Source: Octopus sinensis
Taxonomy: Eukaryota
NCBI RefSeq assembly: GCF_006345805.1
Contig: NC_043007.1
Span: forward strand, 37,634,001-37,698,000
Direction: 5' to 3'
DNA length: 64,000 nucleotides
Shown here: positions 1 through 64,000 of the stretch, one piece after another
How positions within the stretch are numbered: position 1 is the stretch's first letter
Layout of the letters: each line of letters opens with the position of its first letter
The notes under the pieces: model-generated
Told to the model about the DNA's origin: nothing
Seen by the model: the letters and a program-made list of their open reading frames with translations, nothing else
The model's database searches: none
Made by a program: the position numbers and the translations under genes

Positions 1-163
1 AGAGACGTTGGTGATGGGGCATCGCGGCTTTTCTCCAATAGCTTATTCTTCCATTCCAACCAAAGGCTCGGTTCCGAATGGAATCTTTTAAACAGTAACA
101 GTTCGTAACCATGGAATATGTGAGCCATGGTGAACCCAGCACAGCGGCCAAGGCTGGCATGCT
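1..163 (-). CDS. Probable exon of an unidentified gene continuing beyond the left edge (possible start MAHIFHGYELLLFKRFHSEPSLWLEWKNKLLEKSRDAPSPTS...)
   Basis: Minus strand has a polypyrimidine acceptor (ctctttcccccag|) at 164-165 and a strong Kozak ATG (accATGg) at 128 opening a frame to the window edge. A second frame (MPALAAVLG...) is also open. Candidate upstream donor aag|gtaagc at 827. Product not recognised. Confidence 0.35.
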
Positions 164-1754
164 CTGGGGGAAAGAGATAGACTTAAATTTTTCTTCTTTT
201 ATGCCTTTCCTTGTATGATATTCTGCTTTGGTTTGGGTCTTACAGTGAAAAGTTTCAAATCTGTTGACAGAATATATATATATAAATATATATATAATAT
301 ATAAATATATATATATATTTATATATATATATATATATATGCGCGCGTGTATGTGACTCTTCTATAACTAGTGATATTGCTTTCCTTCCCTGTTACATCT
401 CTTCATTCATCAAAGAAAACTGGCTTGCAGCTAGCTAACTAGCTTTGCTGACTGCTCTCTCTCTCTCTCTCCTTCGCTCGCTCTGTCTCTCTCCCTAATA
501 TATGACGATGTTGACGAGACGGACGTCAAAAACACAACACTCACAGAACACACCACCACCAATTTAGTTACGAATTATTGTCAATCAAATTAATTAATTA
601 TTACTATGTTGTTATTATTATTATTAATCCTTGTAATTATTGCTCCTGTAAAAATCTGCGCTTGGTTACCATTCCCAGCGACCGCCACACCACACGATTG
701 CCCGTCGTCGTCGATGACGGCTGCGGCGGTTTGCGTACATGTCTGACAAAACAATCCAAGCTGGGATGGTCGCCATCATCGCTGCACGTCTCCCTCACTC
801 TTTTTGTCAGTCTCTTATTCGCTTACCTTGTATCTTTTTTCTCTCTCTCTCTCACACATACACTCTCTCCCTCTCTCTCATTCATTTATTCTTTCTTTCT
901 TCTTTAAATTTTATATATGTATATATACATATATATACATATATAAAACTTGTGCAAACATTATCTCCCCTGGTAAGTGGGTTGTTCTCCGATAGATGAG
1001 GCGCACTTCCTAGGCTAAAACACAAAGCACTCGCAGGGAAAAGAAAAGGAATGGATGATGAGAGAGAGGGAGATATAAAAAGGCACTTTTCCTCCCTTTA
1101 TCTTTCTCTTTCTATCTATTTACCTACTTTTATTTTCTCTCTAGTACTTGACTAAATCAGTCTTCGCTCACTCCTCTTACTCTCCCTCACTTAATCCTTC
1201 TCATACATTCACCCTCTCTCTCTCTCTCTCTCTATCTACTTATTTCTCTCCTTTGCTTCTCATTATACCTTTGTATTTCTTTATTTCTCTACTTTCTCCC
1301 ACTACATGCACCCTTAGAAAATAGAAGATAATAATCCCTGATGAAAAATGTTTTATTTTTAGATTGCAAGACAAAATTATTACATATTTACGTACAAAAT
1401 AAATAAATACATATACATGTAAGAAAGTAGAGATAGAGATGAATGTAGGAAAGAAAGAGAGAGGGGGGTGTCTAAATGTGTGTGTTTGTTTCCATAAAGC
1501 ATGTGATTCTTTTAACATAAAAACAAACATATGTATAATAATGTATGCATACGTGTATGTATCTATGTGTATATATGTGTGTGTGTGTATGTATGTATTC
1601 ATATATGTGTATATACATATGCCTGTGCATATATGCATTATATACATATAAATATATATAATTAAATGCACATAAGTATATGTGTGTGTGTATATATATA
1701 TATATATAATATATATATGTAAGTGAACATTATATATATGTTCACATATATATA

Positions 1755-1785
<31 letters not shown>

Positions 1786-1808
1786 GCTTACACATACATA
1801 AGATTGTA

Positions 1809-1839
<31 letters not shown>

Positions 1840-3039
1840 GTGTGTGTGTATGCACGTTTGCATGAAATATGTGTAGTTAACCAAAATATTTAACTTCGTA
1901 CGCCGAAACAATTCTTAGAAATATCAGTAAAATAGGAATATACATTAGGGGTTTATTAATTTTGTTTCTTGAAAGGAAAAAAATAATGATAATCCAGCTT
2001 TTATTTCTTGGTATATAACAATAATTTGTTAAAGACTATGTTTTCGTAAAGAAAAGAGAAGAAAAAAAACTGGATCATATGACATTCATGACATTCCGAA
2101 AGGCATTGGAACAAGGTGGCAGAGTATAGAATATAAAGAGAATTGAAAGGGCTCAGGGTGAGGATTGAAACGAGGATAGGCATCTCGGATTATATGCATT
2201 GGCTCTCTCTGCACTACAGTGCTCGTCACATCATAATATTCAATATTCTGAACAAGCGTGTGACGGGTAGAACTTCACAGCTATAATTATTTAGATTTCT
2301 CATAGGCACGTACACGTGCACCTGAGTGTGTATGTTTATTTGGTTGTGTAAGATGTATGTGAGTGTGTTTGTAAGCGTGCACGTATTAACATTTATGGCG
2401 AGCGATAGAGGAAGTCAAGTTAGCGAACGGGTTTCGATCCTCGGTTGGAGCCAATACACTTCTCAAATATGGAAAATCCTCTGTCTCATCCCTCATCTTC
2501 TCGATAAATTTGCACGCCTCTGCGAGGTTGCTTAACCTGCTAGATAAAGCAGTCATATATCTCTGTCTTATAACATACTCCACGTCTTAAACAAAGGACA
2601 CATTAGATAATGTGGTCCCACAATTCCCTAAATAAAAGGCGATAGGATCATAGCTGGAATGCCTTTGATCAGAGTTCTGCTCGATCACGGTTGCCCTATA
2701 TCAGTCGATCAATTTTTGCAAAAGGCGACCCAGGGTAATTCCCCTCAGATACATCAAATTTATGTCTATTTATCCTTTTTTTCTATATATTTATGTATAG
2801 CCAGTATTTGGTTAGATAGATATTGTATGTCTCTTTTTAATATTTGGAAGGGTGAGGCTGGTTTATTTCTAACAAAACAGAGTTCTGTATGCGTGCGCGT
2901 GTGTGTGTGTCTGCGCGCGTGCGTACATGAGTGTGTGCGTGATTGCGTGTGTATGTGTGGTGCCCCAGCATAGCCGCAATCCAATAACTGAAACAAGTAA
3001 AAAGAAAAGAAACTATACGTGTGTAGCTAGCTAGCGAGA

Positions 3040-3300
<261 letters not shown>

Positions 3301-3929
3301 GTTGCTTCGGTCGGTCGGGGTGTGAGCAAGCGAGCGTTTGTCTGCTGCTACTATTTTATAGGGCACAGTAACAGAACAAGGTACGCTTGGTTGGCTGATT
3401 GGTGGGCTAGTGTAGGGCTCGTGATTGATGGGAATCGATGATTGGCTGAAAATCTGAACCTTTCGAATTTTGCTTCGATTGGTTCCGAGGAAACTTGCCA
3501 TAGTTTATGGTTTTATTTTTCTTTTATTTGTTGTTTCTTTGTCTCCTTGTTTCCACCTGAATTAATTTTTCAGTTTTTTTTTTGTTTTTTTTTCAAGCTA
3601 TTATTTAGATGCGATGGAATTTATGGACATTAAAGACTTAGAAATACAACTAGAAATTCGAATTATGTATAGATAAAAGTTTGGAGATAATAGGGGAAAG
3701 TATGGTGGCGAAAATAAAAAAATAAATAGATGGATAGATCGATAGATAGAACAGTCAGACGGGTATACTTAAATAAAATGCACACACACACACACACATA
3801 TATATGGATACTCACACACACACAAACGGACTGAGAGATAGATAATTGTGTGAATGTGTATAAATTAAATGTATTATATAACGCACGTGTATGTGTGTTT
3901 ATATAACATTTGCATCCGCTCACATGTAC

Positions 3930-4340
<411 letters not shown>

Positions 4341-5089
4341 ATACATGTGTGTGCACGTATTATGCTTACGATCTAAAAGCTGCTATAGTTTGTCACAGTA
4401 TCATCCTAAAACCTAGCAGTCCGACAAATAGATCTCGACAAAATAAACAATAAGCTAAATATATAAATAAATACTGGTACTGAGATCGATATGGTCGACT
4501 CAGTACTTGCCTTGAAGACGTTGAGCCCAGCATGGCCGCAGAAGAAGTGAGAGAGGAGGAGCAGCAGAGAAAGAAAGAGAGAGGAAGTGAGAGGCTGAGT
4601 GCATAAATGCGCGCGCTATTATCTGCGCGTGCGAGTGTGTTTGTGTGTATGTACATGTGTGCGTGCATGCGTGCGAGCGTGTTTGCGCGTGTATGTGTGT
4701 TTGTGTGTGTGTGTGTTGGATAGGAATGCTTTGAAAGAATGATGCAGGAGAACGGCATTTCTGCTGTCTGTTGAAAAAAAAAAAAAGAAAAGAAAATGTT
4801 ACAAATATATTTTATTATTTTAAACCCCTAAAAATGTCTGGCCTTGTGCCAATGTTTGAAATCATTATTCGAAACATTTTTTTTTAATAAAAACAAACAA
4901 ATAAATTATAGTCAGAAACTATAACACATTCCTGAAATCTTTAACTAAGTCAAGATGTCCAGATTTCTCAATTACTTGGTTGTTGGTATTTGTGGCATGT
5001 GATGTTATAGAGCGAATTGGTAAAACTGTATTACGCCTGCCTCTTCTCAAACTAGCAAATCAGTGGTTTCTATGCAGTGCTGTGCTCTG

Positions 5090-5214
5090 TGTGTGTGTGT
5101 GTGTGTGTGTGCGTGTGTGCGTGTTTGTGTGTGTTTGTGTGAGTGTGCGCACGCGTATGTGTGTCCGCACGCGTATGTGTGTGTGTGTGCATGCATGTCT
5201 ACATACACACACAC

Positions 5215-5245
<31 letters not shown>

Positions 5246-5389
5246 ATATCTATACATACATGTGTGCGTATGTATATGTGTATAATATATGTATATATAC
5301 TCATATATATATATGTATATATATTATATCTATGCATACATGTGTGCGTATGTATGTGTGTATATTATATATATATATATATATATACA

Positions 5390-5435
<46 letters not shown>

Positions 5436-6010
5436 TCATTTAAATGTATTTTATATCATACTACTAACACATATATATGAATGTGTGTGTGTATGTGTGT
5501 GTGCGCGCGTGTGTATGCGTGTGTTGGTAATTTCATGAGTGTTAAAACTCATAAAGCTGTTATCGACGATGTTAGTGCATGCATATATATACATATAGAT
5601 ACTTATACATGCATATATACATAGACACATACATTTCATGCACACAAATGTACACATACTCACATACATATATACATACATGCATACACACATACATATA
5701 TATACACACATTCATACATAAATACACACGGACACACACACACATACACACACATACATACATACATACACTACAAACACACATACATACATACACACAT
5801 ACATGCATACATACACACATACGTACATACATATAAGCATACATATATACATACACACACACACACATGCATACATGCATTCTTTCGTATACCTACATAC
5901 ACACACACATGCACACACATACATACATACATACATACATACCATACATACATACATACATACATACATACATACATACATACATACATACATACATACA
6001 TACATACATG
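5090..6010. repeat. Compound (TG)/(TA)/(TACA)n microsatellite field
   Basis: Low-complexity tandem repeats; source of many spurious ORFs. Confidence 0.9.
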
Positions 6011-6174
6011 CAATATTCTATTGAAACATGACTTCTACTTTAATGATTTTTTATGAAGATTTTTTTATTAAAACGATCCAACTTTTTTCTGTCCACAATG
6101 TAATACAATCAACTATATTTACTTATCACATCAAATCTAAATTGTTTATTAATAGGTATACCTTATATTCCAGC

Positions 6175-6735
6175 CACTAGCGTAGTTAATGGGAGACAGT
6201 AGGGGCGGTCCAGCCCGGGCGGCACTTTTAAAGGGACGGCACTTTTGGGTCTGCTGTAGGCAATATGTGCTTTTTGTGGGTGCTTGGGGCATTAAACGGA
6301 AAGGACACCCCGCGTACGAATTTTTTCCTACGAGAGTTCCGGACCCCAGTTAGGAACTCATTTGCATACAGCCAATCAGAGCTCAACTATCAAACTAATT
6401 TATGAGCGCATAACAAGTGATTGACGATAAGATAAGGTCATGTGGGTAAGAAATGACCATGTTTCTTTTCTCTTTTAATAATGCTTGTTGTCCTTGTTAG
6501 GCATAATCTGAGAGCTGAACGACACCTTTCCTTTCACACTTTTCAAACAATACTTCAACCGTCCGCCAGCACCAACGGGGTTTCTGCCACCAGTAACAAC
6601 CTTTGTTAACTTGACAACAAAGTCAAAGTGAGCTTTAATTGGCTGTATGCAAATGAGTTCATTACTGGGGTCCGGAACTCTCGTGGGGGAAAAAATTCGC
6701 GCCCCGGGCTGCAACACACTCTAGTTACGCTAGTG
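6175..6735. mobile_element. Non-autonomous DNA transposon (hAT-like MITE)
   Basis: Terminal inverted repeats cactagcgta.../...tacgctagtg, degenerate 8-bp flanks attccagc/atttcagg, and ~55-bp internal inverted repeats (6331-6386 / 6629-6683). Confidence 0.7.
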
Positions 6736-7469
6736 ATTTCAGGGTTAGACTACAATTTTCTAACAAATGACTTGATTTAAGACTTCTTGTTGAATCAACT
6801 GAAGTGCTCTTTTGACTATCACAAAAACTATCACAACTGAGCGACGAAGATTTTGGCACCTCAAGAAATAAATTTAATAGGGGATTTAACTGTTTATATG
6901 TGTTATTAGATGGTTAAAATAACTCTGTTATCTAATTGCTTCATTTCCAACATTACGTTCTCAAATCAAATCACTTCTTCGACAAGTACATCTTCGAAGT
7001 TTCGAAAGTGTCAGCCTGTTTACAAAATCACCGAAAGATGCACCAAGAAGGTAACTTTGCAGCAATTTCTCTTTATAAATCGTTGCATCTTACATTTCAA
7101 ATTACGAGAACTAAGCAAAGCAAAACAGAAATGCTGTGTACTGCATTATGAATTAATCTATATTGCTAGTGTATGCAGTTACGCGAATTAGACGGGACAG
7201 TTTAACTGAATCCAAGTTTGTATACAATAACCTACAGATATTTCTCTGGACAGAAGATGGGCGTTCTTTCTCTGAAGATGGTACAACATGGTTAAAAGGT
7301 CAATTCTGCAGATGGATTGACTGAACTGCTTGAGTAAGAAGTTGGAAGAAAAACCGCATAAGACATTGTTTCGAATGTTTTCGTCCTGAGTTCAAATCCC
7401 GACGAGGTCAATTTTGCCTTTTGGGTCGATAAATCAAATTACCAGAATATGAAAAAAACCTTACCTGCC

Positions 7470-9170
7470 CGGTTAAAGCAGGGCGGCGAGGTAGTCATCA
7501 CTATGTACTCGGCTAAAAGACGGATCCTTCTACATAATTCCACAAGTCAACAATGCTCAGACAGCGAACGAGGGCATGCAGAACGGTTTCGTCGCTCTAC
7601 GCTCATCTCGTACAAGTCCGTCAGACGGTTCATCCGACTTTGTAGAGTTTATCTCGAACCAGTAACGCCTCTTGATAGAACTGCCAGGCCAAGGACTTCT
7701 GGAAATTATCTATGATAGTCCCTCGCCTGAAAGAACTCCGGAACAAACTAGCCAATTCGTTATCATACTTCCCTGTCACTACTCTTCTACAGATTTCTAA
7801 AGTGGAACATCCATCGATCCCCGTTGCCCGACTCGTAAAAGGCGGTGAGCGCCTGGTGATACTGTAGGTGTCAGGCACCCAGTTTCAGTTTTTGCTTCAC
7901 CAAAGACCTGCTGCTCCGTCAAGGACACGAGCTTCAGAAAGACGTACGTACCTCACGAATGGTGCCGACACAGGTTCTTCGTCAAGGAAATGATGCAGGT
8001 GGTGCAACCTCATTGTGTGTCTGAGCATCAACAGCTACCGCATACCTAAGCTGCCTCTCTTGAGGGTACTGGCAACAGACTGACCACTTGACCAATGGAA
8101 CGCGTCCCTTCGACGGGAAACTGAATACAGACACTTCACCCTGATCAGATGGTAGCTTGGGCAAGGCACAACGATCAGGCGTCCTTTCAGTGACAGTTTC
8201 GTCTCTGCCAATTTGTTCATCCCATCATCTCAGTTCTTATCCACCTGGAGATCGGAACAGAACCAGACTCTAAGCTGTTTAACCGATCCCTCAGTTCAGC
8301 GTCTGATAACGCCGTCCGACAGTGTGGGGCTACATCTCCAAGTCCCTAGCTGCTAGTCTACCGATTTGTTGGTTTTAATCTTGGCACCAAACACCGATTT
8401 GTATTCCTTTAAAATGGTCCAACCGTCTCTACTTCGGAGGCGTGCAACACCATTACGATAACGTCGTCCGTGTACGTCGGCACTACCCTCCCGGGTCCTA
8501 GTTCGAATGGGATACCCCTCAGCTGTCCCAACCTCCGCAGCAGTGGTTCGAGAACCAGCACATACAGAAAAGGCAAGAGCAGGCAGTCCTAACGGACCAA
8601 GTGTGCAATGCGAAACGGTTCCGATTGGTAGCTATTTATTTTGACCATTAAGTAGCGACCGGGTTCAGAACGACTTCCAAGTAACGATGGTCAACCGTAT
8701 CGAATGCCTTCGACTGACCCAGATTGATCAAAGCCACACCGAAGCACAAAGCAGAAGTTGCTGTGAATATATCTGTTCGGGATTGCGCACGTTAGAGCTT
8801 CCTCACCCTGCTCACCAACGACAAGCACCAGTCTTTTCGCTAAAACTGGTCAGTCTTAAACTCTGTATTTAGCAGAGTTATAACCCGAAAATTATCTACG
8901 ACTTACCCGACGTCCTTCCTCAGCAGTACTGTCACAGCTGCAGGATTTCTTCCTTTCTACTGCCAGCTATCAAACAAATTTCGTGTTAACTTTAAAAAAA
9001 TTTGTAGCAGAGACTCTCCCAACCGGGTGATTTGTACAATCACTCATCGATTCCTGTATTTCAGTTGCTGATATCGGCTTTTCGGCTGATTGGTTGAGGG
9101 AGAAGTTTTGAAAGGTCTTTGCAAAGCATTTCCATTAGGCATTTTTCTAAAAATAAAATTTTTTTTATTT
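7470..9170 (-). mobile_element. Decayed L1/Tx1-clade LINE ORF2 (reverse transcriptase) fragment
   Basis: Minus-strand fragments read INLGQSKAFDTVDHRYLEVVL, PFLYVLVLEPLLRRL, TYTDDV (YADD equivalent) and KGRVPLVKWSVCCQ..RGSLGM, with many frameshifts. Confidence 0.8.
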
Positions 9171-9475
9171 ATTTAAAAAACCTAACATAGAGTGGAAAAC
9201 TTTCACCTTTAACTTTTTTTAGATCTGTCTATATTAAAAGTTTATCTTTGAGAGTTTTGGCGGATGAGCCTTCCCCATTAGTAGCTAAGCATTTGTTATT
9301 TAAAACTTCTTTGAATTAAATGTTGCTCTTTAAAACTACAGTAAAGCTGATGTGACTTTTCTTCTTGTGATTTTTCACTGTTGCTTTTATTAATCTTGTG
9401 ATTTGTTTTTCCTGTGATTGTGGTTGAAATAATGTTTGCGATTAACGTTAATTTTCACAGAACTTTATTGTTAGA

Positions 9476-9774
9476 CTAGCAGTATCGCCCGGCGTTGCTC
9501 GGGTTTGTAAGGGAAATAACTATAAAGCATTTTTAGAGAGTTATAGCCAAAAAACAGCAAAAAATGCATTAAAAATGGAAAAAAAATTATGGTAATTTTT
9601 TTTTTAAATCGTTGACTCATCGTAGACGCGCGCTAATACCCAGAAGGGCTCGATATGAATCACGACTATAAGATACCCGCTTTTGGTTAAACTGCACCGC
9701 AAAATGTGGAAGTAGTTAGGAATCTAAATCGTAGGAGACAGACACTCACACAACTTCACTTTTATATATATAGA
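9476..9774 (-). mobile_element. Non-autonomous Helitron
   Basis: Minus strand starts TCTATATATATAAAA and ends CTAG, has a subterminal GC hairpin (cccgagcaacgccggg), and is inserted at A|T without a TSD. Confidence 0.8.
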
Positions 9775-10037
9775 TATATCTCGCCTCAGCTTCGTCGCTT
9801 GGAGAGGTCCCTGGTCTCGGGCGGTTTGTAGTAGTCGAAGAGGAGAGTCTGTAATTGTGCATATTTGTGTTTTTTCCTGTGGTGAGTTGTAAGGGCATTG
9901 TTAGGAGCTTTTATTTCGAAGTGAGTTTGATATTGTAGTTTGGGGGATGTCTATTGCCGTTGTTCTTACTGCTGCCGCAACAGTAGATACTTCAGTAGTT
10001 GATTCAGTTTTCGTCGCTGCTGTTGTTTACTTTTCTA

Positions 10038-10482
10038 GGATCTTTTCTGTTTGAACGGCAGTTTTTTCTAGCGGTGTCATATGAAACTGTCACCCATAAT
10101 TATGACTCTAGTATCGATTTATTGCATTTCAATCTGTTTTAGGGTTAGGGTTAGTTAGGATTAGTTACGGTTAGGATTAGGGGTGGGGGGAAGGGTATTT
10201 TTTTTCTTCACAAATGTAAATAAACCCAATCTGTTTCTTAACCGAGGGACATATTCATACGGCACAAAATCTTTTTTTTACCTCAATAGACGTCATTGAT
10301 TGGTTGAAATTGCAGAAATTGAAGAAGAAAAAACAACAAATATCTTACAAACTATAGAATTTTCTCAATAAAGCCAAGAGAAAGAGATATTTTATAAACA
10401 CATTCTATCAGTATACGAAGTTTAAAATGTTTTAGTTACCTAGAAATGATGTTAAAAACTGCCGTTCAAACGGAAAAGATCC
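10038..10482. mobile_element. MITE with 8-bp TSD (Merlin-like), containing degenerate (TTAGGG/TTAGG) repeats
   Basis: TIR ggatcttttctgtttgaacggcagtttt / aaaactgccgttcaaacggaaaagatcc; perfect TSD cttttcta (10030-10037, 10483-10490); GG...CC termini. Confidence 0.8.
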
Positions 10483-10689
10483 CTTTTCTATTGCTTCTGC
10501 GGTGATTTTTGCTGTTGCCAGCTTTATTGTAGTTGGCCTTGATGCTGTTTTGTACGTGGCATTGGCAGGAACCTCAGTATTTTTCGTTCTACTTTTTGTT
10601 TCTGCGGTTGGTACTATTTATTATAAAAGTAGCTGTGGTTGGCGCTATTAGGTGAATGTAGCAAGGATGGCACGTATGAATAACGAAGC

Positions 10690-11010
10690 AAGCGGAAAGT
10701 GTAACCTCTCGAAAGAGCTGTTCTTCACTCCTGCTCCAGAGCGTCGGCTGCGGGGTCATTCCGAAAAGCTCTACCTGCGACGATTTCATCTCAATCGAAG
10801 GAGAGGAGCTTTCTCCGTCCGGGTTGCAGATCCGTGGAACAAGCTGCCAGACGAGATGGTGAAGATGCCGATGACCGCTTTGTTCAAAGCCTCCTTTGAC
10901 CTCAAGTGGCCTAAACTCTTTACATGAACACCACCCTGTACTTAACTCCATGTCCCCCTACATGGCCTTGCTATTTGCTTTTGAGCCAAATTAACTAACT
11001 AACTAACTAA
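10690..11010 (+). mobile_element. 3' end of a CR1/L2-group LINE with (TAAC)n tail
   Basis: LRGHSEKL..RRFHLNRRRGAFSVRVADPWNKLP is a typical ORF2 C-terminus, followed by a short UTR and taac repeats. Confidence 0.8.
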
Positions 11011-12084
11011 CACCTTGAGCATAATCCTATGAATCCGGAAAAATTTTAAACAGAGAGTTACTTACTTGCAAATAAATGTGTTAACATGTGACATTAATGA
11101 CCGAGGTTACCGTGGTCGTTTCCGTAGGCTTTTCCTTCCATGGATAAACCTTATCTGCTTCCCCCTTTACACTTTACATCATGACATTTCTGTGATACAC
11201 GATCCCTATTGATCGTTTTTTCTTTTCTTTATTTTTCCTTTCTACGATCCCTTTTGATCGAAAACCTACCCCACTTTTTTTTTTCTCCCCCAAAAGAAAA
11301 GCTCTACTTTGTAATTTGTCCCGTCTGTGTCCAGCCCTGTGTGGCTAATAAAGAAACATTACAAAAAGCAGCACCTGAGTTTTCTCTCTGCCACCGTAAT
11401 ATTCAGTTTTTGTCTAATTGGGAGTTCTACATAATCCAGAATTTTGTCTAGATTTTTTTAGCTTGGCTTGAATAATGACTTCCAGCTCAATTTCTGATCA
11501 CTTTTCCAATCGGAGGCGAGTCATCATTCTCTTCTCTCGTATTTGGACGATAACTTCTGAAACAAAACAAAACAAAATCACCCGTTTTGGTGACATAATG
11601 TCTCAAAGCAATCATTCTCACTTTTAAATGTTCCATATCAAATATTTACAAAGAACGAATCTAACCAGAATTCGACACACTTTCGTTTGGCATGTGTGAT
11701 GGGGGCGCTTGTAAATGTTATAGTTGCCAAACATATTGTTTACTGGGGGACTACCTTCTCCTAAAATATTTTTTATACTTTTGCTTGGCAAATTATGTGC
11801 ATGTGGACTAGTTTTATAGTTGTTGCTTTCGTTTACCGTATCTTTCGAAACGTTTTGAGCAATGCTGTTATTTTCTGTTATTCCCATTTACTCGGCCAAC
11901 GACGCTTGAACAGATTTGGTTGACGGAAACTGAAAGACGAGTGTCGTATGAGTGAGCGCGCGCGCACACACACACACGTATGTATGTATGTATGTATGTA
12001 TGTATGTATGTATGTATGTATGTATGTATGTAGTATGTATGTATGTATGTATGTATGTATGTATGTATGTATGTATGTACGTAA

Positions 12085-12365
12085 TGTCAGGTCACTTTCG
12101 AGTGCTACTGGTAACATGTAACCCAGTACAACCTGTTGCATGGTCGGGTCGTCGGCGACTAAACCGGCAACCTCACCAAGCTTAGGGTGTTTATTGGACA
12201 CCCTGCGGGATGAAAAACAAAACTTGTCAAAGGGCGGAGGAACTCTTGAGAGTCAACGGCCATCCAATAAATGTCTTAAGGCTGTATCATGCGCGGAGAC
12301 ATAGAAATAATCGGACTGAATACCCGATCGCGCGGTTAAACTATTGGGAGTGAAGGACTCCTAGA
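12085..12365 (+). repeat. Interspersed repeat; an inverted homolog lies at ~38070-38330
   Basis: Shared segment ggacaccctgcgggatgaaa...tcaaaggg(c/t)gga(g/a)gaact on opposite strands at the two loci. Confidence 0.55.
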
Positions 12366-12369
12366 AATG

Positions 12370-12994
12370 GATCCAATACAACGTTAAAAATTCAGCACAA
12401 TGGTTGGACTAAGACGAGCCGACAAAATACACTCCAAAAGATAAAATTCATCAAAAGAAGCTGATGGTATGTATTTGGTGGTTTGGCGCCGGGGTGATCC
12501 ATTATGATTTCATTAAACCTGGCTCATCAATCACGGCCGAAGTATACTGCAGCCAAACTGGACCAAATGATGCAGAAACTCACAAAAAAAAAACCTAGAT
12601 TAATCAACAGATCCACTCCTATTTTATTGAAAGACAACGCCAGGCCAAACATCGCAAAAATGACACTGGCGAAACTACAGGAGTTGGAAGTTCTCCATCA
12701 TCCACCATACTCGCCTGATCTTGCCCCCACTGACTACCACTTCTTCCAGAATTTGGATAACTTTTTGATAGGAAAAAAGTTAAATTCCGACGATACTGGA
12801 AAACAATATTTTATTGACTCTAGATTGCCAAGCTTTTACAGTTCCGGGCTGGACAAGCTATCACTGAAATGGCAAAAGTGTATTGACAATATGGGTGCAT
12901 ACTTTGATGAATAAAACTATTCTTTGTATTTATAAAACATAAGCAAACCTTTTTTTTTTTCTTTTTTACAAATTTCATACTTAACGACTTAATA
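12370..12994 (+). mobile_element. Mariner transposase remnant (3' half, D,D34D-type)
   Basis: ORF 12504-12914 contains DNARP and HPPYSPDLAPTDYHFF and ends KWQKCIDNMGAYFDE; upstream part frameshifted; TIR-like end acgacttaata. Confidence 0.9.
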
Positions 12995-13118
12995 ACAATG
13001 ACAGAAACGACAGTAATAATATGAAATGTAATAATATGAAATGAACTAGTGTGAATAGCTGTATTAATGATTATGACAATAACTACAACTGTAGTAGTAG
13101 TAGTATAGTAGTAGTAGT

Positions 13119-13157
<39 letters not shown>

Positions 13158-13974
13158 ATGATGATGATGAGAACGAGTATAATCATTTTGGAGCACTTGG
13201 GAGCGGGAACTCAGTGATGTTTATAATAGCTTTAGTACGGATTATAGTAATGTAAGTGTTGATGGATTGGTTAACGAACATAACAATTCTACTTATTATG
13301 ACTGTGTATCGTATAATGGTATGAGCTAAGTAACCTACAATATTCTCATCCCGACGTTAATTAGATTATGTAATTGTAAGAAGAACCTAAATGCCCGCTA
13401 GGAGATAAATGCTTGACCAAAATCATCGTATATAACTGTAATGTTAAAACTAATCTACATACTTTCATTTACACGGGTTCCACTTTTCTCCATTTTAAAA
13501 CCAAGATTACATAATCATCTTCATACATTTAGAAGAAGAGATAAAGCAAAAACAACACTATTCTCCGCGAAGGTCGGGGGTTAAAAAGGACAAAAATGTC
13601 GATTTTCACTTAACATGGAACATCGCTAGCCACGCTAACCTTATGCTACTGATAGATATGGTTGCAATTTCTGCTGTTTGGAATTGGTGGTAACCTTAAA
13701 GTGCACGGGTGATGTTATTAATAGATCGGATGAATTAAGGATCAAATGTCTGCTTTCTATCTGTAGAACTTCCATCTACATTAAACCAATTCTATATAGT
13801 CTTTCCCGATTGCAAGATACTTATCTATAACCCTACAATATAAACCTTAATTCATGGATTCTATTTACGTAACCTAGCATATCTTAATACTATTAATATA
13901 TATAATTAATCATATCTAAGCTCTTTTTATTTACGTTTAGTTCGAACGAAAGATGCCAATGACTAATTTTATAT

Positions 13975-14745
13975 GGGATCTTTTTTGTTTGGATGCCAAT
14001 TTTCAATCTATTCAATTTCTGTTCGAATTGATTTCATATTTGGTGTAATGATATAGTTTTATATGCTAATCAATGCCATGAAATTCATTTTCGCCATAAA
14101 TCAATAAATAAAAAGTTATTAGCTTTTAAAGTTTGCAAATTTGGGCAATTTTAACCAATCATAAGCCAGAGAGACAGTCATACCTGTTTCCATAGTAACG
14201 AGCCAAACATGAGAACTCTTTTGTTTGTGAGATAACACGTGTTGACAAATGTATTCTACACGAAAGCATGTTCGTCGACGCTGTGTTCTGCTGCTTGTGC
14301 CTATCTGTTACTTGTATCCTGGTCGAGAGATGTGCCAAAAAATAACAGCTAAACAGGCCTTAAATCACGCACCCCCACCCCCACATTTTTTCTTTCATAC
14401 AATCGTATGAATTCCTGGGTGTAGAATACAAATTTGCAAAAGATTTTCTGAAGATTCCAAAGAATATAAAAGTTATGAGGGGTTACATGTGTGTATAGCA
14501 GAAGTTAATGTATTTACATTTTTATATTAAAAAACGTCACGCACAAAATGACAGCTTCTAAGTCCTGTTTTCTGAGTGGACGAAAATTATCAAATTTTAA
14601 ACTTCTACAACTTTTATTTTTTAGATTTCTGGAAAAAGTGAAATATTTCCTGATATTCAGCTTGGAAAACTACATTAATACACTAAATTTTAAAATTTTC
14701 CATAAACTTTGAAAGTTCCACAGCTGCAGCCAAACAGAAAACAAC
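13975..14745. mobile_element. Degenerate MITE related to 10038-10482
   Basis: Begins gggatcttttttgtttggatgcca and ends gctgcagccaaacagaaaacaacc (imperfect TIRs). Confidence 0.45.
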
Positions 14746-15002
14746 CTTTATCTAATTTATATTTTATTCTTTTATGTGTTTCAGTCATTTGACTATGGCC
14801 ATACTGGAGCACCACCTTGAATTTTATATAATTTAATTTGGTAACTTTATTCAATTTGCTTTTAACTATAGGTGGTACCTTTATATTTGCTTTATTCTCT
14901 CTAGTTATGGACTTTATAATTCGTTACAAACCAGCATATTCTTTTATATTTTAACATTTTTGGCCTTTATAATTCTTTTAACATCTTCTTAATAACTTTT
15001 TT

Positions 15003-15440
15003 ACTCTTTTACTTGTTTCAGTCATTTGAATGCGGCCATGCTGGAGCACCATCTTGAAGTGTTTTTAGTCAAACAAATCAACCCCAGGACTTGCCTTTTA
15101 AAGCTTAGTAGTTATTCTATCAGTCTTTTTTACTGAATTGCTAAGTTATGGGAACATAAAACACACCAATACTGGTTGTTAAGCAGTGATGGGGAGGGGG
15201 AAAACAAACACACATATACATAAATATATACATATATATGTGTGTGTGTGTATAAATATATATATATATATATATATATAACAGGCTTCTTTCAGCTACC
15301 ATCTACCACATCCATTCACAAGGCTTTGGTTGGCCCAAGGCTATAGCAGAAGACACTTGCCCAAGGTGCCACACATTGGGACTGAACCCGGAACCATGTG
15401 GTTGGGAAGCAAGCTTCTTATCACATAGCCGTGTCTACGC
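15003..15440 (-). mobile_element. tRNA-derived SINE family A
   Basis: Reverse complement of ggcgtaggagtggctgtgtggtaag...ggttcagtcccac...gactgaaacaagtaaaag, as in 17444-17840. Confidence 0.9.
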
Positions 15441-16189
15441 CTTTTAATTTTTTCATAATCATGGTCCAACCTATATACTGAACCTATATGATTTTATTGT
15501 GACGATATTGGTTAATAAAAAACAGTCAGAGTCATGTTTTCTCATGTTTATTCTTACTGGGAATATCAGTTCTGTTCTTCATTCTTTATTATTTATGGCA
15601 TTTCAACTCATTACTTCATTATGGCTATATAACTGACTTTCGATATTTAACTAACATAAATTTATGAATCTGTAGTTTTATATTTTTGTGCTGACACTGA
15701 TTATTGCCTAAGCTACTTTCATTATTATTGAATATACATTTCTTTATGCCAATGTCATCTTCACATCAATGAGCTGACCACTTTAGATATTAGATTAGTC
15801 CTATTTTGTTTCTAATTAAGTATTTATAGATTGTTATTACTGGCACTTAAATTATGGCTATCTTTATAAATTTTTCCCTCCTCTCCTTCTCCCTACTTCC
15901 CTCTGAAATTTTGTAGATTCTTTCACTATTCACTGCATTTTACTTAAGGTATTTTTTCTCTGAAATTCCTAAAGTTAGAGCTAATATTCTATTAATTTTG
16001 CAATAACTAATCAGATCGCTTTAATCAAAATGAATTAAGTAACTGAATACTGAAATAAGTAATACTAGGATTATAAACTAAGTTGCTCCTTAATATACTA
16101 AGTAATATGACATAGTAAATGTTTCGTTTTTGGATTTAGTTTGCAAGATTCTTTATATGAGTTCGTGTGTTGAAGCATATTCTGTTGTC

Positions 16190-16412
16190 ATTTTCTTTTT
16201 GTGCCTTATAATCTAACACACTCACCAGTAAAATTTCCACGTATTTCTTATTTTTATTTTCCTAAATTTTCGTTGTGTCTTGCAACCTTTTCAATAGTCT
16301 TGACTCAAAGGTTACAAGATGCAACGAAAATTTTAGGAAAATAAAAATAAGAAATAAGTGGAAATTTTACCAGTGAGTGTGTTACATTATAAGGCACAAA
16401 AAGAAAATGACT
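16190..16412. repeat. Long palindromic repeat (PLE-associated type); single arm also at ~18650-18775
   Basis: ~100-bp arms tcattttctttttgtgccttataat...gcaacctt / aaggttacaag...ggcacaaaaagaaaatga. Confidence 0.8.
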
Positions 16413-17138
16413 TTCTCCAGACACAATAATAAATGTTATTTATTTTATAACAGCTCGGCAGCTGTCTTCACATATGTTTTTAGTGTCAAATATCAGGTTT
16501 GATGATTGTTATCTGCTAGTACACGTGCCTCTTTTGCCAATACCAGCCTTTATGAGCAAGGTTACTCAGTTTTAAGACATCTTGAAAATAGAAATATCTT
16601 TTAACTATTCTTTTAATTTCCACATTCTGCCAGCCACCATCATGATCAGCAGATTGTAGTCCCACCCTACCATGCATTTCTTAAATTTTGGTAAATCTGA
16701 TCAGAAATTTCACTTGATGATCTGTTGATTAATCAACGTGTTACAACTCGCTTGTTTATTCAATAAACTCAATGAGTTGAGACTTGCTTAGTATATTATA
16801 TAATCTTATGGATGTTATGCATGTTGAATATTTGACTGTATGTTGTTTACATTATAATAAAGATCTCTTACTGAAACAATTGTAGCAGTACCAGATTGTG
16901 CATTCATCTATTTTTATTATGTTTTTATGCCATCTTTGGAGACTAATTGTGTTGTGGATTACCAAACAACAGTGAATTTTTCTTCATCCATGCTTTGGCA
17001 ATGGATTATTAAACTGCTTGCCTTACAGCACTCTGTCCAGCCAACAATTGTGTCATGCTTCACTTTTGATATGCTTCAGTCATTTATGGATCCACTTTAA
17101 TCAAAACTATCTATCTATCTATCTATCTATCTCTATAC

Positions 17139-17199
<61 letters not shown>

Positions 17200-17405
17200 T
17201 TGTATATGTATGTATATGTGTGCATATATATATATATATATATATCCTCTTGTTGTTTTGTTAAATGTTCGATTGTTAACGTTCAACAGTTAATACTCAA
17301 TTTGACTATATATATATATATAATATATATATATATCCTCTTGTTGTTTTGTTAAATGTTCGATTGTTAACGTTCAACAGTTAATACTCAATTTGACTAT
17401 ATATA

Positions 17406-17443
<38 letters not shown>

Positions 17444-17446
<3 letters not shown>

Positions 17447-17840
17447 CGTAGGAGTGGCTGTGTGGTAAGTAGCTTTCTTACAAACCACATGGTTCCAGGT
17501 TCAGTCCCACTATGTGGTACCTTGGGCAAGTGTATTTTACTATAGCCTCAGGCCAACCAAAGCCTTGTGTGTAGATTTGGTAGGCAGAAACTGAAAGAAG
17601 CCTGTCGTATATATCTGTATATATATATGTATATGCATGTTTGTGTATCTCTGTTTGTCCCCCCCAACATCGGTTGACAACTGATGCTAGTGTGTTTACG
17701 TCCCCATAACTTAGCGGTTCAGCAAAACAGAGCGATAGAATAAGTACTAGGCTTACAAAGAATAAGCCCTGGGGTCGATTTACTCGACTAAAGGCAGTGC
17801 TCCAGCATGGCCACAATCAAATGACCGAAACAAGTAAAAC
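17444..17840 (+). mobile_element. tRNA-derived SINE family A, full length
   Basis: A-box tggctgtgtggt, B-box ggttcagtccc, internal (TA) tract, tail gaaacaagtaaaa; more than 10 copies in the window. Confidence 0.9.
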
Positions 17841-18324
17841 AGAATATATAGTAATAAAGTATACACACGCAGACACACACAAACAATCAAACATACACAT
17901 TATTTACTGTGGAGCTTACACATTATTCCACAATGTTATGGAGCCTTATTGAATAGTTCTAACATTACTACAAGTCCATAAATTTGTAGGGAAATGTAGG
18001 GGTACAGTGGGGTGCACAGGACGCTGTAAATGCCTGCTACACACTTTCACTGACATCCAATCAAACTAACACTCATTCATCCCTACTAATTCAACCTTAT
18101 TATTATTATTTTTTTTTCACTAAAACTTCAACGAAGTTCCAAAAGAGAAATGGCAAGTTTTCAGTTCTATATTTACATGATTTACATTAAGAGCTGAAAA
18201 TGTAAAACACCACCAAAATTATTTGTTGCTGTGTAATAGTAGCACATTTTGAATATTTGTTGGAGATATACACACAAGCATGCACAAACATGACTCAACA
18301 AATAACAACACACACACAATATAT

Positions 18325-18620
18325 TATCATCATCATCATCGTTTAACGTCCGTTTTCCGTGCTGGCATGGGTTGGACGGTTCAACTGGGGTCTGGGAAGC
18401 CCGAAGGCTGCACCAGGCCAGTCTGATCTGGCAGTGTTTCTACAGCTGGATGCCCTTCCTAACGCCAACCACTCCGTGAGTGTAGTGGGTGCTCTTTATG
18501 TGCCACCTGCACAGGTGCCAGATGAGGCTGGCGAATAGTCACACTTGGATGGTGTTTTTTATGTGCCACGGATACAGGTGCCAGACGAGGTTGGCGAACG
18601 GCCACACTCGGATGGTGTTT
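18325..18620 (-). mobile_element. SINE-like family C ((GAT)n tail, aggaagggcatccagctgtagaaa core)
   Basis: Homologous to 22060-22333, 33050-33410, 41320-41630, 43857-44152 and 50920-51150. Confidence 0.85.
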
Positions 18621-19062
18621 ATATATATATATCTTTTTTGCTGTGTCTGGGGAGTGTCGTTCTTTTTTAGTGCCTTTTTATTTAACACACACACACCAGT
18701 TCAGTTTCCACTCATTTACTTATTTATCTTTTCTAAGATTTTCATTGCATCTTGCAACCTTTTCAATAGTCATTGATTCTTCTGTTATCCGAGCTGCGTT
18801 CTTTTTGTTTGTTTGTGCACATGTGTGTGGGTCAATGTATATATATATATATATACACACATACACAAAATATATGTATACATACACACACGAGATATAT
18901 ATATATGTATATATAAATATATACATATATATAAACACACAAATTTTATAATTATAAGCATAATTATAATTAGGGTTCAGCAAATTGCTTCACCACATAC
19001 TGAAATTTAGAAATAGCAGGTATTTAAATTATTAGTACTCACGAATTTACAATTGAAATACT

Positions 19063-19131
19063 ACACTGAAGAAGGAAATAAGCAAGTAAAAATAAATATT
19101 TTACATCTCTTTAATCCTGAAACGCGTATGT
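19063..19131 (+). ncRNA. Minimal type-I hammerhead ribozyme motif
   Basis: aca-CUGAAGA-AGGA-(loop)-UCCU-GAAA-CGCG-UA-ugu; palindromic CGCG stem III; lies in the loop of inverted repeat 18939-19022 / 19232-19317. Confidence 0.7.
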
Positions 19132-19448
19132 CATTGATCAAAGCCAGGTGGATTCGTTATTTTTTCTCTTTACCTACGTCAATTAAGAGTAATGCTGTCT
19201 GAGAGATATCATATGGTAGAGGAATAGTATTTAACTGTTATTTCTAAATTTCGGTATGTGGTGAAGCAATTTTCTGAACCCTAATTATAATTATGCTTAT
19301 AATTATAACATTTTTGTATAAGGTTACCGATAAAGGTTATTTTAACATACCAAACTACTTGATAAAATTATTAATTATTAATTAGTTAATTAATTTTACT
19401 CTATATTATTATTGAATATATATATCTATATAAATATGTATGCACACA

Positions 19449-19522
<74 letters not shown>

Positions 19523-19752
19523 ATATATATACATAAATATATATAAATTAGAAAAAAATCCACCTTTTATCAATTCAAAAATGAAAAAAATTAAATTATA
19601 CTATTTAGAAAAATTACATATTATAGATAGATCAAACATATAACAATGATTCACTAAATTTTATATTTTGTGAAATTTGATTTAGTATTTCTAAATTGAA
19701 TTTTTCCCTGTAAGTTTGGAATAATATTCCCTCATATTATTATTATATATAA

Positions 19753-19787
<35 letters not shown>

Positions 19788-20105
19788 CATGCATGTATAC
19801 ACACACACACACACACAAACACATACACACATACTGGGTTGAGAAATGGTAACTAGGGAGATAAGATACTTGTGAATAAAGTCCATATGGCTTTTACACT
19901 GATATTTTATTTATCAGCCCACTTATGTTATTTATGTGCATGTGTGTATGAGAGAAAGAGAGAGAGAGAGAGAGACTATAGGTGTTTGTGCGGACACAAA
20001 TAAATGCATGTATGTACTAACACACACATATATAAATACATATTTTTCCTATTAACATGCAGCTTTCTGTCTCACTGAATATATGTCTCTGTGTGTGTAT
20101 ATATA

Positions 20106-20151
<46 letters not shown>

Positions 20152-20264
20152 GTATGTATATACATACATATATATATATGTATGTATATATGTATGTATA
20201 TTCTCGTGTACAAAAGCATGTTTAAATGTAAACACACAATATTTACAGAGATAAGTATGTATAG

Positions 20265-20294
<30 letters not shown>

Positions 20295-20300
<6 letters not shown>

Positions 20301-20905
20301 AATATAAGAGAGTGGTCACTATAGGCTCACTCTAGCACCAGTTATCCAAAAGGTTTCAACCACAAAAATACATGTTTCCCATGAAAGTCAGTACGATTGT
20401 TAGCTCACACGACAGGGCAAATAAAAAATAACAAAAATACAGATTATTTTGGGACAATGTTTCGCTATTAATGAATTAATGTAATTTTACTTACAAAAAA
20501 ATCCACTTGTAGCTCCTCAGCCAAAACTATCTGGATGAAATCCACCCAATCACACGCCAGATTTTACCATAACGATAAATACGCGTGTGGTTCATTGATT
20601 ACATCCGACGTTATAATTCAAATGCCCCAACTAACAGCGCGCCAAATTTTCACACGGAAAACAAATACAGCATTTAGAAATAAATGCAGCATAATTATAA
20701 TTAATTAATAAGGGTGAGAGAATAGATACTAATTTAATAGTATATCTATTCTACACCAAGTGGCCTAGTGCTCCGAGAAACCTGGATTATTATAATATTT
20801 TATAATATATTATAATATTTTTACAAAATAAATATAAGAGAGTGGTCACTATATGGCTCACTCTAGCACCAGTTAATCCAAAAGGTTTCAACCACAAAAA
20901 TACAT
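20295..20905 (-). mobile_element. Non-autonomous PLE/retrozyme-like unit with ~80-bp terminal direct repeats
   Basis: 20295-20373 is repeated at 20825-20905 (period 530 bp); flanked by (TA)n; contains a hammerhead. Confidence 0.7.
20447..20526 (-). ncRNA. Minimal type-I hammerhead ribozyme motif with intact core
   Basis: UUUUGG-CUGAGGA-GCUA-(loop)-UAGC-GAAA-C-AUU-GUC|CCAAAA; 6-bp stem I, 4-bp stem II, GUC cleavage triplet. Confidence 0.85.
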
Positions 20906-20989
20906 ACTAATTATATATATATATATATATATATACTCTGTGTGTGTTTATGTATATATATATATATATATATATGAAAATAACACCAA

Positions 20990-21770
20990 CATATCATTTT
21001 AACAGATATATCTAACAAAATTACATAAAATTATCTCGAAATACAAAAGAGTAAATTTATTCAATAAAACCACCATTGGCTTCAACCAAAGCCTCCAGGA
21101 AAATTGAAAATCTCTTGCAACTCTTCTGGACAGTCTCCTTGTTTAAGTTGGTGAATGCTGCCATAATCCTTGCCTTCAGTTCATCTTTGGTGTTACAAGG
21201 AGTTTTGTTGGTCTTTCACTCAACTGCACCCCACACATAATAATGAAGGGTGTTGCTGTTTGGAGAGTTAGGTTGCCAGACGTGGTCGCAAAAATTGTCT
21301 GACAGCTGTGACTGAGTTCTCCTGCTTCTGTGGCATGTTACAGAGTCCTGTTGCCGGACATAGGATCTTCCAGCAGCCACCCTTTTGATCCAGGGTAGCA
21401 CTACCTCCTCCAGGCACATGGCATAGGCATCCTGCTGAGTCTGAGGTCATGAGGGAAGATGAATGGAGGCATAACGTCACCATCATTAGTTTGATTTTTA
21501 TAACTCTCGGTATGTTTTAGGTACACGGCAAACCAACGGTTGTTCTGTGTATTCACCATCAGATCATATTGGAGATTCTCGTACAAATGCCATGCAGTAC
21601 AGCATGTTGCTTCTAAATTTCTAGCAGAGTAAATTGTGACATGGTGATGGCTTTCTCACAGAAGGTGCTCATCTATGCCATGTAGTCCACAAAATCAAAA
21701 ACAAACAAGGCACATGGGTGAAATTCAAAATATAATATAGCAGAAAGTTACCCATTGCACCCTCCATGTA
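20990..21770 (-). mobile_element. Decayed Tc1/mariner-superfamily transposase (DD37D/maT-like)
   Basis: LEEVVLPWIKRVAAGRSYVRQQDS..WQPNSPNSNTLHYYVWGAVE, plus VMPPFIFP in another frame. Confidence 0.75.
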
Positions 21771-21772
21771 TA

Positions 21773-22030
21773 TCTATATATATAAAACTGAGAATGTCTG
21801 TCTGTGTGTCTGTTTGTGTGCATCACTAAAACTTGATAACTACTAAACCGATTTCATTGAAATTTTACACATGCCCTACTTAGGCTCCTTGGAGTGCCAT
21901 GGGCCAAAAAAATTTTCGACTTCTTCCCTAATGCGAGCCCAGAGCAATCTCTTTTCTCTTAAAGTGTTTCAGTATTACACGCCAAAAGTGAAACAATAAC
22001 ATCTCTCTCGTAACGTGATATAATAGTTTC
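21773..22030 (+). mobile_element. Helitron-like 5' fragment
   Basis: Starts TCTATATATATAAAA followed by a gtct microsatellite, like 9476-9774; no 3' CTAG end seen. Confidence 0.5.
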
Positions 22031-22059
22031 ACTATTGTGTGGTTTCAATTTCAATTACT

Positions 22060-22333
22060 TTCGCTTGCCAGCCTCGCCTGGCCCCGTGCCGGTGACACGT
22101 AAAAGCACCATCCGTTCGTGGCCGTTTGCCAGCTCTGTCTGGCACCTGTGCAGGTGGCACGTAAAAAGCACCCACTACACTCATGGAGTGGTTGGCGTTA
22201 GGAAGGGCATCCAGCTGTAGAAACACTGCCAGATCTGACTGGGCCTGATGAAGCCTTCCAGCTTCACAGACCCCAGTTGAACCGTCCAACCCATGCTAGC
22301 ATGGAGAACGGACGCTAAATGATGATGATGATG
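22060..22333 (+). mobile_element. SINE-like family C
   Basis: gtggcacgtaaaaagcacc units, aggaagggcatccagctg core, (gat)n tail. Confidence 0.85.
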
Positions 22334-22463
22334 ATATATATATATATAGAGAGAGAGACAGAGACAGAGACAGACAGACAGACAGACAGATAGATATATC
22401 ATCATCATCATCGTTTAAAGTCGATTTTCCATGTTGGAATATATACAGATATCTATCTATCTA

Positions 22464-22500
<37 letters not shown>

Positions 22501-22678
22501 TTACATATATATCTGTATATATTTATATCTTTGTGTTTATATATATATATATATATATATACATACATACATACATACATATATATATATATATATTTGT
22601 ATATATATGTGTGTGTATATATATATTCTGTATGTATATGTATGTATATGCATGTATGTATATGTATACATATATATA

Positions 22679-22719
<41 letters not shown>

Positions 22720-22720
<1 letters not shown>

Positions 22721-25300
22721 CGGGAAGCTTTATGAAAATAAACAAAAGACGAAGGCAGGTGGAAAACAAACGAACAATTGTATTAGTATGGCGCTCAGGA
22801 AATATAAATAAAACAAGTCTTTAACGTTTCGAGCCTACGCTCTTCAACAGAAAGATACACAGAGAGAGAAAAACACAGAAAGAAGGAGAGAAAAAAAATG
22901 CGTGCAGTAGCTAACGAATCAACATGGCGATCTGATTTCGGCCAGAGGTCAAAGATCAAACATGAGACGCGAGAGCGAAATAAGGGGAGATAATAGGGTT
23001 GATAAAAGGGTTGAGGGACCAGCTAATAGTGCGTGGGAGGGGTCTGGATGTGTGTATGTATAGGGTTGGTGTATGTATTAGTATGTATAAGGGTGTGTGT
23101 GTGTGTGTGTGTATGAGAGAGTATTAGTGCGTAGGATTGGTCTGGACGTGCGTATGTATGGGGTTGGTGTATGTATTAGTATGTATTAGTATGTATTAGT
23201 ACGTATTGGTATGTATAGGTGTGTGTGTGTGTGTGTGAGAGAGTATAAGTGCGTATGCGGGGTCTGGACGTGTGTATGTATAGGGTTGGTGTAAGTATTA
23301 GTATGTACTAGTATGTATTAGTACGTATTAGTATGTATTAGTTGGTGTGTGTATTAGTATGGCACATCATATGTGATGTGATGTGTAAAGTCATGTGGTG
23401 TAGTGAGGAGAAGAGGGGGGAGAGAAGGGGAGGGGAAGAAGAGGGGGAGGAGAGGATGGGGAGAAGGAAGGGGAGGAGGGGATGAAGGAGGAAAGAGGGA
23501 GAGGGGGAGAGAGGGAGTGAGGGAGCAGAGGGAAGGGGAAGAGGGAGGGAGAAAGAGGGAAGAAGGGAAGGGGAGTAGGGGTGAAAGGATGAAGGACTGA
23601 AGAAGTAGGGGTCGGGGGGAGAAAGGATAGGTGAGGAGGGGGGAGAGGGGGGTTAGATGAGGAGGGGGGAGAGTTGAGACCAAATGGCGTATAAGAGCGA
23701 AGAGAGAAGATTAATTCCTGTTCACGGCGCAAACGGGAATCCGGATGGCCTCTGTGTAAGGACAAACCGAACACAGATAGGTGTTGCAAGGAGTGACCGG
23801 TGGAGCAGAAATGGCGTGAGACCGGTGTGTCGTTCGCAAGGTGGATGTCACGAAGGTGTTCCGCGAACGGTCAGCCAAGCGGCATCCCGTTTGTCCGATG
23901 TACAAGGATTGCAGAGAGAGCAAGAGATGCAATAGATAATATTGCTGGAGGTGCAGGTGAAGGAGTGGATGATGGGATAGGGTCGATGGTGGGTGCTAGT
24001 GAGGCGGGTGGTGTTGGAGAGGTAAGGGCAAGTGCGGCAACGTGGGCGGGAGCAGGGAAACGAGCCGGGTTGGGAGGTAGGGTCAGGGAAGGAGCTATGG
24101 ACCAAAAGGTCTCGAAGGTTGTGGGCTCGTTTGAAAGAGGGGAGGGGTCGGTTAGGGAAGAGGTGTGAAGTGGACGGGTCGGACTGGAGATGACGGAAAG
24201 CTCGAAGAATGGTGTGTTGGAGACGTAGGGTCGTGGGGTGGTAAGTGAGGGGAAAAGGGAGGCGGGAGACTACAGGGCGGGTTCGGGGAGAGAGAGCAGA
24301 TACACGGTCCACGGACCGTGCTCTGGCAAGGGCGGTGTGGATAGTGGTGAGGGGGTATCCACGTAGGGTGAAGTGGTGAGCCATACGTTGAGACTGAGTC
24401 TCAAAGTCATGGTCGTCACTACAGAGCCTACGTAGACGGAGGAATTGGAATAGGGGATGGAAAGCTTGGTGTGTTCTGGGTGGGAGGAAGAGAAGTTGAG
24501 GTATGAGTGTGAGTCTGTGTGTTTGTAGTGAATGGAGGTGGTAAGAGTGGAGTGAAGAATGCTAACCGAAATGTCGAGGAAGGAGACAGAGGTGTTGGAG
24601 ATAGTGGAAGTGAAGTGGAGGGCTGGATGGAAAGATTGGACGAAAGAGAGGAAGGAATCTAGATGTTCGCGGGAGAGTGAGGTGGCACCGATAATGTCGT
24701 CAATATAACGACCATATAGTTCAGGAGTGGGACCAGTGAAATTAGAGAATATTTGGGCCTCAACATAGCCAACGAACAGGTTCGCATAGTTGGGGCCCAT
24801 TCGCGTTCCCATGGCCACTCCCGAGACCTGATGGTAGAACTCGCTCGCGAACGAGAAGCAGTTCAGAGTAAGGACAAGTTCGGCCAGACGAATGAGTGTG
24901 GAGGTGTCAGGTACAGGGTTAGAGCGGAGGTCAAGAAAGTGTCGAAGGGCCTGCAGTCCTTCGTGGTGAGGGATAACAGTATAGAGGCTTTGGATGTCCA
25001 TAGTAAAAAGGATTTTGGAGGAGCCGGGAGGAAAGGAGAAAGAGTTGAAAAGCCGGAGAGCATGGTTGGTATCGTGGATGTGGGAGGGAAGAGATGCCAC
25101 TAGGGGGGCAAGGACACGGTCGAGGTATTTAGAGATGAGCTCCGTGGGGCAGTTACAGGCGGAGACGATGGGGCGGCCAGGGTTGTTGGGTTTGTGGATT
25201 TTGGGGAGGAAGTAAATGGTGGGGGTACGTGGGGTTCGCACAATTAGGTTGGATGCGGTGCGGGGGAGACGGGAGGACGAGATGAGGTCTTGGACAGTAG
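22720..25300 (-). mobile_element. Penelope-like element, 5'-truncated, RT plus GIY-YIG endonuclease with two frameshifts
   Basis: ORFs 24270-25328 (LPKIHK, GRPIVS, DIQSLYT, GVAMG, RYIDD), 23848-24384 (NIIYCISC) and 23711-23932 (SLYIGQTG); 3' repeat carries a hammerhead-like motif; both ends in (TA)n. Confidence 0.93.
22818..22855 (-). ncRNA. Variant hammerhead motif (CUGUUGA core) in PLE terminal repeat
   Basis: UCUUU-CUGUUGA-A-GAGC-GUAG-GCUC-GAAA-CG-UU-AAAGA. Confidence 0.6.
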
Positions 25301-25370
25301 AGATATATATATATATATATAAGAACAATCTTACTTAGAAATGGATGTGTGCATTCCGTCATATAATAAA

Positions 25371-25863
25371 TTAATAAATAGATAAAACATATGCATATAT
25401 ACATACATATATGTACGTACCTACCTCTACATGTATGTATACGTCGAACACAATGAGAAACAAAAACATAAACACAAAACCAAGGAAATGGACATTTTTC
25501 TTAAACAACGAAAATATAGAGTACAGGACATACAAAACAAGGAAGATTCCCCTTCTTCAGTCGCCTTTGTTTCATCTACTCCACATTTCGAAGTCATGTA
25601 TCGCCTTGACCTTCGAAACGTGGAGTAGATGAAACAAAGGCGACTGAAGAAGGGGAATTTTCCTTGTTTTGTATGTCCTGTACTCTATATTTTCGTTGTT
25701 TAAGAAAAATGTCCATTTCCTTGGTTTTATGTTTATGTTTTCGTTTCTCATTGTGTTTGACGTTTTTTTGGTGTCCTGTACCCATATATGCATGTATATA
25801 TACATGTAGAGGTAGGTACGTACATATATGTATGTATATATGCATGTTTTATTTATTTATTAA
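25371..25863. repeat. Near-perfect ~490-bp palindrome
   Basis: Arms 25371-25593 and 25611-25863, loop ~17 nt, ~30-nt indel in the right arm; flanked by (TA)n. Confidence 0.9.
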
Positions 25864-25864
25864 T

Positions 25865-25895
<31 letters not shown>

Positions 25896-26129
25896 TATAT
25901 AATATACTTATATATGTATATTTATGTATATATATATAATTATGAATGTATATTTGTGTATATACATATATTATATATATGTATATATATGTATGTATAT
26001 TTATGTATATGTATGTATATATATATGTATATAAGTTTATATATATGGGTATATATATGTATATATATGTGTGTGTAAATATGTATATGTGTGTTGATAA
26101 AAAATCGCTCCAATAAACCATAACATTCG

Positions 26130-26720
26130 AAGGTTTTGAACTTTACATAAGTTTTTTATACTTTCTAAACTTTTTTGTACTCTTTATTTTCTCTCCCTGT
26201 TTCCTAGTGTTCCTTTCTGTGGAAGAGCATAGGCTCAAAACGTTAAAGACTTTTTCACTTCCTGAGCGTAAGACTAATACATATGTTTGTTATCTACACC
26301 ACCTGTCTTTGTCTTTTGTTTTTTTGGTGAATTCTCCCCATATATTACACACTCACGTCGCTGCACACTCTCCCCATATATTACACACTCACGTGTCTCC
26401 TCTCATCACCCAACGAACTTTTACGGATTCTCTACCTGGACTTTCTATTATCATACACTTCAGCTGCACCTCTCCTGCCCATGGATTACACCAGACTCCT
26501 CTGTTGATGAAAAATCACTTCAATACACCACGACATTCGAAGCTTATGGACCTTTTTAACTTTCGTATACTTTCTAAAGTTTTTTTGTACTCTCTATTTT
26601 CTCTCCTTGTTTCTTTCTGTGTTCTTTTCTGTGGAAGAGCATAGGCTCGAAACGTTAAAGACTTTTTCACTTCCCGAGCGTGAAACTAATACATCTGTTT
26701 GTTGTCTACACCACCTGTCT
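26130..26720 (+). mobile_element. Tandem PLE terminal repeats (412-bp period), each with a hammerhead-like motif
   Basis: ctgtggaagagcataggctc(a/g)aaacgttaaagac at 26217 and 26629 inside duplicated ~170-bp blocks homologous to 22720-22900. Confidence 0.75.
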
Positions 26721-27249
26721 TATGCCAAACTGCTAACTTACAGGGACATAACCTATATCAGCATCGGTTTTCAGGTGATGATGGGGGAAAAAACACAGAC
26801 ATACAAACATACACATATCTGCATATATATATATATATATATATATAAATATATACGATGGACTTCTTTTAGTTTCCATCCACCTAATCCACTTACAAGA
26901 CTTTGGTCATATTGAGGTACCATGCAGTGTGACTGAATCCGAGACCACGTGGTTGGTAAGCAAACGACTTACCATACAGATATTCCTGTGCCTTTGGATT
27001 TTGTGAACATCTAAAGAACACTGGCACCACACAGCTTTTGTTCAGCTTCCTCCAAAATATCATGGAAGGCCTTCTCACAATTACAACATAGTTTTCATTG
27101 AATGTTTTAGCACTTATATTGGAAACACTTATACTTGTGTTGGTAATTGATGATAATTTTACAGGTAGTGAAGAGTGTAAAGTCACTCCTTAATCATACC
27201 AGTTTTCCTCAAATATAGCAGTGACCCATTAATTGTCAGTTTGGTGGAG

Positions 27250-27500
27250 GATATATATATATATATATATAACACACACACACACATATATACAAATACA
27301 TGTATATGTATATACACACATACATATATATACACATGTATATATACATATATATATGTATATACACCCACACACATATATATATACATAAACACTTACA
27401 TATACATATACACAATATATTCATATATATACACATACACATATATACATATATATATACATACAACTATATATATGTGTAAGCACACACACAGACATAT

Positions 27501-27538
<38 letters not shown>

Positions 27539-27572
27539 TAAAGATATTTATGCATACACACACATATATACC

Positions 27573-27607
<35 letters not shown>

Positions 27608-27797
27608 GTATATATATACATACACAAACATATATATATATACATATGTATGTATACATATATATATACTTACCTATATTACATATATATATACATATAT
27701 ACATACATATATAGATATATATAGATTCATATACAAAGATATATATATGTACTCATACACATATATATATGTACTCATACATATATATATATGTACT

Positions 27798-27840
<43 letters not shown>

Positions 27841-28003
27841 ATATGCATATATATATACATATATACATGCATACATACATACATGTGTGTATGTACATAT
27901 ACATACACTCACTTAAAATAATATATATACATATTCGTATACGTAACATACAATTCAAACATGCAAGTTTGTGTATCTGTGTGCGTGTGTGTGTGTGTGT
28001 GTG

Positions 28004-28037
<34 letters not shown>

Positions 28038-28340
28038 TGTGTGAGTGTGTGTCTGTGTATGTGTGTGTGTGTGATTCTATAGACTGTGATATATATTACA
28101 GTTTTTCTTTGCCGTTCTCATATTTTTCCTTCATATCTCAGCCATATTTGTTTATCTTTACTAATTTCCAGTAAGCAATTAAGGGAATGTTTACTTTTCC
28201 ACAAAAATATCTCCAACAGGAAGTATGCTTTCAGGAACCAAACTGGTTAGGTGAGGTGTGAACCAGCAACACAGAATGATATTGTCATTCTATGTAGTTT
28301 CTGTCAAAATGAAGCACCAATCAGCTGAATTTAAAGTAGA

Positions 28341-28391
<51 letters not shown>

Positions 28392-28478
28392 AACTCAAGA
28401 AATAAAAAACAAAACCGACCACCGAGTTGGTAGCTTTTGTTTGAAACAAAAAGTAGTCTGCCTATCTCACTTTGTATT

Positions 28479-28530
<52 letters not shown>

Positions 28531-29113
28531 GATGTATATATGTATATATATATATATAATATATATATATATATATGCACATAAATATATATATATGCAC
28601 ATAAATATATATATGTATACATAAATATATGTATATACATATATATATATAAATATATAAGCATATACACATATTTTCTATATATACAGATATACTCCCC
28701 CCCCATATATATATATGTCTATGTGTATATATATATATATATACATAAATATATATATATGCATGTTTATAAATATACAAACATATACACATATTTTCTA
28801 TATATACAGATACACACACACACACACACACACATATATAATTATAATTAAGTGCATAGAAAAAATCTTGCCTATATGCTGAAAAGAGACACTAAATCGT
28901 TTAAATTGTGGTGATGATTTAAAGTGGTTAGATGGTTTAGCATCTCTTTTCAACATATAGGCAAGATTTTTTGATGCCCTTAATTATAATTATATATATA
29001 ACAATTTTATATATAGAGATTTCACCTAAACAAGTTTATTTTTATATACTGGCCACTGATAAAATTTTTAACGATTTTATCCTTTATTATTATAATTATA
29101 TATATATATATAT

Positions 29114-29154
<41 letters not shown>

Positions 29155-29360
29155 ATACATACATACATATATTTACACATATATGTATATATATATATAT
29201 ACATAAATATATATATATATAGATATATATACATGCATATATACAAAATATTTTTTCTTTTTTTTCTTGTTTATAATTGTTTATATTTTTCACCTTTAAA
29301 GGTATTTTATATACATGCACATATATATTTACATAAATATATATGTGTGTGTGTGTATAA
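27250..29360. repeat. Large (TA)/(CA)/(TG) microsatellite field with embedded ~140-bp palindrome (28840-28990)
   Basis: Low complexity; arms attataattaag..aaaaaatcttgcctatatg / catataggcaagatttttt..cttaattataat. Confidence 0.85.
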
Positions 29361-29379
29361 ATATATATGTAGTTGGAAT

Positions 29380-30920
29380 TTACAAAAAAAAAAGACAAGT
29401 GTGTAAACAACAAACAGATGTATTAGTTTAACGCTTTTAAAGTCTTTTATGTTTCGAGCCTACGCTCTTCAACAGAAAGGAATACAGGAATAAGCAGAGA
29501 GAGAAAATAAAAAAAGGTTTAGTGGCTAGCGATCAATCATAGTGAATACTGGACAGAGATGGTCAGACAGGAAAGCTAGAAAGAAGGGAAGATAAAAAAA
29601 GTAGTGGTGATCCCAAACAAAAGTGTGCATGTGTGTGTATGTGAGAGCGTGTATGTGCATGTGGATGGGGGCTGGTGACCTTGACGTGTGCGTGTGTGCA
29701 TGTATAGGTGTGTGGATGATGGTGTGGGTGTTGGGAAGTGGTCAGTACGAGTGCGTGTGGGGTAGTATGATGTGGTGTGGTATGGTGGTGTATGGTGTGG
29801 TGTGGTGGTGTTGGGATGTGGGAGAGGCGTGGGTAGTGGAAGCAAGGGTGGGTGTGGGTTGGGGTGTGAGGTATGTGGGAGTGAAATGTGTGGGATGGGG
29901 TGGGGGCGGGATGGGATGTATAGGGATGGAGGGGTGAGAATATGTAGGAGTGGGGTAACAATGGAGGGTGATGATGAAGGGAGAGAGTGGAAGGTTGAAG
30001 GTGGGTAGGAGTGAAGAGAGGAAATAGGTGTCAGAGGAAGGGAGGAGAAAGGAAGGGGTTAGATGAAAAGGGGAGGAGAGTTGAACCCATGTGGTGCAAA
30101 AGAGCAAAGAGAGAAGATTAATTTCTGCTCACAGTGAAGACAGGAGTCTGGATGGCCCCTGTGCAAGAACAATCTGAACACCGATAGGTGTTGTAAAGAA
30201 TAATTGGTAGAGTGGAAATGGCATGAGACCAGGGTGTCGCTGCTGTGTCTGATGCTGGTAGGTGTTCTGTGAACTGGTCAGCCAAGTGGAGCTCTGTTTG
30301 ACTGATGTACAGAGAAGGACAGAGAGAGCAGATGCAGTAGGTGACGTTGCTAGAAGTGCAATGAAGAAGTCAGTGATGTGATAGGATCGATGATGAGTGC
30401 CAGTAAGGATAGTGGTGTTGGAGAGGTAAGGGCAAGTGTGGCAGCATGGGCAGGAGCACAGAAATGAGCCGGTTTAGGAGATTGGGTTAGGGAAGAAACT
30501 GTGGACCAAGAGGTCACGTAGGTTGTGGGCTTGTTTGAAAGAGGGGAGAAGTCGATTAGGGGGTCGAACTGGAGTTGCCAGAAGGCTCAGAGAATGGTAG
30601 GTTGGAGAGGTAGGAAGGAGGGGAAACCAGAGACGAGTGAGGGCGGCGTGGGAGCGGGGGGGAGGGAGCAGATGCATGGTCCATGGAATGTGCTCTGGCA
30701 AAAGCAGTGTAGATAGTGGTGAAGAGATATCCACGTAGGGTGAAGTAGCGAGCCATGAGTTGAGACTGAATCTCAAAGTCATGGTTGTCACTGCACGTAC
30801 GGAGGAATTGGGAATAGGGGATGGAGAGCTTGGTGTGTTTAGGGTGGGAGGAGGAGAAGTTGAGGTATGAGTGTGAATCTGTGTGTTTGTAGTGGATGGA
30901 AGGGTGAGAATGGAGTGATG
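29380..30920 (-). mobile_element. Decayed Penelope-like element, same family as 22720-25300
   Basis: LPSFKQAHNLRDLLVHSFFP and MARYFTLRGY match the 23848-24384 ORF; hammerhead-like motif at 29443-29480. Confidence 0.88.
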
Positions 30921-30924
30921 AATG

Positions 30925-32385
30925 CTTAAAACTTTTCGCATGATGTGCTATGGACCCCCTGGGGGCAGAAAACCCCCGTTCCTAGCTTACATTGAAAAAG
31001 AAGATAACTTATTGCGAAGTAACGTTCAGAAATTGATTGTCTCCCTTACATCCATTGGTCAAAAACTTATCACAATCTCATCTAACAAATAAAATAGAGA
31101 TGTGTATGTATTCGCTTTTCACACGTATCTCTATCTCTATATATCTGTCTATATCTTATATATCTATATCTATTTTATTTGTCTAACTAGCTAGCTCTCT
31201 TCCCTCACTCTATATTGTTTTTACTTTCATTTTTCAGACGCTGCTGTGTTCACTTTCATTTTTCAGATGCTGTTGTGTTCACTGTTGGTGTAGTTTGTGG
31301 TGGTGCATTGTGTGTGGTTGGCGTTAAAGGTATTAGTAAGTGGGTTCCTGTTATTTGGGCTGCTTCTAGGGTGTTTAGGGTTTAGGTATTTGATTTTTTT
31401 TGTTTATATCCTGATTTCCGTAGTGTGGAATTATAGGCTTCTTTATGTCTGTTGGAAGAGAGGCGTGATATTCTATTGCTAATGCTATGTACTAGGCTTC
31501 TCTTAATCAAGTTGGGGTGATTACTTGCAGCATTAATGTATTTGAGGTTCGTGTTGGGTTTCATGTAGGGTTCATAGAGTCCTGTGGCTAGGTTGCAGGT
31601 TGTGTCTAAGTAGTTAATAAAGGTGTGTTTCTTTTCGATAGTCCAAATCTTTTGAAGAATTTATGTAGTTTTTTCTTGATAAGCTCTAGTTTTCTATTTG
31701 AGGGTTTCTTAATTATGAAGAGTGCATCATCTCTGTATAATCTGCCTTCCGGGAATTCATCCCATATGTATGATAGTAGATAGATGCCTACCAGATCAGT
31801 TACTTGTGCTGAATCTGGGGCTCCATGGTGATATCAAAAGAGTTAGGGGTATCTTTACATACCCAGAGTTTGTTAACAAAGCTAATAAGTGATTTCCTTG
31901 CTTCCAATATTACATTTATTTCCTTCCTGTTCAATTGTGTGATTTTTGGCATATATTAGGATCATAGGGTTAATTGAGGAGTAGTAGTCTATTATGTCCA
32001 TCTGTATGAATTTGTAGTTGCTCTTGTTTTGTATGTTGGAGAACCAATTAATGGCTTCATGCGTTGGACCATAATTCTAGGGTTATTTTACTTGTTAGCT
32101 TAGGGATGTATTTATCAAATATTAGTTTGCTAAATTTACATGTCTGATTTGTTAGGGCATATTAATCTTACTTTAGTATCAGTTAGGAAGTTAGGTTTAT
32201 GGTCTTTTATAGTGATGCAAGGTCTGGATGGCACGAAGGGTTTAGTTTTGTCCGCTAGGTTGTAGTCATTCATAATTTCCTTGGCTGCTAAGTTCATAGA
32301 TCTTAAGGTGTCATCTGGTGCTAATTTATATCTTTTAGTGATTTCCTTATGTAGCAGTTGGTGGTATAAGGTGACTTCCAGGGAC
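30925..32385 (-). mobile_element. Decayed Penelope-like element, second family (RT)
   Basis: ITIKDHKPNFLTDTKVRLICPNKSDM and MKPNTNLKYINAASNHPNLIKRSLVHSISNRISRLSSN; YRDD-like motif near 31725-31740. Confidence 0.8.
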
Positions 32386-32442
32386 AGTATATATATATAT
32401 ATGCGCATACACCTGCACATATGTGTGTTTATATATATATAT

Positions 32443-32720
32443 AGGTGCAGGTGTGGTTGTGTGGTAAGAAACTTGTTTCCAAAGCACATGGCCTTTGTTT
32501 CAGTACCACTGTGTAGTAACTTGGCATGTGGCATGTGTCTTCTGCTATAGCCTCAAATCAACCAAAGCCTTGTGAGTGGATTTGGTAGACAGAAACTGAA
32601 AGAAATCCATCGTGTATATATATATATATATATATAAGTGTATGTGTGTGTCTTTGTGTTGGTGTTTCTCCCTCATCACTGCTTGACAAGAAGAGACCGA
32701 CAGAATAAGTACCAAGTCAT
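32443..32720 (+). mobile_element. SINE family A (partial)
   Basis: Homology to 17444-17840. Confidence 0.8.
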
Positions 32721-33001
32721 CAAGGCAGTGTCTCATATTTTTGTTTGCCCGCTCAGTTGTATCTATCAATCTATCTTGTGTATATATATATAATACACAC
32801 ACACACACACACATACATACATATATGCATATACATGTATGTATATGTGCATATATATATCTATTATATAAAAGTTAATGTCTTTAAGTGTGTTCGTGTG
32901 CTACCTATAAAGAAATCATTTGTGTGCCCCAGTTCATTCAAGAGAGCAGAAATGACCTGTTCAACTTGACGCTGGCATGTAAAATGATGATGACGAAGAT
33001 G

Positions 33002-33047
<46 letters not shown>

Positions 33048-33049
33048 CA

Positions 33050-33410
33050 AGTACATCAACATCAAAAAAATCAAATGGAAATTGTAGTTGTGATACCTGT
33101 TCCGGTGGCATGTGAGAAGCACCATCCAAACGTGACCGATGCCAGCACCACCTTGACTGGCTTCCATGCCGGTGGCACATAAAAAGCACCAGCTGATCGT
33201 GGCCGTTGCCAGCCTCGCCTGGCACATATGCCAGTGGCACGTAAAAAGCACCCACTACACTCACGGAGTGGTTGGCGTTAGGAAGGGCATTCAGCTGTAG
33301 AAACACTGCCATATCAGACTGAAACCTGGTGCAGCCTCCTGGCTTCCCAGACTCCAGTCAAACCGTTCAACCCATGCTAGCATGGAAAGCGGATGTTAAA
33401 CGATGATGAT
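33050..33410 (+). mobile_element. SINE-like family C
   Basis: Family core and (gat)n tail. Confidence 0.85.
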
Positions 33411-33743
33411 AAATATATACACACATACATACATATACACACATATACAAATACACATATACATACATATATATCAGCACACAGACGATGTACTGATGCT
33501 GTTACAATTGGAAGAGTTAGCCCAAGTAGATAACAGCACTGTCCTATCATCATTGGTTGGAACAACACTACTTTCACATATGATCCAATCTGTTATACTC
33601 CTTGTTAGATATCATTGCATTTGGTTGAGCTACTCCTGCAATTGAGAAGTAGCTGAGATAATTTATGGAAGACAGACGAGGTCTACTTCCAAAGAAAAAG
33701 ATACACAATGTTTAACAATCACTGGTGTAAGGGGTCTTAGGAA

Positions 33744-33749
33744 TTTATT
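33744..33749 (-). terminator. Candidate polyadenylation signal (AATAAA) of the NUDT14-like gene
   Basis: AATAAA on the minus strand ~190 nt after the stop codon; AT-rich context makes a chance match likely. Confidence 0.3.
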
Positions 33750-33940
33750 ATTAATCTAGACAATGTCAAATGTTTACTGGTACTTGAATATATAAGCATA
33801 TTACATATGTATACATATGCATGATAAATATATATATATGTGAGTAGGTATATGATAATGTGTGTACATTGAAAGGTGATTGAAGACCGGTTCATAAAAT
33901 ATGCAAATATGTTTAATTATATAGTGCATATATACATATT

Positions 33941-34169
33941 TCACTCCTTCCATTTTGTATCAAAAAACCAATATATCGCAAAATGTAAGCCACCAGGTTT
34001 AGGCTCAGATTCATCCATCACAAACGCTTTAGCGTTTTTCACAGGGACTTCCAAAAGTTCAATCATTTCTCCTTCCTCTGGAACCCCTCCACCCTTGCTG
34101 ACCCTCATTTTGTCATCGATCTCAGCATAGAAAAAGGTAACGAGTGCACCTGTAGTGCTGACACCCCCT
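33941..34169 (-). CDS. NUDT14: NUDT14-like exon 5 (last coding exon)
   Basis: ttttgcag| then (R)GGVSTTGALVTFFYAEIDDKMRVSKGGGVPEEGEMIELLEVPVKNAKAFVMDESEPKPGGLHFAIYWFFDTKWKE-TGA. Confidence 0.92.
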
Positions 34170-34217
34170 CTGCAAAAGAGAAAAAGAACCAGTGTTAGTT
34201 TCAGATGTTTATACTCG

Positions 34218-34442
34218 TTTCTTTATTACCCACAAGGGGCTAAACATAGAGGGGACAAACAAGGACAAAGGGATTAAGTTGAATACATCGACCCCAGTGT
34301 GTAACTGGTGCTTAATTTATTGACCCTGAAAGGATGAAAGGCAAAGTCGACCTTGGCGGAATTTGAACTCAGAATGTAATGGCAGACGAAATACGGCCAC
34401 GCGTTTCGCCCGGCGTGCTAACGGTTCTGCCAGCTTGCTACC
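34218..34442 (-). mobile_element. tRNA-derived SINE family B
   Basis: gagctggcagaa..ttagcacgccgggcgaaa..gagttcaaattccgccgaggtcgactttgcctttcatcctttcggggtcg; about 8 copies in the window. Confidence 0.88.
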
Positions 34443-35554
34443 TTTTAGATGTTTATACTGCTCACTAAAAGTTTCTATACATGTGTGAATGCACATATAC
34501 ATACACACACACACACACACACACAAACACATCTGTGTTTGTTTAGAGTCACTCTGCATTTAACAGTTATGCTAGAGTTTCTGAAGCAAAGTGTTAACTA
34601 ATGGGTTGGAAGAGAGAGATAATTAACACGCACATATTTCACATTTATTTTTACATCCATTTTTTCCATGTTAGCATGGGTTAGATGAAAATATTATTCA
34701 GGCATTGTTCACAGCCAGATATCCTTTTTGTTATTAGCCTTTAGCTGTTTTTCAAGCAATGGATTTCTTGGACCACATTTCTTTGAAGGCAAAGCCAGTA
34801 GATGATTTATCAACAGAGGAAATGACATCATGGCTTACAGGTCAGTATTTTCAGAGAAGCACAAATATAAACAAACACAGACACAGACACACATACATAT
34901 ATATGTATAGCCAATTCGAATAAATTAATAAAATTAACTGAGAACAAGAGGACGTGCACAAGGAATGTATTAGCTTGATGTTTGGTGAAAAGAGAGAGTT
35001 TGATGCTTCAAGCATAGCTCTTTGTTGGAAAGGAGAAATCCTAAGATGGGGAAAAAAAAATCGCCAACAGCATGTGTAGTTACATTGCTGAATTTATATA
35101 TATTAACACATATTCTTTTATTCGTTTCAGTCATTTGATTGCGGCCATAATGGAGCACCGCCTGCGCCTGTGTATATATATATAATTTTAACTAACAGAA
35201 AGAAGTGAACTTGTTGGTGAGCAGCCAGTTGATGTTTTGTGGAGGCACGCTTCAACACCAGGGGGAACAACTCAGGCAGTCAACCATTTTCTTTAAGATT
35301 AACAGTTTCATGTGAGAATTAAGTACCTTCACTACAGAGAGTTGGAACAGGAAACGAAATGCCAACCTGTAAATTATATAGTTCAAGACATTATCGACAG
35401 AGAAATGTTTAGAGCTAAAAACCAAACATAATAGGTGCCATAAAATATCAGGTTAAATATCTAAAAATATATTCCTTCATGTAGCTAGAGCAAATCAACC
35501 ATCGCAGCCTGGTTCTTTCTAAGCCATATCTATAGATCAATTCATGTAGCTTGA

Positions 35555-35915
35555 TACTCTTTTACTCGCTTGTCATTTGACTGTGGCCATGCTGGAGTAC
35601 CGCCTTTAGTCAAGCAAATCGACCCCAGGACTTATGCTTTGTAAGCCTAGTACTTATTCTATCGGTCTCCTTTGCCAAACCACTAAGTTACGGGGACATA
35701 AACACACCAGCATCGGTTGTCAAGTGATGTGGGGGGGAGGAACAAACACACACACACACACACATACACATATATGATGGGCTTCTTTCAATTTCCGTCT
35801 ATCAAATCCACTCACAAGGCTTTGGTTGGCCCAAGGCTATAGTAGAAAACACTTGTCCAAAGTGCCACGCAGTGGGAATGAACCCAGAACCATGTGGTTC
35901 ACAGCCACTCCTGTG
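35555..35915 (-). mobile_element. SINE family A
   Basis: Homology to 17444-17840. Confidence 0.88.
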
Positions 35916-36295
35916 CTTGATAGACAAATACTATAAAATTAATCTGGATGACTGCAAGGCACTGTTCACCACTGAACATAGAAAGAAGAGGAGTCATGAT
36001 TTGACATTAAGACTTAGAGTCTTGATAACTCAAAATTTCCATGAGTCATTAGAGAAGAGAGGGATACCACTAGGAGAGAGGGGTACCTCTCTTGTTACTT
36101 ACCATCCAAAATAAAACATGCCAAAAATCAAAACCTGAATATTTTATGTCAGAATTATGGAAACATGCAAAATTAACCAGCTTTATCAAATTTTTTAATG
36201 CAAGAGAACCGAATGTAAAGATAGATATGTAATTAAACACCAACATTTAAATTCCTAAGATTTTAAATGGTTGAGGGAACCTTTTTCTTCCTTAC

Positions 36296-36509
36296 CTGTA
36301 GGACACAACTCTTTCAATATTATCCAAAGGCACTTCGTATCCACATTCTTCAAGGATCTCTGCCTGGACCACTTCCTGTAAGGAGATATTTTTGTCTACT
36401 ATGCCAGCACACAATTCGGTCGTTATTCCTAGTTCACCAGTGTACTTTGAGGTGTCAATCTTCTGAACTCCTTTCTCTTCATGCATGCAACTTCGGTTCA
36501 TGTATATGA
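36296..36509 (-). CDS. NUDT14: NUDT14-like exon 4 (Nudix box)
   Basis: tgtttcag|...|gtaag; (V)IYMNRSCMHEEKGVQKIDTSKYTGELGITTELCAGIVDKNISLQEVVQAEILEECGYEVPLDNIERVVSY(R). Confidence 0.93.
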
Positions 36510-37049
36510 CTGAAACAGTTTGATAACATTTACTAAGTTAGCTTAGTTCTACAAAACAGCTCAATATAAAGAAAAGATTGGCTAGGAAGACTTAGAATAT
36601 AACAGAGATAAAATGTAAAAATGTACAGCATCAACAGCAGCAGCCATTCAAGAATTTGGACCTGGAGATCTCCATTTCCAGCAACTTTGAGGGCCACCTC
36701 CCAGTGGTGTCGGGCGTCAACTACAACAAAATGATCAAATTTTTTCTTTTTCCAAGGTCTGGGGTCTCCTGCCCCTAAGCCCTAGACCATCACCTAATCA
36801 CCCTTACCCGCCTTGTTGCTTAACAACAACAACAACAACAGCAGCAGCAGTCAGAAGAGATTTTTTTTTGTGCTCTTGCAATTTGGTCCATATAAATCTG
36901 TTTGTCTACCTTGGTTACACTCTCTTTCTCTTCCAATTGGATAAGGTGTGTTATTCCTAATTCAAAAGTCTTCTATCAATCTCATTTTGTATTTGAGTAA
37001 AGTTAATTCTGCTTATGTCAAATTTACCAAAACTTTCAGGAATAAGTAT

Positions 37050-37452
37050 TTATTTCTTTATTGCCCACAAGGGCCCAAACAAGGACAGACAAAGAGATTA
37101 AGTTGATTACATCGACTCCAGTGTGTAACTGGTACTTAATTTGTCGACCCTGAAAGGATGAAAAGCAAAGTCGACCTCGGCGGAATTTGAACTCAGAACG
37201 TAATGACAGACAAAATACCTATTTCTTTACTACCCACAAGGGGCCAAACACAGAGGGGACAAACAAGGACAGACAAACGGATTAAGTCAATTACGTCAAC
37301 CCCAGTGCGTAATTGGTACTTGTTTAATCGACCTTGAAAGGATGAAAGGCAAAGTCGACCTCAGCGGAATTTGAACTCAGAACGTAACGACAAACAAAAT
37401 ACTGCTAAGCATTTCACCTGGCATGCTAACGTTTCTGCCAGCTCACCGCCTT
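37050..37452 (-). mobile_element. SINE family B with tandemly duplicated body
   Basis: Body/tail segment present twice (37050-37220 and 37220-37452). Confidence 0.85.
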
Positions 37453-38693
37453 TCAGGAATAAGTACTATTAATAGATTGTCTTAGAACGTTACAGTTTCT
37501 CATTATCTGGAGAAGGCAAAAAAGAAACTATTCCAATGTAGTCTTTTCTAGGTACAAACAAGATAAAATATTGTACAACCAAAAGAATACAGCCTCGGTT
37601 CAGATCCACTGTACACATTTTTGGAGGAAACGATAACTTTTTTATGTTATTATTTCTGGTGGAATAGGTTATGTTCAAAGCCATGCCAAGTCTTCCAATA
37701 CCTGCAAGATTAATATTGAAGTTCATCTTGAATAACTGCAAGTCAATGACTAGAGGGAAAGCAGGAAATTCCAGATGTTCATGGAAAAAAGGATTGGTCT
37801 TAGTGGTTAGTGCAGGGTTTGGTGAAATGTGCACACACAAGTTATAGTAGTAGCAACTGAAAAGGCACAATGAGATAGCACATGTGTGAGGGGTTGGAGA
37901 GTGCTGGTGAGCCGTTTTATGGTTGACATTTGGCTGGACTTCTACAGATTAAGGTGAGTTAATGCATAGAAAAAAAGGCGCACATACAAATGTAGAATCT
38001 GAAAGTCAATTATCCAATGTTCTTCTTTTAGAAAATATGTGCTGGAGCCCACAACTTGGGCCATAAATACATTCACTTGTATGTATATAGCCTGAAGATT
38101 TCTCTCCCTCCAGCATCACTCTCCGGGTCAATGGAGCACAGAGGTACTTCACCGCGACAAGGTACTTGTTGAATTAGCTGTTGACTCCGCAGTAGTTCTT
38201 CCACCCTTTGACGGGTTTTATCTTTCATCCCGCAGGGTGTCCAACAATCACCCTCCTCACCAAGCAACCTTAATGGGATTGCCAGTTTAGTCACTGACGA
38301 CCCGACCATGTGACAGGTTGTACTGATAAGCAAAAAGGATTGGATGACCATGTGTAGAAAACCTTTCTGTATATTTCTGTCCGATCTGGGGCTAAACATC
38401 AACAACACCAATGTCAAACACATTATCAATGAGACAAAAGTGAAACCCATGTTGTCACACTCACTGCTAGAAAAAACAACAAAATCTGTCTAAAATTACA
38501 GTTTAATTCATAAGAAGAAGGACACTTTGGACAATATAGTCACTGATATACAAAAAAAGATGAGATTGCCAGTAGAAGGCATATTGGAAAGTATTTTGTT
38601 TGAAATTCTAAGAATTCTACCAAACTACTACTACCACCACCACCATCACAGCAACAATAAAAACAAAAAAAAAACAAAAATAAAAACACTCAC

Positions 38694-38758
38694 CAGGACG
38701 GAATTGCTTGACAAACAACAAAACTTGTCGCTGCCGGTTGAACAACAAGACACAGACA
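38694..38758 (-). CDS. NUDT14: NUDT14-like exon 3
   Basis: tttacttcag|...|gtgagt; (S)VCVLLFNRQRQVLLFVKQFRP(V), 65 nt. Confidence 0.92.
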
Positions 38759-39124
38759 CTGAAGTAAAGATGTAAAGAAGAAAGATATATGTTTAGTTTT
38801 TATTGAAGCAAACAGATAGAAATTAAAATTACACACAATACAAGCAACTATAGTTACACTTACATATACAGTTTATTGACTGAGGTTGTACTAGAGTCTT
38901 ACCTGTCCTACACTGTACTAGAGTCTTACCTGTCTTATACTGTACAAGAGTGTTACCTGTCCTATAACAGGTTATATAGGTAACAATTATTATAATTATA
39001 CAGTTTTTAAAATTTCTTGGTGCATATAAACTAACAAAACAGAAACTAATTTTCAAAATTAAAATCATCATCATAATCATCATTATTAAATTAAAATCAA
39101 ATCAAATGCAAGAGCAATGCCTTA

Positions 39125-39410
39125 AAGGGTGTTAGTCAAAGAAATCATCCCCAGGACTTATTCTTTGTAAACCTATGCTATCAGTCTCTTTTGCTGATCT
39201 GCCAATTTACAGGAACATAAACACACACACACACACACACACATACACAACAGGCTTCTTTCAGTTTCTGTCTACCAAATCCACTCACAAGGCTTTGGTT
39301 GGCCTGAGGTCATAGTAGAAGACACTTGCCCCATGTGCCATACAGTGTGACTGAACCCAGAACCATGTGGTTGCGAAGCAAGTTTCTTACCATACAACAA
39401 TGCCTGCATC
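39125..39410 (-). mobile_element. SINE family A (partial)
   Basis: Homology to family A. Confidence 0.8.
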
Positions 39411-40371
39411 TACTATATTTGTAATAAATATATTATCAATAACAATAGTACTGTTTAGCTAACAGTAACAATAATACTACATTACATTAGTAATACTATT
39501 TTCAGAGTTAACTATCACTGTTGTAAGTATAAATTAATCTTATGTAAGCAAGCTATATGAAAATTATAATTATTGTAGCTATGTAACATTACCTGATATT
39601 GCACACAACATAGTGATATGTGTGTGTGTGAGAGAGAGAGAGAGTTTTTTTAACTTCTAGGTAAATGGGGCCTTTCTTTTGGCAAAGATATGCAGTCTAG
39701 GACATTAGCACATACTGCTATGGGTGTTTGTTGATTTGACAATGTTGTTACCTTATTCCACCCTCAGTTTTGACACAACCCTGTAAGTACAGAGACACAA
39801 GACCAATGAGAGAGAGAGATAGATAGAGAGAGATCCAAAAACAAAATGGGCATGGGTGCAAAACTGCATTGTTGGTGTTTGGTAAATGAATTTGGTAAAG
39901 GTGATGGGCTACCTTTTGCCTGATATGTTCAGCTTCATACCATAGCATGCTATCACAAGTAACTCTTTGCCACACTTTCCCATCAGACACCACCACTATT
40001 TCAAATGCTAGGGAAGCTTTCTGTTGTTGATCACACTTGTGCTTTGTAGAGTGTCAGCAAATATATTTGGAGTGTTGCTGCTCAGACCAAGTATATGTAG
40101 GTGATGATATCAACTGATACAGACAGTTCAGTATAGCAAACAATTTTGACTTCTACACCCAGTCAGAATCAGTGTGGAATGAGTGAGAAAGTCAAAAGAA
40201 GTTGTGTGTATCAAAACTGCATATAGTGACTTTTGTTGGAAGTGAGGTAAGTTAGATATCCTAAATGGAGGATGAAATAGGGTTGAACAGCGGCTGGTGG
40301 TTGAAGGCGTTTGGAGAATGACATGGCTAGTTGATAAATTTAGAGGCATGAGAGGTAGAGAGAATCATACA

Positions 40372-40646
40372 GTTCTATATTTAAGAGATGAGGAATTATA
40401 TACATTATTTACATATGACGAATATTTGTCCTCATCTTGTTTGTTGTTAACACGTTTCGGCTGATATAACCTCCAGCCTTCTTCAGGTGTCTTGGGGGAA
40501 ATTTCGAACCTGGGATCTCATTCCTAAGGTATTTTTCAATGTTATTATTATTATTACTATTGTTAGTATTCAGGTCACTGCTTGGAATCGAACTCGGAAT
40601 CTTAGGGTTAGTAGCACGCGCTCTTAACCACTACGCCATATGCCCA
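40372..40646 (-). mobile_element. Element with tRNA-Ser-like Pol III head (40573-40645) and hammerhead-like motif (40449-40491)
   Basis: A-box TGGCGTAGTGG and B-box GAGTTCGATTCC, then an (AAT)n linker, then GACAC-CUGAAGA-A-GGCUG-loop-CAGCC-GAAAC-GUGUU. Confidence 0.65.
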
Positions 40647-40754
40647 TAGTCTACATTAACAGGAACCCTCTGCTGCTGATATCCAAGTGAAAAACATGAA
40701 AGTAGATTCTAGATATTCAGAGATCACCCTTAAGAATGAAGCTGAACTATATAT

Positions 40755-41245
40755 AGGGTGTCCAAAAAAATTAATATCATTTAGGAGTACAGTATCATAG
40801 CTGGTTCTCACTCAAATGGTCTCAAATTTTAACAAAATGTGTAAAAACTAAGTTTGGATCAGGCATGCCAGTGATAATGACAATGTGATGTTGAAATGAC
40901 CACCATGTTCACCTGGCTTGACACCTTGTGATTTTTTCTTCTATGGGGCTATGGGAATGGACTGGTCTATATCCCACCTCTTCCTACAAGCCTAGGGGAA
41001 CTCTAGCACAGAATCACTGACGTGCTGGAGAATGTTACACAAGATATGCTACAGCATGTTTGGCAGGAGCTGGACTATTGACTTGACCTGTTTTGTGTCA
41101 CAGGCAGTGCACATATTGAACATTCGTGAAGCTTTGAGAAATCAGTTATAAAATTTACATCCCTCTGAATTTCTTGCTTGAATTTTGATAAATAAATCTT
41201 TTATTGTTCAATGTAAAGCCTATTTAATTTCATTTGTGTAGGACA
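40755..41245 (+). mobile_element. Internally deleted Tc1/mariner-superfamily element
   Basis: ta-gggtgtcc left end; degenerate WPPxSPxLTPCDFFLWGY motif at ~40898-40955. Confidence 0.65.
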
Positions 41246-41319
41246 TGTAGTTACTCAGATATTCACATTTCAAATGATGTCAATTGTTTGGGGACATTCT
41301 GTATATATATATCTACATA

Positions 41320-41630
41320 GTGCCGGTGGCACGTAAAAAGCACCATCCGATCGTGGCCGTTGCCAGCCTCGCCTGGCCCCCGTGCCGGTGGCACGTAAAA
41401 AGCACCATCTGTCCATGGCCGTTTGCCAGCTCCGTCTGGCACCTGTGCGGGTGGCACGTAAAAAGCACCCACTACACTCACGGAGTGGTTGGCGTTAGGA
41501 AGGGCATCCAGCTGTAGAAACACTGCCAGATCAGACTGGAGCCTGGTGCAGCCTCCTGGCTTCCCAGACCCCGGTCAAACCGTCCAACCAATGCTAGCAC
41601 GGAAAACGGATGTTAAACAATGATGATGAT
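41320..41630 (+). mobile_element. SINE-like family C
   Basis: Three gtggcacgtaaaaagcacc units plus core and tail. Confidence 0.85.
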
Positions 41631-41806
41631 ATACATATATAGATAGACAGTATACAGATAGAGATATAAATATACCCAAACTCTTATTTAATTGGTAAAA
41701 TCAGCTGAAACGTTTCTATAATACTGTACAAATAATCAATATAAGATGACAATAAATAATTACACACGTACATACACACACGCATATGTAAAATGGTTGG
41801 CATTAA

Positions 41807-42028
41807 CCCTTTAGTGTTTGCATTATTCTGCCAAAATTGATCCTTTTTTATTCACATTGTTTTGAACTAATCATGCATTATCTTGTAGCTATGAGATTTT
41901 TTTTGAGGTAGCTGTTAATTCATAAAGCAATATTGTAGGGTTGGTATGAGAGACCAGATATGGCCAGTTTGAACATAAAACAAGCAGAATACTTTTGGCC
42001 GGATATGGCTGGTTTAAATGCTAAAGGG
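41807..42028. mobile_element. piggyBac-like MITE (TTAA TSD)
   Basis: ttaa|cccttta...taaaggg|ttaa; relatives at ~45481-45700 and ~50808-51275. Confidence 0.75.
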
Positions 42029-42214
42029 TTAAGGGTATCAAACATACAGCCACAGAAACCAGCCCCTGTCAAACTATTAAACTTGTGCCAATATGGAAAG
42101 CAAACATTAAATGATGAGGATATGTCTATTAAGCTTTGTTTAATTTTTGCTTAAATAAGCACATAAGTATTGCTAGTGAGGGAAAATGGTAATGGGGGAG
42201 GGGGGATACACTAC

Positions 42215-42605
42215 TCTATTACTTGTTTCAGTCATTTGACTGTGGCCATGCTGGAGACCCGCTTTTAGTCGAGAAAATCGACCCCAGGACTTATTCTTTG
42301 TAAGCCTAGTACTTATTCTATCGATCTCTTTTGCCGAACCGCTAAGTTACGGGGACGTAAACACACCAGCATCGGTTGTCAAGCGATGTTGGGGGGGGGG
42401 GGGAGGACAAACACAGACACACATACATACATATATATACGACGGGCTTCTTTCAGTTTCTGTCTACCATTTCCACTCACTAGGCATTGGTCAGTCCGAG
42501 GCTATAGTAGAAGACACTTGCCCAAGGTGCCACGCAGTTGGAATGAACCCGGAACCATGTGGTTGGTAAGCAAGCTACTTACCACACAGCCACTCCTACA
42601 CCTAG
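42215..42605 (-). mobile_element. SINE family A
   Basis: Full-length homology. Confidence 0.9.
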
Positions 42606-42644
42606 GATATTTTAATATATAAGATACAATATACATATAAGCCT

Positions 42645-42743
42645 GGTGCGTGGCACCTTGGGCAAGTGCCTTCTACAATAGCCTCGGGCCAACCAAAGCC
42701 TTGTGAGTGGATTTGGTAGACAGAAACTGAAAGAAGTCCGTCG

Positions 42744-42778
<35 letters not shown>

Positions 42779-42985
42779 ATATATGTGTGTGTTTGTGTTT
42801 GTCCCCCCCAACATCACTTGACAACTGATGCTGGTGTGTTTACTTCCCCGTAACTTAGCAGTTCAGCAAAAGAGACTGATAGAATAATTACTAGGGTTAC
42901 GAAGAATAAGTCCTGGGGTTGATTTGCTCGACTAAAGGTGGTGCTCCAGCATGGACACAGTCAAATGACTGAAACAAGTACAAGG
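42645..42985 (+). mobile_element. SINE family A, 5'-truncated
   Basis: Homology; inverted relative to 42215-42605. Confidence 0.88.
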
Positions 42986-43084
42986 GTAATTATCAGCCAA
43001 CTCTGTGCTTTTGAATTTCTCTAGAATGAAAAAAAAAATCCCTTACTTGAGAAAGAGGGAAGAGTTTGTGACAGGAAGAGCATA

Positions 43085-43500
43085 TACTCTCTTTACTCTT
43101 TTACTCTTTTACTTGTTTCAGTCATTTGACTGCGGCCATGCTGGAGCACCGCCTTTAGTCGAGCAAATCGACCCCGGGACTTATTCTTTTGTAAGCCCAG
43201 TACTTACTCTATCGGTCTCTTTTGCCGAACCGCTAAGTGACGGGGACGTAAACACACCAGCATCGGTTGTCAAGCAATGCTAGGGGAACAAACACACTCA
43301 CACAAACACACACACGCATATATATACATATATACGACAGGCTTCTTTCAGTTTCCGTCTACCAATTCCACTCACAAGGCATTGGTCGGCCCGGGGCTAT
43401 AGCAGAAGACACTTGCCCAAGATGCCACGCAGTGTGACTGAACCCAGAACCATGTGGTTGGTAGGCAAGCTACTTACCACACAGCCACTCCTGCGCCTAT
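43085..43500 (-). mobile_element. SINE family A (CpG-rich, young)
   Basis: Near-identical to 59570-59980. Confidence 0.9.
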
Positions 43501-43639
43501 GGCTACAAAAAAATCCCACCTTAAATACACCCTGCCCCCACTACCATCTAACCCCATGTCAGTATGGGAAAACGGATGTTAAACGGACAAACAAAAAGTA
43601 GCTATGATTAATAATTTACAGTGAATAGACATTTCTCTT

Positions 43640-44330
43640 TTCTCTTTTACTTGTTTCAGTCATTTTGATTGTGGCCATGCTGGAGCACTGCCTTGAGTTG
43701 AGCAAATCAACCCCAGGACTTATTCTTTGTAAGCCTAGTACTTATTCTATCGGGTCTCTTTTGCCGAACTGCTAAGTTATAGGGATGTAAACTCACCAGC
43801 GATGTTGTCAAGCGATGTTGGGGGGACAAACACAGACACACACACACATATATATATCATCATCATCATCATCATCATCATTTAGCGTCCGCTTTCCATG
43901 CTAGCATGGGTTGGACGGTTCAACTGGGGTCTGGGAAGTCAGAAGGCTGCACCAGGCCCAGTCTGATCTGGCAGTGTTTCTACGGCTGGATGCCCTTCCT
44001 AACGCCAACCACTCCGTGAGTGTAGTGGGTGCTTTTTACGTGCCACCCGCACAGGTGCCAGACGGGGCTGGCAAACGTGCCACCGGCTCGGGGGCCAGGC
44101 GAGGCTGGCAACGGCCACAATCGGATGGTGCTTTTTACGTGCCACCGGCACGGAAATATATATACGACTGGCTTCTTTCAGTTTCCGTCTACCAGATCCA
44201 CTCACAAGGCTTTGGTCGGCCTGAGGCTATAGTAGAAGACACTTACCCAAGGTGCCACGCAGTGGGACTGAACCCAGAACCATGTGGTCGGTAAGCAAGC
44301 TACTTACCACACAGCTACTCCTATGCCTAT
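43640..44330 (-). mobile_element. SINE family A with nested family C copy (43857-44152)
   Basis: Family C interrupts the internal (TA) tract of family A. Confidence 0.85.
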
Positions 44331-44500
44331 GTAACAAGCAAAACAATTCTACCTTCACCAAACCATAAAACAAGTTACATTTTCCTTAGTACGTCCAGTT
44401 TTTGTCATTCATATAAATACATCATCACACATCTATCACCATTAGTTTTATGAATGTAAGAATCCTAAAGTAATATAATTTGATGAAATATCCATCTTAC

Positions 44501-44544
44501 CTATCAGCAGTTTTGATAAAATCCCAACTCTTTGCCTCACCATT
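44501..44544 (-). CDS. NUDT14: NUDT14-like exon 2 (canonical)
   Basis: tttttctctatag|AATGGTGAG...GATAG|gtaaga; NGEAKSWDFIKTAD(S), 44 nt; resembles human NGAQKSWDFMKTHDS. Confidence 0.92.
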
Positions 44545-44946
44545 CTATAGAGAAAAAAATTTTTATATATCAATATTATTAAATACAATTTATTGTACAT
44601 ATGACAAACCTATGGTATCTTTAATTTTATTTAATTTAAATAAGCTCTAAGCAGAAACGAGATAGTAATTTCTATTCACAAAGTACAATGCTAATTGTTC
44701 TACTTGTAGAAATTGAAGAAATCAACATAGTATCATCATCATCATCATCATTTAATGTCCGCTTTCCATGTATCTCCTGTACAGCAAGGAACCTGTTCAT
44801 ATCCATTCTTTCATACTTTAACCTCTCAACACTTAGCATTAAGCTACCTCCTTCTCTTTGAATTTGAAAATGTTGATCCAGTTACCCTTCCAAAATACTT
44901 TCCAGAGAGAGAGAGTGTGTGTATGTGTACATACTCTCTCTCTCTC

Positions 44947-45140
44947 TTACTACCCACAAGGGGCTACACACAGAGGAGACAAACAAGGACAGACAAACGG
45001 ATTAAGTTGATTACATCGACCCCGAAAGGATGAAAGGCAAAGTTGACCTTGGCGGAATTTGAATTCAGAACGTAACGGCAGATGAAATACGGCTACGCAT
45101 TTCGCCCGGCGTGCTAACGGTTCTGCCAGCTCGCCACCTT
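44947..45140 (-). mobile_element. SINE family B
   Basis: Homology to family B. Confidence 0.85.
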
Positions 45141-46217
45141 AAAATGTATGGGTACATATATTAGTGAAGGTGTGTAACCTAGTATTTAGGCTGTTGGGCT
45201 CCTGCAAGAGATAGCAAACCAAATCTTTCTCAAACTACACCTACTATCTAAAAAAAAAACAACAAAAAAACAGTCATTTTAAGACACATTGGTTAATGCA
45301 TTCCGTCATAGATTATGTCAAGAAAAAAAGACAAGATGGTTACAACTAGAATAATGTTTAATCATAAATTTGACGATTCTAATGGATCAGAGCTGTTGGA
45401 AGATAAACAAGGAAAAAGAATATAATGCTTCAGTTTAAAAAAATTTACCTCATAATTAAAAGAAAAAGACACCTCTGCTATTAACCCATTAGCATTTAAA
45501 CCGGCCATATCTGGCCTAAATATTTTACCTGTTTTATATTTAAATTAGCCAAACCTGACCTCTCACACCTATCCCACAGTGTCATTCTCAAAACTTAATC
45601 ACATCATCGAAATCTTCAAGTTATGAGACAATGCATGATTAACTCAAAACAATGTGAATAAGTATGTATTATATTTGACAGTAAGCTGAATGCTAAAGGG
45701 ATACATCACAAATTGAATAAGATTCAGCCAAATTACTAGCATCTATGACACCAGTCTGAATCTATGACATCCAAAGAACAAGAAATGTGGCTTAATTCTA
45801 ACCATTCAATTAGGTATCAGCAGGTTATTGGTCAGCTTTAACAGAAATGACCAGGGTTACTTAATAACAACACCGATATTGAAATTTATGTGGACTAAAA
45901 TCATAAGATCTTGACTTTTTAGACACCTCTAGGGAAGTGGGGGCAGGCAGTATAGGACCTGACTTAAAGTGTGATGACCCATCCAACCAACGTCTGTACA
46001 GAAAATGGATGATGATGATGGTGATGAGAATGTAAGTAATTTATGACATGACCTAATCAGTGTTGGTCCTTCTTATGTTCCTTCATTGGCTCAGTAACGT
46101 ACTGATACTTAGCTTACTCTTAAAACCTATTCTCAAATGATAGCTTTCATTTCATCTGCAGAGGCGCTTTTTTTTTGTTGTTTTTTTTTTTGTAGAGTTT
46201 TATATTAATTTATTTAA

Positions 46218-46435
46218 CCCTTCCATTACTGTATTTATTTTGAGATGCTCTGTGTTTCAATTAATTTTAAATATAACAAAGAATTTAGTAAAATAACTTA
46301 GTTATCATTAAGATAGTGTTAGAAACATAAATTGTGGCAAAGGTTTGGTGGAAGATTTTATTTCAGAATTTTTGAAAACAAGACATTTGTACTACAGAGC
46401 CAGAGGCGGTTTCAGCTGATATGGTATAGAAAGGG
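46218..46435. mobile_element. piggyBac-like MITE, second family
   Basis: ttaa|ccctt...aaggg|ttaa; sibling at 55656-55877. Confidence 0.75.
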
Positions 46436-46556
46436 TTAAGTTCCTGTTGTTGATGGATGTTTGTTTCACTCTTTTAGTTTTTGATTCTTATTGTATAGTA
46501 TAATTCACACTCAGAAATAAAAAGTAAACAACCAACTATATAATATTTTTTTTTTT

Positions 46557-46774
46557 TACTACCCACAAAGGGCTAAACACAGAGGGGACAAACAAGGACA
46601 GACAAACGGATTAAGTCGATTACATTGAGCCCAGTGCGTAACTGGAACTTTAATTTATCGACCCCGAAAGGATGAAAGGCAAAGTCGACCTCGGCAGAAT
46701 TTGAACCCAGAACGTAACAGCAGACAAAATACGGCTACGCATTTCGCCCGGTGTGCTAGCGTTTCTGCCAGCTC
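46557..46774 (-). mobile_element. SINE family B
   Basis: Homology to family B. Confidence 0.85.
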
Positions 46775-47822
46775 AATATATTACAATAAACTCCTTTCAA
46801 TATCATATTTCTGTTAAAATGCAATGCCTTTGTTTCAGTTAATTTTGAAATAATGAAGAATTTAGTAATATAACTTTGTTGTTATTAAGAGGGTGTTTGG
46901 AACATGAATTAACATGAAATTCTGGTGGAAGATTTTAATTCAGATCACTTTAACCCTTTAGTTATCATATTTAGTTATATTGTTGGAATGCACTACCATT
47001 ATTTTTTGAAAATATTAATGAATTTAGTGAACAAAAATACAGATCAAAAAACCAAATTAGATATAAAACTATTAGTTCTTAACACAACTATCTAATATGA
47101 ATTACATGCATAGAGAGAGAAAAAAAAGCAACAGAATCGTTATTAACAACAAAATACAAACTAAAACTAACACAGGAGACACACTACAGTTTTAAAAACA
47201 ACAGTTGCTAATTGCTGAAAGTAACTTCGAAGTTAACAGTTAAAATTTTAAACTTGGTGATGATGATGTTATCAGTATCAACAACATTCCCATTATCCAT
47301 GCTGCCTACTATCAACTGCACCAGAAAAAAATTGCCACACATACTTGTACCCTTAACATAATTCTCATGCAGATCAGCACAACACTGTGTGAAACAAGGC
47401 TGGCTCTTTGAATTACAGGTAGAGCATACCTCACAGGCTTCCATTCAGTTTCTATCCTGCACAATTTCACTCACAAGACTTGCATTGACATGAGGTTATG
47501 ATGGTAGAAACTATCTGAACCTTATGATTGGAAAGTGAAGTTTTTAACCCTTTAGCTATCTCTGTATATTATTACAAAATATTTTTTAGGTTAAACATTG
47601 TGGATTGTCCACAGCATCCATGGGTGTGTGTGTGTACGTATACACACACACTTGAATTTAAACAAGGGGTTGGGATAAAGTAATCATCCTTGTCCTCTTT
47701 CTCCTCTTCTCCATCACCATCAACATCATCTTATATTTGCTTTCCATGAGCTGGATGGATTGTTGTGTCCTGATTTATTTTTTATCTGTAGTTATTACTT
47801 TCCTCGATGGGCCAGAGGACCA

Positions 47823-48061
47823 GGTACTACTTAAGATGAGTGGTCCCAGTGAGCGCACTCGCGCTAGCTAATCGTGACTAGTCGATCCTGCAACAACTAC
47901 CTAGAAAAGTAAATAAAACACAAAATAATTTTTTATACAAAGTAAATAGTTTATGTGTTTTATTTAGTTTGCTAGGTAGTTGTTGCAGGATCAACTAGTC
48001 ATGACTAGCTAGCGTGGATGCGCAAGTACGTGCATCGGGACCACTCTTCTTAAGTAGTACT
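47823..48061. mobile_element. Palindromic MITE with 8-bp TSD (Merlin-like)
   Basis: TIR ggtactacttaaga.gagtggtccc; TSD gaggacca (47815-47822, 48062-48069). Confidence 0.85.
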
Positions 48062-48424
48062 GAGGACCATACCTTGCATATACATTTCATTGATGACTCA
48101 GTGTCTATGGCTGGGTTCCTTTCCTAAAAGTAATCACTCTACAATGACTGGTGGTAGGATGTCAATACATATAACAGAGTTAACTTTTATTTGAAGTTGA
48201 AGATTCACTAATGAGTTTTGGACTTCAGTTTTTCACTTAAAATGGAATTCAAAATTTTAAGTATCAGACTTTGGCATTAGGAAAGGAGGTCACAGAAACC
48301 ATCGAATGTATGCCAGCATGGATGGTGGACATTAAATGATGATGATAATGATACTCTTATGATGTCCCAAGGTCAGAGGCCAATAGTTTATAGCTTTATA
48401 AATTTGAACACAAGTATTTGAGAT

Positions 48425-49757
48425 ATAGCAATGTGATGGAAAATGGAAAGAGAGAGTGATGAAATGAAAGTGAGTGTGATGGTAACATATGATGTGAAAG
48501 GCCCTGCCTAAATCCATCATACTGGGTAATTAGGATTTTCTTCATATATAAATTCTTGCATATACATGCATAAAGATATGTACAAACAAGGAACTTTTTC
48601 TTTTACTATGGCTTAATTAGATGAGGAAGAGTTTAGCCTAAAGTCTTTGATGATAGTGGTGGTGCTGCTGCTGAAATTATGATTCATAGATTATTGCAGC
48701 AGGAAGCAACAGAACTCAATCTATAGAGCCAACCATCACACCTGAAACCAGGTGTGAATACGTGCATCAAAGACAAGTTCGTTAAATAATATCTGATGCA
48801 ATTTTCATGCAATTACTTTTGCATCAGATGTCCCTTAATTTACAAGGACATTACTCATGTACATGTATTTTTCAAATTCTAAAAACATAAAAGCTATGTT
48901 ACATGTGGATATATTTTAATATTGGGATAAAGAATCTCTTTCATAAGTCATTTCTCAGTGAACCTGCTGACTTTGATGACTCATTGCTTCTTGGCTGCCG
49001 CCAGTATGCCTCATCAATCATCCATTTGCACATGTGAACTCTTCCAATATCTACCTGTAACACCATGCAAATAATAAAGCAAAAAACACAAATTTGCACA
49101 CAGGTAGACACACACACACACATACAAGAAAAAATATTAGTGAAATTACCTACCTATCATGTTCTTTTAAAACATCTATGACTTTCTCTCGGTTATTCTA
49201 GAGAGGGGGGTAAAAATTTATAATTACAATCTAGTCGTTCATGATGACGCAGACAAGATTTCATCATACAACAATGATTTATTTGTTCTACAAACTACAA
49301 CTGCTATGGCACATCCCACTGTGGCCGAGCCAATGAGAGAGAGAGAGAGAGAGCTATTATACTGTTACTTGACTTGTTAGATATGTTAGCTAAATGTTCC
49401 TTAAAATTTCACACTTGTTTTAAATAGGAAAAAAAAGGACATATTGGACAATGTAGCCTTTGATATACAAAAAGACTGGTGGGTCATGGCTGGAACATTT
49501 AAGATGGTAGGTCTGCTCAACTAGGGCTGACTTTGAGCTAAACTACACTGCGCTTCCTCATCTAATTAAGCCATAGTAAAAGAAAAAGTTCCTTGTTTGT
49601 ACATATCTTTATGCATGTATATGCAAGAATTTATATATGAAAAAAGTCTTAATTACCCAGTATGATGGATTTAGGCAGGGCCTTTCACATTATATGTTAC
49701 CATCGCACTCACTTTCATTTCATCACTCTCTCTTTCCATTTTCCATCACATTGCTAT
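48425..49757. repeat. Inverted repeat pair (48425-48629 / 49553-49757, extendable ~16 nt inward) with ~920-nt loop
   Basis: atagcaatgtgatggaaaatgg...attagatgaggaag is the near-exact reverse complement of cttcctcatctaat...ccatcacattgctat. Confidence 0.92.
49154..49197 (-). CDS. NUDT14: Duplicated alternative exon 2 of the NUDT14-like gene
   Basis: ttttacccccctctctag|AATAACCGA...CATGATAG|gtaggt; 44 nt with the same phases (0/2) as exon 2; NNREKVIDVLKEHD(S). Confidence 0.7.
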
Positions 49758-49877
49758 GCCATTCTAATCACTACAACAACACTACTATCTCAAAACCATG
49801 CATTGTTAGCCACTACTATAAACATCACAACCACACTATGTTAACTACTATATTCCACCACAACCATCACCACTATA

Positions 49878-50105
49878 CCTATTTCTTTATTACCCACAAG
49901 GGGCTAAACATAGAGGGGGCAAACAAGGATAGATATAGGTATTAAGTCGATTACATCGACCCCAGTGCGTAGCTGGTACTTAATTTATCGACCCCGAAAG
50001 GATGAAAGGCAAAGTCAACCTCGGCGGAATTTGAACTCAGAACGTAGCGGCAGCCGAAATACCGCTAGGCATTTCTCCCGGCGTGTTAACGATTCTGCCA
50101 GCTCA
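49878..50105 (-). mobile_element. SINE family B
   Basis: Homology to family B. Confidence 0.85.
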
Positions 50106-50277
50106 CTGCACACAGACAGACACACACACACACACACAAACTTACAAATACCATGCCAACTACTGCAAAAACCATCAGCACCGCACCACGTTACCTACTA
50201 CAACATCAACACCACATTATGTTAACTATTACAAAACCACTACAACTATCATCACCACACAATGCTAACCACTATAA

Positions 50278-50497
50278 TATTTCTTTACTACCCACAAGGG
50301 GCTAAACACAGAGAGGACAAAGACAGACAAACAGATTAAGTCGATCCCAGTGCGTAACTGGTACTTAACTTATCGACCCTGAAAGGATGAAAGGCAAAGT
50401 CGACCTCGGAGGAATTTGAACTCAGAACGTAATGACAAACGAAATACCGCTAAGCATTTCGCCCGGCGTGCTAACGGTTCTGCCAGCTTGCCGCCTT
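50278..50497 (-). mobile_element. SINE family B
   Basis: Homology to family B. Confidence 0.85.
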
Positions 50498-50919
50498 AAC
50501 CATTACAATACCAATACATCATATAAACCTACTACCACACTCCATCATGTTAACCATTACAAAACCACTATGTCAACATCACATCACTATTAACCAATAC
50601 AATGCAACAGTATAAATAACATAAAAATGTCTCCTTAGACTCAGTTGCAGGTATAGATGTATGGTTAAGTCTGTTACTCAACCATATGGTTTGAGGTTCA
50701 ATTCCACTGGGCAGTACATTAAGCAAGTTTCTCCTATCATGATTCTGAGTCACTAATAATTCGGTAGTGGATAGGAATGAGAAGCTGGATTTGGCCAATT
50801 TAAGCATAAACCCTTAAGCATTCAGATTACTTTGTCAAATGTATTACTTATTTATCCACATTGTTTTGAATTAATCATGAATTATCTTGCAGCTTTGAGA
50901 TTTCAATAATATGATTGTA

Positions 50920-51150
50920 TCATCATCGTTTAACGTCTGCTTTCCATGCTAGCATGGGTTGGACGATTTTGACTGAGGGCTGGCAAACCAGATGGCTGTA
51001 CCAGACTCCGGTCTTGATCTGGCAGAGTTTCTACATCTGGATGCCCTTCCTAACGCCAACCACTCCGAGAGTGTAGTGGGTGCATTTTACGTGCCACCGG
51101 CACGGAGGCCAGTCAGGCGGTACTGGCAATGACCTCACTTGAATCTTTTT
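50920..51150 (-). mobile_element. SINE-like family C nested in a TTAA-type MITE
   Basis: Family C core, flanked by the two halves of the 41807-type MITE. Confidence 0.75.
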
Positions 51151-52009
51151 ACAGCGAGGTCGTTATTTTTTAGAATGGCATTGTAGGACAGGTGTGAGAG
51201 ACAAGATCTGGCCAGTTTGAACATAAAACAGGTAAAATATTTGGGCCGTATATGGTTGGTTTAAATGCTCGAGAATTAAAGCAGATTTTTCTACAGCCTT
51301 TCGTTCCTAAGCAAGACAATATTTCCAATGGCCAGACATTCTAGTAGAATATTGGAAATTAACACTGCTTGCATAACAGTGATAATCATGTACAATTATG
51401 ATGTGATGTCAAGACAAGGAGACACAAATACACAGACCGACACACACACACACATACAGACTTACAAATACAATAGACTTTTTTTCGGTTCCTGCCAATC
51501 AAATCCACTCAGAAGGTGACCAAAGTGAAAGACACTTGCCTAAGGTGCCATGCAGTGTGACTGAACCCAGAACCAGGTGGCTGGGAAGCGTATGGTTCTA
51601 GGTTCAGTCGAACTTCTTACCACACAGCCACACCTATAAATACACACACACACACACTACAGACATATAATTGTGATTACTACCTGTGTGAGCGTGTGCA
51701 GAACGCATGATTGACATCAGTAAGACAATCATAAATATATAAATCGAGGTGGGGAAAAACAGACAGAGAGAAAGAGAAGGGAGACGGAAAAAAGGAGGCA
51801 GGAAAGAATAGGAGAGATATAAGACAATTGTATATAGTACGTGTTTGTACATGCATGTATGGATGTGTAAGTGTTTCAAGTCACGTGTGTGTGTTTGTAT
51901 GAGTAATAGTGTATGCACTTGTGAATGCGTGCACTGATATATTTAGTCATGTAAGCACATACTGTGTTCCAGCTTATATGACCATATATATGAATATATC
52001 TTTTATCTT

Positions 52010-52325
52010 TTATTTGTTCCAGTCATTAGACTGTGGCCATGCTGGGGTACCGCTTTGAAGAATTTTAGTTGAATATATCGACTTGAGTACTTATTTTTTT
52101 TTAAAGCCTGGTACTTACTCTATTGGTCTCTTTTGCCAAATTTCTAAGTTACATGGACATAAACACACCAACATTGGTTGGCAAGCAGTGATGGGGAAAA
52201 AAACAGACACAAATACACACATATATATATGAAAGGCTTCTTTTAGTTTCCATCTGCCAGATCCACTCACAAAGCTCTGGTCAACCCAAGGCTATAGTAG
52301 AAGGCACTCGCCCAAGGTGCCATGC
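52010..52325 (-). mobile_element. SINE family A (older, partial)
   Basis: Homology to family A. Confidence 0.8.
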
Positions 52326-52500
52326 ACACACACACATACACATTCATGTATGCATGCACATTTAGTACCCTCGCACTCTCTCCTGCCCACTGCTGTGGTT
52401 GCTTTGAAAGTAGTCAGCAGAAATACTTGGCATTTGTTTAAGGACTTCCTAAAGTTTTAAGATTGATATTTTTAGATTTTATATTTAAATCATCATCAAA

Positions 52501-52886
52501 GGCGTAGGAGTGGCTGTGTGGTAAGTAGCTTGCTTACGAACCACATGGTTCCGAGTCCAGTCCCACTGTGTGGCACCTTGGGTATGTGTCTTCTACTATA
52601 GCCTCAGGCCGACCAAAGCCTTGTGAGTGGATTTGGTAGATGAAAACTGAAAGAAGCCTGTCGTATATATACATGTATGTGTGTGTGTGTCTGTGTTTGT
52701 CCCCCCAACATCGCTTAACAACTGATGCTGGTGTGTTTACATCCCTGTAACTTAGCAGTTCAGCAAAAGAGACCGATAGATATAAGTACTAGACTTACAA
52801 AGAAAAAGTCCTGGGGTAGATTTGCTCGACTAAAGGTGGTGCTCCAGCATGACCACAGTCAAATGACTGAAACAAGTAAAAGAGTA
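52501..52886 (+). mobile_element. SINE family A, full length
   Basis: ggcgtaggagtggctgtgtggtaag...gaaacaagtaaaagagta. Confidence 0.9.
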
Positions 52887-53417
52887 CCACCTATCTCTCC
52901 CCTCTTCTGCATCACCTAGCTTCCTCTCCTCCTCCCCACCACCACCACCACCATCATAATATGCCTGCTTTCCATATTGACTAAGATGGATAAATTATCA
53001 TGATCTGAATCAGTTCTTCAATGGGGTAGGGGATTACATCTTGCTAGTAGTTTCCAATTTTTACAGGATTTCTAATGCTGGATACCCTTACTAACTAACA
53101 CCAGTAACTTTACAGAATGTACCAAGTACATTTTATTATAAAACAAACCTCAGAGAATTTGGAATGCTCTTGACAAAACTAAAAGGCTTTCTTGATTCTG
53201 TAGTGTCTCTATTTGCTCAAAATAATATGACCAAAAGGAAGTGAACAGCTGAATGATGACAGTTGGGTCAATGAGAATGGGTGAGAGGAGCAAAAGAATG
53301 ATGAGCAAAACAATGTGATTTGGAGAGTGAAGGTGGAGTAATGGAAGAGAAATAGTAAAGGTAGCTATGTTTGCTGGAGTGTGAAAGAGAGACAGACAGA
53401 TTGTAAAAGAGAAGGGC

Positions 53418-53626
53418 AAGAGAGAGAGAGAGATGACCTAAAGAAGACGGAATGATGGTAGATTATGTCAGCTATGGACAAATCTGAGTCTACCACTCAT
53501 ACATGTGTCTTGATAAAAGAGAGAGAGAGATGACCTAAAGAAGACGGAATGATGGTAGATTATGTCAGCTATGGACAAATCTGAGTCTACCACTCATACA
53601 TGTGTCTTGATAAAAGAGAGAGAGAG
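53418..53626. repeat. ~97-bp exact tandem duplication bounded by (GA)n
   Basis: gatgacctaaagaagacgg...gtcttgataaaagagag occurs twice. Confidence 0.9.
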
Positions 53627-54299
53627 AAATAGAATAAATTAGGGGGCAGTAGAATACACAAAGGTCCAATGCTATCGCTCACTACACGGTGTAAATCTTG
53701 AGTGTCAGAGAGATGAGAAGGCCAGACAGATCCAATGCTGTTCACAGTTACATGGAAGCATAGAGTAAACGAACTGGACTGGGAGTGAGTAGAGAAAGTG
53801 TAAGTGATGGACAGATGTGTGATAGAGGAGAGGGTACAACAGGGCAAGGGAATAGCTGATGGGGATTTAACAAGGATGTATTAGGTAAGAGAACTCTCTC
53901 CCTCTTTCTATATTTTATAACATGGTTTCTGTATATGTCACTTTAGTGTTGTGCATTCATAACAGTGTGATATAATACCATGGAACAGGGTAAAGCACCA
54001 ACTGTCTCCACTTGTTTTCCCAAATACTCTGCCAACAATTGTAACCAATCCAAAACAGCTCTCTACGAACTATAACAACTTCTCAACAATTTCCCGCAAC
54101 TCCATAAACTCACAAACGACACCTTTCAACTTCCTGTGATTTCTCATCTGTCACTCTCAGTTAAACATGCTGCTGCTTATACGAATTCGGTTAGTCCATT
54201 CCCAAGAGGGTGCCATAATTCTCGCCATGACATCCCTTTTGAGATTTGACTTCTGGAGGAAGTGCAACTTTTTTATTTAATTTTTTTTTCTTCATCACC

Positions 54300-56830
54300 T
54301 CTCCATTTTTTGAGATTTCAATTTCCTCAGAAGTTTTAATACTTCTTTCGCTTTGGGACTATTTCTTGTCATTCTGTTTGTTTAGATTTTTTATTGCTGA
54401 TTCGCCTAAGTTCAACCTCGTTTGGTGCTGGAATATCAAATAAGTCATAACAAACTTCCATTGGTATTTCTTCTCTTTCGTCAGTATGTCTAGTCTTCAA
54501 CTGGTTCAAATGTCCTTTGGGCCCCCCTGTTTGACCTTTTATTATGTATATCATACTGCCTACATTTTTCATCACTATACCGTCCTCCCAATCTTGTCTT
54601 CCATTCTTATATATTTTGAAATGAACTTTATCTGCTACATTAAAATCCTTTGTTGTGTTTTTATTGTAGATAACAATTTATCAAAAAAAGATTTTATCTT
54701 CCAAGCAAACATAAGCTCTGCAGGCAACTTGCCTGAACAGGTATTCAGGTTAGGCATTACCCTGTAAACCCTTAAGAATTGAGTTAGTGGTACAGCATTG
54801 CCTAATTCATTTCCTGATGTTTTTTAGTGCTTGCTTAAATGTGTCTACAAACCTTTCTGCTTGCCCATTTGATCTTGGGTGGTATGGCAGAGTAGAGATG
54901 TGACTGATTCCATACCTCTCACAGAAATTTAAAAATTGATACCTTGAAAACTGCGTTCCATTATCTGACACTATGATGTCTGGGACACCATATCATGCAA
55001 AAAGTTTGTAAAAGAACCTTATTGTTACCTTTGAGGTTGGTCGACTGCATTTACATATCTCCAACCACTTAGTATAGCTATCCACTATGATCAGATAATA
55101 CGTGCTGTTTACCAGTCCAGCAAAATCTATACGTAGTCTGGACCACAGATTGTCTGTCTTAGGCCACAATTGGAATTTTAAAAGTATAACCTCTGCAGGA
55201 TTTCACCAATTGTTTGATATCACGGTCCATAGTAGGTCAATACACATAACTCCTAATTACTGATTTCATTCTTGAAATCCGTGGGTGTCTCATATGAAAT
55301 TCACTTAATACATGCTTTTGTAGTGCAGCTGGCACTACATCTCATTGTGCATACATCAGCACATTATCTATTAGAAAACTGGTTTATGTTTGTGTTACAT
55401 ATATTTTTATTTTCTTTCACCCACAATGTTTCTTTTATCTTTGCAATGAATTTGTCATTCTCCAACTTTAATTTTTATATCTTGAACAGTTATTGGTCGC
55501 TCCCAAATGACAATACACAAAATGTTTTTTATTTCATTTTCCACCCACAACATGGCAATCACAGTATCTTTGAATAGTTCTGTTTTTTTTTTTAATTAGC
55601 TTTGATAAACAATCCACATGACCTAATTTCTTGGAAGGTATATACTCCATTTTAACCCTTTTGTTACTGTATTTATTTTGGGATGCTTTGTGTTTCTTTC
55701 AATTACTTTAAATATAACAAAGAATTTAGTAAAATAACTTAGTTATCATTAAGCTAGTGTTAGCAACATAAATTGTGACTAAGGTTTGGTGGAAGATTTT
55801 AATTCAGAACTTATGAAAAACCAGACATTTATACTCAGAGTCAGAGCCGGTTTCAGCCAGGTTGGGAAACAAAAGGGTTAAAGTCGTAATTCAACAATAT
55901 TGTACCCCAGCATTGTAACCTATCTGAAGTATGGGTAGGAATTCCTTTCTTCAACCCCAAAATTGATAATAATGGTTGGTGGTCAGTTTGTAGCAGAAAG
56001 CTTCTACCATGCAAAAATCTGTGAAATTTCTTCATGGCAAAAGTGATTGTTAGAGTTTCATTTTTTATTTGACTATAGTTTTTCTCTGCTGCTATCAGAG
56101 AACGTGAAGCATGAACCACTGCCTTCATATTTGTGTAGCGTTACTGCTCCTATGCTGTATTCAGAAAGGTCAGAAGCTACAACCATCGCTACAGGATTGA
56201 AATGAGCCAGTGACAAATCTGATAATAATATTCTTTTAATATTGTCAGACACCTTTTGACAATTATTTGACCAATTCCACTTCACATCCTTTTTTAGCTA
56301 ATTATTTAGAAGAACTCTCAATTCATGTATATTTCGTATATAATTTTGATAATAATTTGCTAGACCTAGAAAAGCTTGTAAGGTCATTATATTAGCCAGA
56401 GAAGGCATATTTTTAATTGCGTCTGCCCTCAATGGATCCGGTCATCATCCATTCCTGTTGATAATTTGTCCTAGATATTTAATTTTAGGTAAGAAAAATT
56501 CACATTTTTCCTCATTCAGTGTGAAACTGTAATCACTTATTTTTTTCAAGCATAAACTTGACATGCTGATCACGAGATTCACTTTTAATTAATATATCAT
56601 CCAGGTATGGAATTGCGAATTCAGTCCACTTACATTGCATCCATAACCTGTTCAAAAATTGCAGGTGCGACCTTTCAGTCAAATGGTAATCTATTATATT
56701 TATATAGTCCTTTATGCGTATTCACTGTTAGGTATTTTGGGCATTCCTCATCTACTCTAATTTGTAGGTACACATCGGAGAGATCCAGTTTAGAAAATAT
56801 TTTTACCCTGTTTAACTTCACAAAGGGTTC
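54300..56830 (-). mobile_element. Decayed Ty3/Gypsy LTR-retrotransposon pol (RT-RNaseH-integrase)
   Basis: FSKLDLSDVYLQI and INTHKGLY (RT); HASRSLIAAEKNYSQI..KKFHRFLHGRSFLLQTDHQPLL (RNase H); VSDNGTQF and YHPRSNGQAERFV (integrase). No LTRs identified. Confidence 0.88.
55656..55877. mobile_element. piggyBac-like MITE inserted in the Gypsy pol
   Basis: TTAA flanks; removing it restores LLNYDF-KMEYIPSKKLGHVDCLSKL. Confidence 0.85.
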
Positions 56831-57254
56831 CCTCTTTCTCACACAAACCTTGATACAAATTCCTTTCCATACTCATTCTCCAACAGTCCCTGCTCTGCAA
56901 CTCCCTTCATTACCACTCCCATAACAATGAATCTGTTCCTTTTATCATATTTTACTTTCCCTCATCCCCTTGTCTGAGATCATTACTCCTTCTCTCTTAT
57001 TCTGCTTTCAGTTTTGAGTCTCTCTTTAGACTCTTTAGTCTGGCTAGTTGCAAGGTGAGCTTCTTAGTACTGGTACCACGGAAAAGTACCCAATACACTC
57101 TGTAAAATCATTGCTGTTATGAAGGGCATCCAACCATAGAAACCATGTCAAAACAAAGATACTGGAGCATGACATAATCAGATCCAGTCAAATCATCCAT
57201 CCCATACCAGCATGGGAAAGCAGGGACAAAATGATGGTATGGCTTTTCAGGAAG

Positions 57255-57487
57255 GTGGCGAGCTGGAAGAATCATTAGCACACCGGGCAAAATGCTTTGT
57301 GGTATTTTGTCTGCAGTTACGTACTGAGTTCAAATTCTGCCAAGGTCGACTTTGCCTTTCATCCTTTCGGGGTCGATTAAATAAGTACCAGTTACGCACT
57401 GGGGTCGATATAATCGACTTAATCTGTTTGTCTGTCCTTGTTTGTCCTCTCTGTGTTTAGCCGCTTGTGGGTAGTAAAGAAATAGGT
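57255..57487 (+). mobile_element. SINE family B
   Basis: ggtggcgagctggaagaatcattagc...gtagtaaagaaatagg. Confidence 0.88.
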
Positions 57488-59569
57488 ATGTCTTTTCAGT
57501 GTCTGATTTGTCATGCTTGATCAGTATCCAACAATAGCATGTCCCCAATCATCAAAGACCTTTGTTATCTCCTTCATGAAGCTCAGCATTTTGAGGTCAG
57601 TCTTCATTACTTTGCCTCATATCTTTCTAGATGTCCCTCTTCCATAGGTTCCATCCACTATTAGTGCTCAGTACTACATTATGAAGTTACCATTCTCCAT
57701 ACACATTACATGTCTGCACCAGCATTGTTTCCTCTACTGCACACAGCCTCTGATACGTTTTATATCTAGTTTGTCTCTCAATCCCCTTGAAAGATCATGC
57801 TTGCTTCATATCTTTCAGGTCTTGACAAATCCTCATCATTCAAGGTGTATGTCTCACTACCATACATCTTGGCAGTTTGTATACATGCTTCATACTATCT
57901 GTCATTCACTAAGAGAGAAACTGTTCCCAGAATTTTTTCCACCCTACACTTACTCGGGCTGTTACACTTTCAGAACACCAACAACCCCCACTGCTAATTA
58001 GGTCACCTCGGTAACAAAAGTTAACGACTTTTTCCAAGAAGCACATCTAATTCCAGGGCACCCTTAATGTTTGCAGTACTTGTGCATCTACAAGGCATGG
58101 AACCTATCTTCCCTATTAGCCTACCTGTGATCTACCGACACTTTTTGTGTATCCATAGACTTCAATGGGCACATCATGTGAAATTTCTATATGCTTTTTA
58201 AAACCGTTGTGTGTAGATTATAAGCAAGTTATTGAATGCTTAAAAATGTATTGACTTCTTTTATTTTTGATTTGAAAACAAAATTAAAATGTGATCAACA
58301 TAATCATCAACTACACCTTTATAAACATGTTATCATTGGGTAACTGATACCAGCCCACCTGAGACTGTTCTTAGTTCTATGATACAAATTTGCTTTTTTA
58401 AAGTTGTTCAAATTAAAACCGCCCATCAGAATTTCCTGTTAAGTTACGTTCCAAACACCAGTTTAATGGTAAAGTTTACCTTACTATATTCTTCATTACT
58501 TTAGTAATAAAAGTGTTAAGTCTCAACTTTCACTTTGTCAATTAGTTAGTTTCATTATGCTTGGCAGCTAGCAAAGATAATTTTCTTCTAAGAATGTGTG
58601 TGCAAGTATGAATGCAAGCCAAAAATACTGTTTCTATTCTACAAAAAACAATAAATATTTGCCAGCTACCAAATGAAATTATATTACTTGCTGACTGAAG
58701 AAAGTAGAAGCAGAAACATAAACCTGAGGATTATACAAAAATGTATCTCTGCAAAAATTCATTAAAAATATTCAGTATAAGGAAAGAGGAGATTATATAT
58801 CTTGAAACAGAAGGTGTTGAACTTTGTATAGTAAATCAACGAAAGACTTGTCAATTTTAAGTGTTGCTGTTACTTACAGGTTCTTGTTTGACCTTATCAT
58901 AGCTACTTACAACCAGGTGGACAGGGATGTTGAGAACTAAATGTTTTAGTCTAAGGACACAAAACAAGACTAGTGACAGTTGACTGGTAATCAATCAATT
59001 TGGACTGTTGGTCCAAATTGATTGATTATGAGACAATTAGAATGTGAAAATTAAGAAATAAATTAATAGAGATAGTGACCACAAAGTAAAGGAAAATTAA
59101 GATTGAGAAATACATACTTCCACTAAGCTCTGTTTCATCATAACTTTTAGAAAAATGAATAGCTTTCAATAAAATTTTCTACAAATACCTCTCAGAGGGG
59201 AAGAGTTTACAGGTAATTCATACAAACTGAATTTATTTCTTCATAACTTCACAAAATTGGTATTTTTTGATGAAATTTTCTACAAATCCCTTTCATATCA
59301 TGTAGATTACAATTATATCAGAATTTAATGGGGGGAGGGGAATAAAATGATGGGTGCACACATACATACTGACACACATCACATATACTTGTACAAAATG
59401 AAACTTGAAAATGATGTGTGTCAGATTATATGTGTGCACATCCATTAATTTTGATACAATTGTATTTGTAGAAAATTTATTTGAAAATATCCATTTTTCC
59501 AAGAGTTATGAAGAAACAAAGTTGAGAGCACAATTCTGTATGTATGCATACATGTGTGTATGTATACTC

Positions 59570-59769
59570 TCTCTTTTACTCGTTTCAGTCATTTGACTGC
59601 GGCCATGCTGGAGCACCGCCTTTAGTCGAGCAAATCGACCCTGGGACTTACTCTTTGTAAGCCCAGTACTTATTCTATCGGTCTCTTTTGCTGAACCGCT
59701 AAGTGACGGGGACGTAAACATACCAGCATCGGTTGTCAAGCAATGCTAGGGGGACAAACACAGACACAC

Positions 59770-59817
<48 letters not shown>

Positions 59818-59980
59818 GACAGGCTTCTTTCAGTTTCCGTCTACCAAATCCACTCACAAGGCATTGGTCGGCCCGGGGCTATAGCAGAAGACACTTGTCC
59901 GAGATGCCACGCAGTGGGACTGAACCCGGAACCATGTGGTTGGTTAGCAAGCTACTTACCACACAGCCACTCCTGCGCCT
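59570..59980 (-). mobile_element. SINE family A (young)
   Basis: Full-length homology. Confidence 0.9.
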
Positions 59981-60185
59981 ATGTATAATTTAATTAGAGG
60001 ATATGTTAACTTCGTGAAGGGATGGTTACATCCATGGAAATACTGGTTCAATACCTAGTATTGTAGGGGAATGAAATTCCCTTAAAACAATAGGTATATA
60101 TTAAGCATATAGTTTATATCCAGTTAAAAGAAAAGAAAATCAAGATAAGTTAATTATTTATTATTAACAAATTGGTCATCTTTAC

Positions 60186-60281
60186 TTCTTACAGCCGTTT
60201 CAATTAATGCTCAGTAATTTAATTACAAATCTGTACATTAGATTTGCATCCATGTGACATGAGCATAATTTCATCAGAGAA
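60186..60281 (-). ncRNA. Type-I hammerhead ribozyme motif
   Basis: UUCU-CUGAUGA-AAUUAUGCUCA-(loop)-UGAGCAUUAAUU-GAAA-C-GGCU-GUA|AGAA. Confidence 0.75.
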
Positions 60282-60458
60282 AAAAAAGATGTATCTTGGG
60301 ATGTTATATGTGGACCTATCAATTAATTTCAGCAGTCTCAAACGGCTGTAAGGAGCAAAGATGACCAATTTGTTAATAATAAATAATTAACTTCCTTATA
60401 AGTACTTTCTTTTCTTATATATATATGTATGTGTTAAAAGTGGAGAAGGCCGGTTTAT

Positions 60459-60519
60459 GGGATTACATCAGGTTTCCCGTCCATAAAGGGTTTAGCTTTA
60501 TGGCGTATCGTCAGATCCC
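60459..60519 (-). ncRNA. Type-I hammerhead ribozyme motif
   Basis: GGGAU-CUGACGA-uacgCCAUAAAG-loop-CUUUAUGGacgg-GAAA-C-CUGAU-GUA|AUCCC; base of stem II imperfect. Confidence 0.7.
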
Positions 60520-60671
60520 CAAAACCTGTTGGCCCAAGGCCTCTTAAAACGGTAAACCTAAGGTAATCAGATAAACCGGCTTTCCTCATTTTTAATATAT
60601 ACTGCTCTATATCTTAGAGGGTGGTGCTTCTTTCGGATTTGTTTTTTTACAGACTATATATATATATATAT

Positions 60672-60768
60672 AGTATATTTGTCACTTAAATGTGGATAAC
60701 CCATAAGGGTGGATGCTACAGTAGCATCCACCCTTAGGGATTAGCCACATTTAAGTGACAAATATACT
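60672..60768. repeat. ~97-bp near-perfect palindrome
   Basis: agtatatttgtcacttaaatgtgg...ggatgctac|a|gtagcatcc...ccacatttaagtgacaaatatact. Confidence 0.85.
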
Positions 60769-60844
60769 TCACGATGTCGTGCAGCTACTGTTTATACCTC
60801 GCTCAGAGATTTATTATTGCTTATATATATATATATATATATAT

Positions 60845-61968
60845 TTTATTTTTTCGCTAAAACCACTATCTTTTTAGATAGTGGTTTTAGCGAAAGATAG
60901 TGGTTTTAGCGAAAAAATAAAATATACACCTATCACCAGCCCAACAATAAGGAAAGGAATAATAGAAATAGGAAGGTCATCTGGTTACGCCCCTTACTCA
61001 CCCGAGGTGGCCTTCAATAGGTAAATATTTCCTAGCACTGATAGATAGACATTTTCCAGTTAACCATGCTTATAGGAAACTCTTCAATAGACACAATTTA
61101 AAAATTAGTTTTAGTTCAACTACCAATTTAAAAACATATCAATCATAACATACAAAAAACACAAGAAGAAAACAGCTGTTCATGCAGGAATAAAGAATTG
61201 TGCCCGCTAAATGGAGCTTGCATGTCCAAGACCATCATATATGAAGCTACCGTAAACTCTATAACCACTAAGACACCGTTTCGACGAAGAAATACGTGGG
61301 CCTGACAGAGGGTAATTTCAAGGCCAGGTTCAAAACCACACTTTGAGCTTTAGGCACTGGAACAAAAGAAAAGCGACACAATTATCCAATCATATTTGGT
61401 CTTTAAGAGATAAAGGTGTCGATTATAACATACAATGGAAGATTTTGGCCAGATGTAAGCCCTATACTAACGGCAGCGGAAGGTGCGGTTTATGCGACAT
61501 GGAGAGATGGCTTATCTGGAAAAGCAGCTTAGACCCTACCACATGTCTAAATACAAGGACAGAGCTTTTCGGATCATGCCTACATGTGACTAAATTCTGT
61601 TACGTTTTTGGTCCCCTAAAGAAAACGGATAGAACATGCTTTCTGTGTTATGTCCCAAGAAGATTTTATATATTTTTATGTATTTTTATATAATTTTTAT
61701 GACGAAAAATGCGAGCGATGTATAAGTACGCAGGCAAAGCAGAGTATACAGAGTAATTTCCCTTCATTTTTAACGGTATTTTTTCATAACGTTTTCAAAT
61801 AGCCAGATAACCGAAGAGATGGTGTTGTGGATTTCCACTTCGGCATCTGAAACTCAGAGTTTTATCTTGACTACCGAGTAATGTAACATATTGTATAGAT
61901 AAATTTCATCTATTTACATAATATTGAGGTCTCTTTCTTTCTTTTGTTATCTTACCGTTTTATCAATT
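60845..61968 (+). mobile_element. 5'-truncated Penelope-like element (RT C-terminus, GIY-YIG, terminal repeat)
   Basis: Fragments NRNRKVIW..PYS, LIDRHFPVNHAYRKLFNRHNLKISFS, IIYEATV..YVGLTEGNFKARF and ATQLSNHIWSLRDKGVDYNIQWKILARCKPY..RCGLC; 5' palindrome at 60845-60925. Confidence 0.88.
61805..61867 (+). ncRNA. Variant hammerhead motif (CCGAAGA core) in PLE 3' repeat
   Basis: AGAUAA-CCGAAGA-GAUG-(loop)-CAUC-U-GAAA-CUC-A-GAG-UU|UUAUCU; 6-bp stem I. Confidence 0.6.
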
Positions 61969-61991
61969 ATATATATATATATATATATATA

Positions 61992-62601
61992 CAGGGTGTC
62001 CCAGAAGTCGCGCACCACCCTGGCTTTATAAAAATAATACACCCTTATTGATTTCAAAAACACTTTTTGAAAATAATCATAGCAAATGCTCAAATTGAGC
62101 AGCCTCTGCAATAAAAAATGCATCAGTTATAAAAGTAAAATGAATTGCGTGAATTATTTTTAACGAAAACCAGAATGCTGCGCGACTTCTGGGACACCCT
62201 CTATGGATGGAAGCACTCCTTCGGTTACGACGACGAGGGTTCCGGTTGATCCGAATCAACAGAACAGCCTGCTAGTGAAATTAACGTGTAAGTGGCTGAG
62301 CACTCCACAGACACGTGCACCCTTAACGTAGTTCTCGGGGATATTCAGCGTGACACAGAGAGTGGCAAGGCCGGCCCTTTGAAATACAGGTACAACAGAA
62401 ACAGGAAGTAAGAGTGAGAGAAAGTTGTGGTGAAAGAGTACAGCAGGGATCACCACCATCCCCAGCCGGAGCCTCATCGAACTTTAGGTGTTTTCACTCA
62501 ATAAACACTCACAACGCCCGGTCTGGGAATCGAAACCGCGATCCTATGACCGCGAGGCCGCTGCCCTAACCACTGGGCCATTGCGCCTCCACACACCCTG
62601 T
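61992..62601. mobile_element. Tc1/mariner-type MITE whose right TIR is interrupted by a SINE
   Basis: ta|cagggtgtcccagaagtcgcgca ... tgcgcgacttctgggacaccct[SINE]acaccctg|ta. Confidence 0.8.
62201..62592 (-). mobile_element. tRNA-derived SINE family D (tRNA-Arg-like head)
   Basis: gtggaggcgcaatggcccagtggttagggcagcggcctcgcggtcataggatcgcggtttcgattccc; TSD acaccct. Confidence 0.8.
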
Positions 62602-62825
62602 ATATATACAGGCTTGTCAGCTATTTACCGTTGTCTCTTCTATCACAACAAAAGACACCCATCGCCCTGGCACACTTTGTAGTTTATGTAGTTCTCTTTT
62701 CAGTAGCGAAACTTGTGCACTCCCCGAGTTACGCCAGTCTTATATAATGTGGTTAAGAAGTTCATTTCAAAACCATGTGGTTTGGAGTTCAGTTTCAGTG
62801 TACGACACTTCAGACAAGTAACTTC

Positions 62826-63142
62826 GGTACTACTTGAGAAGAGTGGTCCCGGTGCGCGCATCCACGCTAGCTAGTCGTGACTAGTCGATCCTTACTTTGT
62901 GTTTTATTTACTTTGTTTAAAAAGATTTATTTACTTTGTGTCAGTCGTTGTAGGATCGACTAGTCACGACTAGCTAGCGCGGATGCGTGAGTATGCGAGT
63001 GCGCGCACAGGGACCACTCTTCTTAAGTGGTACCCACAAAGTAAATAAAATACAAAAACACAAAGTAAGGATCGACTAGTCACGACTAGCTAGCGCGGAT
63101 GCGCGACTACGCGCACCGGGACCACTCTTCTTAAGTAGAACA
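62826..63142. mobile_element. Merlin-like MITE (47823 family) with duplicated right arm
   Basis: TSD (a)gtaacttc on both sides; right TIR present twice (ending ~63034 and ~63141). Confidence 0.82.
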
Positions 63143-63324
63143 GTAACTTCTAACTAAATGTGTGTATGAGCGTGCCTGTGTTTTCATGTCTCTCATAGCT
63201 TCAACAATCGATGTTGGTTTGTCTACGTTTCTACAGCTAGCGGTTCGGCACAATAGGATAACGATAGTGCCAGGCATAAGTACTGAGGTACATTTGATCG
63301 ACTACACTCTAAGAACAATATATA

Positions 63325-63520
63325 TTTCTTTACTACCCACAAGGGGCTAAACAAGGACAGACAAAGGGATTTAGTCGATTACATCGACTCCAGTGCGTAA
63401 CTGGTACTTAATTTATCGACCCCGAAAGGATGAAAGGCAAAGTCGACCTCGGCGGAATTTGAACTCAGAACGTAACGGCAGACGAAATACGGCTACGCAT
63501 TTCGCCCGGCGTGCTAAGCG
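63325..63520 (-). mobile_element. SINE family B
   Basis: Homology to family B. Confidence 0.85.
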
Positions 63521-63780
63521 TAACTATTAGGGTAAGGAGAAAAACGAGATATATGAAGAGGGTCGAAATGGAGAGAGAGAGAGAATCAGAGAGAAAGAAA
63601 CATGTTGATGCAAAGATACACACAGATAAACAGAAATCGATCTAGTCAATGTTATGTAAACGAGAAATACAGAGATGGTAGGGGCGAGGAAGAACGAGGT
63701 AGTTAATAAAAGGGGCCGCGACAAGAAACACTTTTAAGTAGATAGAATAATTAAATCTGCAACGTCTTCTGTTTACGTAC

Positions 63781-63861
63781 CTGTTTGTAATGTAACCTGA
63801 CGGGTTTAATATATCTGGATTTGTCGAATGTCGACACGGTCACGTCGCTAATGTTCTCCAT
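63781..63861 (-). CDS. NUDT14: NUDT14-like exon 1 (start codon)
   Basis: acaaATGG; MENISDVTVSTFDKSRYIKPVRLHYKQ|gtacgt, 81 nt; resembles human [27 protein letters not shown]. Confidence 0.92.
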
Positions 63862-64000
63862 TTGTAATTGACTTCTGGCGCCGTCGCTTTCTTGGAAAAC
63901 TGAGATTAGTCAGTTCGTTCCTTTCGCTTTTATCTCTTCGTCTCACAATTCATTTCACTTTCTCTTTTCACTCGCTTTCCGGGAGTTATGCCACTCTCCC

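Follow-up and report, generated by a model that had tools for sequence, protein, structure and literature searches.

Background

The M1 and M2 forms of the enzyme pyruvate kinase arise from mutually exclusive tandem exons, and in invertebrates the mutual exclusion of tandem exons can be achieved, as in Dscam, by pairing between a docking site and selector sequences. A catalogue of human tandem exons (PMC8373072) includes the enzymes ATE1, OGDH, P4HA1 and ACOX1, with the oldest events dated to Bilateria. The enzyme exon pairs catalogued there are homologous, equal in length and phase, used one at a time, of great age and alter few residues, and the NUDT14 pair described here is alike in these respects; the catalogue, however, contains no NUDT genes and its oldest events are bilaterian, while the NUDT14 pair extends to anthozoan cnidarians. 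The kind of splicing is thus already known, while the NUDT14 case was not found in print, our literature search of work outside subscription journals having yielded no published account of NUDT14 alternative exons.

Human NUDT14 is a UDP-glucose/ADP-ribose pyrophosphatase (PDB 8OTV, 9GZV). Like NUDT14, NUDT5 and the GDP-mannose hydrolase NudK of E. coli are dimeric nucleotide-sugar hydrolases with a two-chain site; that the NUDT14-type site is formed by both chains is stated in PMC11089510 and PMC3203587.

Two frame-locked copies of exon 2 in octopus NUDT14

The window analyzed, a 64,000-nt stretch of the Octopus sinensis genome, carries the NUDT14 gene on its minus strand with two tandem copies of exon 2, 2B upstream and 2A downstream:

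63781..63861, minus strand: exon 1, coding part (81 nt; ATG at 63861, donor at 63781; encodes Tyr17)
49154..49197, minus strand: alternative exon 2B, upstream copy (44 nt; Ile34, Glu39, His40; yields P0004, RefSeq isoform X2)
44501..44544, minus strand: alternative exon 2A, downstream copy (44 nt; Trp34, Thr39, Ala40; yields P0003, RefSeq isoform X1)
38694..38758, minus strand: exon 3 (65 nt; acceptor at 38758)
36296..36509, minus strand: exon 4 (214 nt; Nudix box; holds the early stops of the products with both or neither exon 2)
33941..34169, minus strand: exon 5, coding part and stop (placed by the frame of the spliced product and by contig joins)

As the first-pass annotation had described, both 44-nt exons run from phase 0 to phase 2, start with AAT and end with GATAG between an AG and a GT. 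These splice sites are canonical, with a strong acceptor and donor for octopus 2B, and the two exons, which are homologous, are identical at 21 of 44 nucleotides. Joining exon 1 to exons 3-5 through either copy gave 210 amino acids, identical to P0003 or P0004, and the two products match isoforms X1 and X2 of the RefSeq annotation. Inclusion of both copies or of neither led to a stop within exon 4 after 81 and 58 amino acids, respectively, positioned 202 and 183 nt ahead of the last junction. The frame lock that had been proposed therefore stands, but the idea that the frame itself enforces mutual exclusion does not, since joint inclusion is possible and its product would be a target for decay.

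As a chance control, a profile built from 105 Trp-bearing exon-2 peptides was run over the region separating exons 1 and 3, in which 89 candidates of the form AG-44nt-GT/GC are open. The two exons scored 30.0 and 19.7 bits, and the best of the other 87 scored -1.2. In the complete window, with 181 candidates on the minus strand and 179 on the plus strand, a further copy of exon 2 was not detected. The octopus NUDT14 pair is a duplicated, frame-locked alternative exon.

The exchanged segment and the residues that distinguish 2B

The best sequence match of the octopus protein was human NUDT14 (E 7.5e-47), and its fold agreed with that of the human enzyme (TM 0.90). The 2B protein was modelled as a whole NUDT14 fold (pLDDT 95.8; Z 26.5, rmsd 2.0 and 209 aligned residues against 9gzv_A) from an input alignment consisting mostly of 2A types. 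The Nudix box with its catalytic glutamates is common to both isoforms; the Pfam PF00293 match was weak and under its cut-off. Tyr17, Asp35 and the Nudix box of human NUDT14 are kept in octopus, as is the base-site residue Trp34 in 2A, which is Ile in octopus 2B, the gene still being a NUDT14 orthologue. In PMC11089510 Trp34 and Asp35 line the base site, as the first-pass annotation had proposed, the ligand in question being an inhibitor and not a substrate. The solved human sequence reads Trp34-Asp35...Thr39-His40-Asp41-Ser42, and octopus splits these residues between its exons, with Trp, Thr and Ala40 in 2A and Ile, Glu and His in 2B; the human His is thus kept by 2B, as previously noted, and has been lost from 2A. 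Position 39 corresponds to Arg44 of NudK in a profile alignment and, by register, to the base/ribose contact Arg51 of NUDT5, so that NUDT5 and NudK have Arg where NUDT14 2A has a small neutral residue and 2B an acid.

An acid (Glu or Asp) at human position 39 was present in all eight 2B peptides and in 8 of the 117 distinct peptides overall, while Asp42 was found in seven of the eight 2B peptides (octopus 2B, with Ser42, is the exception) and in 0 of 109 others; these counts are interdependent, as related species are included and one search was run with a 2B query. Replacement of the conserved Trp, which had been regarded as the hallmark of the second exon, was observed in octopus (Ile) and Mytilus (Val), but six of the eight distinct 2B peptides, from coral, anemone and snail, keep it, as do 108 of the 109 non-2B peptides. 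Judged from the peptides compared, the conserved 2B change is an acid at 39 together with Asp at 42, not the replacement of Trp. In a set of 140 segments taken from 50%-cluster representatives, Glu39 occurred in six (four of them without Asp42), Asp42 in two and both in two, with heterobranch snails as the closest relatives. Octopus 2B has Glu39-His40-Asp41 in common with snail and coral 2B. All 14 residues of the exon are identical across three octopuses, which is weak evidence by itself because over 210 sites the three proteins show only 3-10 differences.

Distribution across animals

Conservation in other cephalopods, a check suggested by the first-pass annotation, was found in two further octopuses with the same annotated isoform pair, giving three species. 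In total, exon-2 isoform pairs were annotated in Octopus (3 species), Mytilus (4 pairs), Haliotis rubra, Babylonia and Pocillopora (2 species), and Nematostella X1 is of the 2B type. The isoforms of a pair differ solely in the residues encoded by exon 2 and in the junction codon, with the differences tabulated for seven pairs. On these sequences the exon pair is far older and wider than cephalopods. A 2B member was present in only 5 of the 21 clusters opened; none was found among 13 squid-like assembled proteins, Gigantopelta, or the Lingula, arthropod, echinoderm and vertebrate records examined. An atlas search with P0208 returned NUDT14 clusters only.

A metagenome scan was performed with a pattern requiring Trp and Glu-His-Asp-Asp, and because it required these residues, octopus- and mussel-type 2B were undetectable and part of the conservation was fixed beforehand. 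Nine of the 21 loci recovered were NUDT14, all coral-like, and the other 12 were chance matches outside NUDT14. In contigs L021 (exons 1-2B-2A-3-4/5) and L007 (exons 1-2B-2A), the two copies of exon 2 are 44 nt long and match those of octopus in order and phase. L006 and L017 can be aligned to L021 only over exon 1 and over exon 2B plus its edges. In four coral-like contigs, 19-22 of the 24 bases outside the search pattern were identical. L003 extends 3.3 kb beyond 2B without 2A, which may reflect either a longer intron or the end of the contig. L010 is an intronless 2B-type copy that clusters with P0043 and P0045 (support 100/99), and these intronless genes of the coral-like lineage have an intact Nudix box. 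The model P0162 also implies that 2B precedes 2A.

One origin or several

A free tree united the cnidarian and mollusc 2B exons (UFBoot 80), with octopus 2B falling outside, and both the best tree and the lowest cost favoured one origin, by 5.0 log-likelihood units. From these comparisons a single duplication before the cnidarian-bilaterian split is favoured but not proven. A serious competitor, which we hold to be somewhat less than an even bet, is that exon 2 was duplicated at least twice, in anthozoans and in molluscs, the upstream copy converging on Glu39/Asp42 as a useful alternative pocket with the same function. The AU test rejected separate origins neither in the general (p=0.34) nor in a stricter form (p=0.16). 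Once columns 39 and 42 are removed, the two cnidarian forms resemble each other as much as orthologues do (cnidarian 2B vs cnidarian 2A 52.1, 2B vs 2B 51.0), and cnidarian 2B scores higher against mollusc 2A (42.6) than against mollusc 2B (34.1). The lack of 2B in the Lingula, arthropod, echinoderm and vertebrate records examined points the same way, as do the absence of NUDT from the human catalogue (0 matches in the text and supplement of PMC8373072) and the precedent of ACOX1, with three separate origins and similar residues (PMC8373072). On the other hand, separate origins would require that one exon was duplicated twice and that both events arrived at the same copy order (octopus, L021, L007 and, by implication, P0162) and at the same pair of rare residues.

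Splicing of the two copies

Of 21 sequencing runs listed, none recorded as RNA, four were compared with 33800-49400. Exon 4 was joined to exon 5 in contigs from all four, showing that the gene is spliced; in the same runs no exon-2 joint was present among the matches listed, the tables being filled by intronic repeats. Expression of 2B is indicated indirectly by annotated isoforms and by the intronless coral-like copy, whose existence suggests that a 2B mRNA was once spliced in that lineage. Steric exclusion of 2A/2B joining was rejected, the exons lying 4.6 kb apart, and so were minor-spliceosome sites, as the donors GTACGT, GTAGGT and GTAAGA differ from the U12 consensus. Dscam-type exclusion likewise concerns mutually exclusive tandem exons of invertebrates but involves intron pairing, whereas in octopus and L021 a search of 300-nt flanks gave no intron site able to pair with both exons' surroundings; of 20 pairings, two scored above each of their 12 shuffles, which is about the chance rate. 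The early stops in L021 precede the last coding junction by just a few bases, so that the usual decay rule would not be applicable there.

A predicted substrate switch

We consider it reasonably probable that octopus NUDT14 makes two Nudix hydrolases by choosing between 2A and 2B, with a predicted difference at the base/ribose edge and an age probably exceeding the cnidarian-bilaterian split. Splicing would pick one of two copies that each complete the frame on their own, and nonsense-mediated decay would remove transcripts with both or neither. Exon 2 is predicted to encode the strand 30-38 and the following turn, and thereby position 39 as well as Trp34/Asp35, which would stack on the base and form hydrogen bonds with it. 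With Glu or Asp at 39 and usually Asp at 42, 2B would turn a neutral wall acidic, which could shift preference from the 2A set (ADP-ribose, ADP-glucose and NADH in human) to amine or hydroxyl donors or positive charge. A substrate switch between 2A and 2B is likely on the residues exchanged. The stacking Trp would have been lost later in octopus and mussel 2B, and the duplication, if it predates the split as seems probable, would have been lost again in several lineages.

It is unlikely, though worth weighing, that 2B is a weak or inactive subunit and not a second specificity, with Trp loss and a substrate-facing acid lowering activity and 2A/2B heterodimers damping the enzyme. The near-invariance of Trp34 outside 2B and its stacking on the ligand (PMC11089510), a site built by both chains (PMC11089510, PMC3203587) and the faster evolution of mollusc 2B compared with 2A (mean score 38.2 vs 52.4) would agree with this, but most 2B peptides keep the Trp, and the stand-alone intronless 2B genes of the coral-like lineage (L010, P0043, P0045), with their intact Nudix box, fit an activity of their own. 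That octopus 2B is a functionless decaying remnant or annotation noise is very improbable: the loss of Trp34 and Asp42, the lack of a 2B junction among the matches listed for the four repeat-filled runs and the weakness of the 14-residue identity would suit it, but the frame is intact, acceptor and donor are strong, the isoform is annotated in three species and Glu39-His40-Asp41 recurs in snail and coral 2B.

Implications for NUDT14

Returning to the substrate switch, a broader version, which we advance tentatively as falling just short of an even chance, is that one duplication before the split persists in corals, anemones, snails, mussels and octopuses, where it serves as a switch flipping the charge of one Nudix active-site wall and opens a second, so far unrecognised class of substrates. 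Such a switch would predate the bilaterian events of the catalogue and would have seen 2B fixed as a retrogene in the coral-like lineage. With both chains contributing to the site, hybrid pockets would arise in 2A/2B heterodimers, in octopus with Trp34 of 2A beside Glu39 of 2B.

Few cases of alternative splicing are conserved between animal phyla, and none of the dated events of the human catalogue goes back beyond Bilateria; the octopus-coral pair would be either one of the most ancient splice switches on record or a striking case of two lineages converging on an identical pair of residues. Isoforms differing at 7-10 residues beside the base site may offer a natural two-state test of what NUDT14 acts on physiologically.

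Structure of the octopus NUDT14 gene

A complete NUDT14 gene was found on the minus strand of the window, with two alternative exons 2 designated 2A and 2B.

Exons of NUDT14 in the window
63861-63781, minus strand, exon 1
49197-49154, minus strand, exon 2B (44 nt, AG/GT bounded)
44544-44501, minus strand, exon 2A (44 nt, AG/GT bounded)
38758-38694, minus strand, exon 3
36509-36296, minus strand, exon 4
34169-33941, minus strand, exon 5

The duplicated, frame-locked exon 2 proposed in the first-pass annotation was borne out, as exon 1 joined to either 2A or 2B and exons 3 to 5 encoded a 210-residue protein that matches P0003 or P0004 (Octopus sinensis RefSeq isoforms X1 and X2), respectively, at every position. 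Inclusion of both exons led to a stop after 81 residues and omission of both to a stop after 58 residues, both located in exon 4, 202 and 183 nt ahead of the last junction. The two exons are identical at 21 of 44 bases. With a profile derived from 105 Trp-bearing exon-2 peptides they scored 30.0 and 19.7 bits, against -1.2 for the best remaining one of 89 candidates. The 2B region had a single match in the octopus genome. Intron 1 carries a perfect 97-bp tandem duplication (53421-53627, copies 100% identical), which may have arisen recently or through misassembly.

A second NUDT14 gene was present on a 520-kb contig (L023:1697-2421; G000:C12467, about 198196-198920, plus strand). It has the same intron positions, introns of just 29, 26 and 23 nt and one 44-nt exon 2 that keeps the Trp and lacks an acid at position 39 (human numbering throughout). 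This is likely contaminating DNA of a small-intron parasite, presumably dicyemid-like, and not octopus.

Distribution of the exon pair

The octopus protein cluster comprised six members, one 2A and one 2B form each in O. bimaculoides, O. sinensis and O. vulgaris, the 2B peptide being identical in all three. Among the 20 further clusters opened, isoform pairs differing only at exon 2 and the junction codon were detected in Mytilus (four pairs), Haliotis rubra, Babylonia areolata and two Pocillopora species, which places the pair beyond the cephalopods. Nematostella isoform X1 is of the 2B type, defined by Glu or Asp at position 39. Overall, 5 of the 21 clusters examined held a 2B member; no annotated 2B was found in Lingula, Gigantopelta, unionid mussels, Bradybaena, 13 squid-like proteins, lobster, ticks, spiders or beetle, absences that refer to annotation and not to DNA.

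A pattern scan of metagenome contigs yielded 21 loci. Nine were NUDT14, judged coral-like from similarity, and the other 12 were chance matches. Contig L021 contains exon 1, 2B, 2A, exon 3 and a fused exon 4/5, and L007 contains exon 1, 2B and 2A, with exons 2 of 44 nt each and order and phases as in octopus. In L021 the fusion (6076-6545) removes the last intron; octopus keeps these exons split. For the more distant L006 and L017, alignment to L021 is confined to exon 1 and to exon 2B plus its borders. Across four contigs 19-22 of 24 bases of 2B were identical, counting only bases left free by the search pattern, as were 14-16 of the first 16 intron bases past its donor (L021:3277-3292 and the matching places in L003, L006 and L007), and the intron diverges farther on. 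This flank is a possible splicing control element. The coral 2B acceptor is A-rich and weak.

L010:1046-1690 (minus strand), apparently genomic sequence from a coral-like source, contains an intronless 2B-type reading frame with 85% identity to P0045 and 77% to P0043, related proteins with which it groups; the intron-bearing coral genes fall outside this group. It is most simply explained as a retrocopy of an mRNA joining exon 1, 2B and exon 3. By eye, the frame is followed by sequence resembling a retroelement endonuclease.

Possible basis of the predicted mutual exclusion

Spacing was ruled out as the cause of exclusion, the octopus exons being 4.6 kb apart, as were minor-spliceosome sites. 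A search of the 300-nt flanks of the exons for a shared pairing element was negative, and no exon-2 junction occurred among the expression data matches listed, which intronic repeats filled. Since both octopus early stops exceed the 50-55 nt rule of nonsense-mediated decay, removal of the frameshifted products by decay would be the likely filter. In L021, where the early stops fall close to the final coding junction, exclusion would require a different control, possibly the A-rich, weak 2B acceptor together with the conserved donor flank.

Residues affected by exon choice

The first-pass annotation held that 2B replaces a conserved Trp and thereby switches substrate specificity. Trp34 is indeed replaced in octopus 2B (Ile), and likewise in Mytilus 2B (Val), but the replacement does not extend to 2B in general, as six of the eight distinct 2B-type peptides keep Trp. 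Position 39 was Glu or Asp in all eight, a class recognised by this acid itself, with six also fixed as alternative forms by isoform pairs or names. Asp42 occurred in 7/8 of these compared to 0/109 of the others (117 distinct peptides with Asp or Glu at 35, related species not being independent); octopus 2B carries Ser42. Among 140 segments of 50%-identity representatives, Glu39 was present in six, Asp42 in two and both together in two, the latter nearest to heterobranch snails. Glu39 without Asp42 was seen in P0268, P0261, P0285 and P0249 (three nematode-like or unclear representatives and one insect-like), possibly a separate fixation of the acidic pocket. His40 is kept in 101 of 109 non-2B peptides, octopus 2A having Ala and Argonauta Ser instead, and octopods seem to have separated Trp34 and His40, with one residue in each exon.

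The placement of the Trp-Asp segment at the base site agrees with passages of PMC11089510, in which an inhibitor of human NUDT14 is sandwiched by Trp34 from one subunit and Tyr17 from its partner and is bonded to Asp35, and Trp34/Asp35 correspond to NUDT5 Trp46/Glu47. Counting on five residues, position 39 would match NUDT5 Arg51, which makes contacts with both N3 of the base and the deoxyribose and is supplied by the partner of the subunit carrying Trp46/Glu47 (PMC3203587, in part). Independently of the NUDT5 register, position 39 aligns gap-free with NudK Arg44 in the family profile. The 2B protein model (pLDDT 95.8, from an alignment mostly of 2A type) matched human NUDT14 best and placed exon 2 in strand 30-38 and the following turn. 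An acid at 39 is predicted to retune base/ribose recognition. Substrates listed for the human enzyme in an excerpt of PMC5688067 are ADP-ribose, ADP-glucose, NADH and Ap3A; which substrate gains with 2B is a guess, and any class named would probably be wrong.

Age and standing of the exon pair

In a tree of 21 exon peptides and 15 columns, cnidarian and mollusc 2B were joined (UFBoot 80), and octopus 2B was a long branch placed with the 2A group. A one-origin constraint fitted best; separate origins were not rejected (AU 0.34 and 0.16), and the one-origin signal vanished upon removal of columns 39 and 42. Because the exon, the order and two rare residues are shared, we lean towards one origin of the duplication, although this requires several losses. 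The portions of a human tandem-exon catalogue covered here date 21 of 236 events to Bilateria and describe three separate origins for ACOX1; its text and a term search of a single supplement yielded neither a NUDT gene nor a cnidarian date (PMC8373072).

Both octopus isoforms were already present in automatic annotation, and a literature search at the level of listings found no description of alternative splicing of NUDT14 exon 2. The exon pair is real and undescribed, of a splicing kind already known, and is notable for its depth and its position in the active site.
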